Part shown: one piece after another, positions 1 through 64,000 of the stretch
Numbering within the stretch: position 1 is the first letter of the stretch
How the letters are laid out: each line of letters starts with the position of its first letter
From: Eledone cirrhosa
Taxonomy: Eukaryota
Direction of reading: 5' to 3'
DNA length: 64,000 nucleotides
Assembly: GCA_964016885.1 (NCBI GenBank)
Contig: OZ024742.1
Span: 36,952,001-37,016,000, forward strand
Notes under the pieces: generated by a model
What the model was told of the DNA's origin: nothing
What the model saw: only the letters and a program-made list of their open reading frames with translations
Databases searched by the model: none
Made by a program: the position numbers and the translations under genes

Positions 1-364
1 CAGAATTCCAGGATTCTGGAGCCTTCCTCATTTCTAGTGCCAAACCCATAGCCTCCGTGGATTCCGTCATAGCCGTCACAATGTTGACCAACGTGGCCAT
101 TTGGGGAGCCAGCAATAATTATATAGTCACTGTCGGTTATTTGGGAGGTAGTGAGCATCAGTGTCTCATAGAATTTGTCTTTTATAGCGCCAGGCAGTCC
201 GGATTGGGGTGCGTATGCCGATATTACTGTCACAGTAGTTCTATTTAGAACAAGTCTTATTTTAATTATTCTGTCATTTACTCTATTTACATCTATTATC
301 TTATCCACCCATTTTTCTGCTAACATGATTCCTACCCCACCTATCCCATTGTCATTACCCACCC
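1..364 (-). mobile_element. Inverted 5' segment of an RTE LINE (APE endonuclease), continuing off the window edge
   Basis: Minus strand translates VGNDNGIGGVGIMLAEKWVDKIIDVNRVNDRIIKIRLVLNRTTVTVISAYAPQSGL, homologous to the APE region of the RTE at ~28100-28400. Confidence 0.85.
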
Positions 365-1887
365 GAAGGACTGGCGTAGCAGCATCATCATTAACTGTTA
401 CAAGGGTAAAGGAGATGCCCTAGATAGGAGTAACTATAGAGGCATTAAATTAATCAACCAGGTCATGAAGGTCACGAAAAAAGTTATAGCGCAACTAATC
501 AGAGAGAGAATTGATCTAGATGAAATGCAGTTCGGTTTTGTGTCAGGAAAAAGTACCACAGACGCTCTTTTCATTGTACGACAACTACAGGAGAAGTACC
601 TAGCTAAAAGTAAACCCCTATACTTAGCTTTTGTTGACTTGGAGAAAGCCTTCGATAGAGTCCCCCGTTCCATTATCTGGTGGGCTCTTAGAAAACTAGG
701 TGTTGACGAATGGCTTGTGAGAGCTATACAAGCCATGTATAAAGAAACAGTCAGCAAGGTTAGAATTAACAACGAATATAGTGAAGAGTTTAGTGTAAAA
801 GTTGGTGTTCATCAGGGCTCTGTTCTTAGCCCCCTACTATTTATTATTGCCCTTCAGGCTATAACAGTGGAGTTCAAGACTGGCTGCCCATGGGAACTCC
901 TATACGCTCATAGCTGAATCAATGGCCGAGCTAGAGAAGAAATTCCAAACATGGAAGCACGGCCTAGAATCAAAAGGCCTTAAAATTGACCTGGCTAAGA
1001 CTAAAGTTCTAGTTTGTAGGAAAGAAAATAAGGCGACGGTCCCTTCCGGGAAATGGCCATGCTCAGTGTGTAGGAAAGGCGTAGGTAGAAACTCCATTTT
1101 ATGTCCCAAATGCAAAGTATGGGTGCATAAAAGATGTAGTGGGATCACAGGTAAGCTAACTAAGAACATAGATTTTACATGTGGTCGGTGCTCTGGTGCA
1201 ATAAGTAGCAGCAAGTGCCCACAAAAATACTAGCTCTTTCAATTGCGCAGAGGGTTCTATAGAAATAGTGGACAGCTTCCGTTACCTGGGTGACAAAATA
1301 AAGCAGTGTGGGAGGGTGCTCTGAAAGTACAGTAGCTAGAGTCAGAACTGGATGGAAAAAGTTCAGAGAGCTTATACCACTATTAGCCACTAAAGGGTTC
1401 TCCCTAAAAATGAAAGACAGGTTGTATGATGCCTGCATACGAACAGCAATGTTGCATGGCAGTGAGACCTGGGCATTGTGTGCAGAGGATATACGCAGAC
1501 TAGAGAGGAACGAAGCTTGCATGCTCCGCTGGATGTGTAATAGTAACATACGTGAACGGCAAAGCATAAGCGAACTAAGGAAAAAATTAGAAATAAGAGG
1601 GATCAGATGTTGTTTACTCGAGAGAAGGCTACGTTGGTATGGTCACGTGATGCGCATGAAAGACGACAGCTGTATAACAAAGTGCAGGGCAATAAAGATA
1701 GACGGTAGCTACGGAGTAGGCAGACCCAGAAAAACGTGGGACGAGCTGATAAATTCCGACCTCACACACTTACACCTCTCCAAGACAATGTCACTGGACC
1801 GAGACCTTTGGCGGTAGTCAGTAATAGAGTAGACCCGCCTTACCTAAATACAAAGTAAAACCTACTACAGTCAGTAGGCATCTCTAA
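363..1887 (+). mobile_element. RTE LINE RT/C-terminal part (family A), frameshifted, 3' UTR missing
   Basis: ORFs 465-917, 922-1233 and 1308-1817 match the RTE at 17860-20276 ([33 protein letters not shown]); sequence breaks into microsatellite after ggcatctctaa. Confidence 0.93.
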
Positions 1888-2024
1888 TACATATACATAC
1901 ATATATATATATATATATATACATATATATATACATATACATATATATATACATATACATATATACATATATATGTACATATACATATATATATACATAT
2001 ACATATATACATATACATATATAC

Positions 2025-2228
2025 ATAGGAACAAGTAAGACCCCGACGGCTGAGCTCAAGCCGTTTCGACGGCTAATTCTGTCAGAATTCCGACAGAATT
2101 AGCCGTCGAAACAGCTTGAGCTCAGCCGTCGGGGTCTTACTTGTTCCTATTACCCACTCTACTACTCCAAGTATTGAGTACTTTGGTGCGTTATGGTCCA
2201 CCTGGTTCCCTACCACATTTCCTTCGTT
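2025..2228. repeat. 126-bp near-perfect palindrome (2025-2150) plus tail; head-to-head termini of an HHR-type repeat
   Basis: ataggaacaagtaagacccc...gtc-a-gaattc-c-gac...ggggtcttacttgttcctat with 2 mismatches; arms contain GAAA-C(G/A)GCT-loop-AGCCG-TC; related single copy at ~46733-46790. Confidence 0.85.
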
Positions 2229-6195
<3,967 letters not shown>

Positions 6196-6389
6196 GATAA
6201 ATCTACCAAGAGTTTACGGTAGTGTCCAATCCGTATGAAGAACTCAATGTATTCCGGATATCATGGAAAGAAGAGATGTAATGAAAAATCACTTTCGGTG
6301 AAAGATAAACGGTATACAGAGTCAAGATAAAATATTAAACAAATAATGAATAAAACAATGAAACAGTTCCTTATATTAAACAAAAAAAG

Positions 6390-6544
6390 TTCATTATTTA
6401 ACGATCGTTTCTAGGATATATATGTGTTAGAATTGGCATGCATATTCAACAGATCTATGTACAAAATTATACAAAATTATACAAACTATCAAGATTAAAT
6501 ATACATACCAAACACACATATACGCCGTCTTCAGAAATAATGAA
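6390..6544 (-). ncRNA. Type I hammerhead ribozyme with extended stem II (inverted copy)
   Basis: Reverse complement of 17615-17769. Confidence 0.8.
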
Positions 6545-7192
6545 ATATATTTATTGATAATAACAACAATTCAAAATTTCAGGTCCGTTTGGGAACAAAA
6601 TTGACCAATGAAAATACAAAAGGTTTTATGCAGTTTGGCGTGTGTATATACATGTAACTACCCCGTACACATATTTATACAAAGATGTATGCTCAACATG
6701 CATACGCATGCCAAAAAGATGCATGCAAATACAAAATTTCAAGGTTAATGTCTCTGTAAGTTTATAATGCACAGATAAGATGCGTATAGACACATAAATA
6801 TGAAATAAGTGTATACACATATTCTCATACTCACACATATCCGTACACTCACACACACGCGCGCGTATATGCATAAACATACACATAATTACGAACATAC
6901 ATACACACACACACCCCCACACACATATATATATGTGGATATAATATTATCATAAGCACATGGATATTAATTCACTCACATAAACACTGCCACACACATT
7001 TAGATCAAGATACAGAAATTAGGTGGGAGGGGGGGAGAGGTCAGTATTCAACGGTTTGGGCAGACTGCTTATTTATAGATGTATCTATAAACTAAGAAAT
7101 AAAAAATAAAAATTAAAAAGGAAAGAAAAGAAAAAGAAAAAAGAAAAAAGAAATATATCAAGAAAATATATATATATATATATATATACATA

Positions 7193-7274
<82 letters not shown>

Positions 7275-7362
7275 CACACATCTACACTTAGAACACACAT
7301 ACACACACATATATAAACATATACATATACACACATACACACATATACATACATACATATAA

Positions 7363-7395
<33 letters not shown>

Positions 7396-7910
7396 TACAC
7401 ATATAATCACACATACATATATAGACACACATATATATACACATACACGCACATATACATACACATACATACTTATATACATACAGATATACACATACAT
7501 ACCTATATATACGCACAAATACATACAGACATACATACATACATACACACAAATACTTACGCATCCATATATCGGTATATACATACAAACACCACTACAC
7601 TCTCACACAACTCAGACATACAAAGAAAAAGGTATATACCTATACACATATACACATACAAATAGAGATACATATACATATATATATATATATACACATA
7701 TATATATATATATATACATACACATATACACACATATATATACATACACATACATACATGTACTCACACATACATATACATACATACACACATACACACA
7801 TATATATATGGTCATACACACACATACACCTACACGAACATACACATACACATATATAAAGATATATATACACACACACACATACACACACACACATATA
7901 TATAAAATAA

Positions 7911-7965
<55 letters not shown>

Positions 7966-8520
7966 CACATATACATAGACATATATGTACATACATACAC
8001 ATACATACATACATATACACACATATATATATATATATATACACACATAGACACATACATACATACACACACAACATACATACACACACATATATACTCA
8101 TACATAGACATAGATATATATTCATACATACATACGCACTTACATATACTCATATATACAAATACATACGCATCCATATATGCGTATATACATACAAACA
8201 CCACTACACTCTCACACAACTCAGACATACAAAGAAAAAGGTATATACATATACATATATACACACATTAATAGAGATACATATACACATATATATATAT
8301 ATATACACATACATTTATATATATACACCCACACACACATACAACCATAAACACACATACAAACACACACATACACACATATATACATACATATATATAC
8401 ACACACACAAAAAAAAAAAACACACATACACATATATTTTTTTACACATATATATACATATATATACATATACACACCCTCACATATACACACATACACA
8501 TAAGTTATATTATAATAATA

Positions 8521-8557
<37 letters not shown>

Positions 8558-9603
8558 CGAATATAGACATATATACACACATAGATATACATATACATAT
8601 ATATATACACACACACACACACACACTCTCATATATATGTGCGCACACGTACATATATACACATACACACATATACACATAAACATATACATGTGCATAC
8701 ATGTACATACACACATATAGCCACATAGATACGAAGATAGACATATATATAAAGAGACATACATATACATACACATATATATATACACATACATACACAC
8801 ATATATATATATACACACACACATACACGCCCACACACATATACACATATACACATATATATATATATATACATATACACATATATATACACATGCATAT
8901 ATACACATATATATATATATACACACATATATATACACACAATCTTACATTCTTATTTGCATGCGCATATATGTATTTTTATATTCAGATATAAATACCC
9001 AAACATATATACACCTACCTACATATATATTCATACATACACGCTTACAAACACAGATGATAATAGTATGGGGGAAAGGGGGGGGTGGAGAAGGGGATTA
9101 TAGTAAATATATGTTTCAAGAAACATAGAATATTATCTGTATCTGGATCCCAATATATGTTTTTACATAGTTTCAGTGTTAGGAAATACAAGAAATAAGG
9201 CAAAATTATGCATTTCAAAATAAGTATACCATTAATTATATGTTAACTAAACTAAAGATAGTTAACATATTGATTTCTAAGGTGTAAATTAGTTAGGTTT
9301 ATAATATTTGAAGCAGAATTTTGAAGTTAAATAGTAGTAGAGTATTAATTATAGTATAACTAAATTAAAGTTATTAACGTTATGGTATCAATATTAGGAA
9401 ATGAATTTAGTAATAGGGAAAAAACAAATAAAGTATTACATCGGTAGTAGAATATAAATTATAGGTTAACTAAATTAAAAATTATATATTAATTTCTATA
9501 GTATATGTTAATTAGGTATATAATAAATAAAACAGATATTGTATTTTATCAATAGCAGAATATAATTATATGCAAATAGAAATCAAAATTAATACATATA
9601 CAT

Positions 9604-9686
<83 letters not shown>

Positions 9687-10180
9687 TACATACACATACA
9701 TATACATACATACATATACATATTTTTTCAAAAAAATTGCAAAGAATATATTAACTAGGTATACATCCAAAACACATCCCATTCTATGATTACATGACAC
9801 TCTGCAATCCGTCTGTATAAGGATACTAATTTTAAGCCAATTAAATTAAATTTTTAGGTTGACTAAATTTAAAACCAAATTATAAATATATTTCTAAAAT
9901 GTATATTAATTAGGTCTATAATACTAAAAATTATTTCTCTGTCATTGGATACACGATATTTTGTTATATTTTATCTGTAAAGGAATTTTAATAAAAGGTT
10001 TAAATAAATTAAAATTAATCTATAAATTAAATTACTAAGTATATATTAGTAATATTTAAAGGTTTTTCACAATTTATGATTACACAATATTTTATATTCT
10101 CATCTGTAGTAGAATTTTAATTAAATTAAATTTATAGGTTAACTAACATTTAAATTAAATTAATTTCTAAAATAATGTTA

Positions 10181-11250
10181 TTAATTAGGTTTATAATATT
10201 TAAATGTTTTTTTTAGTTTATGATTACACGATATAATTAATTCCTGTCGTTTATTTAATAGGATATCCTTAGATTTCATTATTTCAAATAGTTCTTGGGA
10301 ACATAATCTACATTCATTTCTATTATTTTGATAAGGGGTGGCTCTTTTGAGCACACTCCAGGTCAAATCATATTCTATATTCTTATTTTTATAACTATTG
10401 ATTTTTTCTGCTAGAGATGTTGTATTAGCCAGTGCGGCATTTTTAAAACTATGCTTGTGGGTATTAAATCTTGTCTTAAAATTGTTAGAGGTAGCTCCTA
10501 TATATGAGCAAATAGAATCTTTAGTTTTAACATTACATTTATAGACTATGTTGTTAACAAGACAATTCCCTTTTAATGGGCAGTTTGCTTTGTTTCTACA
10601 GTTACAACCTTTCGTTAATTCTGTATTTGAGGAGATATTATGGTTAATTTGATGTACTGGTGGTATACTTATGGTTTTCTTACATTTATATGCATTATAG
10701 GCACTTATATTTTGTTTTATGTTATTTGTTGTTGAGTATGAGAATTTAACTGTAGACCTATTTAAGATTTGATGGTATTTGTGGTTTGGCGGGAAGTTTT
10801 TCTCTAGGATATAAAAAAATTTTTTAGCAATATTATCCTTAATTTGTAAATTAAATGGAGCATTATACCAAGTAACCCGTCTATTACGGTTTCTATGTTG
10901 TTTATTATTTTTATTATTTTTATAGGTTGTATCGTGATGTTTACTAGGAGGATTAATGTTAATGATCTCACCACAACCATTTTTAGTTATATTTGTAGAT
11001 TTAGGTGTTTTATCTTTTTTATTAGGAGTTTTATTATTAATATTTATTAGAGTTGTATGATGAGTAGTTTTTTGAGAGTTACTATATTTTATATTAGAAG
11101 ATTTGGTATTTTGGGGTATAGTGTGGGTGGCATTTAGGTGTGTACTTTTCATTTGGTGTTTGTTGGTAATATTAGGTTGTATGCTTTTAGTATTTTTAGT
11201 AGAAGGTATATATTCTAATCTATTTTTGTGGCCACTTCTATCTAGAGCTT
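10181..11250 (-). pseudogene. Partial PLE ORF (linker + GIY-YIG endonuclease) in the inverted arm
   Basis: Protein identical to the C-terminal part of ORF 12117-14048 from ALDRSGHK onward; the listed N-terminal MNKTMKQF... is read-through from the junction. Confidence 0.9.
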
Positions 11251-11605
11251 TTGAACTTTTTTTGTTTAATATAAGGAACTGTTTCATTGTTTTATTCATT
11301 ATTTGTTTAATATTTTATCTTGACTCTGTATACCGTTTATCTTTCACCGAAAGTGATTTTTCATTACATCTCTTCTTTCCATGATATCCGGAATACATTG
11401 AGTTCTTCATACGGATTGGACACTACCGTAAACTCTTGGTAGATTTATCTACATAATTTTGCTCCTATTTTCACGGAAATATTCGTATTTTTGTACTGTA
11501 TGTGTGTATTAATTTTATATTTATGTATATACATATATATGTATGATTTTGTAAACCCATATACATTTAGTTGAGCTCTTTCAATTGTCCATCATCCATA
11601 TCACA

Positions 11606-14048
11606 ATGGAAAAACAATATTTGGGAACCTCTTTAAAAAACATACCAATACCTTCTAAGGATGACTTCTTACTCCTTATGATTCAAAAAACTAATAATTT
11701 TATCAGAAGGGTTAGATGGAGAGCCTACCACTTCGATAAAAAATCTAAACAAGCAGATCGGAAATATATGTATGATTTCAATACTTACAAGAATCCACCA
11801 CACAACTTTTTACTTGAAGACTTCGAGAAAGACCTTTTTAATTTAATTAAACACCTCAAATTTAAAAAGTATAAATCCGTCTTTCAAAAGGACCTTGATT
11901 CTACCCTATTGGACCTAAAAAAGTCTAAAAAAATTCATGTCCACTCGGACAAAACTGGTAACTTGTATCATATGGATATTGAACATTATAATGAGTTCAT
12001 ATATAAAGAACTCAGAAAAAATTATAAAAAATCTAATAATGCGTCACTCACCAACATCAACAACAAAACACACAACATAGTAAAAAAAACTAAACATTGA
12101 AGATAGAACTGAACCTTTGGCATTGAAAAGACCACACTTCAACCTGAAGGATCATAAATCAAACTTTAACTCAAATCCTTCTATTAGACTTATATGTCCC
12201 TCCAAATCAGATATTGGAATAATTAGCAAAAAAATTTTGGATAGAGTCATCCCACAAATAAGAAAACACGTTATTTTACCACTCTGGGAAAACACCTCCC
12301 AGGTAATTAACTGGTTTAAAAATATTAGATGTAAATCTTCTGCTTCATTTCTACAATTTGATATAGATAATTACTATTCTTCTATATCACCTATACTCCT
12401 GAACAAAGCATTGATATTTGCTAAAAATAGATCTAACTTAACTTTGGATGACATTAATATTATTACACATGCTAGACTAACACTTATTGAATTTCAGAAT
12501 GAATACTGGACCAGAAACACATATAGTAATCTATTTGATATTACTATGGGTTCAAGCGATTCCGCCCAAATTACTGATCTTGTGGGCCTCTTTCTCCTTT
12601 TCAACATAAATGCCTCCTTTCCCCACCTCAAAGGTGGTTTATATCGTGATGACTGTCTTCTTCTTTCTAACAACCTTAGCCTTTCAGAAATTGAAAAAAA
12701 CAAAAAACATATTAGAACTTTCCTTAAAGACTATTATAATCTTCATATTACTTTTGAAAAAACAAGTAAAGTAGTAAATTTCCTAGATATAACTTTAGAT
12801 TTAGCTACGGGTATCTACCAACCTTACCATAAACCAAACCAAAACTTACATTACATACACTCACAATCTAATCACCCTAAATCTATCCTTAAAAACCTTG
12901 CATATAATATATCACTTAGAATTTCTAACCTTTCTTCTAACCAAGATGTATTTGATAAAAATGCGACCTTCTATAACGAAGCTCTAGATAGAAGTGGCCA
13001 CAAAAATAGATTAGAATATATACCTTCTACTAAAAATACTAAAAGCATACAACCTAATATTACCAACAAACACCAAATGAAAAGTACACACCTAAATGCC
13101 ACCCACACTATACCCCAAAATACCAAATCTTCTAATATAAAATATAGTAACTCTCAAAAAACTACTCATCATACAACTCTAATAAATATTAATAATAAAA
13201 CTCCTAATAAAAAAGATAAAACACCTAAATCTACAAATATAACTAAAAATGGTTGTGGTGAGATCATTAACATTAATCCTCCTAGTAAACATCACGATAC
13301 AACCTATAAAAATAATAAAAATAATAAACAACATAGAAACCGTAATAGACGGGTTACTTGGTATAATGCTCCATTTAATTTACAAATTAAGGATAATATT
13401 GCTAAAAAATTTTTTTATATCCTAGAGAAAAACTTCCCGCCAAACCACAAATACCATCAAATCTTAAATAGGTCTACAGTTAAATTCTCATACTCAACAA
13501 CAAATAACATAAAACAAAATATAAGTGCCTATAATGCATATAAATGTAAGAAAACCATAAGTATACCACCAGTACATCAAATTAACCATAATATCTCCTC
13601 AAATACAGAATTAACGAAAGGTTGTAACTGTAGAAACAAAGCAAACTGCCCATTAAAAGGGAATTGTCTTGTTAACAACATAGTCTATAAATGTAATGTT
13701 AAAACTAAAGATTCTATTTGCTCATATATAGGAGCTACCTCTAACAATTTTAAGACAAGATTTAATACCCACAAGCATAGTTTTAAAAATGCCGCACTGG
13801 CTAATACAACATCTCTAGCAGAAAAAATCAATAGTTATAAAAATAAGAATATAGAATATGATTTGACCTGGAGTGTGCTCAAAAGAGCCACCCCTTATCA
13901 AAATAATAGAAATGAATGTAGATTATGTTCCCAAGAACTATTTGAAATAATGAAATCTAAGGATATCCTATTAAATAAACGACAGGAATTAATTATATCG
14001 TGTAATCATAAACTAAAAAAAACATTTAAATATTATAAACCTAATTAA
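11606..14048 (+). CDS. PLE reverse transcriptase / GIY-YIG endonuclease (~813 aa after removing one A from the A8 run at 12082-12089)
   Basis: SLKNIPIPS N-terminus, LKDHK..RLICP, FDIDNYYSSI, ITMGS, LYRDD, VNFLDITLDL, SNHP, CNCxxxxxCPLxGxC, IVY..YIG..FKTR..H, CRLC; frame-corrected join reads VKKLNIEDRTEPLALKRPHF. Confidence 0.88.
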
Positions 14049-14542
14049 TAACATTATTTTAGAAATTAATTTAATTTAAATGTTAGTTAACCTATAAATT
14101 TAATTTAATTAAAATTCTACTACAGATGAGAATATAAAATATTGTGTAATCATAAATTGTGAAAAACCTTTAAATATTACTAATATATACTTAGTAATTT
14201 AATTTATAGATTAATTTTAATTTATTTAAACCTTTTATTAAAATTCCTTTACAGATAAAATATAACAAAATATCGTGTATCCAATGACAGAGAAATAATT
14301 TTTAGTATTATAGACCTAATTAATATACATTTTAGAAATATATTTATAATTTGGTTTTAAATTTAGTCAACCTAAAAATTTAATTTAATTGGCTTAAAAT
14401 TAGTATCCTTATACAGACGGATTGCAGAGTGTCATGTAATCATAGAATGGGATGTGTTTTGGATGTATACCTAGTTAATATATTCTTTGCAATTTTTTTG
14501 AAAAAATATGTATATGTATGTATGTATATGTATGTGTATGTA

Positions 14543-14607
<65 letters not shown>

Positions 14608-15655
14608 ATGTATATGTATATGTATTAATTTTGATTTCTATTTGCATATAATTATATTCTGCTATTGATAAAATACAATATCTGTTTTATTTATTATATA
14701 CCTAATTAACATATACTATAGAAATTAATATATAATTTTTAATTTAGTTAACCTATAATTTATATTCTACTACCGATGTAATACTTTATTTGTTTTTTCC
14801 CTATTACTAAATTCATTTCCTAATATTGATACCATAACGTTAATAACTTTAATTTAGTTATACTATAATTAATACTCTACTACTATTTAACTTCAAAATT
14901 CTGCTTCAAATATTATAAACCTAACTAATTTACACCTTAGAAATCAATATGTTAACTATCTTTAGTTTAGTTAACATATAATTAATGGTATACTTATTTT
15001 GAAATGCATAATTTTGCCTTATTTCTTGTATTTCCTAACACTGAAACTATGTAAAAACATATATTGGGATCCAGATACAGATAATATTCTATGTTTCTTG
15101 AAACATATATTTACTATAATCCCCTTCTCCAACCCCCCCCCTTTCTTCCATACTATTATCATCTGTGTTTGTAAGCGTGTATGTATGAATATATATGTAG
15201 GTAGGTGTATATATGTTTGGGTATTTATATCTGAATATAAAAATACATATATGCGCATGCAAATAAGAATGTAAGATTGTGTGTATATATATGTGTGTAT
15301 ATATATATATATGTGTATATATGCATGTGTATATATATGTGTATATGTATATATATATATATGTGTATATGTGTATATGTGTGTGGGCGTGTATGTGTGT
15401 GTGTATATATATATATATATATGTGTGTATGTATGTGTATATATATATGTGTATGTATATGTATGTCTCTCTATATATATGTCTATCTTCGTATCTATGT
15501 GGCTATATGTGTGTATGTACATGTATATGTTTATGTGTATATGTGTGTATGTGTATATATGTACGTGTGCGCACATATATATGAGAGTGTGTGTGTGTGT
15601 GTGTGTATATATATATGTATATGTATATCTATGTGTGTATATATGTCTATATTCG

Positions 15656-15702
<47 letters not shown>

Positions 15703-16257
15703 TATTATTATAATATAACTTATGTGTATGTGTGTATATGTGAGGGTGTGTATATGTATATATATGTATATATATGTGTAAAAAAATATATATGTGTATG
15801 TGTGTTTTTTTTTTTTGTGTGTGTGTATATATATGTATGTATATATGTGTGTATGTGTGTGTTTGTATGTGTGTTTATGGTTGTATGTGTGTGTGGGTGT
15901 ATATATATAAATGTATGTGTATATATATATATATATGTGTATATGTATCTCTATTAATGTGTGTATATATGTATATGTATATACCTTTTTCTTTGTATGT
16001 CTGAGTTGTGTGAGAGTGTAGTGGTGTTTGTATGTATATACGCATATATGGATGCGTATGTATTTGTATATATGAGTATATGTAAGTGCGTATGTATGTA
16101 TGAATATATATCTATGTCTATGTATGAGTATATATGTGTGTGTATGTATGTTGTGTGTGTATGTATGTATGTGTCTATGTGTGTATATATATATATATAT
16201 GTGTGTATATGTATGTATGTATGTGTATGTATGTACATATATGTCTATGTATATGTG

Positions 16258-16294
<37 letters not shown>

Positions 16295-16805
16295 TTATTT
16301 TATATATATGTGTGTGTGTGTATGTGTGTGTGTGTATATATATCTTTATATATGTGTATGTGTATGTTCGTGTAGGTGTATGTGTGTGTATGACTATATA
16401 TGTATGTGTGTATGTGTGTATGTATGTATATGTATGTGTGAGTACATGTATGTATGTGTATGTATATATATGTGTGTATATGTGTATGTATATATATATA
16501 TATATATGTGTATATATATATATATATGTATATGTATCTCTATTTGTATGTGTATATGTGTATAGGTATATACCTTTTTCTTTGTATGTCTGAGTTGTGT
16601 GAGAGTGTAGTGGTGTTTGTATGTATATACCGATATATGGATGCGTAAGTATTTGTGTGTATGTATGTATGTCTGTATGTATTTGTGCGTATATATAGGT
16701 ATGTATGTGTATATCTGTATGTATATAAGTATGTATGTGTATGTATATGTGCGTGTATGTGTATATATATGTGTGTCTATATATGTATGTGTGATTATAT
16801 GTGTA

Positions 16806-16838
<33 letters not shown>

Positions 16839-16926
16839 TTATATGTATGTATGTATATGTGTGTATGTGTGTATATGTATATGTTTATATATGTGTGTGT
16901 ATGTGTGTTCTAAGTGTAGATGTGTG

Positions 16927-16970
<44 letters not shown>

Positions 16971-17614
16971 TATGTATATATATATATATATATATATTTT
17001 CTTGATATATTTCTTTTTTCTTTTTTCTTTTTCTTTTCTTTCCTTTTTAATTTTTATTTTTTATTTCTTAGTTTATAGATACATCTATAAATAAGCAGTC
17101 TGCCCAAACCGTTGAATACTGACCTCTCCCCCCCTCCCACCTAATTTCTGTATCTTGATCTAAATGTGTGTGGCAGTGTTTATGTGAGTGAATTAATATC
17201 CATGTGCTTATGATAATATTATATCCACATATATATATGTGTGTGGGGGTGTGTGTATGTATGTTCGTAATTATGAGTATGTTTATGCATATACGCGCGC
17301 GTGTGTGTGAGTGTACGGATATGTGTGAGTATGAGAATATGTGTATACACTTATTTCATATTTATGTGTCTATACGCATCTTATCTGTGCATTATAAACT
17401 TACAGAGACATTAACCTTGAAATTTTGTATTTGCATGCATCTTTTTGGCATGCGTATGCATGTTGAGCATACATCTTTGTATAAATATGTGTACGGGGTA
17501 GTTACATGTATATACACACGCCAAACTGCATAAAACCTTTTGTATTTTCATTGGTCAATTTTGTTCCCAAACGGACCTGAAATTTTGAATTGTTGTTATT
17601 ATCAATAAATATAT

Positions 17615-17769
17615 TTCATTATTTCTGAAGACGGCGTATATGTGTGTTTGGTATGTATATTTAATCTTGATAGTTTGTATAATTTTGTATAATTTTGTAC
17701 ATAGATCTGTTGAATATGCATGCCAATTCTAACACATATATATCCTAGAAACGATCGTTAAATAATGAA
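17615..17769 (+). ncRNA. Type I hammerhead ribozyme, ~116-nt stem II, palindromic stem III; predicted cleavage after 17759
   Basis: Stem I ttcattattt/aaataatgaa (10 bp); core CTGAAGA 17625-17631; long hairpin 17632-17747; GAAA 17748-17751; CGATCG; GUU triplet. Confidence 0.8.
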
Positions 17770-17859
17770 CTTTTTTTGTTTAATATAAGGAACTGTTTCA
17801 TTGTTTTATTCATTATTTGTTTAATATTTTATATGTATATATATATATATATATGTATG

Positions 17860-20276
17860 TGGCCAAAAAGCAGGCTTGGAAAGTATGGCGGGATGGGGGA
17901 AGTAGAGAAGACTATCAAGTGGCCAGGAGGGAAGCTAGGAGACAAGTGTACTTCGCAAGAAGGGAAGCAGAGGAAAGAAAGTTCAAGCATGTTCTACAAC
18001 GTGAGGACCAAAAACGTGAGGTGTTCAGGATTGCCAGGCAATGTGTCAAGGAAAACCGTGATATTGTCGGGGAGAAGTGTGTACTTAACGATGATGGCAT
18101 ACTTGCCATCACCGACGCTGATAAGAAGGTAGCTTGGAAGTGTCACTACGAAAGGCTTCTAAATGAGGAGAACAAATGGGAGAAAGACAGTCTCCCCCAG
18201 ATCGATCCAATAGAGGGACCAGCAGTGTTAGTTGAAGGTAGTATAATAAGTAAGGCAATCAAAGATATGAAGACGGGTAAGGCGGGTGGGCCTTCGGAAA
18301 TAGTTGCTGAGATGCTGAAGGCATCTGGTTCGGTGGGACACACCATGGTCACCCGGATAGTTAACCAAGTCGTACAGAATGGGGTTGTTCCGAAGGAATG
18401 GCGTAGCAGCATCATCGTTAACTGCTATAAGGGAAAAGGAGATGCCCTAGATAGGAGTAACTATAGAGGTATTAAATTAATCGACCAGGTCATGAAGGTC
18501 ACGGAAAAAGTAATAGCGCAACTAATCAGAGAGCGAATTGATCTAGATGAAATGCAGTTCGGGTTTGTGTCAGGAAAAAGTACCACAGACGCTCTTTTCA
18601 TTGTACGACAACTACAGGAGAAGTACCTAGCTAAAAGTAAACCCCTATACTTAGCTTTCGTCGACTTGGAGAAAGCCTTCGACAGAGTCCCCCGTTCCAT
18701 TATCTGGTGGTCTCTTAGAAAACTAGGTGTTGACGAATGGCTTGTGAGAGCTATACAAGCCATGTATAAAGAAACAGTCAGTAAGGTTAGAATTAACAAC
18801 GAATATAGTGAAGAGTTTAGCGTAAAAGTTGGTGTCCATCAGGGCTCTGTTCTTAGCCCCCTACTATTTATTATTGCCCTTCAGGCTATAACAGAGGAGT
18901 TCAAGACCGGCTGCCCATGGGAACTCCTATACGCAGATGATCTAACACTCATAGCTGAATCAATGACCGAACTAGAGAAGAAATTCCAAACGTGGAAGCA
19001 CGGCCTAGAATCAAAAGGCCTTAAAATTAACCTGGCTAAGACTAAAGTTCTAGTTTGTAGGAAAGAAAATAAGGCGGCGGTCCCATCGGGGAAATGGCCA
19101 TGCTCAGTGTGTAGGAAAGGCGTAGGTAGAAACTCCATTTTATGTCCCAAATGCAAAGTATGGGTGCATAAAAGATGTAGTGGGATCACAGGTAAGCTAA
19201 CTAAGAACATAGATTTTACATGTGGCCGGTGCTCTGGTGCAATAAGTAGCAGCAAGTGCTCACAAAATACCAGCTCTTTCAACTGCGCAGAGGGTTCTAT
19301 AGAAATAGTGGACAGCTTCCGTTACCTGGGTGACAAAATCAGCAGTGGGGGAGGGTGCTCTGAAAGTACAGTAGCTAGAGTCAGAACTGGGTGGAAAAAG
19401 TTCAGAGAGCTTATACCACTATTAGCCGCTAAAGGGTTCTCCCTAAAAATGAAAGGCAGGTTGTACGATGCCTGCATACGAACAGCAATGTTGCATGGCA
19501 GTGAGACCTGGGCATTGTGTGCAGAGGATATACGCAGACTAGAGAGAAACGAAGCTTGCATGCTCCGCTGGATGTGTAATAGTAATATACGTGAACGACA
19601 AAGCATAAACGAACTAAGGAAAAAATTAGAAATAAGAGGGATCAGATGTTGTTTACTCGAGAGAAGGCTACGTTGGTATGGTCACGTGATGCGCATGAAG
19701 GACGATAGCTGTATAACAAAGTGCAGGGCAATAAAGATAGACAGTAGCCACGGAATAGGCAGACCCAGAAAACTCCGACCTCACACACTTACACCTCACC
19801 AAGACAATGTCACTGGACCGAGACCTTTGGCGGTACTCAGTAATAGAGAAGACCCGCCTTACCTAAATACAAAGTAAAACCTACTACAGTCAGTAGGCAT
19901 CTCTAACAAAATACACCCCCCGTCCCACTACCCCCACCGCATCCACACCGCCCCCCCCCCCCCCCCCCTTCTATGTAAAGTTATGTTGGTGCCACACCAT
20001 CCAGGCCGAAACAAATGAGATCGTGTAGGTGTCAACTCGACAAAAAAACACACAGTCCACGCTGTAATGTGGCCGTGTAGGCAACACGGTAAAAACCTCC
20101 CAGACCCACACTGTAAATGTGGTTGGTGTTAGGAAGGGCATCCAACTGTAGAAAACCTGCCAGACAGTCCTATGCGAGCAAGACAATCACTCTTGCCTCA
20201 AGTGGGACTACCCCCGTCCAAACCCATGCAAGCGTGGAACACGGACGTTAAACGTTGATGATGATGATGATGATGA
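17860..20276 (+). mobile_element. 5'-truncated RTE LINE (family A) with 3' UTR and (GAT)n tail
   Basis: RT motifs including LLYADDL; a small deletion near 19771 frameshifts the C-terminus; tail gatgatgat ~20257-20276. Confidence 0.95.
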
Positions 20277-20286
20277 TATATATATA

Positions 20287-20658
20287 TAGTAATAATAATA
20301 AAATTGAAGACTAAAATCCAAAGAGGGCTCGATAAGGAAAATATATATCAAATATATAAGAACCGTAGAGCAAATATTTATTGAAATAACAGATTAAAGT
20401 TTAAGCAAAGAATCGCTGCTTTCACCCTTAACGGGATCTTCTGAAACTAACAAAGTCAATCTGTAAACGCAGAACTGGATATTTCAAAAAACGTTGCAAC
20501 CAGAGGAAGACAGGAAGACGATACTTTGGTTCGTGGTAACGTTCGCTGGCAAAGAACGGGAAAAAACGAATATAATACGTCATTAATAGGAGCGGTGAAA
20601 AACAATTACGCGCAAAGACAAAGCCACGTTTATGGTATAAAAGAGGTCGTAGACTAAT
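20287..20658 (-). mobile_element. Family H2 HHR-bearing repeat copy (HHR-like motif 20390-20463)
   Basis: Matches 3281-3560 and shares its terminus agtaataataataaa with 32636; in (TA)n. Confidence 0.7.
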
Positions 20659-20659
20659 G

Positions 20660-20762
<103 letters not shown>

Positions 20763-20785
20763 GTATATATGTATATATATATATG

Positions 20786-20838
<53 letters not shown>

Positions 20839-20939
20839 GTATATATGTATATATATATATGTATATATATATATATGTATATATATGTATATATATATAT
20901 GTATATATATATATGTATATATATATATGTATATATATG

Positions 20940-20976
<37 letters not shown>

Positions 20977-21605
20977 GTATAAATTGAAACAAAATGAAAA
21001 CGAAATTTCATTTCTCACTCTTAGTATGGCACTTACTTAAATGTAAGTATGCATGTATACGTACATACATATATGTATACAGACGTACAGTAGCATGCAC
21101 ATATACATATATATATATATATATATACACATATATATACATATGCATACAGGTACACATACATATATGCACGTATCAGTTTAGCGGCGCTAACGTCGCT
21201 TTGTTCGCTTGTAAACAAACTGAACAGCCTGAATTTATGCCATACGGTGTTAAGGCAACCACGTCACCTTTTTGTTCAACACTGACATGATACGTGCATA
21301 TATGTATGTGTACCTGTATGCATATGTATATATATGTGTATATATATATATATATATATGTATATGTGCATGCTACTGTACGTCTGTATACATATATGTA
21401 TGTACGTATACATGCATACTTACATTTAAGTAAGTGCCATACTAAGAGTGAGAAATGAAATTTCGTTTTCATTTTGTTTCAATTTATCGTTTTCGGTATG
21501 CCTAACCGATTTAACTCACTCAATATGCAAATTAGGCTGCTCAGCCGTTAATTTTCATAAGGAAAGTATATACTTTCGAACGTTCAACTATCTGGCAGAT
21601 GGGTA

Positions 21606-21650
21606 AACGGTGCTGATGATAGCTAACAAGCTTGAAACTAGTACATCGTT
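21606..21650 (+). ncRNA. Minimal type I hammerhead ribozyme, copy 1 (predicted cleavage after 21643)
   Basis: aacggtg CTGATGA t-agct-aaca-agct-t GAAA CTAG TA catcgtt; stem I aacggtg/catcgtt, palindromic ACTAGT stem III, GUA triplet. Confidence 0.88.
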
Positions 21651-22081
21651 CCTGTGTCAGTGTTGAACAAAAAGGTGACGTGGTTGCCTTAACACCGTAT
21701 GGCATAAATTCAGGCTGTTCAGTTTGTTTACAAGCGAACAAAGCGACGTTAGCGCCGCTAAACTGATACGTGCATATATGTATGTGTACCTGTATGCATA
21801 TGTATATATATGTGTATATATATATATATATATATGTATATGTGCATGCTACTGTACGTCTGTATACATATATGTATGTACGTATACATGCATACTTACA
21901 TTTAAGTAAGTGCCATACTAAGAGTGAGAAATGAAATTTCGTTTTCATTTTGTTTCAATTTATCGTTTTCGGTATGCCTAACCGATTTAACTCACTCAAT
22001 ATGCAAATTAGGCTGCTCAGCCGTTAATTTTCATAAGGAAAGTATATACTTTCGAACGTTCAACTATCTGGCAGATGGGTA

Positions 22082-22126
22082 AACGGTGCTGATGATAGCT
22101 AACAAGCTTGAAACTAGTACATCGTT
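22082..22126 (+). ncRNA. Minimal type I hammerhead ribozyme, copy 2
   Basis: Identical to 21606-21650. Confidence 0.88.
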
Positions 22127-22557
22127 CCTGTGTCAGTGTTGAACAAAAAGGTGACGTGGTTGCCTTAACACCGTATGGCATAAATTCAGGCTGTTCAGTT
22201 TGTTTACAAGCGAACAAAGCGACGTTAGCGCCGCTAAACTGATACGTGCATATATGTATGTGTACCTGTATGCATATGTATATATATGTGTATATATATA
22301 TATATATATATGTATATGTGCATGCTACTGTACGTCTGTATACATATATGTATGTACGTATACATGCATACTTACATTTAAGTAAGTGCCATACTAAGAG
22401 TGAGAAATGAAATTTCGTTTTCATTTTGTTTCAATTTATCGTTTTCGGTATGCCTAACCGATTTAACTCACTCAATATGCAAATTAGGCTGCTCAGCCGT
22501 TAATTTTCATAAGGAAAGTATATACTTTCGAACGTTCAACTATCTGGCAGATGGGTA

Positions 22558-22602
22558 AACGGTGCTGATGATAGCTAACAAGCTTGAAACTAGTACATCG
22601 TT
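22558..22602 (+). ncRNA. Minimal type I hammerhead ribozyme, copy 3
   Basis: Identical to 21606-21650. Confidence 0.88.
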
Positions 22603-22866
22603 CCTGTGTCAGTGTTGAACAAAAAGGTGACGTGGTTGCCTTAACACCGTATGGCATAAATTCAGGCTGTTCAGTTTGTTTACAAGCGAACAAAGCGACG
22701 TTAGCGCCGCTAAACTGATACGTGCATATATGTATGTGTACCTGTATGCATATGTATATATATGTGTATATATATATATATATATATGTATATGTGCATG
22801 CTACTGTACGTCTGTATACATATATGTATGTACGTATACATGCATACTTATATATGTATATATATG

Positions 22867-22901
<35 letters not shown>

Positions 22902-22974
22902 GTATATATATATATGTATATATGTATATATATATATGTATATATATATATAACACAAACTTATATATATATGT

Positions 22975-25768
22975 AACACAAACTTTAAAAAACCCAACAA
23001 CCACCTGATCACCTATAGATCAGGGGAGCACTCTAGTCAGTTAGATTTTATCCTCATCAGAGGACGTGACAGATGGACGGTCGTAAACACAAAAGCCTTC
23101 CCTAGTGAGGAATGTACATCCCAACATAGCTTAGTTGTCAGCGACCTCACGGTCAGAACTAGACGAGCCCTGAAACAGAGGCCAACCTGGAGAAGAAAGA
23201 TCTGGAAGCTGAAAGTCCCCTCAACCAGTAACAGATTTAAAGATATTTTACTCAACGCCTACGACAGTAAAGAAGAACAGATAGAGACATTTAACGTAGA
23301 AGAGAACTGGGAGTTCCTAAAAAATAACTTACTAGAGGCGACGGATGAGGTTTGTGGCTGGAGTAAGACCTCAAGCAGGAGGAGAGTGACTTGGTGGTGG
23401 AACAATAAGGTAGATGAAGCAGTCAAGGCCAAGAGACAGGCATGGAAAGAATGGAAGAACGGGGGGAGCAGGGTACATTACATAGAGACCAAGAGGGAAG
23501 CTAGGCGACAAGTATACTTAGCTAGGAGGGAAGCAGAGGATAGAAAATTCAAGCATGTTTTACAACGTGAGGACCAGAAACAGGAGGTATTCAAGATTGC
23601 GAGGCAGTGTGTCAGAGATAGTTGTGATGTCATTGGAGAGAAGTGTATCCGGAATGATAAAGGTGAGCTTGCCCTCACAAGTGCTGAGAAGAAAGATGCA
23701 TGGAAGAGTCATTATGATAGATTACTAAATGAGGAGAATGCATGGGAAGAAGAGACCCTACCCCACGTAGACCCTATAGAGGGACCAGCAGTACAAGTCA
23801 GCGGCAGCGTAGTAAGTAAGGCAATCAGAGATATGAAGATAGGGAAGGCAACCGGTCCATCGGGTATAGCTGCCGAGATGCTGAAGGCATCTGGGTCTGT
23901 AGGTCACACTATAACCACACGTATCGTTAACCAGGTAATACTAGAGGGGGCCATACCAAAAGATTGGTGCAGTAGCATCATTGTCAACTGCTACAAAGGT
24001 AAAGGCGATGCACTAGATAGAGGAAACTATAGAGGTATAAAGTTGATGGACCAGGTCATGAAAGTAACAGAAAGAGTTATAGCACAGCTGATTAGGGACC
24101 GGGTGAATATAGACGAGATGCAATTTGGGTTTGTACCAGGGAAAGGCACCACTGATGCCCTCTTCCTTGTGAGGCAATTACAGGAAAAGTACCTAGCTAA
24201 AAGTAAGCCACTCTACTTGGCATTTGTCGACCTTGAGAAAGCCTTTGACAGAGTTCCACGTGCAGTAATCTGGTGGGCTCTTAGAAAACTAGGAGTAGAT
24301 GAATGGCTTGTGAAAGCGGTACAAGCCATGTATAGGGGAGCAGTCAGCAAAGTTAGGATTGGCAATGAGTATAGCGAGGAATTTAGCGTACAGGTTGGGG
24401 TCCACCAGGGCTCTGTTCTTAGCCCTCTCCTGTTCATCATAGTCCTGCAGGCAATAACGGAGGAGTTTAAGACCGGATGCCCATGGGAACTCCTGTATGC
24501 TGATGACCTCGCACTCATAGCTGAATCTATGGTAGAACTAGAGAATAAATTCCAAACCTGGAAGCAGGGACTAGAGAGAAAGGGCCTCAAAGTCAACATG
24601 ACAAAGACTAAGGTCCTTATAAGTAGACGAGAAAACAGAACCCAGATCCCCTCAGGGAAATGGCCTTGCTCAGTATGTAGGAAAGGTGTAGGTAGGAACT
24701 CCATTCTTTGCCCCAAATGCAAACAATGGGTACACAAGAGATGTAGCGGGATCTCAGGAAGCTTAATTAAGAATGTAGGATTCACATGCAGCAGCTGTGC
24801 TGAAACAGCAAGCAAACAGCCACAGGAAACAAGTACCACCAATCTCTGGGAGGGCCCTGTAGAAACAGTAGACAGCTTCTGCTACCTAGGTGACCGAATT
24901 AGCAACGGAGGTGGGTGCTCAGAAAGTACAATAACTAGGGTAAGAACGGGATGGAAGAAGTTTAGGGAACTACTACCACTGCTAGCTGCAAAAGGCTTCT
25001 CCCTCAGAATGAAAGGCAGACTGTATGATGCGTGTATCCGAACAGCGATGTTGCATGGTAGTGAGACCTGGGCGCTGAAGGTGGAAGACTTACGTAGATT
25101 AGAGAGAAACGAAGCCTGCATGCTCCGATGGATGTGTAACAGTAATATACGTGAACGACAAAGCATAAAGGAATTGAGAGAGAGACTGAGCATAAGAGGA
25201 ATCAAATGCTGCGTGCAGGAGAGGCGGTTACGCTGGTATGGACATGTGATGCGTATGAAGGATGACAGCTGCATAAAAAGGTGCAGAGCACTAGAAGTTG
25301 ATGGAAACCGCGGAGTGGGGAGACCCAAGATGACTTGGGATGAGGTGATAAAAGCCGACCTTACCCAACTACACCTCTCAAAGTCAATGACACACGACCG
25401 TGACTTCTGGCGTCACGCAGTAATACAGGGTACCCGACCTCCTATGGGTACATGCTGAAGCATATAAACAATATGCCCCCCCCCCCCCCCCCCACCGCAA
25501 GGTGGCCGTGGAGGTGCCACGGCAAAAAAAGCACCCAGCCCACACTGTAAAGTGGACGTGTAGGCGCCACGAAAAAGCACCCAGCACTCACTGTAAATGA
25601 GGTTGGTGTTAGGAAGGGCATCCAGCTGTAGAAATCAAGCCAGATCAGTTCCTGTATGAGCAAGGCATGGTCAGCCGACCAGACACTGCCCACAACAGGA
25701 CAACCCGTCTAACCCATGCTAGCGTGGAAGAACGGACGTAAAACGGTGATGATGATGATGATGATGAT
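22975..25768 (+). mobile_element. 5'-truncated RTE LINE (family B) with uninterrupted frame 22975-25458, 3' UTR and (GAT)n tail
   Basis: Frame opens at [25 protein letters not shown] (APE C-terminus) and continues through ORF 23386-25458 with YADD. Confidence 0.95.
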
Positions 25769-26471
<703 letters not shown>

Positions 26472-28670
26472 TATAATGAACAAGAGCGGGCTGAGGACCG
26501 AACCCTGATGTACTCCTACTTGTATCTGGAATTCCTCACTAAACTCCATTCCTACCCTGACTTTACTGAGAGTACCTCTGTACAAAGTTTGCACTGTCCT
26601 CACAAGCCATTCCTCAACACCCAGCTTCCTTAGGGACCACCAGATGACAGATCGGGGTACCCTATCAAAGGCCTTCTCTAGGTCAACAAAGGCTAAGTAT
26701 AGTGGCTTATTCTTCTCTAAGAACCTCTCTTGCATTTGTCTCACCAAGAAGAGGGCATCTGTTGTACTCTTCCCAGGCACAAAACCAAACTGCATCTCTT
26801 CTAGTTTGACCCTTTCTCTAATTAGTTGTGCTAAAATCCTTTCTGCCACTTTCATAACCTGATCTATCAGTTTTATATCCCTATAATTGCTCCTCTCCAA
26901 AGCATCCCCTTTACCTTTGTAGCAATTTATGAGAATACTGCTGCACCAGTCTTTGGGTATGACACCACCATATATAGCCTGATTGATGATGCGTGCAACC
27001 AGTTTAGTGCCTACGTCCCCTGATGCCTTCAGCATCTCAGCAACTATTCCCGATGGTCCGGCCGCCTTACCATTTTTCATTTCCCTAATCGCCTCTTGGA
27101 CCCTATATTCGTCAATCTCAATAGCTGGTCCCTCTGTCGGATCTACCAAGGGTAATTTCTCTCTCTCCCATTCGTTCTCCACATTCATCAGTCTCTCATA
27201 ATGACATTTCCAGGCCTCCTTTTTCTGGTCATTCGTGACACTAAGTACACCGGCATCATCCCGGACACATTTATCACCAACAACATCCTGATTTGCATTG
27301 ACACACTGCCTTGCAATGTGGAACACCGCACGCCTCTGATCTTCCCGTCGCAGAACATTGGCAAACCTCCTACTCTCTGCCTCCCTGCGTGCTAAGTACA
27401 CCTGACGTCTAGCTTCTCTCTTAGTGGCTGTATATTCTTCCCTACTCCCACCCTTTTTCCAAGCCTTCCATGCTAGTCTTTTGTCTCTAATAGCCTTATC
27501 TACTGTGCTGTTCCACCACCAGGTCACTCTCTGTCTGGTTGGAGCTCTGCAGCAAGTTGTCACGTAAGAACTTCCAGTTATTATCTATGTCATACGTCTC
27601 TAAATCGTCTTCTTTTTCGTCATATACATCTTGAAGGGCTTTCCTAAATTTGAATTTTAGTGAAAGGTCTTTTAGCTTCCAGACCTTTCTTCTCCACACC
27701 TTCCTATATGTCTCATTCCATCTCTTGCTTACTGAGATATCACTAACAACTAACCTATGCTGTGGGGTATATTCTTCCCCAGGGTATGCCTTGGTATTAG
27801 ACACTATCTGCCTGTCCCGCTGCCTAACTAGCAGGAAGTCAATCTGGCTTATGTGCTCACCAGATTTGTAGGTTATTAGGTGATTGGCAGGTTTCTGGAA
27901 GTCTGTGTTGCAAATAGTCAATGTACTTGCATCACAAAATTCAAGAAGTCTCACTCCTTCTTCATTTCTTGAACCGTAACCGTGCCCACCATGTACCCCA
28001 GTGTAACCATCCTGGAGCTGTCCAACATGACCATTGAAGTCTCCTGCTAGCATAACGATGTCTCCGTCCTCTGTCATTGTGGTTGTTTGCAAAAGTTGCT
28101 CATAAAAGCAGTCTTTCTCATCTTTGCCTAGGCCTGCTTGGGGAGCATAGACCGAGATGATTGTCAGTAGTCTCCTACCTACAACTAATCTAAGCTTAAT
28201 TATTCAATTACTAACTCGAACTACCTCTATTGTCTTATTGATCCATTTCTCAGCCAGGAAAATGCCTACTCCCCCTAACCCATCATCCTTACCTACCCAG
28301 AATAGCTTATAGCTAAGACGCTTGCCTACGACTAGTCTCGCAGAGGCACCTCTCCATCTCACCTCTTGCACGCAGCACACATCCACCTGCCTTCTCTCCA
28401 GCATCTCCGCTATTTCAGCAGATCTACCTCTGAGAGTGCCAACATTAAGTGTTGCAACTCAGATGCGACGTCTTCATATTTTTCTATGCTGTTTTGTTGC
28501 TGTGCTGATAAGCTTTTTGGCATTGATACACTGGTTGGATGCCCTTCCTAACACCAGCGCCACTTTACAGCATGGACTGGGTGCTTTTATTTGTGCCACC
28601 AGCACTAGAGAGGATGTCTTACTAGACTCAAGGGCCCTCTCTACCCCTCCATTTTACAGCATGGTCATTA
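26472..28670 (-). mobile_element. RTE LINE (family C): 5' leader, APE and N-terminal RT; 3' part lost
   Basis: [55 protein letters not shown] then microsatellite; frameshifts present. Confidence 0.9.
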
Positions 28671-28904
28671 AAAAAAAAAAAAAAAAAAAACTTATTGACA
28701 CGACTCACACACCAATACTCATGCATACAGACCACAACCACACATACCAACACTCATTCATGCATACAATCACACACACCACTCACAAACATATATATAT
28801 ATACATATATTACCGACAGTACTGATACAAAATCAAAATCAAAATCAAAATCGTCAAAATCACTATCATGTCAACTGTTGACCTTTCCCAGTCCAGTTCG
28901 GCTT

Positions 28905-29245
28905 GTATATAATAACAATAACAATAATAATTGTTTGCTTTACGCTGGTAATGGCGGTGGTGGATGGTGTCAGCGTGGTGGTGGTGGATGGTATCAGCGT
29001 GGTGGTGGTGGATGGTCAGTGATGGTGGTGGCAGTTGTTGGTGCTGTAGTTGTTATTGTAGTTGTTGTCGTTGTTGCTGTTGTTGTTGTCCTTCATTTCA
29101 CTGCTGCTGTTGCTGCAGACAATGGTGTTGATGCTGTTATTGCTGTCGCATATATACAAATACATACACACACACACATTCAACACAGACGATGGTGTTG
29201 TTGCTGTTGTTGTTGGTGTTGCTGCTGTTGTAGTTGTTGCTGTGT
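28905..29245. repeat. Degenerate trinucleotide repeats (AAC/GGT/GTT/GCT)
   Basis: Direct inspection. Confidence 0.8.
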
Positions 29246-29568
29246 TGAAATCTGGTCGCATCCACTGAGATATACATATACACACACATACACATATGTA
29301 TATACACATACATACATCAAAAGAGAGTCAGCAGTATGTCAACAGGGGACAGGACAGCGACCTTAGAGTAATGTGGTGATGGTGGGGAGCGAGTGTAGGC
29401 GTTATTGTTATTGTGGTGACGGGGGGTCAGTGAGATGTTACAAGTTCATAGATCACTTCTCTCTTTTCCTCTCTCTTCAAAATTTTGAATTTATGGCCTT
29501 TTGCAATGGCGGACAAGTATATATAATATGTATATATGAAGCAAAGAAAAGAAAATTTTCACTGATAT

Positions 29569-29886
29569 GAAAGATTTCCTGGTAGAAGTTCAGGTGTATT
29601 CAGTCATTGGTATCCAGTTTCGGGGTATCCAATTAGAAAATCCAACGAATCTTTAAGAGGGGTCCACGCAAGCATTGATATATATATATATATATGTATA
29701 TATATAAAATGCAAGCAGAAATAACAACGAAAGATTTCCTGGTAGAGGTTCAGGTGTATTCAGTGTTGGTATCCAGTGTCGGGGTATCCAATTAGAAAAT
29801 CCAACGAATTTTTGAGAGGGGTCCACGCAAGCATATATATAGATATATATATGTATATATGCAAAATGCAAGCAGAAATAACAACA
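29569..29886. repeat. Two-copy ~160-bp tandem duplication
   Basis: aaagatttcctggtaga...gggtccacgcaagca...aaaatgcaagcagaaataacaac at ~29570 and ~29731. Confidence 0.8.
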
Positions 29887-30147
29887 CATATACTAATGAA
29901 CATACATTAAACACAGAGGGACTGTAAATGATAATAGCAATATCTAGATATAAATATATAAATGTACATATTTCTATTGGTCTCATAAATTTTAAATTTT
30001 CTCTTTCCTCTTGTGTGTGTGTGTAGCAACACGTGGTTGTGTGTTGCTGCTGACTCTAGCAGAGCCCAAGAAAATACGTCTTACCCTAACAGCCGCTGCT
30101 CCCTATATCTCCCTATATATATATGTATATTACATATATATATATAT

Positions 30148-30209
30148 TACATTGAGTTCTTCATACGGATTGGACACTACCGTAAACTTTTGATAGATTT
30201 ATCTACATA
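30148..30209 (+). mobile_element. 62-bp 3'-terminal fragment of the same Penelope-like element
   Basis: tacattgagttcttcatacggattggacactaccgtaaac...agatttatctacata matches 11394-11455 with 2 differences; embedded in (TA)n. Confidence 0.88.
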
Positions 30210-30245
30210 TATATGTATGTATATATATATGTATATATATATATA

Positions 30246-31466
30246 GGCAAAGGAGCTCTTAAGAGTCAATGGCCATCCAAAATCACCGGGAGAGATGACC
30301 CCTTAGCCTTTGTCAAGGCGGAATTCTAGGAGAAGGAAAACTCTGATATAACACCTGCGGCCCTGATGGTGTCCAATGATGTTGACTTGTTCTTCTTTTT
30401 GGTAAATATCATCTTGGTTAAGAGAGTGGGACTGGCTTTGTGCAGTGCCTTTGCTCACTGTGAGAGCTTCACGGCACAGGCATTGCTTTATATCTGGAGA
30501 TCTCTCTGCATTTGTCGTCACATGGTACCATGGGCCCAGCACTATGTGTCAATAATTGTCACAAGTGTAGTGTTTGTACCAGAGCTTTCAAGTCGCTGGC
30601 TGGACTAAAAAGTCACACTCGTTCAGCGCATCAGTAGGGGTTCTCCTACATGGATATAAAGTAGTGGCCGTACTCGAAAACGAGTTGGCAGCCACCATGT
30701 ATGTATATATATATGTATGTATGTATGTGTGTATGTATGTATGTATGTGTGTATGTATGTATGTATGTGTGTATGTATGTATATATATATGTATGTATGT
30801 ATATATATATGTATGTATATATATATGTATGTATGTATGTATATATGTATGTATGTATATATGTATGTATGTATGTATGTGTATATGTATGTATGTATAT
30901 ATATATGTATGTATGGTCGGGTCGTTGGCGACTAAACTGGCAACCCCACCAAGGTTTCTTGGTGAGGAGGGTGACTTTGGACATCCTGCAGGACTAAAAA
31001 CAAGACCTGTCAAAGGGCAAAGGAGCTCTTAAGAGTCAATGGCCATCCAAAATCACCGGGAGAGATGACCCTTTGGCCTTTGTCAAGGCAGAATTCTAGG
31101 AGAAGGAAAACTCTGATATAACACCTGCAACTCTGATGGTATCCAATGATGTTGACTTGTTCTTCTTTTTGGTAAATATCATCTTGGTTAAGAGAGTGGG
31201 ACTGGCTTTGTGCAGTGCCTTTGCTCACTATAAAAGCTTCACGGCACAGGCATTGCTTTATATCTGGAGATCTCTCTGCACTTGTCGTCACAGGGTACCA
31301 TGGGCCCAGCACTATGTGTCAATATTTGTCACAAGTGTAGTGTTTGTACCAGTGTTTTCAAGTTGCTGGTTGGACTAAAAAGTCACACTCGTTCAGCGCA
31401 TCGGTAGGGGTTCTCCTATATGGATATAAAGTAGTGGCCGTACTCGAAAACGAGTTGGCAGCCACC

Positions 31467-31468
<2 letters not shown>
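30246..31468 (+). repeat. Two copies (30246-30698, 30915-31468) of an unclassified non-coding repeat ending at the same point before microsatellite
   Basis: Near-identical ~450-bp blocks both ending cgagttggcagccaccat; second copy is ~100 bp longer at its 5' end. Confidence 0.8.
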
Positions 31469-31514
<46 letters not shown>

Positions 31515-31654
31515 GTATATATATATATGTATATATATATATATGTATATATATATGTATATATATATATTCATATATATATATGTATATATATATATTT
31601 CGTTTCTGAATTTGTTTAGCAAGATTCTTTATCTGAAATCGTGTGTTGAAACCG

Positions 31655-31743
31655 ATATTGTTATACTTTGGGAGGGTCATGTTGCCAATACTGGTGCGTG
31701 TGTTTCTTATTGGCAACATGACCCTCCCAAAGTATAACAATAT
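31655..31743. repeat. Perfect 36-bp inverted repeat with 17-bp spacer
   Basis: atattgttatactttgggagggtcatgttgccaata / tattggcaacatgaccctcccaaagtataacaatat. Confidence 0.9.
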
Positions 31744-31844
31744 ATATATATATCTATATGTATATATATATATATATATGTATATGTATATATATGTATA
31801 TGTATATATATATATGTATATATATATATATGTATATATATATG

Positions 31845-31895
<51 letters not shown>

Positions 31896-31965
31896 ATATG
31901 TATATTTATATATATATATGTATATGTATATATATATATGTATATGTATATGTATATATGTATAT

Positions 31966-31999
<34 letters not shown>

Positions 32000-32064
32000 A
32001 TGTATATGTATATATGTATATGTATATGTATATATGTATATATATATATGTATATGTATATATG

Positions 32065-32098
<34 letters not shown>

Positions 32099-32101
32099 TA
32101 T

Positions 32102-32266
32102 CATCATCATCTCATCATCATCTTCGTTTAATGTCCATATTCCACGCTCGCATGGGTTTGGATGGGAGTTTTCCCACTTGAGGCAAGAGTGGTTGTCTTG
32201 CTCGCATAGGACTGTCTGGCGGGTTGTCTATGGCTGGATGCCCTTCCTAACACCAACCACATTTAC
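32102..32266 (-). mobile_element. RTE family A 3' tail fragment
   Basis: Reverse complement of ~20112-20276 with (CAT)n. Confidence 0.8.
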
Positions 32267-32291
32267 ATATGTATATATATATATATATGAT

Positions 32292-32626
32292 GGAGGCACA
32301 TGGCTTAGTGATTAGAGCATTGGCCTCGCAATCGAAAGGTTGTGAGTTCAATTCTCAGACCGGGTGATGTGTTGTTTCGTTGAGCAAGACACTTTATTTC
32401 ACATTGTTCCAATTTACTCAGCTGTAGAAATGAGATGTTAGGACTGGGGTCCATATCATTCCACTGCAAAGTGGTCGTGGAGGGACCACGGCAAAAAAGC
32501 ACCCACCACTCACTGTAAATGAGGTTGGTGTTAGGAAGAGCATCCAGCTGTAGAAATCAAGCCAGAATCAGTTCCCGTCTCACCCCTGCAAGCAGGGAAA
32601 AAGTGGACGTAAAATGATGATGATGA
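32292..32626 (+). mobile_element. tRNA-derived SINE with RTE-like 3' tail
   Basis: A-box-like tggcttagtga, B-box-like gagttcaattc, core ttgagcaagacactttatttcac, tail shared with the RTE 3' UTR, (GAT)n end. Confidence 0.8.
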
Positions 32627-32635
32627 TATATATAT

Positions 32636-32837
32636 AGTAATAATAATAAATTTGAAGACTAAAATCCAAAGAGGGCTCGATAAGGATAAATATATATCAA
32701 ATATATAAGAACCGTAGAGCAAATACTTATTAAAATAACAGATTAAAGTTTAAGCAAAGAATCACTGATTTCACCCTTAACGGAATCTTAAGGGTAAAAG
32801 CAGCGATTCTTTGCTTAAACTTTAATCTGTTATTTTA

Positions 32838-32841
<4 letters not shown>
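32636..32841. repeat. Family H2 terminus folded into a palindrome (arms 32727-32780 and 32788-32841)
   Basis: ttattaaaataacag...cacccttaa-cggaatc-ttaagggt...ctgttattttaataa. Confidence 0.85.
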
Positions 32842-32879
<38 letters not shown>

Positions 32880-32949
32880 TATATACACATGTATACATAT
32901 CACACTTGGTTCTTATCTAGTTGTGATTTCTCTTCTGTCATTTGTTCAG

Positions 32950-33249
32950 ATGTCCAACTTGCAGAAAGGAAACCTGCTTACCATACCATTCTGTCGATTC
33001 CTTACCTACTGACCATAGAATTATCCAAATGATGGACTTCCTCTCTGTGCAGCAGACTGACTTGAGGCTAAAGAGCCAGTGCATGAAACACGGCAACCAG
33101 CCAGTGAACTTTTTCTGTGGCAAGTGCAGGCTTCCAGTGTGCCAAGACTGTACAATTTTTGACCATAATGAACAAGATGGTCACATCATTACAGACTTAA
33201 AAACTGAACTGGAGAGCAGTGCTGAACGTTTCACAGAAATTGGTAAACG
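32950..33249 (+). CDS. Internal exon of a TRIM-like gene (end of RING, B-box 2, start of coiled coil)
   Basis: tttgttcAG acceptor; CPTCR...CMKHGNQPVNFFCGKCRLPVCQDCTIFDHNEQDGH; GTATGT donor; phase 2 at both ends. Confidence 0.8.
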
Positions 33250-33488
33250 GTATGTATGCCCCCTTACAACTATTTTCTGTTTCATCTACAAATCTTATTA
33301 TTGAGGATGATGATGTTGTTTATAAAAGGATAGATATAATGATTTCATTTACCTTCAAATATTAGCAGGAAAAGTGGATGTTAAAACAACAATGATGATG
33401 ATAATGATATATATCGCTGACAATCTTGTTAAAGTATGTTTATTTGTTCTGACAAGGGTGTACAAACGTATGTATGGGCAAATTCTGG

Positions 33489-36267
33489 TTAAAAAACCCG
33501 ACAACCACCTGATCACCTATAGATCAGGGGAGCACTCTAGTCAGTTAGATTTTATCCTCATCAGAGGACGTGACAGATGAACGGTCGTAAACACAAAAGC
33601 CTTCCCTAGTGAGAATGTACATTCCAACATAGCTTAGTTGTCAGCGACCTCACGGTCAGAACTAGATGAACCCGGAAACAGAGGCCAACCTGGAGAAGAA
33701 AGATCTGGAAGCTGAAAGTCCCCTCAACCAGTAACAGATTTAAAGATATTTTACTCAACGCCTACGACAGTAAAGAAGAACAGATAGAGACATTTAACGT
33801 AGAAGAGAACTGGGAGTTCCTAAAAAATAACTTACTAGAGGCGACGGATGAGGTTTGTGGCTGGAGTAAGACCTCAAGCAGGAGGAGAGTGACTTGGTGG
33901 TGGAACAATAAGGTAGATGAAGCAGTCAAGGCCAAGAGACAGGCATGGAAAGAATGGAAGAACGGGGGGAGCAGGGTACATTACATAGAGACCAAGAGGG
34001 AAGCTAGACGACAAGTATACTTAGCTAGGAGGGAAGCAGAGGATAGAAAATTCAAGCATGTTTTACAATGTGAGGACCAGAAACAGGAGGTATTCAAGAT
34101 TGCGAGGCAGTGTGTCAGAGATAGTTGTGATGTCATTGGAGAGAAGTGTATCCGGAATGATAAAGGTGAGCTTGCCCTCACAAGTGCTGAGAAGAAAGAT
34201 GCATGGAAGAGTCATTATGATAGATTACTAAATGAGGAGAATGCATGGGAAGAAGAGACCCTACCCCATGTAGACCCTATAGAGGGACCAGCAGTACAAG
34301 TCAGCGGCAGCGTAGTAAGTAAGGCAATCAGAGATATGAAGATGGGGAAGGCAACCGGTCCATCGGGTATAGCTGCCGAGATGCTGAAGGCATCTGGGTC
34401 TGTAGGTCACACTATAACCACACGTATCGTTAACCAGGTAATACTAGAAGGGGCCATACCAAAAGATTGGTGCAGTAGCATCATTGTCAACTGCTACAAA
34501 GGTAAAGGCGATGCACTAGATAGAGGAAACTATAGAGGTATAAAGTTGATGGACCAGGTCATGAAAGTAACAGAAAGAGTTATAGCACAGCTGATTAGGG
34601 ACCGGGTGAATATAGACGAGATGCAATTTGGGTTTGTACCAGGGAGAGGCACCACTGATGCCCTCTTCCTTGTGAGGCAATTACAGGAAAAGTACCTAGC
34701 TAAAAGTAAGCCACTCTACTTGACATTTGTCGACCTTGAGAAAGCCTTTGACAGAGTTCCACGTGCGGTAATCTGGTGGGCTCTTAGAAAACTAGGAGTA
34801 GATGAATGGCTTGTGAAAGCGGTACAAGCCATGTATAGGGGAGCAGTCAACAAAGTTAGGATTAGCAATGAGTATAGCGAGGAATTTAGCGTACAGGTTG
34901 GGGTCCACCAGGGCTCTGTTCTTAGCCCTCTCCTGTTCATCATAGTCCTGCAGGCAATAACGGAGGAGTTTAAGACCGGATGCCCATGGGAAGTCCTGTA
35001 TGCTGATGACCTCGCACTCATAGCTGAATCTATGGTAGAACTAGAGAATAAATTCCAAACCTAGAAGCAGGGACTAGAGAGAAAGGGCCTCAAAGTCAAC
35101 ATGACAAAGACTAAGGTCCTTGTAAGTAGACGAGAAAACAGAACCCAGATCCCCTCAGGGAAATGGCCTTGCTCAGTATGTAGGAAAGGTGTAGGTAGGA
35201 ACTCCATTCTCTGCCCCAAATGCAAACAATGGGTACACAAGAGATGTAGCGGGATCTCAGGAAGCTTAATTAAGAATGTAGGATTCACGTGCAGCAGCTG
35301 TGCTGAAACAGCAAGCAAACAGCCACAGGAAACAAGTACCACCAATCTCTGGGAGGGCCCTGTAGAAACAGTAGACAGCTTCTGCTACCTAGGTGACCGA
35401 ATTAGCAACGGAGGTGGGTGCTCAGAAAGTAGAATAACTAGGGTAAGAACGGGATGGAAGAAGTTTAGGGAACTACTACCACTGCTAGCTGCAAAAGGCT
35501 TCTCCCTCAGAATGAAAGGCAGACTGTATGATGCGTGTATCCGAACAGCGATGTTGCATGGTAGTGAGACCTGGGCGCTGAAGGTGGAAGACTTACGTAG
35601 ATTAGAGAGAAACGAAGCCTGCATGCTCCGATGGATGTGTAACAGTAATATACGTGAACGACAAAGCATAAAGGAATTGAGAGAGAGACTGAGCATAAGA
35701 GGAATCAAATGCTGCGTGCAGGAGAGGCGGTTACGCTGGTATGGACATGTGATGCGTATGAAGGATGACAGCTGCATAAAAAGGTGCAGAGCACTAGAAG
35801 TTGATGGAAACCGCGGAGTGGGGAGACCCAAAATGACTTGGGATGAGGTGATAAAAGCCGACCTTACCCAACTACACCTCTCAAAGACAATGACACATGA
35901 CCGTGACTTCTGGCGTCATGCAGTAATGCAGGGTACCCGACCTCCCATGGGTACATGCTGAAGCATATAAACAATATGCCCCCACTCCCCCCACCGCAAG
36001 GTGGTCGTGGAGGTGCCACGGCAAAAAAAGCACCCAGCCCACACTGTAAAGTGGACGTGTAGGCGCCACGAAAAAGCACCCAGCACTCACTGTAAATGAG
36101 GTTGGTGTTAGGAAGGGCATCCAGCTGTAGAAATCAAGCCAGATCAGTTCCTGTATGAGCAAGGCATGGTCAGCCGACCAGACACTGCCCACAACAGGAC
36201 AACCCGTCTAACCCATGTTAGCGTGGAAGAACGGACGTAAAACGGTGATGATGATGATGATGATGAT
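33489..36267 (+). mobile_element. 5'-truncated RTE LINE (family B) in the TRIM-like gene intron
   Basis: Near-identical to 22985-25768; stops at 33578 and 35062; (GAT)n tail. Confidence 0.95.
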
Positions 36268-36392
36268 TCATGCCATTCGATTTTGAATTCCTACCCTTAA
36301 AATTTGGCACTTGAAACAATTGTAAGTGAATAAACTTAGTTAATAAGTGTTACTTGATTTTCCCCCTTTAAATTCTGATTATATATATATAA

Positions 36393-36700
36393 TCAAAAGG
36401 TTGTGAGTTCAATTCTCAGACTGGGTGATGTGTTGTTTCCTTGAGCAAGACACTTTATTTCACATTGCTCCAGTTTACTCAGCTGTAGAAATGAGATGAT
36501 AGGGACTGGGGTCCATATCATTCTACTGCAAAGTGGTCGTGGAGGTGCCACGGCAAAAAAACACCCAGCACTCACTGTAAATGAGGCTGGTGTTAGGAAG
36601 GGCATCCAGCTGTAGAAATCAAGCCAGAATCAGTTCCCGTCCCACCTTTGCAAGCAGGGAAAAGCGGATGTAAAATGATGATGGTGATGATGATGATGAT
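36393..36700 (+). mobile_element. 5'-truncated copy of the SINE at 32292
   Basis: Matches 32330-32626. Confidence 0.8.
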
Positions 36701-37755
36701 ATATATATATCATAGTCATCATCACCGTTCAACATCCATTTTCTACTCTAGTATGGGTTAGACAGGTTGTCCCGTTTGGGCAAGTTGAGTCAGGTGACTG
36801 TGTCTTGCTCACACAGAACTGCTTCTGGCTTGGTTTCTACAGCTGGATGCCCTTCCTAACACTATATATATATATATATGAGAAAAGTCATGGGAGAAGA
36901 ATGTAATACAATGATGACATATATTAGTTTAACACTTGATATAGTAAGAAAAGAGTTTTAACATTTCAGACATTAGTCCTTCACCGGAAGATTGAATGAG
37001 AAAGAGAAGAAATAGAAAGGTAGATAAGAGTAAGAAAAGAAAGAAAACATAAAAATACACATGCATATATACTTATGGTCTGTAGGTCAGTTTAGATTAA
37101 TTAGTTGAAAATAATAGGCTGTGACTTTTATTAGAAATATTAAATGATGATAACCTCCCTAGTATTGGTGATTTACACATTAAACACACCCAATACACTC
37201 AGTAAAGTAGTTGGTGACTGGAATGAAATACAGTCATAGAAAACTTGCCAAGCAATGAGTCAGAAGGATTCTTCTGTTGTGCCATAGACATGACAACTTC
37301 CTTTGAGTTGATGATCCATATGATAAACAATCACACAGTATATTCTGTAAAGTTGTTGGTGATAGGAAGGGCATTTAGCCATAAAAAAAACTTGCTAAAC
37401 AAAAGATCAGGAAGACTCTTCAGCTATGCCAAAGACATGACAACTTCCCTAGTGTTAGTACCACAATAAAATGCACTTGGTAGAGTATGGGATCATGTGT
37501 TGGGCTACCTGCCCTGCGAGATTGTATGTCAGGCCTCAGGCCCAGCAGTTTTGTATATTGGGCCCTCCAGCTCACCTAGAGGACAGAAGCTCCACTTGTG
37601 TACTGACCAGACTATGATGGTATGTCCAAACCTTGCAAGCAGGGAAAATAGATATTAGATGATGATGATGATGATGATGATGATGATCAAATGATTCTGT
37701 ACCTTGTATCAAAGGTTCTATAATAATATCTCTATCTGCATTTGTGTATTTGTAG

Positions 37756-38396
37756 GTGTCAAGAATGCATCAAGTCTGCCCGAGAGATGATCAATGGCCA
37801 CACAACAGCCTCGAAGAGGCTCGATGTCATTGAGAAACAGATTAAGTGTATCATAAAAGAAACCTTCATAGAATACCGTCTACTCCTGGAGAAACGAGAG
37901 AAGGCCCTTGCTGAGAAGGCCACTGAGATGATACGAGAGCAAAAGTCCAAGAAAGATAGTAGGTTTGAGGGACCAGATATCACTGAAGATTCTTTAGAGC
38001 GCCACAAGAGGTCCTTTCCAAAAGTGAGAAGGGGGTCAAATGATATGTTTCGTTTTTTCAACATTGAGAAGGAAATTGATAGCATCATCAAGAAAGATGA
38101 ATCAGTGGGCAGTGATGAAACAGAGGAGAAACTTTCACAGACCACAGGTCTAGAGAAATACAATGAAGTGCAACTAACTGATGAATTGAACAGTCTAGAC
38201 CAGGTTATCATGCAACTGGATCCTACCCTGAAAAACCCATTGCATATGATGGAACCAGCCAGAAGCAATAAGTTTGAAGACAGAGGTGTTGTCACATATC
38301 CTGTGAGGGATGCTGAGAGTGGAGAACAACTGAACATGACCATGAAAGAAAAACTGGAATCTTATGAAAATTGGATTAGTCAAGCTGCAACTTTGG
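37756..38396 (+). CDS. Next exon of the TRIM-like gene (coiled-coil region)
   Basis: tttgtAG acceptor in phase with the previous exon (CG|G = Arg); IKETFIEYRLLLEKREKALAEKA helix; GTAAGT donor at 38397. Confidence 0.72.
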
Positions 38397-39849
38397 GTAA
38401 GTTTCTTTCTTTTTTGTTAATTTTGTGGTTCAGTCAGGGAGTAAATGGCAGTACCCATGACTCTTCTCAATGCCTCTGAGACTTTTCCAGAGCCTCCATA
38501 ACTGATGGTAGAGAGAAGGAAAGCATCCTTAAACTGGAGACTTGGTCTCAATGCTTGCAACAACAGAGTGGACACCACTTGGCTCTTTTAATACCAACCT
38601 GGCTAAAACTGGCTCTGGTTCTACAAAACAAAAGGTTCCTATTTAAATTTAAATTTCCCAACATAATTTTAAATAAGAATCAAATGTTAAGTTACTTAGT
38701 AATGAAATAATTAGTAATTTTAGTAAATCCCTTAAATTTTTCATTAATTAATTAAAATAATGTATTTCATTAGAAATATGGTCATGAGAGGGTTAAGGCA
38801 CATGGGCCAGGTGATGGTGATGGTGGTGTTAAACCAGGCAGTGGATTAAATCTACCACCCAAGGCCACAGCAGAATTTGAATACAAAGACACGGAACAAA
38901 TACCACTAACAATTCCATCAATCCACTGCCCTAAAGTAGACTGGTATTTTAATCTTTGACCCTAAAAAAATGAAAGGTGACCATATCAGGATTTGAACTC
39001 AGAGTGCAGAGAGCTAGATCAACTGTTACAAAGCATTTTGTCCACCACAGTGCCCCTTTCTCCAGAAATGGAGAAGAGTTTAACAAAAGACCTAGCGATT
39101 TCTCACAGAAAAACTCATGTTATGACACTCCATGTCCAACATAGTAAATGATGTTTTGAGAACGATTTAGACATTCAAATACAATGCTTTATCAGAAAAG
39201 AGGAGAGCAACTACACAAATGTCTCTGTTTATTTTTGTTTTTTTGTTATGTTTTTTTCTTTTTAGTTTTGATATTCAAACTCAAAGTTAATCTAAAGAGG
39301 CCTCAGGTTTTGATCAAAATTTGAAGCCGTTTTCATTAAAATGTTTTGATATCTAAAAGGTCAACACTTGGATATCAAAAGTGTTATACTTTTTAGTTTT
39401 GATATCCAAACTTAAGGCCAGCCTAAAGAGGCTTCTAGAAACGATAACAAAAATTAACAAATTGTTTTTTAGGCTAACATTTCGTTAGCCTAAAATTCTT
39501 TAGCTGAAGTTTTATCAAAATTGTTTATTAGAAGCCTCTATGCATCGTTTTAAGTTTTGATATGCAAACTTAAGGTCAGTCTAATGAGGCTTCAAGTTGC
39601 CATTATCCCCGAGGCTTCACGTTTTGGTATTTAAAGATCAACCTAATGTATCTTTGAAGTTATGATCCGAGAGGCTGCAAGTTTTGATATGGAATGTAGT
39701 CAACATAAAGAGACTCCAATATGTCCGTCCTCGCTCTATTGTGTTTCTTCGGTAAATTTCCGGAGGCTCGACATCACCTTGGAGGATGCAGAGGAGCTGG
39801 CGCGGGACCACCAACAATATAGAACACCCCACTCGATTTTAGTGGGAAA

Positions 39850-40440
39850 AAATGTTTTTCGTGTGCTATCAACTAATTTAAGATCCCAGATGCTGGCAAT
39901 CGACTTTTTCCCCAGAGAATGGAGGTGGTGGGGAGTTTTCGCTATAGTTTTTTTTTATGTCTTATCAACGAATATGACTTCCAAACCCATCGCAAACGAC
40001 TATATTTGTAGAAAAGGTTGGGTGAAAGGGAGCGAAAGGTCCACCAGAGTTTCGCAGATCTACACACCGCTCGTGTTTGGTGGGAAATAACTATTTTTCC
40101 TTGTTTTTTTATTGTATTTTTTTCCTGGGCTTCTTGGATGCTTGCAGTCGACAAAACCCTAACCCGAAAAAGTCTATTGCAAGAATCTGAGGTCTAGAAA
40201 AAACGAGGCAAGATAATTATTTCCCACAAACCGCAAGAGGTGTATAGATCTGCGAAACTCCGCTGGTCTTTTCGCCCCCTTTCACCCCTTATTTCTACAA
40301 ATCTAGTCGTTTCCTACTGATTTGGATATCCTGTTCGTTGATAACACGCGAAAAAAAAATCGTAGGGAAAACTCCGAGGGGGACCCACCCCCTCCGTTCT
40401 CCGAGAAAAAGTTGATTGGCAGCATCTTGGAGGTTGGATT
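39850..40440. repeat. Old foldback / long imperfect inverted repeat (MITE-like)
   Basis: agtttcgcagatctacacacc...gtgggaaataa (~40048-40090) vs ttatttcccac...ggtgtatagatctgcgaaact (~40217-40259); pairing continues outward. Confidence 0.6.
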
Positions 40441-40884
40441 AGTTGATAGCACACTCACACAAACACACAAATGAGGAAAAAAAAAATGTTTGTATTCATT
40501 TCTATTTTGAATTTAATTTTTCCAGAACGTCGGCGAACTTTGCTGACATCAGTGAAACAAGACAACAGACAACAACAAGGGGAGGTAATCTAACCAGACA
40601 ATGTAACCCACGGAGAGCAGAAATATAGTCACAGAGGAAAATTGTCACACTTTTGGCTAGGAAAAAACGTTTAAACCGGAATTTAAGTATTTAAATAACG
40701 ATCCTTCGTAAGTGCTAAACAAAATATATACAAAACGAATTGGCATATTCCCTTATTCCCCGATACTTGGCTGACAAGTATCAATTACAATAATTTTCCG
40801 AATGATTTATTAGTAATTGAAAACGAAATATCACATGCCTGTACAGCAAATAATCCCTTTTCCACATATTTGCAGATATCTTCT

Positions 40885-41580
40885 TCTTGTTCTTGCTTGA
40901 CGAGGCCGGGGTCATTCTAAGCCAGCGATCCCAAAGCATCGTCGTGCGTAGAGCCAACCAGGTCCACCAGCGTCCTCTATTGTTGGTGGTCCCGCGCCAG
41001 CTCCTCTGCATCCTCCAAGGTGATGTCGAGCCTCCGGAAATTTTCCCTGATGATATCCAGCCATCTGGTACGGGGCCTCTTCCAGCCTGCAGCCACTGCG
41101 TCGAACGAGGATAAGGCTCTGGCAGGATGATCTGGTGGAAAGTGGAGGGCATTTCCGTACCAGTGTGTGCGGTGGTTAGCTATGAAGCAGGAAGCTGTCG
41201 GCTGATGCGTGCTCGCATGCAACACTTCGTTGGAAACGTGGTGGTCGCGTCTGATGTTTTTGATGGTCCTATCGAAGCTGTCAATCCTCTTTGTGAGGGG
41301 CCATGTTTCTGCTCCATAGAGGAAAACGGAGAGGACCGATGTATTGTAAATACAGAGCTTCGTCTTCTGGGAGATTGAGCAATGGCGCCAAAGGGGCTCC
41401 CATAGGGAGTGCATGACCCCGGCAGCCAGTCTGATCTCCGAGGTCAGGTCTCCATTGCTGGTGACAGTGGAGCCCAAGTAAATGAAGGAACTGACAAACT
41501 CCATGGCGTCGGGGCCAATATGAAGTGGGGGAGGATCCGGCCATTGCTGACATGCATCAGCTTTGTCTTTGCTGCAGATG
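40885..41580 (-). mobile_element. Decayed RTE-group LINE 3' fragment (different family)
   Basis: EFVSSFIYLGS, TKLCIYNTSVLSVFLYGAETWPL, HWYG, WKRPR; a short same-family piece at ~39755-39820 (+). Confidence 0.8.
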
Positions 41581-42654
41581 TAGTAAAAGAAAATGTTTAA
41601 AATTAAAATATGTTTGATAAACATTATTTTAAATAAATACTTGTGGGCTGAGTTGCGGAAAATGTTGATTCGTTTCCAGTTCGTCTAGCACTTGCGAAGG
41701 ATCACCATTGATATTATATAATGTTTATGATTTGCAAAAGAAACAAATCAATAAAGAAAACAACAGTCAGAAAGAAAAGAAAAAAAGAAAAGAAACATGC
41801 TCGCTCAATTACACACTGCAATATTTTTGAAGCAAAGCAAGACATTCACAACATTACCATAAATGATAGCGAGGTTAAGGTTTTGGAATAGCCAAGCACC
41901 CTCACCTCGAAGATTACCTGATACTTCAGGTGAACTGCCAACTAACAAGAACCTCGATGTCAGCAACCCAACTGCCCGAACACCAAAGGCTAAAATTGTA
42001 ATATACTAATAATTCACGGTTTTTCGGCAGTTCTGACTTATTTTGATTTGTTCCTTTTGTAAACCATAAACATTATATAGTTTAACTGGAATAAAACTTT
42101 ATTTGCTTTTTGTGTTTTTTTTTCTTGTCTAATAATTTTATAAATATGTTTCCACGGTTTAAAACAAATTGCCTTCTTTATTCATGATATTTAAAAAAAA
42201 AAAGGAAAGAATGTGATCGTCAGATTGCCCCATGGAAACTATTTCAATTGATCTTTCCATTGTCGATAATATGTCAGTCGCAACTCCTGGCAAAGTCATT
42301 AAAGCATCAGATTAAACGCTTCGGTATTTGTTCCACTCACTGTGTGATCTGAGATCAAATCTCAATAAGGTCAACTTTTCTCTTCGTTTGTTCGAGGGTC
42401 AGTAAGTAAAGTAGTAGCCCAGGGGCGGTGGATTGGTGAAATTGTTCAAGAGTCGGACGAAGTGCTTTGCGCAATATCTGATCCGGCCCTGCAAGTGCTG
42501 AGTTCAAATCTCGTCTGCTTCTGCTAGGTGGGTGTGAGGCGATATGATTGATTAAATCTCTTGAAACTGATGTCCCAGCCTGACAGCAGAATTAAAGGAT
42601 AATAGAATAAATAAAGTGTTACTTTTTTCTCCCGTGATTTTTATTTCCTGGTCT

Positions 42655-43095
42655 CCAACCCATAGATGTCAGATGATAATGGAGATAACCCAACCGTGGT
42701 CTACATAAATATAGGAAGTCATAGCTAGCACTTGCTTGTGTTGAGGTGGTGTGTGCTTCACTTCCATATCAGATGAGAGATAGGGTAACCCAACCGTTAA
42801 GTACGTGCATGCATGTGAAGTTTAAAGCTAGAAAGTCATAGCTAGCTGTTGCTTGTGGAGAGGTGGCTCTCTACACTTTCTTCCCCATCAGTTTAAAGGG
42901 AAGATAACTCATCCGTGACGTACAGTTGAAGTTTAAAGATAGGGAAGACGATACTAGCAGTTGCTTGCTTTGAGCTGGGTCTTCCATATCAGATGTGAGG
43001 GGTGATAATCCAACCAACATATATTTCAAATTACAAGATAGGGAGTCGTAGCTAGAGGCTGCCGTGTTGAAGTGAGATATCTTTCTTCCACATAT
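42655..43095. repeat. Degenerate ~95-120-bp tandem repeat (about 4 units)
   Basis: Recurring ccatatcagatg..aacccaaccg..gtcatagctag..ttgcttg. Confidence 0.6.
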
Positions 43096-44199
43096 AGTAT
43101 AGATTGAAGCTCTGAATTTAATGAGAAATGCAGGTTGGATGCTTCCCTTTACATCTTACGTTCTACTTATTCTCATACACCTACATGCGTGTGTGTGTGT
43201 ATTTATAGTTTTGGTACAAACGAAAGAAAATAACTATCAACACAATGTTTGTTGAATGAATATATATATATATATATACGCACACATAGTTTGACTCATG
43301 CATTATCAAATGATTTCTTGGGCGTAAATACGTCTAAGATATATGTGTGTAGGAGAGTAATGCAGTAAACGCATGCAACAGAAATAAAACTACTAAATAA
43401 TAATAAAAGTGAACTCCAACATGGTTGTGAATGTAGTTTTTTTTTCTCCCATTAAAACAATTTAAATATTTTAGAGCTTTTATATATATAATTTTTATTT
43501 CGTCCTTCCTACACAATGTTAAATAAGTGAGTGATTTACAAAAATCTGTCCAACCAAAAATATTTTCTTATTTTACCTTCATTCATTTTCCAGGACTTGA
43601 AAAAATTATAAATAAATAAAATGTTTTGTTAATCTTTTCGTTACCATATTTCTATGATTTTCAAATAATTTTGAAAATAACCAATTTGAAAAGTTCTCGT
43701 TATCATGTTGGTATTTAGAGCATAACTTGAAGCTTCTTATGAAATTAAGATGAGATGTTTTTAGATTGATATAAACACTTTAATCCTTTCATTGCCGTAT
43801 TTCTAATAATACCTATGATTTGAAAATAATCAAGAATTTCAAAATTTAGTAACTAATTTTCTCATGGTGTTTAGACTACTGCTTAACAAAGGGTCTCATA
43901 GAATTATGATGGAAGGTTATTAGATAAATGTAAACAGTCTAGTACCATAAAACCAGGTACAGTTTAGTATCAAAAGTGTTAATTTACAATATTTAAAATT
44001 TTCTTCAGTTCTTCAAATAAAAAAAAATAGAATTTGAAAATCTTATTCTATTGTATATTTAATTTTCTCTTTTTAATTTTATAACATGAAATAAAATTCT
44101 TTCATCTCATCTTTTGTTATATTTATTGTAAATTAAACCTTATTTGTATTTTAAACTAAAATGTATATATTACAATATAAAGAAGCATTGGGAGTTCCT

Positions 44200-45570
44200 G
44201 AAAGATAATCTGCTGAAGGCAACAGATGAGATATGTGACTGGAGCAGGGCTCCAGATAGGATGGCTACTTGGTGGTGGAACAGTAGGGTAGATGAAATAA
44301 TTAAGACCAAGGGACAAGCATGAAAAAAAAATAGAAGAATGGGAGAAGTTTGTCAACAATTCTACTTTGCAAGGAGGAAAGCAGAAGATAAAAAGTTTAA
44401 CATGGTTTGCAGCATGAAGACTGGAAATAGGTGTTTAGGATTGCAAGGCAGTGTGCCAGGGAAACTTGTGATGTCGTTGGAGAGAAGTATGTCGAAGATG
44501 ATAAAGGCACTCTTGCCTTCATGGACGCTGAAAAGAAAGTAGCATGGAAGAATCATTATGAATTATTACTAAATGAGGAGAATGCATGGGAGCATGATGG
44601 TCTACCTCATGTAGACCTAAAAGAGGGTCCAGCTGTACAAGTCAGCAGCAGCATGGCAATTAAGGATTTGAAGGCAGGGAAATCAGCTGGTTCATTGGGG
44701 ATAGTCATTGAGATGCTGAAAGCGTCTGGGATGGTAGGTCACACCTTAACCACTCGTACGGTAAACCAGGTAATACAAAATGGTGTCATACTGAATGATT
44801 GGCGTAGCAGCATCATTGTCAACTGCTGCAAGGGTAAAGGAGGCGAACTAGAGAAAACTACTGAGGCATCAAATTGATGGAGCAGGTCATGAAGGTAACA
44901 GAAAAAGTTATAGCACAGCTGATTAAGGGCCAGGTTGAGCAAGATGCAATGTAGTTTGGATTTGTGCCAGGTAAAAGTACCATTGACACCCTCATCCTTG
45001 TGAAGCAACTGCAAGCTAAAAGTAAGCCCTTTTACCTGATATTTGTTGATCAGGAGAAAGCTTTTGATAGAGTCCCCCATGGCGTAATCTGGTGGGTTTT
45101 AAGGAAACTAGGAGTAGATGAGTGGCTTGTGAAGGCTGTACAAGCCATGTATAGAGGAGTAGTCAGAAAAGTTAGGATTAACAATGACTATAGTGAAGAA
45201 TTTAGCATGCAGATGGGTGTCCTCTAGTGCTTTGTTCTTAGCCCTTTCCTGTTTATTATCGTCCTGCAGGCTATAACAGAGGAGTTTAAGATTGGCTGCA
45301 TATGGGAACTCCTGTATGCAGACGGTCTAACACATAACTGAATCTAAGACAAAATTAGGGAAGAAATTCTAAATCTGAAAGCATAGCCTAGAATCAAAAT
45401 GTCTTAAAATACTAAGTAGAAGGGAAAACAGAGCCCTGATCCCCTCAAGGAAATGGCCTTGCTCAGTTTGTAAGAAAGGCCTAGGTAAAAATTCCATCCT
45501 CTGTCCTAAATGCAAACTATGGGTACACAAGAGATGTAGTGGGATCTCAGGTAGGTTAGCTAAGAAACAG
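44200..45570 (+). mobile_element. Old degenerate RTE fragment
   Basis: FRIARQC, AWKNHYELLLNEENAW, KAFDRVP with many stops and frameshifts. Confidence 0.85.
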
Positions 45571-45589
45571 CAGGCTGCCAAACTTCTAC

Positions 45590-46290
45590 CATCTAATCAA
45601 AAACCACAATGAACGACTGAAAATTAGACCCATTGTCTCCAGTGTTGAAGGACCATCTTATAAAATCTTTTGGCTTCTGTCCAAGATTTTAAAGTCTCTG
45701 TTGACAACCTTCCCGGGCCACGTCTACACCTCAGATGATGTTATCCAGCGACTCAGCCAACTAGAACTTGACACCCTCAAATCCAACAGGTACGCCTTCA
45801 GCCTAGATGTAATATCCCTCTACACATCAGTACCTGCACTCGCAGCAGTGGACATATTCACTGAATGTGTCAGTTTCAGCAACCTAGATTGTTTCGGCCT
45901 CACCACCACCGACATCCACCAGCTCCTATCCATTATTGTAAACAACACCTTCTTCAATTTCCTCGGACAAACTTACCAACAGACCTCTGGACTACCCATA
46001 GGCTCCAGCCTTTCGGGTTACTGGCCATTTTGTATATGAATAGGCTTGGACGCCAAGTACTCAGCTCTTGCGACACCTGCGCTTTCTTCACTAGATATCT
46101 GGATGATATACTCATCCTCACATCTACCAAGGAGAATACCAACAAGATTTTCAAATCTTTCAACAATGTTGATAATAACATCAAGTTCAGCATCAAACAT
46201 CCCACCAACTCCGGGTCCCTTGCTCTACTTGATTTCAGATTGAACATCTCTGACAGCAGTGAAATCCACACTGATTTCTACTGCAAAGCA
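45590..46290 (+). mobile_element. Decayed Penelope-like RT fragment (different PLE lineage)
   Basis: KIRPIVSSVEGP, FSLDVISLYTSVP, YQQTSGLPIGSSLSG, RYLDDILIL, LALLDF. Confidence 0.8.
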
Positions 46291-46529
46291 GAAACAGATC
46301 TAGCGATGAAAGTATAATCCATTTTAATACTTGAGGGTATGTGTTTAAATTTACATAATATTTGTTCTGTATATATGTACAAAATACTAGTTGTTTCTCA
46401 ATTGATATATCCTGTTATATATCATTTATACTTATATATTATAGATGCTCTGAACAGAAACATTATCGATATACATTTCATATGTATTGATTAAACCTAA
46501 AATTAGCTTTTATATATGTATATATATAT

Positions 46530-46657
46530 AACAAATTTAATATAGAAATAGCATCTACAAGACTAGAACTGTTTCATTTGAAGGAAATCATCAGGACTTT
46601 CCTGATGAAATGAAACAGTTCTAGTCCTGTAGAAGACATTTCTATATTAAATTTGTT
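46530..46657. repeat. Imperfect palindrome of two head-to-head HHR-core-containing arms
   Basis: tcatcag (46588-46594) and ctgatga (46602-46608) flank the centre; each arm continues GAAAC..GTC. Confidence 0.7.
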
Positions 46658-47102
46658 GTATGCACTAGTAATGTATTGAGTACCTCACTTACTGTAGTTA
46701 CCCCTGATTGAACCCGGGACTCATACATATATATAGGAAAAGAGTCAGGACCCTGACGGCTGAGCTCCAGCCGTTTCGACAGCTAGATCCAATTATATTA
46801 TAACAAAAAAAGAGTTGTAGTCAAGTTCTAAACTAGTTTAATACTTTACAATTGTTTCGGTGATGCCATATGGATCATTACACAACCAAAAAGATTAATT
46901 TATGTGTAACATATGTAAATAAAAATAAAAATATAGAAAAGTAAATAAGTATACATAATATATATATAATACAAAATATACTGGAGTCAAGCCCTGGATG
47001 GCCATTTTTGGGCGAGTGGAGAATTACAGCTCAATATGATACATTGAAAGATTACAAATAAAGTTATATATATATATCTTTACCCTTGCTATATATATAT
47101 AT

Positions 47103-49876
47103 TATATCAGGGGAACACACCAGTCAGATAGATTATATCCTTACCAGAAGACGTGACAGAGTGTCTGTTGTAAACACTAAATCCCTCCCCCATGAAGAAT
47201 GCACCTCCCAACATAGCCACATAGTTAGCGACCTCATAGTCAGGATGAGACGCACTCGACAACAGAGGAGGACTACCCTAAGGAGAAGAATATTGAAGTT
47301 CAAGGACCCCACAGTCAATAACAAATTTAAAAGCATATTACTTGATGCTTTTGACAGTAAGGAAGAACAATTAGAGTCGTACAATATAGAAGAACAGTGG
47401 GATTCCTGAAAGTTAACCTGCTGAACGCGACAGATGAAATCTGTGGCTGGAGCAGACCTATAGGCAGGAGGAGAGTAGCTTGGTGGTGGAACAGTAAGGT
47501 GGAGGAGTCAATCAAAGCCAAAAAGCAGGCTTGGAAAGTATGGCGGGATGGGGGAAGTAGAGAAGACTATCAAGTGGCCAGGAGGGAAGCTAGGAGACAA
47601 GTGTACTTCGCAAGAAGGGAAGCAAAGGAAAGAAAGTTCAAGCATGTTCTACAACACGACGACCAAAAACGTGGTGTTCAGGATTGCTAGGCAATGTGTC
47701 AAAGAAAACCGTGATATTGTTGGGGAGAAGTGTGTCCGTAATGATGATGGTGTACTTGCCATCACTGATGCTGATAAGAAGGTAGCTTGGAAGTGTCACT
47801 ACGAAAGGCTACTAAATGAGGAGAATAAATGGGACAAAGATAGTCTGCCACACATCGATCGAATAGAGGGACCAGCAGTGCAAGTTGAAGGTAGTATAAG
47901 TAAGGCAATCAAAGATATGAAGACAGGCAAGGCAGCTGGGCCTTCGGAGATAGTTGCTGAAATGCTGAAAGTATCTGGAACAGTGGGACACACTATGGTC
48001 ACACGGATACTAAACCAAGTCATACAGAACGGGGTCATACCAAATGACTGGTGTAGCAGCAGCATCATTAACTGCTACAAGGGTAAAGGAGATGCACTAG
48101 ATAGAGGAAACTATAGAGGCATTAAATTAATTGACCAGGTCATGAAAGTCACAGAAAAAGTTATAGCGCAACTAATCAGAGAGCAAATTGATCTAGATGA
48201 AATGCAGTTCGGGTTTGTATCAGGCAAAAGTACCACAGACGCCCTTTTCCTTGTACGACAACTACAGGAGAAGTACCTAGCTAAAAGTAAACCCCTCTAC
48301 TTAGCTTTTGTTGACTTGGAGAAAGCCTTTGAGTCCCCCGCGCCATTATCTGGTGGGCCCTTAGAAAACTAGGGGTTGATGAATGGCTTGTGAGAGCTAT
48401 ACAAGCCATGTATAAAGAAACAGTCAGCAAGGTTAGAATTAACAACGAATATAGTGAAGAATTTAGCGTAAAAGTTGGTGTGCATCAGGGCTCTGTCCTT
48501 AGCCCCCTCCTATTTATTATTGCCCTTCAGGCCATAACAGAGGAGTTCAAGACTGCCCAAGGGAACTTCTCTATGCAGACGATCTAACGCTCATAGCTGA
48601 ATCAATGGCTGAACTAGAGAAGAAATTCCAAACATGGAAGCATGGCCTAGAATCAAAAGGCCTTGAAGTTAACTTGTCTAAGACTAAGGTTCTAGTATGT
48701 AGGAAGGAAAATAGGGCACTGATCCCCTCTGGGAAATGGCCATGCTCAGTGTGTAGGAAAGGAGTAGGCAGAAACTCTATTTTATGTCCCAAATGCAAAG
48801 TATGGGTGCATAAAAGATGTAGTGGGATCAGATCACAGTTAAGCTAAGAACATAGATTTTATATGTGGCCAGTGCTCAGGTGCAATAAGTAGCAGCAAGT
48901 TCCCACAGAATACTAGCTCTTTCTATTGTCCAGATGGTTCTATAGAAATAGTGGACACCTTCCGTTACCTGGGTGACAAAATCAGCAGTGGTGGAGGGTG
49001 CTCTGAAAGTACAGTAGCTAGAGTCAGAACGGGATGGAAAAAGTTCAGAGAGCTTATACCACTTTTGGCCGCTAAAGGTTTCTCTCTAAAAATGAAAGGC
49101 AGACTGTATGATGCCTGCATACGAACAGCAATGTTACATGGCAGTGCGACATGGGCATTGTGTGCAGAGGATCTGCACAGACTTGCATGCTCCGTTGGAT
49201 GTGTAATAGTAATATACGTGAACAGCAAAGCATAAATGAACTAAGTGAGAAATTAGAAATAAGAGGGATCAGATGCTGTTTACTCGAGAGAAGACTACGT
49301 TGGTATGGTCACGTGATGCGTATGAAAGACGACAGCTGTATAAAAAAAGTGCAGAGCGATCAAAATTGATGGAAGCTACGGAGTAGGCAGACCAAGAAAA
49401 ACCTGGGACGATTTGATAAATTCCGACCTTACACACTTACATCTCTCCAAGACAATGTCACTGGACCGAGATCTTTGGCACTACGCAGTCATACAGAAGG
49501 CCCGCCTTGCCTATGTACAAAGCAAAACCTACAGTCAGTAGGCACCTCTTAACCAAAAATACACCCCCACCCCACTACCCCTACTCCCACCCCCCATCTC
49601 TGTAAAGTTATGTTGGTACCACAACATCCAGTCCTAAATAAATGAGGTCGTGTAGGTGTCACAACAAAAAAACACAGTCCATGCTGTAATGTGGCTGTGT
49701 AGGTAACAACCTCCCAGTCCATACTGTAAACGTGGTTGGTGTTAGGAAGAGCATCCAGCTGTAAAAAACCTGCCAGACAGTCCTATACAAGCAAGACAAC
49801 CAATCCTGCCTCAAGTGGGATAATTCCCGTCTAAACCCATGCTAGCGTGGAAGATAGACGTTAAACGATGATGATA
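47103..49876 (+). mobile_element. 5'-truncated degenerate RTE LINE (family A) with 3' UTR
   Basis: SGEHTSQIDYIL through RRLRWYGHV; 3' UTR matches ~19880-20270. Confidence 0.92.
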
Positions 49877-50340
49877 TATTTGTACATATATGGTATAATT
49901 ACAAATTACCAATATTATCTCATACATCATCTACAAGAAACTTTGACATGTGACATATAGTAGATTACAATCACCATAACAGCTATGTTGTGGAGCATTC
50001 TAGAACAAAGTTTATAATATGTATATTTGCAAAGAATAACTGAAAATCAAGAATTTTTTTTTTATATTTTATTTTTGAGTGTATATTTTCTTGTACTTAA
50101 ACTTCTCCAACAAAGTATTTTACCATTGATATAAAGGTTTCTAATTTAGGCAGAAGGCCAGCAATTTAAGAAAAGGAGAAAATCAATTATATTGATCTCA
50201 GTATTTACCAGGTACTTATTTTATCAGCCTTGAAAGGATGAATGTTGATCTTGGTGTTGTTTAAACGTAAAGAATCATAACTAATGCGGCAAACCATTTT
50301 GTCCAACATTCTAATAATTCTGCCAATCTACTGCCCTTAA

Positions 50341-50538
50341 CCCTTTAGCATTTAGATTATTCTATATATATTATAATATTGTATTTTCGTGGTAAAGGCT
50401 TTATCTTACATAATATTGAATCTATGAGATTTTGATGGCAATACCTTAATTTCAGTTTGAGTGGCCAGTTATGGCTGGTTTAAACAGAAAAGGGTAAGAG
50501 AATTCTGGCTGGATACAGCTAGATTAATTACTAAAGGG
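50341..50538. mobile_element. TTAA-specific (piggyBac-like) MITE
   Basis: TTAA-ccctttag...ctaaaggg-TTAA; same family as 52498 and 53289. Confidence 0.75.
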
Positions 50539-50568
50539 TTAATATAGGTATCATAATGGTATGGTTTT

Positions 50569-51999
50569 TCATTTGTGTTTGTACTTGTGGTTAGTTAAAC
50601 AACCTTTGTACAAGAAAGTTTTACCACATATATCACAGCTGTATGACTTCTCACCTACGTGTGTGCGCTTGTGATAAGCTAAGTTACCACTTAGAGAGAA
50701 TGCTTTACCACAGATACCACAACGGTATGGTTTCACACCTGTGTGTACACGTTTATGATAAAATAAGTTACCACTTTGAGAGAATGTTTTACCACAGATA
50801 TCACAGTGGTATGGTTTGACTCCAGTGTGGACACGTTTGTGAGAAGATAGCTCACAACTTACAGTAAACGTTTTACCACAGATATCACAGCAGTGTGGCT
50901 TATACCCTGTATGTATACGTTTGTGACGAGTTAACACACTACTTGTAGAGAAATATTTACCACAGACATCACAATGGTATGGTTTCTCACCTGTGTGCAT
51001 ACGTCGGTGGTTCGTCAAGTCACCATTTGCAGAAAAAGTTTTACCACAGATATCACAATGGTATGGTTTAATTCCTAAATGTGTCTTTGTATGACTATAT
51101 AAATTACTACTGTTAATGAATGTCTTGCCACAGAATTCACAATGGTATGATTTCTCACCAGTATGTAACCGACTGTGGAAAATTAAACTACTTTTATACG
51201 AGAATGCTTTACTACAGATATCACATGGGTATGGTTTCTCCCCTGTGTGTATCCGTTTGTGCGTAGATAAACTACTGACATAGGAGAATGTTTTACCACA
51301 GATATCACAGCGGTATGGTTTCTCACCAGTATGCACACGTTTGTGACAAGATAGGCCAGAACTTGCAAGAAACGATTTACCACAGACATCACAATGGTGT
51401 GGCCTATCTCCTGTGTGAATACGTCTGTGACGACTTAACAATCCACTTTGAGAGAATGCTTTACCGCAAACATCACAGTGGTATGGTTTCTCTCCCGTGT
51501 GAATACGTTTGTGGCTAGATAAAGAACAATTTGCAGTAAATTCTTTACCACAAATATCACATTGATATGGTTTAACTCCTGAATGTTTTATTTTGTGATT
51601 ATATAAACTACCAGATTGAGCAAATGTTTTACCACAGATATCACAGTGGAAAGGCTCTTCCCCAGTGTGAATACGTTTGTGAGAAGATAATGAGCTGCTG
51701 ATAGTGAAGGTTTTACCACAGATATCACAATGAAATGGTTTAACTTCTGCATGTTTCCTTTTATGACTATATAAATTACTATTCTTCGAGAATGTTTTAC
51801 CACAGATGTCACAATGGTATGGTTTCTCACCTGTATGAGTACGTTTGTGATCAATAAGGTGGTTATTTTGTTGGAAAGTCTTACCACAGATGTCACAGTG
51901 GTATGGTCTTTTCTTTGCACGTCTCTGTGTTTGATGAGATAAGGCAATAGTTTTACACTTACTCTTACCCTCATTCTCACACACCTCCCCTTCTTCCAT
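50569..51999 (-). CDS. C2H2 zinc-finger protein, 16 tandem fingers, 476 aa, single coding exon
   Basis: 16 CxxC-x12-HxxxH units with TGEKPY-type linkers; candidate splice acceptor tctttatttCAG upstream (exon start 52207). Confidence 0.93.
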   Translation of the reverse strand: MEEGEVCENEGKSKCKTIALSHQTQRRAKKRPYHCDICGKTFQQNNHLIDHKRTHTGEKPYHCDICGKTFSKNSNLYSHKRKHAEVKPFHCDICGKTFTISSSLSSHKRIHTGEEPFHCDICGKTFAQSGSLYNHKIKHSGVKPYQCDICGKEFTANCSLSSHKRIHTGEKPYHCDVCGKAFSQSGLLSRHRRIHTGDRPHHCDVCGKSFLASSGLSCHKRVHTGEKPYRCDICGKTFSYVSSLSTHKRIHTGEKPYPCDICSKAFSYKSSLIFHSRLHTGEKSYHCEFCGKTFINSSNLYSHTKTHLGIKPYHCDICGKTFSANGDLTNHRRMHTGEKPYHCDVCGKYFSTSSVLTRHKRIHTGYKPHCCDICGKTFTVSCELSSHKRVHTGVKPYHCDICGKTFSQSGNLFYHKRVHTGVKPYRCGICGKAFSLSGNLAYHKRTHVGEKSYSCDICGKTFLYKGCLTNHKYKHK

Positions 52000-52444
52000 A
52001 TCAAACCTTATTCACAATATACAAATTATTTCTGTATCACAACAATGAAATATATTTCAAATTAATCTGAAGTCAGGAAATATTTCACAGTTATTTAAAC
52101 AAAATGACATGTATTTAGTAACAATGTCATTCTTTAGTCCTTAGGATGTGAGAAATTTCTTGCTGTATCTTGGCTCAGAAATTCATGTCTCAATATCACC
52201 AGATGTCCTGAAATAAAGACAATATAAGATATAAAGATAATAAAATGTCAATATGGTGATTATTAAAAAGATTTCTTTACCATATGAAAGACACTGCATA
52301 TCATTTTCAAATAATCAGGAAAATAGAGGGATTTCATAACATAACTAATTTTCTAATTCTTAAGTTGGTGTTTGGAACATAAAACTATGATGGAAGGCTT
52401 TACTCCTTTTATTGTTATATTTGAGGAGGTCATATCTGTTTTAA

Positions 52445-53260
52445 CCCTCTGACAGACTGGTGTTCCAGAGTGGAATATTGTACTGTCGGTCATTTAACCC
52501 TTTAGCATTTGCATTACTTTATATTTACTATTGTATTTTCACGGTAAAGGCCTTATCTTACATAATTATCTCACGTAATATCAAATCTACGAGATTTTGA
52601 TGTCATTTATTTTGAGAACAATACCTTAATGTAGGTATGAGTGGCCAGTTACAGCTGGTTTGAATAGAAAGAGATGAGAGTTTTGGCCGGATATGGCCGG
52701 TTTAAATGCTAAAGGGTTAAGGCCAATGAAACTGGGATAAGCTCTGGAGGGATAAGTCAATATCTGTTTCAAAATACAATTTCATATCAAAAACCTTGCA
52801 AAACAAATACATTTAGTCCTTTTGTTACCATATTTCTCATAAAATATACTGCCTTAAGATAAATATAAACACTTTAAAACAGTTTCATGTTGTAGAACCA
52901 TGGGCAGTTTCAGGTATTTTGGTACCAAAAGGGTTAAAGTAATTTAGATAGAAACATTGAAAGAGACAGAAAATATGAGCCTCTCATGCAAACGGGTCAT
53001 TGGGGTGCAGTTGGTCAATATAGAGAAGAGTCACGGGTGGCCACGTTGACTGAGGTATCTAGGAAACCAGTCGTTGAAATGTTATCACCTGTTGCCATGG
53101 GCTTAAGTTAAAATTCATTTATTGTTCTGTTATTTGTAAGTTAAAATTAAAGTATGTCCCAAGCCTAGAAGCTCATCCCACTAGAACTTATCCTAGTTTC
53201 ATTGGCCTTAAGTGACCAAGAGTACAATATTCCAGTCTGGAACACCAGTCTGTCAGAGGG
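52445..53260. mobile_element. Larger TTAA MITE with ~100-bp TIRs containing a nested MITE at 52498-52716
   Basis: TTAA-ccctctgacagactggtgttccag...ctggaacaccagtctgtcagaggg-TTAA; nested element TTAA-ccctttagcattt...aaatgctaaaggg-TTAA. Confidence 0.8.
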
Positions 53261-53288
53261 TTAAAACTCAGCTACAGCTCATATTTAA

Positions 53289-53499
53289 CCCTTTAGCATC
53301 TAAACCAGCTGTATCCGGCCAGAATTCTCTCACCTCTGTTCAAACCGGTCATAACCGGCTGCTCATACTTATGTTAAGGTATTCCCAAAATAAATATCAA
53401 AATCTCATAGATTCAATTTTATGTGAGATAATTATGAGAGGAAAAGTGTTTACCATGAAAATACAATAGTAAATATAGAGTAATGTAAATGATAAAGGG
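53289..53499. mobile_element. TTAA MITE, opposite orientation to 52498
   Basis: TTAA-ccctttagcat...atgataaaggg-TTAG. Confidence 0.72.
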
Positions 53500-54533
53500 T
53501 TAGTTCCAGCTGAGTGGACTGGAGCAGGGTGAAGGACATAATATGTTGCCCAGTTTGAGAATCAAATCCACGACCTTACAATCCTGAGTTTAACACCATA
53601 ACCACCATATACACTACATGAACATGTGTATACTTGTAACCCACACAGACTACATAGACTTAGAATCGAAAGGACTTCGCTACAAGGTGCAGGGATATAG
53701 TATGGCTTAAACCATATATCATCTTAAATAACGGCCAACTGAAATCAGAACTTTTTTTTTTTTGCTAGTTGTTGAAATACTATTATTGACGTACTTTCAG
53801 TATGGAAGACTTCACATAATTATAAAGCGTTCATTAAACAAAGCGCAGCAAGCATACTACTTGATTTTTGTTGATCAAATTCATCCCACCGCAACTTTTT
53901 TTCTCGCTGGTTATCTCTAGTAAACTTAAACTACGATCGTGAGTCTTTGCGCAAGAAATTTTATTTTACATTGCTTCATTTAGCTAGATGAAAATTAGTT
54001 ATGCCTGTAATTCAAATGGCCAACCTTGTCAAACACTAGATAATTACGTTAAGGGTACACGTGTTTGTAGAATGCCCAAACATTTGTCGTCGTAACCGAT
54101 GAAAGTCCAACATACAAAACAAGCCTTTTTGAGAGCTGGTGCCCACGTTGATGACAATCTAGAAAAATTCTTTGCGTGGCCATAGGAATTTTTGAGCAGT
54201 AGACAATACCAGTAAACTAAGAGGTACAATATGATGCCCTCGAGTTGATTGGTTATTCCAGCACCTAAACCTCACAATCACGCGCATGTGTTGGCTTGCC
54301 TAAAAACAATATTAGAAGATAGCCCCAGTTTTTCTTTTAGTATTGTATATATATATATGTATAGTCTTGTTCATTATATATATTGTATTGACAAATCGTA
54401 ATAAACATTATATACAAATTCAGTAATACTTATAATACCACAACGAACCTTTTTTTTTTAAGCAGTAAATCGCAGAGCCCAAAGGAGACAGCTTTAAAAA
54501 ATAAGACTTTGTTGGGGTTTTTTTGGCGTTTCT

Positions 54534-54572
<39 letters not shown>

Positions 54573-55519
54573 ATGTGTGTAATCACTAACAAAAGTTTAT
54601 CTCTCGCTTTCAATAAAATGTTTTTGCCACGGATGCCACTGGTTTGCGAATCTGAATACGAAAGGATGCAGAAAAAAATTAAACCCTAAAAGAACGGAAA
54701 GGAAATTAGCCGATCGTCAGATCAGACTAAAGAAACAATGCTTCCACTGTTGATACTATCTGACAGTCACAACTCCTGGCAAAAGAAAGGAGCTGATCGT
54801 CAAATCGGACTATGGAAACAATATCTTTATTAATCTTTCCATTACTGATAGATACTATCTGCTGGTCACAACATCTAGTAAAAGGAACAATGTGAAATAA
54901 AGTATTTTGCCCAAGAACACAACGCGCAGCCCTCTAAAATATCATCTTAAACCGACAATTGAAAACAGCAACTTACCGCTTTCTTGAATGTTCGTCGCAA
55001 TATGTTGTAAAACCATTCTTAACATAAATTTACGGAGATGGAAATATTAAATGATATAACACACTCATGAAGTGTTCATTTAGAACAGCTAAGGGTTATA
55101 TACATTAATAATAGTTTCTAATTTATGCACAAGGCCAGCAATTGGGGAGTGGAGAAAGTCAATTAAATCTATTCCAGTAGGCTGGTCCGTTATTTTATCG
55201 GCCCCGTTGCTTGACTGGTACCTTATTTTATGAATACTCGGAAGGATGAAAGGCAAAGTTAACTTCCACGAGACTTGCAGAAAATAGCTGGCGATTTCTC
55301 CCGCATTGCCTCATTAAAATCAAAATATATTAGAGTTATTTCCCTTTCTTCGCACTTTATATTTGTGTAATAAATAAATGCTCCCTTACTAAATCCCTGT
55401 TATTTAAATAAAGAAAGAAAAAAAAGAATAAACTGAAATACCATGATTTATTGGTAAATTACATTTTTTAGCCTGTGGCATTAAATACGTTCAGTGGGGT
55501 TGGGCCGCCGACAATGAAC

Positions 55520-56200
55520 TTATAATTATTGGCGGCTAACTTTACTGTTTTGCTGATGTTTTCCAGCAAAGAAGCAGGGGATGTGTTACACAGAATAGAG
55601 GCTGTAGTGCAGTCTATTGGACTTTTGAATGCTGACAAAACAAAATTCGTGCATCTCATTGCAACATCAAATGAACGAATGCATGCGCTAGATGGTTCAG
55701 AGATTGAAGAAGTGGATAATTTCTTATACCTTGGCAATTCCATGAGAACAGAGCACGATGTGGACACCAGGATAGTCAAGTCATGGGGGGGGGGGGGAAC
55801 TTTCAACTCCCTATCGAAGTTATCTCCGATCAAAAGGTCAACGAAAATGAGGTTATTCAAAGCAACGATTGAGACCATTCTTCCCTACGGATGTGAACCA
55901 TGGTCATTAACAAAAACACTCATAGAGGATTAATGGTACATTGGCGTGAATGCTGAGAAAGGTCCAAAGCTTAACAGGAAACCACTCTACGGTTCACACC
56001 CTCGTCATTTTCGACGGAGGTTCGCATTAGCTGGAGATGTGAAATGTCACAATGAACATGCTGGCAGATTTCTTTTCTGGAAACCAGATATATACGGATG
56101 AGTTGGGAAACCAACGAAGATGTCACCAGTTTGGAGGCAAGGGAACTGCAGACGGCAATACTGGTCAGGGAGAATTGGAGGAGGAACTTCCTCATGGCAC
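55520..56200 (+). mobile_element. Decayed RTE-group LINE 3' fragment
   Basis: IGLLNADKTK, EIEEVDNFLYLG, KMRLFKATIETILPYGCEPWSLTK. Confidence 0.7.
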
Positions 56201-56281
56201 CGGTAACAGATGTGTAAAATAAGAACCTTACTAAAATATCAGGTTATGCTCCTCGTAAGAGACTTGGCTATTCCAGTGTCT

Positions 56282-57323
56282 GGCGATATCCAATTTTAGC
56301 GGCCTAAATGCCGTTTACTTGCTGTAGTTGCTGCTTACTTCAATGTATGAGGCTATTCCAACAAATTTACATTCCCCCTTTTTTAGCCGTTAAAAGAAAT
56401 ATAGATTTATTTATTGTTTTTTTTTTTGCGATTTATTTGCCACTGGGGCATAGATTTCTTTATTTGCCCCTTTTTTGTTTGTTTGTTTTTTTTTGCGATT
56501 TATTAGCCTTTTGAGGTCACACACACCCCCGTAGAAAGTGTGCGACCTTTCTGACAGGGAGCACAGAGAGGGGGGGGGGGGGGCGTTCCCTTCTTCTCTT
56601 ACCTGTACAAGCCGATATAGAGAGATGGCCCACTTACACGTGCCATTATTGCTACTTTCACCCATCTTTCATGGAATTGGCTGGGACTGAGTGCCTTTTT
56701 CTCCACCTTGATCCTTCTTTCGAAGTTGTATCGGAAGAAGATGACCATTTGTTGGCCGGCGACATATCCCAACAGTTTCCTCGTTGCAAACGCATCTGGG
56801 ACATTTCTTTTCCAAGGGGTTTCCCTCCCGGAATCCGTGTTTGTAGAGCCTTTCCCGAACGGGCAGGGCCCCTCGGTATAATAGTAAGTATTAGTGGTTG
56901 TAATAAAAATGCAATCAAAATGTAATAAATACATTCACTGATTTCTTTCCTTATATTATCAACAGAAGTTGGTATGTCACCCAAAGTTCGCTTTGTATGT
57001 TCCCGAATAGCAGTGAATTTTGATAAAACTGTTTCTAATTCCTTCTCCACAGTAAGACAAATATCCATGTGTAGTTGAAGAGGATAAGTATGAAAGAACA
57101 GTCATTTAAATTTACAGATGGACAGATGTGGTGTTTGGCAGGGTTTGAGATATATAGAAAAATAATTATTTACAGAAAAAGAAAATAATAATAAAGAATT
57201 ATTATAATTTTTTAAAAGATTTATATCTTTTTGGACTACACATGGATATTTGTTGGAATAGCCTCATACATTGAAGTAAGCAGCAAGTAAGCGGCATTTA
57301 GGCCGCTAAAATTGGATATCGCC
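56282..57323. mobile_element. Non-autonomous TIR transposon (Merlin-like termini) carrying captured gene fragments
   Basis: TIRs 56282-56366 and 57248-57323 starting GGCGATATCC; 8-bp TSD cagtgtct (56274-56281, 57324-57331). Confidence 0.88.
56933..57068 (-). pseudogene. RMND5: Captured first coding exon of an RMND5/GID2-like E3 ligase gene
   Basis: MDICLTVEKELETVLSKFTAIREHTKRTLGDI..IRKEI resembles my recollection of the RMND5A N-terminus (MDQCVTVERELEKVLHKF); followed by a GT donor. Confidence 0.65.
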
Positions 57324-57765
57324 CAGTGTCTTATTCTCGCTACCACTAGGCCTTACTGAAGTTTTAGGTGATGCTAGTGATCGTGCTTGACTATTCCAGC
57401 ACCTTAGTCTTGTAGCAATGAAAAGTATTTGGTTGGAGCGTGCGAAGAGTTGGTTTGTGTTTTGTATTTTCAATATATATTTTATTAAATAACATTACAA
57501 ATGGGAGTGAAAATATAAACACATGATATATATGCAAAGCATATAAATAAATTTACAGTAGAATAACATAACAAATAGGTTTAAAATATATACATAAATA
57601 ACACTACAAATGCTTATTTAACATTATAAATTGCTCGTGATTCTTTCAGAAGGATATATTCTGATAATGTTGCAATATTCAAGAAAATGTAATGGAAGTG
57701 GTGAACAACCGGGCCAACACCAGAGCGAAAGACTGCAGCGTCGCGAGGAGTACCGGGCAATCTCT

Positions 57766-59080
57766 CTAATGATTTTTTAGGCAAGCCAGCATACTCGCAG
57801 CATTACCTCGAGTGATGGCGAGGCTGATGCGCTGGTACAACCAAGCGCCCTCACGAGATTCGCCAGTTACCTCTATTAGGCGAGCCGCCAGTGAAGAGGG
57901 GAAACTCGCAGTCAGCAGTCCGACTCTGCCATACGTCTCGAAAGCCACAGGCTGGAAAATGTAGCTGGCCGACAGATCACAATATTTGAGGGTCTTGCTC
58001 TGCTCGGCTGCAGAAGCTGTGGCTCTCACCCTAACCACAGCATCCAGGATGTGGGAAGAAACAAAAGAGTCACTAACAGTGACGTCCCAGACAAGGCACC
58101 TGCCCCTCGACCAGGGGCACAGAGTAAGGTCTTTTGCCATCACTTCTGGACAACCCAGATCATTCCAAGATTGAGGGGATGTTCGCCCGGACCAAAGCTC
58201 TCTTGAGAATGAGGTTTAGCTCCGTGTGACGTGCAAAGCGGCCGGCATTCAGGCGGTAAGAAAGAGTGTGGATCCTGTAGAGTCGAGGAGTTTGATGCAT
58301 CTGCACCTCAAACCCATGCAGATGTCAGCTCCCACTCTGAAGGCGATGGAGACATGAAGTTCGTCCAGGCTGAGTAGGCCACCAATGTTGGCTGGCCACA
58401 GGTAGGGCATCAACCCAGTCGCCTGAGTATTTGGTGCTCGCAGATAGTAAGCGGCACCTTGCAAACTGATCCGACTGGATGAAGAGGGAGTCGAAGGTGG
58501 CTTTAGAACTTATGCTGTCCCAAGTTCTCTGACTTCGACTGTCCTCCACCTTCTCAGGAAGAGACAAGCCCAATTCACTCTATTGTTGGAGAGCTTCATC
58601 CAACTCCCTATTGGAACTAGTCCATGTCGGAGAGGAGAGGATGCTGCTCACCAGGGTGGAGCAAGCATGGGTGGAGGAAAGGAAGCAGGGAAGAGAGAGG
58701 GACGAACACTTACGAAGACCAAGACTCCCAAGTCGCTTGGGCAACATAGCCTGATTGCGGGACTCTGGAGAGAATCTAACATTGACTAACTCGAGTCTCT
58801 CAAAGATTAGGTCGTCGAAGTGTTGGAGGCAGGACGGAAATCTATGAGAGGGGCTGACCTTGAGCAGATAGAGAAACTTAGGAATGGACTGGTAGTTCCT
58901 GAGTAAGAAGAAACCTTGATGGGGTTCGATAACTTCAATATTCTTCAGCAGCTGCTCAGGGCCAACTATCTTCGATTGGAAGGAGCACCAAGCTGACGGA
59001 GGAGGGACCGCAATGGAAGGGAAGGACTCCGTAAACAGGTCGATTAGCTATATTCTACATCCCTGGGTTGAAGAAAGTGT
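57766..59080 (-). mobile_element. Decayed CRE-like non-LTR retrotransposon (restriction-like endonuclease C-terminus)
   Basis: LTLCPWSRGRCLVWDVTV, AEQSKTLKY, FQPVAFETYG, QRISLAITRGNAA; upstream CRC..D..G.H..GRFARH knuckle and SGDWVDALP. Confidence 0.8.
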
Positions 59081-59383
59081 TATCTTTGAGAAACCTTAAA
59101 TGACTCGTGGAATACTTTCCCCAAACAAACTGGTGACAACAATTTGAAACAAAAGAAAAATGAACATTGTGTTAGCCAGAGGTCAGCATATGTGGTGACA
59201 CTGACCTACTTTGCTGACATCAACACAAGAGTTCAAATTACTGAAAGTTACACTATACCTGCAGTACTGCTGTGTCTTGGTTTGCCACAAATTTCTTTTA
59301 GAGGGAAACACCAACATTTCCTGTTATAATGTATAATTGAGTGTGCAGACTTTTAAACTTTTTTCGGCTAAACACTACTAAGT

Positions 59384-59645
59384 GGAGGCACGTGGCCTAG
59401 TGGTAAGGGTGTTGGACTTACGATCATAATGTCGTGGGCTCGATTCCTGGGTTGCGTGTTGTGTTCTTGAGCAAAACTTTATTTCACGTTGCTCCAGTAT
59501 ACTCAACTGAAAATGAGTACCAGCAATAGCTGGAGGTTTAACCCTGCGATGGACTGGTGTCCTGTCCAGGGGCCAGCCTTGTACTCTCAGTCGCTTCACG
59601 CCATGAAACCGGGATAAGCACCGGCCAAATGAGCCTTCTGGCAGA
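59384..59645 (+). mobile_element. tRNA-derived SINE with a different 3' part
   Basis: tggcctagtgg A box, ggctcgattcc B box, shared core ttgagcaaaactttatttcac, then cctgcgatggactggtgtcctgtccagggg. Confidence 0.75.
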
Positions 59646-62272
59646 CTTTAGACTTTTTTTTTTAAACACTACTAAACAGCAAAAATAAAACAATCATAAT
59701 AATAATGGTCTCTAATTTAGGCACAAGGCCAGAAATTAAGGTAAGAAGAAAGTCGATTAAATCGAGCCTAGTACTTTATTTCATAGTTCGAGGAAGAATG
59801 AAAAGCAAAGTTGAACTCGGTGGGATTTGAATATCGCAAAGCATTTCATTCGATGCTCTATCCACTCTGTGAACATTCGTGTTTTCAAACTGTGACTACA
59901 AAATTGGTGAACAAGGAAGATAGTTCTGTTAAATATTTAATGTGTCGACCAGATGTTGCTAGATTTCATTTACCACTCTACCTTGGAGTTTTCAGCTTCT
60001 GCTGGAATCATTGGGGCACCGTCAGAGTCCACCCCTCTCCAAGCCTGGCAGCCAATTTCTTCCAGAGAGAAAGATAGAGTGACAAAATGAGGGAAAGATG
60101 AAGATAAATTAACCCCAGTACTAGACTGGTACTTTATTTTATCGACCCCTAAGGGTTGAAAGGCAAATATGAACAGAAATGCGAATTGGACTCAGAGTAC
60201 AGAAAGCCAGAACAAATACCACAGAGCATTCTTCTATTGACTCTGCTAATTCGATGCCTTAGTTCACTTTAATCCGAACATCATGACTTTGATATCTTTT
60301 GAATTGGTGAGCCTGATCTTCACATATATGGTAATATGAATTTTCAATGTAACTACAGACCACTGGTTCAATTTTGTTTCCTCATAGATTTTTAATAATT
60401 TTTCTAATGAAATTTTGCAGAGATACATTTTTGAATGTGTAGATATTTTATTTTATTATTCTATTTTTATGTTTTTTATTTTATTTATTTATTTTTCTTT
60501 TTTTTTTTACAATTCATAGTTGTAGAAATGACATTACATTCCTTTAGAAAATCTATAACAATATCCTGATTGATATTATTCATTATTACCATGAAATTGA
60601 ATAGCATGACAAATAAAATTCCAAGTATACATTTTCTTTCTTTTATCTTTCTTTACTCATAACTTCTGGTGAGGTCATAGAGGCGCTGCACTGACATATG
60701 ACATTTCTTGGGCATTTTTTAAATGTAGCAGAGCGCATTTCCTATCCAGTTCTGAACACAACAAATTTCTTCCAAAGAAGGAGGAAGAGTAGTAGAGAGG
60801 AGGAAGTTAGAAAGAGATATAGAGGAAAAATCTTTCGGTAATGGAGTGGCACTTTTTTTATTGACCTCAAAGGCAAAGTTAACCTCAACAGGATTTGAGA
60901 GCACAGAATCAGAACAAATACCATAAAGCATTCTAATGACTTTGTCAATTTGCCATCTAAGTTAAAGTTTAGCCTACTACAAACACATATCTAAAATATT
61001 CAGATAATGAAAGAATTCATGAATGGATCTATGCAACAATGAAAGTATTTTTTTAAATTCATTTTTTTATTAACATAATCGTAATTAATGATCAGATGTA
61101 AAATATAGGCCCCAAAAGCTGGTAATAGATCCAGACTAGATGTGAAATATAGGCCCCCAAGGCTGCTAACAGATCCAGATCAGATGTAAAATGTAGCCCC
61201 CCCCCCCCCATTACAAATTGTTCATTAAGTATGTAATAGTTTATGTGGTATTCTTTTATTTGTCAAAACAATTGTTAGATCTCTCCAATACAATAAAAAC
61301 AGCAACATCAACACTATACTAAATCTAGAGCACAAACATTAGTTAATAACAAATAAAACCGATACATCAAATTACAGTTTATTCATATAACAAAGTACTC
61401 AGCTGAAAAAATAAGTAGCAGTAACAACAGGTGGTTGTTAACCATACAAACAGCACCAATAACAACAGGTGGTCGTTAACCTTACAAGACAGTGGTGTTT
61501 CAATCACCAATGACACAAATGATATCTGTATGAGCCTCTGTGCTTAGGACAAGCTTTAACTTGATCTTATGCTGTACTTATAAGTAACAGAACATAATGA
61601 AAGAACTACAAGTAGGTTCATGTCAACTGGTGACAAAATTTCAACAACTAATTCTATTAACATGGTCATTCATAATGTTCTCACCTCTATATTGACCAAA
61701 GGCAGTGCTTATGTTCTATCACAGACTGGCATGACAAAAATCTATATTGTCTGCTCCTTTCAAGGTTTCTGTCCAAATCTCATTAACCTAAACAGCCAAA
61801 AACTGACCCTGGTTTTATGATACAAAGCTTTTTGTGTGGTGGTGGTGTGTGTGAGTGAGGGGGGGGGGTATATTTATCCTTATTTTTATGTAAGAATCTG
61901 TGTTAAGTTGTGCTTCAAAAAGCAGTTAATAATGAGAAAATTTGTTATATTATGAAATCTCTCCAAATACTTGATTATTTTCAAAATTATTTGAAAATCA
62001 TAAGCAGTGTCTTTCATTAGAAATATGGAAATGAAAGGGTTAACTTGTTTATGTTTATCTAAAAACCCATCATAATCCTATGTAAGAACTTTATGTTCTA
62101 AACACCAACTTAAGAATTAGAAATAGTGTGAAATCCTTCTAGATTCTTGATTATTTGAAATTGATAAGCAGTGTCTTTCATCAGGGATATGGTAAAGAAA
62201 TCTTTTTTAATAATCACCATATTGAAATTTTATTATCTTTATATTTTATATTGTCTTTATTTCAGGACATCT

Positions 62273-62637
62273 TTTTGATTTCCATGTGTCTAACACACGT
62301 GGTCATGCCCGCAAAGCCAGAAAACAGCACAGCTCCCATCCCATGACTTTCGGAAACATTTTTTCATGCCCAGAGTTGCTGAAGCATGGAACAAACTACC
62401 TGCATCAGTTATTAGCTGTCGAGACACTGCATCCTTTAAAACCTCCATGCTTCCTGAGATTTGCCAACACTACACCTAATATTCCCCCGCCATACACACA
62501 CACACACACATGTATATCATGACTCATACACTATTCACTTCCCTGACATTTGTATATTATTCTCTGTACTATAAATGCACTTTTGACGAGTTATAGCGCA
62601 CCTGAGCACTGTACACAATAATTTCATTATTATTATA
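62273..62637 (+). mobile_element. CR1/L2-group LINE 3' fragment in the 5' UTR of the ZNF paralog
   Basis: TRGHARKARKQHS..FRKHFF..RVAEAWNKLPAS; (ATT)n tail; interrupts homology with 52185-52207. Confidence 0.7.
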
Positions 62638-62837
62638 TGAATTTCTGAGCCAAGATACAAGAAATTTCTCACATCCTAAAGACTAAAGAATGACATTGTT
62701 GCTAAATACATGTCAATTTGTTTAAATAACCTTAATTCAAATACTGTGAAATATTTCCTGACTTCAGATGAATTTGAAATATATTTCATTGTTGTGATAT
62801 AGAAATAATTTGTATATTGTGAATAAGGTTTGATATT

Positions 62838-63095
62838 ATGGAAGAAGGGGAGGTGTGTGAGAATGAGGGTAAGAGTAAGTGTAAAACTATTGCCTTATCT
62901 CATCAAACACAGAGACGTGCAAAGAAAAGACCACACCACTGTGACATCTGTGGTAAGACTTTCCAACAAAATAACCACCTTATTGATCACAAACGTACTC
63001 ATACAGGTGAGAAACCATACCACTGTGACATCTGTGGCAAGTTATTTGCAGCACTTAGTAATTTAATTCAACATAAAATACACCTCACCAGGTAA
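62838..63095 (+). pseudogene. Truncated inverted paralog of the C2H2 ZNF gene (one intact finger plus one divergent finger)
   Basis: First 68 aa match 50569-51999 except Y>H; upstream 62070-62837 is homologous to 52000-52395. Confidence 0.8.
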
Positions 63096-64000
63096 GCAGC
63101 CGATCAATCGGGTATAGTCGCAGAGATGTTGAAAGCATCGAGGTCGGTGGGTCACACCTTAACTACACGTATTGTAAACCAAGTAATACTAAATGGTGTC
63201 AAATTGAATGACTGGCGCAGCAGCATCATTGTCGTCTGCTATAAGGGTAAAGGAGATGCACCAGATAGAGGAAACTATAGCGGTATCAAGTTGATGGACC
63301 AGGTCATGAAAGTAACGGAAAGAGTTAAAGCACTGCTGATTAGGGACGAGGTAAATCTAGATGAGATGCAGTTCAAATTTGTACCAGGTAAAAGCACCTC
63401 AGATGTTCTCTTCCTGGTGAAGGCGCTACAGGAGAAGTACCTAGCTAAGGGTAAGCCACTCTACCTGCCATTTGTTCATCTGGTGAAAGCTTTTGACAGA
63501 GTCCCTCATACCATAATCTGGTGGGCTCTTAGAAAACTAGGAGTATATGAGTGGCTTGTGAAGGCTGAACAAGCCATGTATAAGAGAGCAGTCAGAAAAG
63601 TTAGGATTAACGACTATAGCAAAGAATTTAGCATGCAGGTTGGCGTCCACCAGGGCTGTTCTTAGCGCTCTCCTGTCTATTATCGTACTGCAGGCTATAA
63701 CAGAGGAATTTAAGATTGGTTGTGCATAGGAACTCCTGTACATGGATGATCTTACACTCATAGCTGAGTCTATGGAACTAGAAGCATGGCCTAGAAACAA
63801 AGGGTCTTAAGGTCAAGCCAACAAAGACTAAAGTCCTAGTAAGTAGAAGGGAAAACAGATCCCTGATCCCGTTGGGGAAATGGCCTTACTCAGTGTGTAG
63901 GAAAGGTGTAGGTAGAAATTCAATCCTCTGTCCCAAATGCAAACTATGGGTAACACGAGATACTGTGGGATCTCAGGTCGTTTAGCTAAGAATGTAGGTT
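63087..64000 (+). mobile_element. Degenerate RTE fragment, runs off the window
   Basis: [27 protein letters not shown]; stops and frameshifts. Confidence 0.88.

Follow-up and report, generated by a model that had tools for sequence, protein, structure and literature searches.

A long-armed type I hammerhead motif in a Penelope-like element of Eledone cirrhosa, likely part of a capped and mostly uncut RNA leader

A Penelope-like element (PLE) in the genome of Eledone cirrhosa carries a type I hammerhead motif with a 116-nt stem II, and this motif likely makes up the capped 5′ leader of the RNA, remaining mostly uncut until it is activated by palindrome pairing or protein remodeling. The motif lies at 17615..17769 (+) of the 64,000-nt stretch of contig OZ024742.1 that we analyzed, hereafter the window, and copies of it across the genome almost certainly make up a conserved lineage of long-armed hammerheads, as judged from sequence comparison. 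A ribozyme in this position is likely to be a seldom-fired switch at the RNA start rather than a constant cutter.

All parts of the motif are found at the positions given in an earlier note on this DNA. Stem I is indeed 10 bp long (17615..17624 paired with 17760..17769), and the two halves of the catalytic core, CUGAAGA (C3-A9, 17625..17631) and the GAAA at 17748, are separated by 116 nt as the note had claimed. The segment 17748..17759 consists of G12-A15.1, a stem III that is the palindrome noted earlier (2 bp in a monomer and 8 bp in a dimer), U16.1, and U17. H17 is thus U17759, the triplet is GUU, and the predicted cut follows 17759. The intervening arm spans 17632..17747, and the region folds into the long hairpin that had been proposed, at −50.1 kcal/mol (z = −5.6), with 0/200 shuffles equally good. 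However, the register first given for stem II was off by two bases. Comparison of the families described below sets the pairing from 17636:17743 onward, above a base composed of C·A, G·U, G-C, and C·C. Farther out, a tip module (17669..17707) comprises 3 bp, a 4x3 internal loop, 4 bp, and an apical loop of 18 nt. Downstream, 17760..17832 leads from the predicted cut to the nearer of the element's two 3′ ends (+73), after which (TA)n follows. These features are all on the + strand; an identical second copy of the hammerhead, in inverted orientation, occupies 6390..6544 (−).

As for detection, a hammerhead descriptor with the spacer allowed to 250 nt matched the long motif in the 64-kb window, three short hammerheads, and, at 6534, the identical copy in inverted orientation, and it returned zero matches in 40 locally dinucleotide-shuffled windows. 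The expectation that standard searches could miss such a motif holds for published descriptors, which use 7-17-nt spacers. Rfam covariance models gave no hammerhead match with E values up to 1 within positions 12000-24000 and, at the gathering score, no hammerhead match, long or short, anywhere in the window. Since Rfam also misses the three short hammerheads, its miss of the long motif is not due to arm length alone.

The motif fits the structure of a type I hammerhead apart from a noncanonical junction, and cleavage is predicted from its sequence. There are three helices with the ends in helix I, stem I shows two-sided changes and stem II covaries, and the core reads CUGANGA ... GAAA ... UH with a 3:8 pair that is either C-G or U-A. 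The canonical G10.1-C11.1 closing pair is absent, C·A being found in 148/148 copies, where both letters served as extraction anchors. This pair is not strictly defining, U·U being common in Hydra hammerheads and C·A being present in PLE-X1_cBra; U·U at the base of stem II occurs naturally (PMC3088659). We identified no tertiary contact between loop II and stem I, the apical loop being variable and distant from the core; a loop-stem contact is usually missing in PLE hammerheads. The C·A junction and the GUU triplet could reduce activity.

The host element confirms that this is a Penelope hammerhead, as had been suggested, since the motif sits in the pseudo-LTR (pLTR) of a Hydra-clade PLE. The sense copy (11252..17832, +) has its 5′ junction 6 nt downstream of the predicted cut and encodes a reverse transcriptase (RT) with a GIY-YIG endonuclease (EN) (11606..14048, +) 3.6 kb upstream of the motif. 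This ORF is frameshifted in the window at an A8 run (12082-12089), which is A7 in 21/24 other stretches, and the frame is open for >800 aa in 11/20 other copies of the PLE. It is preceded in the 5′ UTR by a candidate 73-nt GT-AG intron (11498..11570, +), which contains four upstream ATGs and is about as long as the 75-bp intron found in Drosophila Penelope, and it is followed by a microsatellite-rich 3′ UTR of ~3.6 kb (14049..17614, +). An inverted 5′-truncated copy (6190..11250, −) ends at the far 3′ end (+210, tail), in (TA)n. As the PLE moves, it copies these ~3.6 kb of AT/GT microsatellite-rich sequence (14049-17600) along with itself, which may seed microsatellites genome-wide.

The element was assigned to the Hydra clade by protein motifs only, against the description in PMC8557442: a C-terminal GIY-YIG, an RWK-like motif (RWR here), DKT, CxCX5C, and CxxC plus CxH near the EN end. 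It also shares the (TA)n targets, pLTR tandems, inverted 5′-truncated copy, and tail of that clade. Its tandem spacing of 6.5-6.9 kb, which is explained by the 3.6-kb microsatellite-rich 3′ UTR, departs from the "<3 kb" given for Hydra elements, but that size is a tendency and not a defining trait (PMC8557442). Searches returned 1354 protein homologs, the named ones including two molluscs. A Naiad PLE was rejected because the endonuclease is C-terminal here and N-terminal in Naiad.

The window holds several other features. The adjoining RT ORF at 17784-19877 was rejected as a Penelope partner because it belongs to an RTE-like LINE with a PHD finger; RTE-like ORFs of this kind, with the PHD finger directly after the RT domain, also occur at 22954-25458 and 33670-35961. 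A multi-C2H2 zinc-finger ORF of 480 aa is located at 50569-52011 (−). A 476-nt tandem repeat (20979-22773; three units and an inverted partial) bears short Hydra-type hammerheads at 21613, 22089, and 22565, each with a 14-nt spacer and a U·U junction. This array is retrozyme-like or pLTR-derived, and its sequence is unrelated to the long-armed family.

The motif is abundant. Three mutually exclusive 3′-core patterns matched 6444, 5390, and 3581 sites, a sum of 15,415 genome-wide, while a pattern for one family (C, below) matched 1289 and an ORF-start pattern 472. All 40/40 scored matches to a 211-nt query were 100% identical (two were the window's own copies), which indicates that the family is young. 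Low-depth matches to parts of the hammerhead were also seen in DNA contigs of two other organisms (X9 and X10).

We pulled out 148 distinct copies and sorted them into families A-D (85, 31, 28, and 4 copies). Family A has a GUU triplet, family B a GUA, and family C a U3-A8 core. The copies were chosen by core-containing patterns, so the invariance of anchored letters is partly by construction; family C was initially detected via its 3′ half. Family C is tied to a related ORF (60-83% identity), while no ORF link was found for family D. The span between the core halves is 90-126 nt in all 148 copies, within an extraction range of about 70-135 nt that shorter arms would escape. One further copy (L121, +, ~1503) combines a U3-A8 core with a different, longer arm, GAAA not being found within the scanned range; it is possibly another family or a rearranged copy.

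Covariation across the four families supports the earlier proposal of an expanded ribozyme architecture and shows stem II to be conserved. Counted in register outward from the junction, pairs 5-11 of stem II form in 0.95-0.99 of cells. Out of register, pairing drops to 0.15-0.31 in family C and 0.39-0.54 in family D, whereas a two-base slide in families A and B still pairs 0.68-0.87 because their helix is a TA repeat. Pairs 5, 6, 7, 9, 10, and 11 differ in base-pair identity between families: pair 5 is A-U, U-A, or G-C, pair 6 is U-A or G-C, and pair 10 is U-A, A-U, or G-C. Because the four families are related, the covariation represents few independent events. RNAalifold on a MAFFT alignment recovered stems I and III and not stem II, since the arm misaligns, and stem II was tested instead by these junction-anchored pair counts. 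In stem I, pairs 1-7 are formed in 0.86-1.00 of copies in the three larger families, and two pairs have changed on both sides in family C. In the core, the 3:8 pair is kept as C-G in three families and as U-A in family C (C3-G8 to U3-A8), a known natural hammerhead core variant. Across the families stem II begins with C·A, R·Y, G-C, and C·Y, and the stem III palindrome is common to all four. Position H17 holds U or A in all of the 148 copies except for a single C, and never G.

The tip module is present in all four families, with strict-pattern matches in 78+2/85 copies of family A, 20/31 of B, 21/28 of C, and 3/4 of D. Along the 5′ arm, its distance from the junction is nearly constant (33-45 nt). 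The module is best taken as a candidate protein site, at about even odds. Stem II is very stable in the window's family (z −5.9 to −8.1 in 6 copies) and modestly so in family C (z +0.6 to −2.8).

The length of the arm sets this motif apart from its relatives. Among 77 examined metagenome loci, from the best 80 of 491 with related proteins, 56 contained 65 hammerhead matches, of which 64 have spacers of 10-25 nt, in keeping with the earlier statement that PLE hammerheads usually have a short stem II. The lone long match (L343, 64 nt) is probably due to chance; a single long match likewise turned up when the loci were shuffled three times. Another of these relatives (L327:2400) has an independent U3-A8 core with an 11-nt spacer. 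In the published table, Hydra hammerhead spacers are about 12-26 nt, and the longest entries, ~50 nt, belong to plant PLE-X elements; the published searches used 7-17-nt spacers and remarked on half-cores 35-50 nt apart (PMC8557442). In literature searches that did not extend to Repbase/Dfam or the bulk of the subscription literature, no PLE hammerhead turned up whose stem II approaches 100 nt, nor did the conserved tip module or the coincidence of a ribozyme with a likely capped start.

In most other respects the motif resembles known hammerheads. Like those of Hydra-clade PLEs as described in PMC8557442, it is of type I, sits in the 3′ pLTR, has a mismatch where stem II begins (usually U·U in those elements), a tiny stem III, both GUU and GUA triplets, (TA)n targets, and the same host protein motifs. 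It differs in its span (90-126 nt vs. ~12-26 nt), in its conserved tip module, and in a unit of about 6.5-6.9 kb against element sizes under about 3 kb. The spike-moss elements PLE-X1_sMoe and PLE-X1_sTam also have a longer stem II region (~50 nt), and PLE-X1_cBra has C·A opposed at the base of stem II (PMC8557442 File S2). However, these three arms are about half the length and mainly loop, they belong to EN-less plant elements, and the tip module does not appear in that table. Minimal dimer-type PLE hammerheads (PMC4209133; also treated in the review PMC6765202) share the short palindromic helix III, the low monomer activity, the natural U3-A8 variant, and the pLTR location, but the helix II described there as "larger than usual" has 7-8 bp and a G10.1-C11.1 pair, vs. 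~45 bp and C·A here. The Clec2 and ASBVd hammerheads also join core halves across a long stretch, ASBVd being of type I, dimer-acting, and with helices I/II not clearly delimited; in contrast, Clec2 is of type III with a helix I insertion of 150-1500 nt, and ASBVd is a viroid and not a retroelement (PMC6155905).

The arm could nevertheless be a tolerated insertion in an ordinary dimer-type PLE hammerhead, paired just to hold the core halves together. This would agree with the mid-arm sequence turning over between families, with indels, with an apical loop ranging from 3 to 18 nt, with the TA repeat that makes up part of the arm in the window's family, and with the spread of relatives bearing 10-25-nt arms. 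However, the tip module keeps its sequence, including unpaired bases, and its near-constant distance from the core in four families although the flanking helix has been replaced. Moreover, a neutral arm would be expected to shorten, and 148/148 copies span 90-126 nt within the extraction range of about 70-135 nt. We therefore consider a neutral arm unlikely. Of the roles that the earlier note had suggested for the arm, protein binding and regulation of cleavage are consistent with a tip loop at fixed distance and with a predicted core-sequestering fold (below), whereas that of a small-RNA substrate fares poorly. While the hairpin is long, stable, and imperfect (the z values of −5.9 to −8.1 in 6 copies), as a Drosha/Dicer substrate giving small RNAs would be, only the tip is kept and arm sequences differ between families, Rfam has no match at its gathering score, and the miRNA-family matches in the window are microsatellites elsewhere than the arm. 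This makes a small-RNA precursor highly improbable.

The insertion record suggests that the motif may lie at the very start of a transcript. We express junctions relative to the predicted cut (17760 = 0), so that −142 is 17618, the first base of a 7-bp stem I: an RNA beginning there would keep just 17618-17624 of the 5′ strand. One hundred pLTR arms were sampled by a pattern downstream of the cut and 400 nt of each were examined, the arms of one insertion not being independent. At their 3′ ends, 56 stop at +70 to +75 and 43 at +206 to +212, and back-to-back insertion pairs typically have one +73 and one +210 end. At their 5′ ends, 42 begin at −146 to −134 (20 exactly at −142), 4 at 0 to +15, and 21 beyond the 400 nt. 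Genome-wide junction patterns show the same hotspot, with 1730 at −142, 340 at −141, and 134 at −143, totals that are not strictly comparable since the three patterns exclude different letters; A/T microhomology with (TA)n also inflates part of the −142 count. A G precedes the junction in 29, 5, and 6 of the first 100 listed at −142, −141, and −143, respectively (hand count), and the excess is significant when G is set against T (p = 2.6e-11), although 3/11 G rows among the first 30 may derive from the partner arm. In L1, such an additional G is the hallmark of capped full-length insertions (PMC11702581). This pile-up at 17618, often with an extra G, suggests that a capped transcript starts there, which we consider quite probable. 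The sequence at 17618 resembles the arthropod cap-site pentamer. In contrast, among 30 ORF-bearing copies (about 23 independent places), 21/30 pass −142 and 0/30 start at it, and the capped start is therefore visible in short copies only. Two insertions (L251/L252 and L255/L256, junction ~1500) have two or three re-copied 12-13-nt units from the putative RNA 5′ end, each following a G, as if the RT had switched templates at a cap. Two further clusters of junctions, at −198 and −112, were rejected as ends and read as alignment breaks at subfamily indels.

Few ends fall at the predicted cut. Only 4/100 sampled arms begin at or after it, and 33 junctions genome-wide lie exactly there by a two-mismatch pattern; 12/30 viewed joints at the cut are stem I fold-backs. 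In L282, L283, L287, and nine others (~1500), arms are joined via complementarity of both stem I strands. No ORF-bearing copy (0/30) starts within 9 nt of the cut. This scarcity indicates that the templates of short copies are mostly uncut, and since ORF-bearing copies pass −142, their templates would be longer than one unit. Read-through tandems or circles have been proposed as such templates (PMC4209133). Two candidate footprints were rejected: the window's sense copy starting at +6, which the 30 ORF-bearing copies and the 100 pLTR arms did not support, and double cleavage from paired near-cut arm starts, because arm starts are correlated in palindromic insertions generally. The ability of the motif to cleave is itself predicted, and we hold it to be rather likely.

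Folding predictions are compatible with this restraint. In the monomer, the structure of lowest energy is not the hammerhead, which costs +3.5 to +10.7 kcal/mol over the ensemble in 8/8 natural RNAs, and for the window's RNA 9.5 kcal/mol from the 17618 start and 6.3 in a read-through context. In a competing fold, stem II is prolonged across the core; the helix concerned has mean probabilities of 0.71, 0.54, 0.13, and 0.54 in families A-D, this core-sequestering off-fold being weak in family C (0.13 vs. 0.54-0.71). A palindrome duplex between two motifs is predicted at −10 to −13.8 kcal/mol. Such a costly monomer fold together with a palindrome duplex is compatible with a ribozyme that stays off unless a dimer partner or a protein switches it on, and dimer- or protein-switched cleavage has been reported for other PLE hammerheads (PMC4209133 and PMC11167929).

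The hotspot at −142 could arise in ways other than a capped start, the main rival being a cut at ATT by the element's endonuclease; an RT stop or fold-back at stem I is another. The endonuclease of an anole PLE favors 5′-ATT-3′ in its own pLTR (PMC11167929), and the −142 hotspot starts with ATT; the 12/30 fold-back joints and the 0/30 ORF-bearing copies starting at −142 point in the same direction. However, an endonuclease cut or RT stop predicts no extra G at a single position (29 vs. 5 and 6 per 100), and the re-copying of the first 12-13 bases in two insertions, with a G ahead of each repeat, is as expected at a template end. These origins of the hotspot are therefore rather improbable. A broader objection is that the motif has no useful cleavage, its core and palindrome being an RNA dimerization/RT-recognition signal for two-template insertion, or a promoter. 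Mostly uncut templates and the joining of a +73 end with a +210 end in back-to-back insertions would suit this explanation, and catalytic mutants left insertion by the anole PLE unaffected in vitro (PMC11167929). Nevertheless, the compensatory C3-G8 to U3-A8 change retains a pair important to catalysis at the active site, and none of the 148 copies has G at H17 (all have U or A apart from one C), which makes the absence of useful cleavage very unlikely.

We therefore return to the capped, mostly uncut leader. Transcription would begin at 17618, the extra G being the copied cap, and the monomer would fold as an inactive rod with stem II extended over the core. RT would start from internal priming sites, +73 and +210, on two RNAs; where the RNA is capped and uncut, it would copy back as far as the cap, yielding short back-to-back insertions. 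The internal loop near the arm tip would serve as a protein-binding site at a fixed distance from the active site. Cleavage, when it occurs, would remove the cap, hairpin, and four upstream AUGs, or open tandem transcripts; in RNA viruses, self-cleavage can make cap-independent translation possible (PMC13725137). The scheme is reminiscent of the anole Poseidon PLE PAc (PMC11167929), in which two internal RT starts define the tail, the hammerhead lies just upstream, the main template is uncut RNA, and cleavage is modeled as protein-assisted. PAc differs in its short stem II, which overlaps the ORF start, and in its tail (30-40 nt vs. 137 nt here), and no cap-adjacent start is described in the excerpts of that paper.

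A more speculative extension, which we put forward tentatively and think doubtful, is that the long-armed ribozyme decides the fate of Penelope RNA as a switch, off beside the cap and on in read-through RNA. The cap-adjacent motif, with only a 7-bp A-U stem I, would stay off, and the capped RNA would be primed internally to give thousands of short back-to-back copies. Read-through RNA would have a longer stem I, and palindrome pairing together with RT at the arm tip would switch the ribozyme on, cutting tandem transcripts into units able to circularize and to template longer-than-unit copies; removal of the capped hairpin would allow translation. Such a switch would explain why 42/100 arms start at the ribozyme's first bases vs. 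0/30 ORF-bearing copies.

Together, these findings describe a motif that works like a dimer-type PLE hammerhead: the class is known, and the novelty lies in the arm length, the tip module, and the likely coincidence with a capped start. The range of stem II lengths known from PLE hammerheads is extended from about 10-50 nt to >100 nt, and searches with short-spacer descriptors consequently undercount such ribozymes. The reported absence of canonical hammerheads from Naiads, where split half-cores were noted (PMC8557442), thus deserves a re-search. If the arm is neutral, the finding is a size record only; if a protein-docking arm does decide whether a capped leader is removed, it would interest RNA engineers. 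The role of hammerheads in EN-bearing PLEs has been stated to be unclear (PMC8557442), and the long-armed family is a strong test case, since thousands of young insertions record RNA starts and RT priming sites and four families show which bases matter.

Follow-up and report, generated by a model that had tools for sequence, protein, structure and literature searches.

The window analysed here, a stretch of 64,000 nucleotides from Eledone cirrhosa, holds a 1,042-bp element (56282-57323) with GG-ended terminal inverted repeats (TIRs) and an 8-bp target site duplication (TSD). By its ends, its TSD and a cognate transposase this element is a Merlin, and by its cargo it is a multicopy Pack-TIR. 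Very probably, it represents a non-autonomous Merlin with exon 1 of the host gene RMND5 and the end of a LINE, likely being the deletion product of a 1.7-kb palindrome and likely having been moved by the transposase of its family. This architecture is well supported. The importance of the case lies in the amplification of a host exon by a Merlin to ~127 copies, and in one genome holding the parent gene, a transposase-bearing founder, intermediates, palindromes and deletion products. Because all stages are found in one genome, the capture, the extension of the TIRs and the copying from arm to arm can be traced step by step.

When the TIRs were aligned (56282-56372 against 57242-57323), both ends showed GGCGATATCCAATTTTAGCGG, and the inverted ends begin with GGCGATATCC. 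One stretch of 43 nt (98% identity) and another of 48 nt (94%) make up the arms, with a 9-nt indel between them, and the TSD CAGTGTCT is exact on both sides. All internal stretches map to cargo or to element ends, and no transposase is present in this copy. A previous sequence-only reading had described precisely these GG-ended TIRs, the 8-bp TSD and the lack of a transposase, and the alignment of the ends and the exact TSD agree with it. The minus-strand leader, ATG, 45 codons plus one nucleotide, GT dinucleotide and AT-rich intron that it had listed were likewise found. The features of the element are given in Table 1. In the case of the ~23-bp linker, no significant match was obtained in the 40-kb parent region.

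Table 1. Features of the element and its target site (positions in the 64,000-nt window)
Feature	Position	Strand	Remarks
Left TSD copy (8 bp)	56274..56281	+	CAGTGTCT
TIR, GG end	56282..56377	+	by structure, the founder's 3' (post-transposase) end
Linker, ~23 bp	56378..56400	-	between TIR and LINE tail; probably Merlin
LINE 3' terminus	56401..56508	-	tandemly repeated, reaching the natural LINE end (6 free LINE copies aligned)
LINE 3' UTR	56509..56600	-	shorter than in founder
ORF2 C-terminal piece (zf-RVT region)	56596..56881	-	L1-clade, presumably Tx1-like; frameshifted, internally deleted
RMND5 intron 1 start	56882..56932	-	~50 nt; GT donor 56932-56931
RMND5 exon 1, coding part	56933..57068	-	ATG 57068; 45 codons + 1 nt
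RMND5 5' leader	57069..57207	-	16-nt deletion in window copy; parent leader about 160 nt
Merlin DNA remnant, ~30 bp	57208..57237	-	follows the transposase stop in founder
Mirror-arm stump	57235..57253	+	RMND5 start, inverted copy; ATTTGT at 57248-57253
Right TIR, CC end	57248..57323	+	
Right TSD copy (8 bp)	57324..57331	+	

The window contains dense (TA)n as well as RTE-like LINEs. At 50569-52011 (+), 4.3 kb from the element, lies one long single-exon frame of tandem C2H2 zinc fingers with 480 aa from stop to stop. These three features would suit an octopus-like cephalopod. Further away, frames with RT/GIY-YIG at 11555-14048 (+) and 10181-11314 (-), which we take to be Penelope-like, have their 3' part repeated in inverted orientation.

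RMND5 is a conserved subunit of the GID/CTLH E3 ligase. The 44-aa exon peptide gave a weak match to human RMND5A (E 0.15), and in a homologue search with it among longer proteins none of five candidates passed. Pfam on three frames of the window returned nothing relevant, including no zf-RVT match. The identity of the exon 1 piece is therefore based on the parent gene and not on this weak peptide match. In the genome, 115 of 142 candidates match the exon peptide. One match, at 87%, is the parent RMND5 (C5:79536336); exons encoding the CTLH domain follow on its strand, 9-11 kb farther downstream. Parent exon 2 corresponds to positions 50-95 of human RMND5A (E 1.2e-12), and stop-free frames downstream of exon 1 were read by eye as the remaining exons to the C-terminal end. 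Between element and parent, identity is 95.8% over 191 nt and 89.9% over 348 nt, a span that takes in the leader, exon 1 and ~50 nt of adjoining intron, and the phase-1 intron after exon 1 is the same in both. Six family-wide substitutions, all non-synonymous, separate the exon from the parent. The window copy shows an extra change of its last exon base (G>T) and a 184-bp deletion that took out the original intron/LINE junction. Judged by these matches, the first carried fragment is the RMND5 leader, exon 1 and intron start, and an intact parent gene lies on another chromosome, C5. The proposed capture of RMND5 exon 1 with its exon-intron boundary was thus borne out, as the parental gene could be located apart from the element and matched through leader, exon and intron start. 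That the window copy is itself the real RMND5 exon 1 is ruled out, since the intact gene sits on C5.

In the case of the second fragment, the alignments identify the 3' end of an L1-clade LINE and not a host exon. A longer version of the cargo (locus L049) scores as zf-RVT (E 1.8e-9), and a neighbour at ~80% identity, in L046, has a frame of 941 aa that contains both RVT_1 and zf-RVT. When aligned to six free LINE copies, the cargo was seen to comprise the C-terminal part of ORF2, shortened by a 177-bp deletion, followed by the 3' UTR and the natural LINE end GGCAAATAAA, which is repeated with A-tracts. In the window copy, AATAAA signals and A-tracts lie at 56508-56495 and 56441-56428. Altogether, RT and C-terminal zf-RVT in ORF2, a 3' UTR and an AATAAA terminus place this LINE in the L1 clade; the label ‘Tx1-like’ is our assumption. 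A search with the part unique to the long form, in which 40 of 2,634 candidates were scored, hit cargo in 3 cases (98-100%) and free LINEs in 37 (89-91%). The LINE piece is 85-86% identical to free LINE copies over ~650 nt (3 copies tested). The sequence-only reading had seen here a second, unrelated exon-like fragment ending in CAG/GTAAGA, with the element possibly chimeric from two genes. The GC-richer open segment and the motif (56605-56596) are present as described. However, the segment is the end of LINE ORF2 with 3' UTR, and the apparent donor CAG/GTAAGAG is the ORF2 stop region, which reads TAG in free copies and, after mutation, TAC in the cargo.

This bears on the idea that a small Pack element took up exons from two host genes and can splice them into a chimeric gene of a new kind, which we consider hardly tenable. 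An ATG, a GT donor and the donor-like CAG/GTAAGA do exist, and in many copies a 147-aa frame starts in the leader, crosses the intron and reaches into the LINE piece. However, that piece is ORF2 and 3' UTR of a LINE, its reading is frameshifted in the window copy, and no acceptor lies between it and the intron; the suggested chimera is thereby largely refuted. The substitution pattern also speaks against a new gene: the parent differs from the family majority by 6 non-synonymous and 0 synonymous changes (chance 0.23 under neutrality), and over 59 gap-free copies the exon variants are 23 non-synonymous, 2 stop and 13 synonymous. The pN/pS among copies is 0.54, uncorrected for transitions; these figures do not demonstrate a constrained protein. 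As synonymous variants are somewhat in excess among the copies, neutrality is not proven. Most likely, the cargo is a neutral passenger of the Merlin.

The assignment to Merlin is sound because the cognate transposase (PF12762) has the same TIRs. Two elements, L060 (2,894 bp, TSD matching at 7/8) and L049 (3.26 kb), hold transposase and cargo together. This founder form measures 2.9-3.3 kb, has TIRs of about 125 bp and is arranged in one sense as TIR, transposase, ~100 bp, RMND5 piece, LINE piece, ~25 bp and TIR. In its cargo, the RMND5 part (leader, exon 1 and ~85 nt of intron) is followed directly by the terminal ~670 nt of the LINE. The transposase is PF12762 (DDE_Tnp_IS1595) with an E of 4.3e-11, over the cut-off; of its 93 homologues 92 are annotated as PF12762, and the nearest named ones are snail proteins at 44-46%. 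The same TIRs and TSDs occur in the transposase-bearing L060, L061, L062 and L067, and the earlier designation as Merlin-like holds. By ends, TSD and this transposase, the window element belongs to the Merlin superfamily.

Derivatives of the founder form a structural series. In L059, L062, L067 and L071 the transposase is kept and the 5' end is replaced by an inverted copy of the cargo-bearing 3' end. In L065/L066 (G000:C11, about 53.551-53.555 Mb) the transposase is mirrored in both arms, each with the same stop after 239 aa; this shared stop is another sign of arm-to-arm identity. The spacers of derivatives with inverted cargo range from 3.2 kb, where the transposase is kept, to 0.17 kb, where it is lost. 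The order of the series is inferred from shared junctions: mirrored forms would derive from the founder, transposase-less forms from these, and deleted forms would come last.

Concerning an autonomous partner, the search for elements with these TIRs yielded transposase-bearing relatives and none of full length among the copies scored. The longest frame from a start codon is 283 aa in 12 of the 14 loci with the start motif, and open frames of 321 and 338 aa are found in sister Merlin families (137 scored of 756 candidates). The family's own transposase is apparently dead in this assembly, and the palindromes would have been mobilised by it in trans. A sister family (L076:937-2797, L077:1038-2925) has about 70% DNA identity, a different TIR (GGCGATCCTTGG), an 8-bp TSD and no cargo, and the 3' end of its transposase is copied in inverted orientation beside the left TIR. 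The genome has many further Merlin families, at 34-53% protein identity, and in about a dozen of their copies a frame of 324-350 aa is open.

With the window element as query, 159 matches were obtained in the 3.0-Gb genome from the best 40 scored of 2,461 candidates. The best of them match element bases 1-972 at 93-97%, mostly with an inverted match to 1-805 alongside; most full copies match 1-972 and then 805-1 inverted and are thus palindromes of ~1.73 kb. A TIR 20-mer occurs exactly 158 times genome-wide (reversed control 0). A 24-mer at the RMND5 ATG has 128 matches with up to one mismatch, the parent included by inspection (control 0), which gives ~127 exon copies outside the parent. Among 100 listed matches of this 24-mer are 31 head-to-head pairs and 38 unpaired copies; 20 of the 31 pairs are spaced by 167-190 bp and the rest by 241-3,158 bp. 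The commonest paired derivative is the 1.7-kb palindrome, with arms of ~785 bp that each hold the RMND5 exon and the LINE piece, and a spacer of 163-170 bp (10 copies). Having long arms and a short spacer and moving as a unit, these palindromes are foldback-like, and the window copy keeps a stump only.

To describe the target sites, left and right ends were paired in the fetched loci, leaving out those of the parent, the sister family and the free LINEs. An 8-bp TSD with at most one mismatch was present in 30 of 40 pairings, 23 of them exact, and a TSD of 7 or 9 bp in 0 of 40; the pairings without an 8-bp match include cross-pairings between neighbouring or nested elements. Dispersed copies carry distinct 8-bp TSDs, i.e. 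they re-transposed after the capture.

Several other arrangements could be identified. Firstly, L047 and L050-L053 form a separate subfamily of ~1.0 kb, in which the RMND5/LINE piece is flipped between short mirrored ends. Secondly, a rearranged family copy of this flipped type lies 11 kb from the window copy (L042:4560-5174, G000:C3:37019560), with its right TIR absent from the stretch read. In L084:1230-2324, the cargo has the long LINE piece, is split by inserted repeats and shows no TIRs nearby. Nesting was seen at L063:578-1195, where a family MITE is inserted into the RMND5 exon of another copy. L044, L061 and L075 each show two elements within 1-4 kb, implying possibly local hopping.

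The window copy corresponds to a 1.7-kb palindrome minus ~690 bp of the second arm. The sequence-only reading had missed this likely descent, by deletion, from a high-copy palindromic family with a transposase-bearing founder. At the break, the 6-bp motif ATTTGT is common to arm and TIR, and the ~690 bp would have been lost by microhomology-mediated deletion. At 14 of 776 columns the long arm of the window copy departs from the majority of the arms, and 10 palindromes are ~1% from this majority. Arms diverge by 1.4% within the same element versus 2.05% between different elements (10 of 11 palindromes tried; L014 was dropped, its anchor not being found). Of the variants in 695 arm columns, 61 are singletons and 20 doubletons; for 15 of the doubletons, the two carriers are the arms of a single element, versus 5% expected (binomial p 8e-16, counting linked sites as independent). 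Because private variants are shared within one element, this points to conversion or re-copying between the arms of a palindrome, and part of the homogenisation could be an artefact of assembly or polishing of palindromes. Among the palindromes compared no column is diagnostic of an arm, so that a single foldback origin is no more than a possibility.

Regarding the capture itself, the RMND5/LINE join would have arisen once, by template switching at short microhomology. The motif GACAT at the intron/LINE junction is present in both donors, and the 5' cargo junction has a short A-rich overlap. We lean slightly towards a capture at the DNA level or in two steps; a template switch on DNA would fit the models for Pack-TIRs (PMC8277862). 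Somewhat less probable is an RNA route, in which the LINE reverse transcriptase switched from the LINE 3' end onto RMND5 pre-mRNA; in a variant, it copied a read-through transcript of an RMND5 allele whose intron contained a LINE. In either case, the chimeric cDNA would have entered a Merlin near its 3' end and been amplified by it. Such a route is consistent with the one sense shared by both pieces, with the GACAT microhomology, and with a cargo that runs from the 5' leader exactly to the natural LINE end, including AATAAA, A-tracts and repeated termini. Human sense chimeras of first exons and LINE-1 are also on record, as far as the text of PMC11838501 describes them. However, no identifiable duplication flanks the cargo, and the junction lies ~85 nt inside the intron and not at the donor, the position of the join in 6 of 17 human cases in that text (PMC11838501). 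Furthermore, the LINE piece, with its 177-bp internal deletion and ~14% distance from free copies, resembles an older dead DNA copy. The LINE is also absent at that spot in the parent intron of this genome and in a parent contig of run X5, which carries another organism label; a resident LINE was looked for there and an extinct allele is possible.

No empty (cargo-free) copy of this Merlin subfamily was found, and because of this the capture junctions and any duplication around the cargo are unreadable. L061, considered as an empty ancestor, still has ~40 nt of the RMND5 leader together with the end of the LINE and is a deletion derivative. ATAAATCT as a TSD around the cargo was rejected by eye, its 3' copy belonging to the LINE terminus. 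As a whole, the claim of gene capture at the DNA level in an animal stands as regards the Pack-type element; the DNA level is not established, as the retained intron also fits a pre-mRNA template.

The contigs of run X5 include the Merlin/RMND5 junction, pieces of the transposase and further deletion joints. The junction contig has a depth of 250-266 versus 16-19 for the parent-gene contigs of the same run. The 184- and 41-bp deletion joints were not seen in the X5 contigs, which do not prove absence. As far as contigs can tell, the capture likely predates the split of the two lineages, and the palindromic burst may be lineage-specific. Run X6 (organism C, with a more diverged RMND5) also gave near-identical cargo contigs on L060 and L038 at a depth of about 3. 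This depth is like that of the single-copy gene in X6. The contigs may represent carry-over, a mixed sample, transfer or a true copy, and X6 is therefore not counted as evidence.

In run X1, a parent-type contig leaves exon 1 at the donor and continues into the start of exon 2. Because of this spliced RMND5 junction, X1, which is not on record as RNA, is likely a transcriptome; no RNA run is listed among the sequencing runs that contain the sequence. The same run has a contig of the exon in which each of the six cargo alleles is present, and shows the two deletion joints of the derived form, 184 and 41 bp (with 29 letters on the short side). Since these cargo-type contigs share X1 with the spliced junction, transcription of the cargo is likely but unproven. 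Runs X1-X4 are possibly of the species or sample of the assembly, so they are not independent support, and A>G counts in X1 lack meaning without DNA of the same individual. X1 also holds a 742-nt contig over L038:7900-8214, upstream of the RMND5 leader, i.e. a long 5' UTR or a divergent transcript.

In the predicted fold of a full palindrome, 94.5% of the bases are paired, and the helices reach 210, 166 and 110 bp without interruption; for the window copy, only helices of 36-38 bp are predicted, from its TIRs. Perfect matches of the cargo to parent exon 1 are 39, 22 and 21 nt long. Any effect on the host would run through such predicted double-stranded RNA. One could imagine that the palindromes are domesticated and kept as regulators, their predicted hairpin transcripts giving small or edited RNA that tunes RMND5 and the LINE family; we consider this unlikely. 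The predicted pairing of full copies, the matches of up to 39 nt and the presence in X1 of both the spliced parent junction and a cargo-type contig of the exon, which bears all six substitutions and the derived junctions, would fit such a role. However, the X1 contigs represent presence only, with DNA carry-over from a ~127-copy repeat as a possible source, the copies are young (about 1% from the majority) and accounted for by selfish spread, and the window copy itself reaches only the short helices. Equally doubtful is the related idea that a selfish Merlin may now regulate its donor RMND5 via predicted long double-stranded RNA, with self-homogenising hairpins giving rise to small RNAs or editing. 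As six fixed substitutions separate cargo from parent, the family also lends itself to a clean test of whether gene fragments captured in an animal give rise to double-stranded RNA directed at their donor.

Regarding known systems, the Pack-MULEs of plants belong to the Mutator superfamily and typically have a 9-bp TSD. Our element differs from them in being a Merlin in an animal with an 8-bp TSD. The likeness lies in gene fragments carried between TIRs and moved in trans, as described for plant Pack-MULEs in the text of PMC6431247.

Host sequence between TIR ends with an identifiable parent, which defines a Pack-TIR, was found here (RMND5, C5). In the main text of Tan et al. 2021 (PMC8277862), animal Pack-TIRs are almost all single-copy and mostly hAT or Tc1/mariner; four (1.4%) are multicopy, among them the frog Pack-hAT-N8_XT with three copies and Ssk-FB4 with few loci, and ‘Merlin’ occurs 0 times. 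Like those described there, our family holds the 5' part of a host gene with intron in a TIR transposon, has an identifiable parent, shows microhomology at breakpoints and re-transposed with distinct TSDs (PMC8277862). Unlike them, it is a Merlin family with ~127 exon copies, its founder kept the transposase, its cargo includes a LINE tail, and this cargo became an inverted repeat (PMC8277862).

The Merlin superfamily (IS1016/IS1595-related) has, according to the text of Lopes et al. 2021 (PMC8101967), GG termini, an 8- or 9-bp TSD, a DDE_Tnp_IS1595 transposase and TIRs of 24-462 bp. GG termini, the 8-bp TSD and the DDE_Tnp_IS1595 transposase are shared by our family, and TIRs of 82-91 bp in the window copy and about 125 bp in the founder lie inside that range. 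The derived arms of ~785 bp lie beyond it and, unlike in the Merlins of that text (PMC8101967), hold host and LINE DNA. No prior report of a gene-capturing Merlin was found in the open-access literature searched, judged by titles, abstracts and passages. One paper found in this search lists two recently active Merlin families, and the string ‘captur’ occurs 0 times in it (PMC13282606).

Human sense mRNA/LINE-1 chimeras, as presented in PMC11838501, mostly consist of a near full-length L1 attached at a splice site, and they are free-standing insertions with TSDs. The cargo resembles these chimeras in that the first exon of a gene lies 5' of a LINE in the same sense and ends with the LINE tail; it differs by its short LINE end, a join inside the intron and amplification by a DNA transposon (PMC11838501).

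In the case of Galileo, the TIRs extend by recruiting internal sequence and are longest in non-autonomous copies, and conversion between the repeats was proposed, as the text of Marzo et al. 2013 describes (PMC3573991). Our family is like Galileo/Foldback in all three aspects, namely TIR extension from internal sequence, the longest TIRs in non-autonomous copies and a proposed conversion between repeats (PMC3573991). Unlike here, Galileo belongs to the P superfamily and recruited its own internal DNA, whereas a captured host exon was recruited in a Merlin (PMC3573991). The private variants shared between the arms of one element provide direct sequence support for the conversion between long TIRs that was proposed for Galileo.
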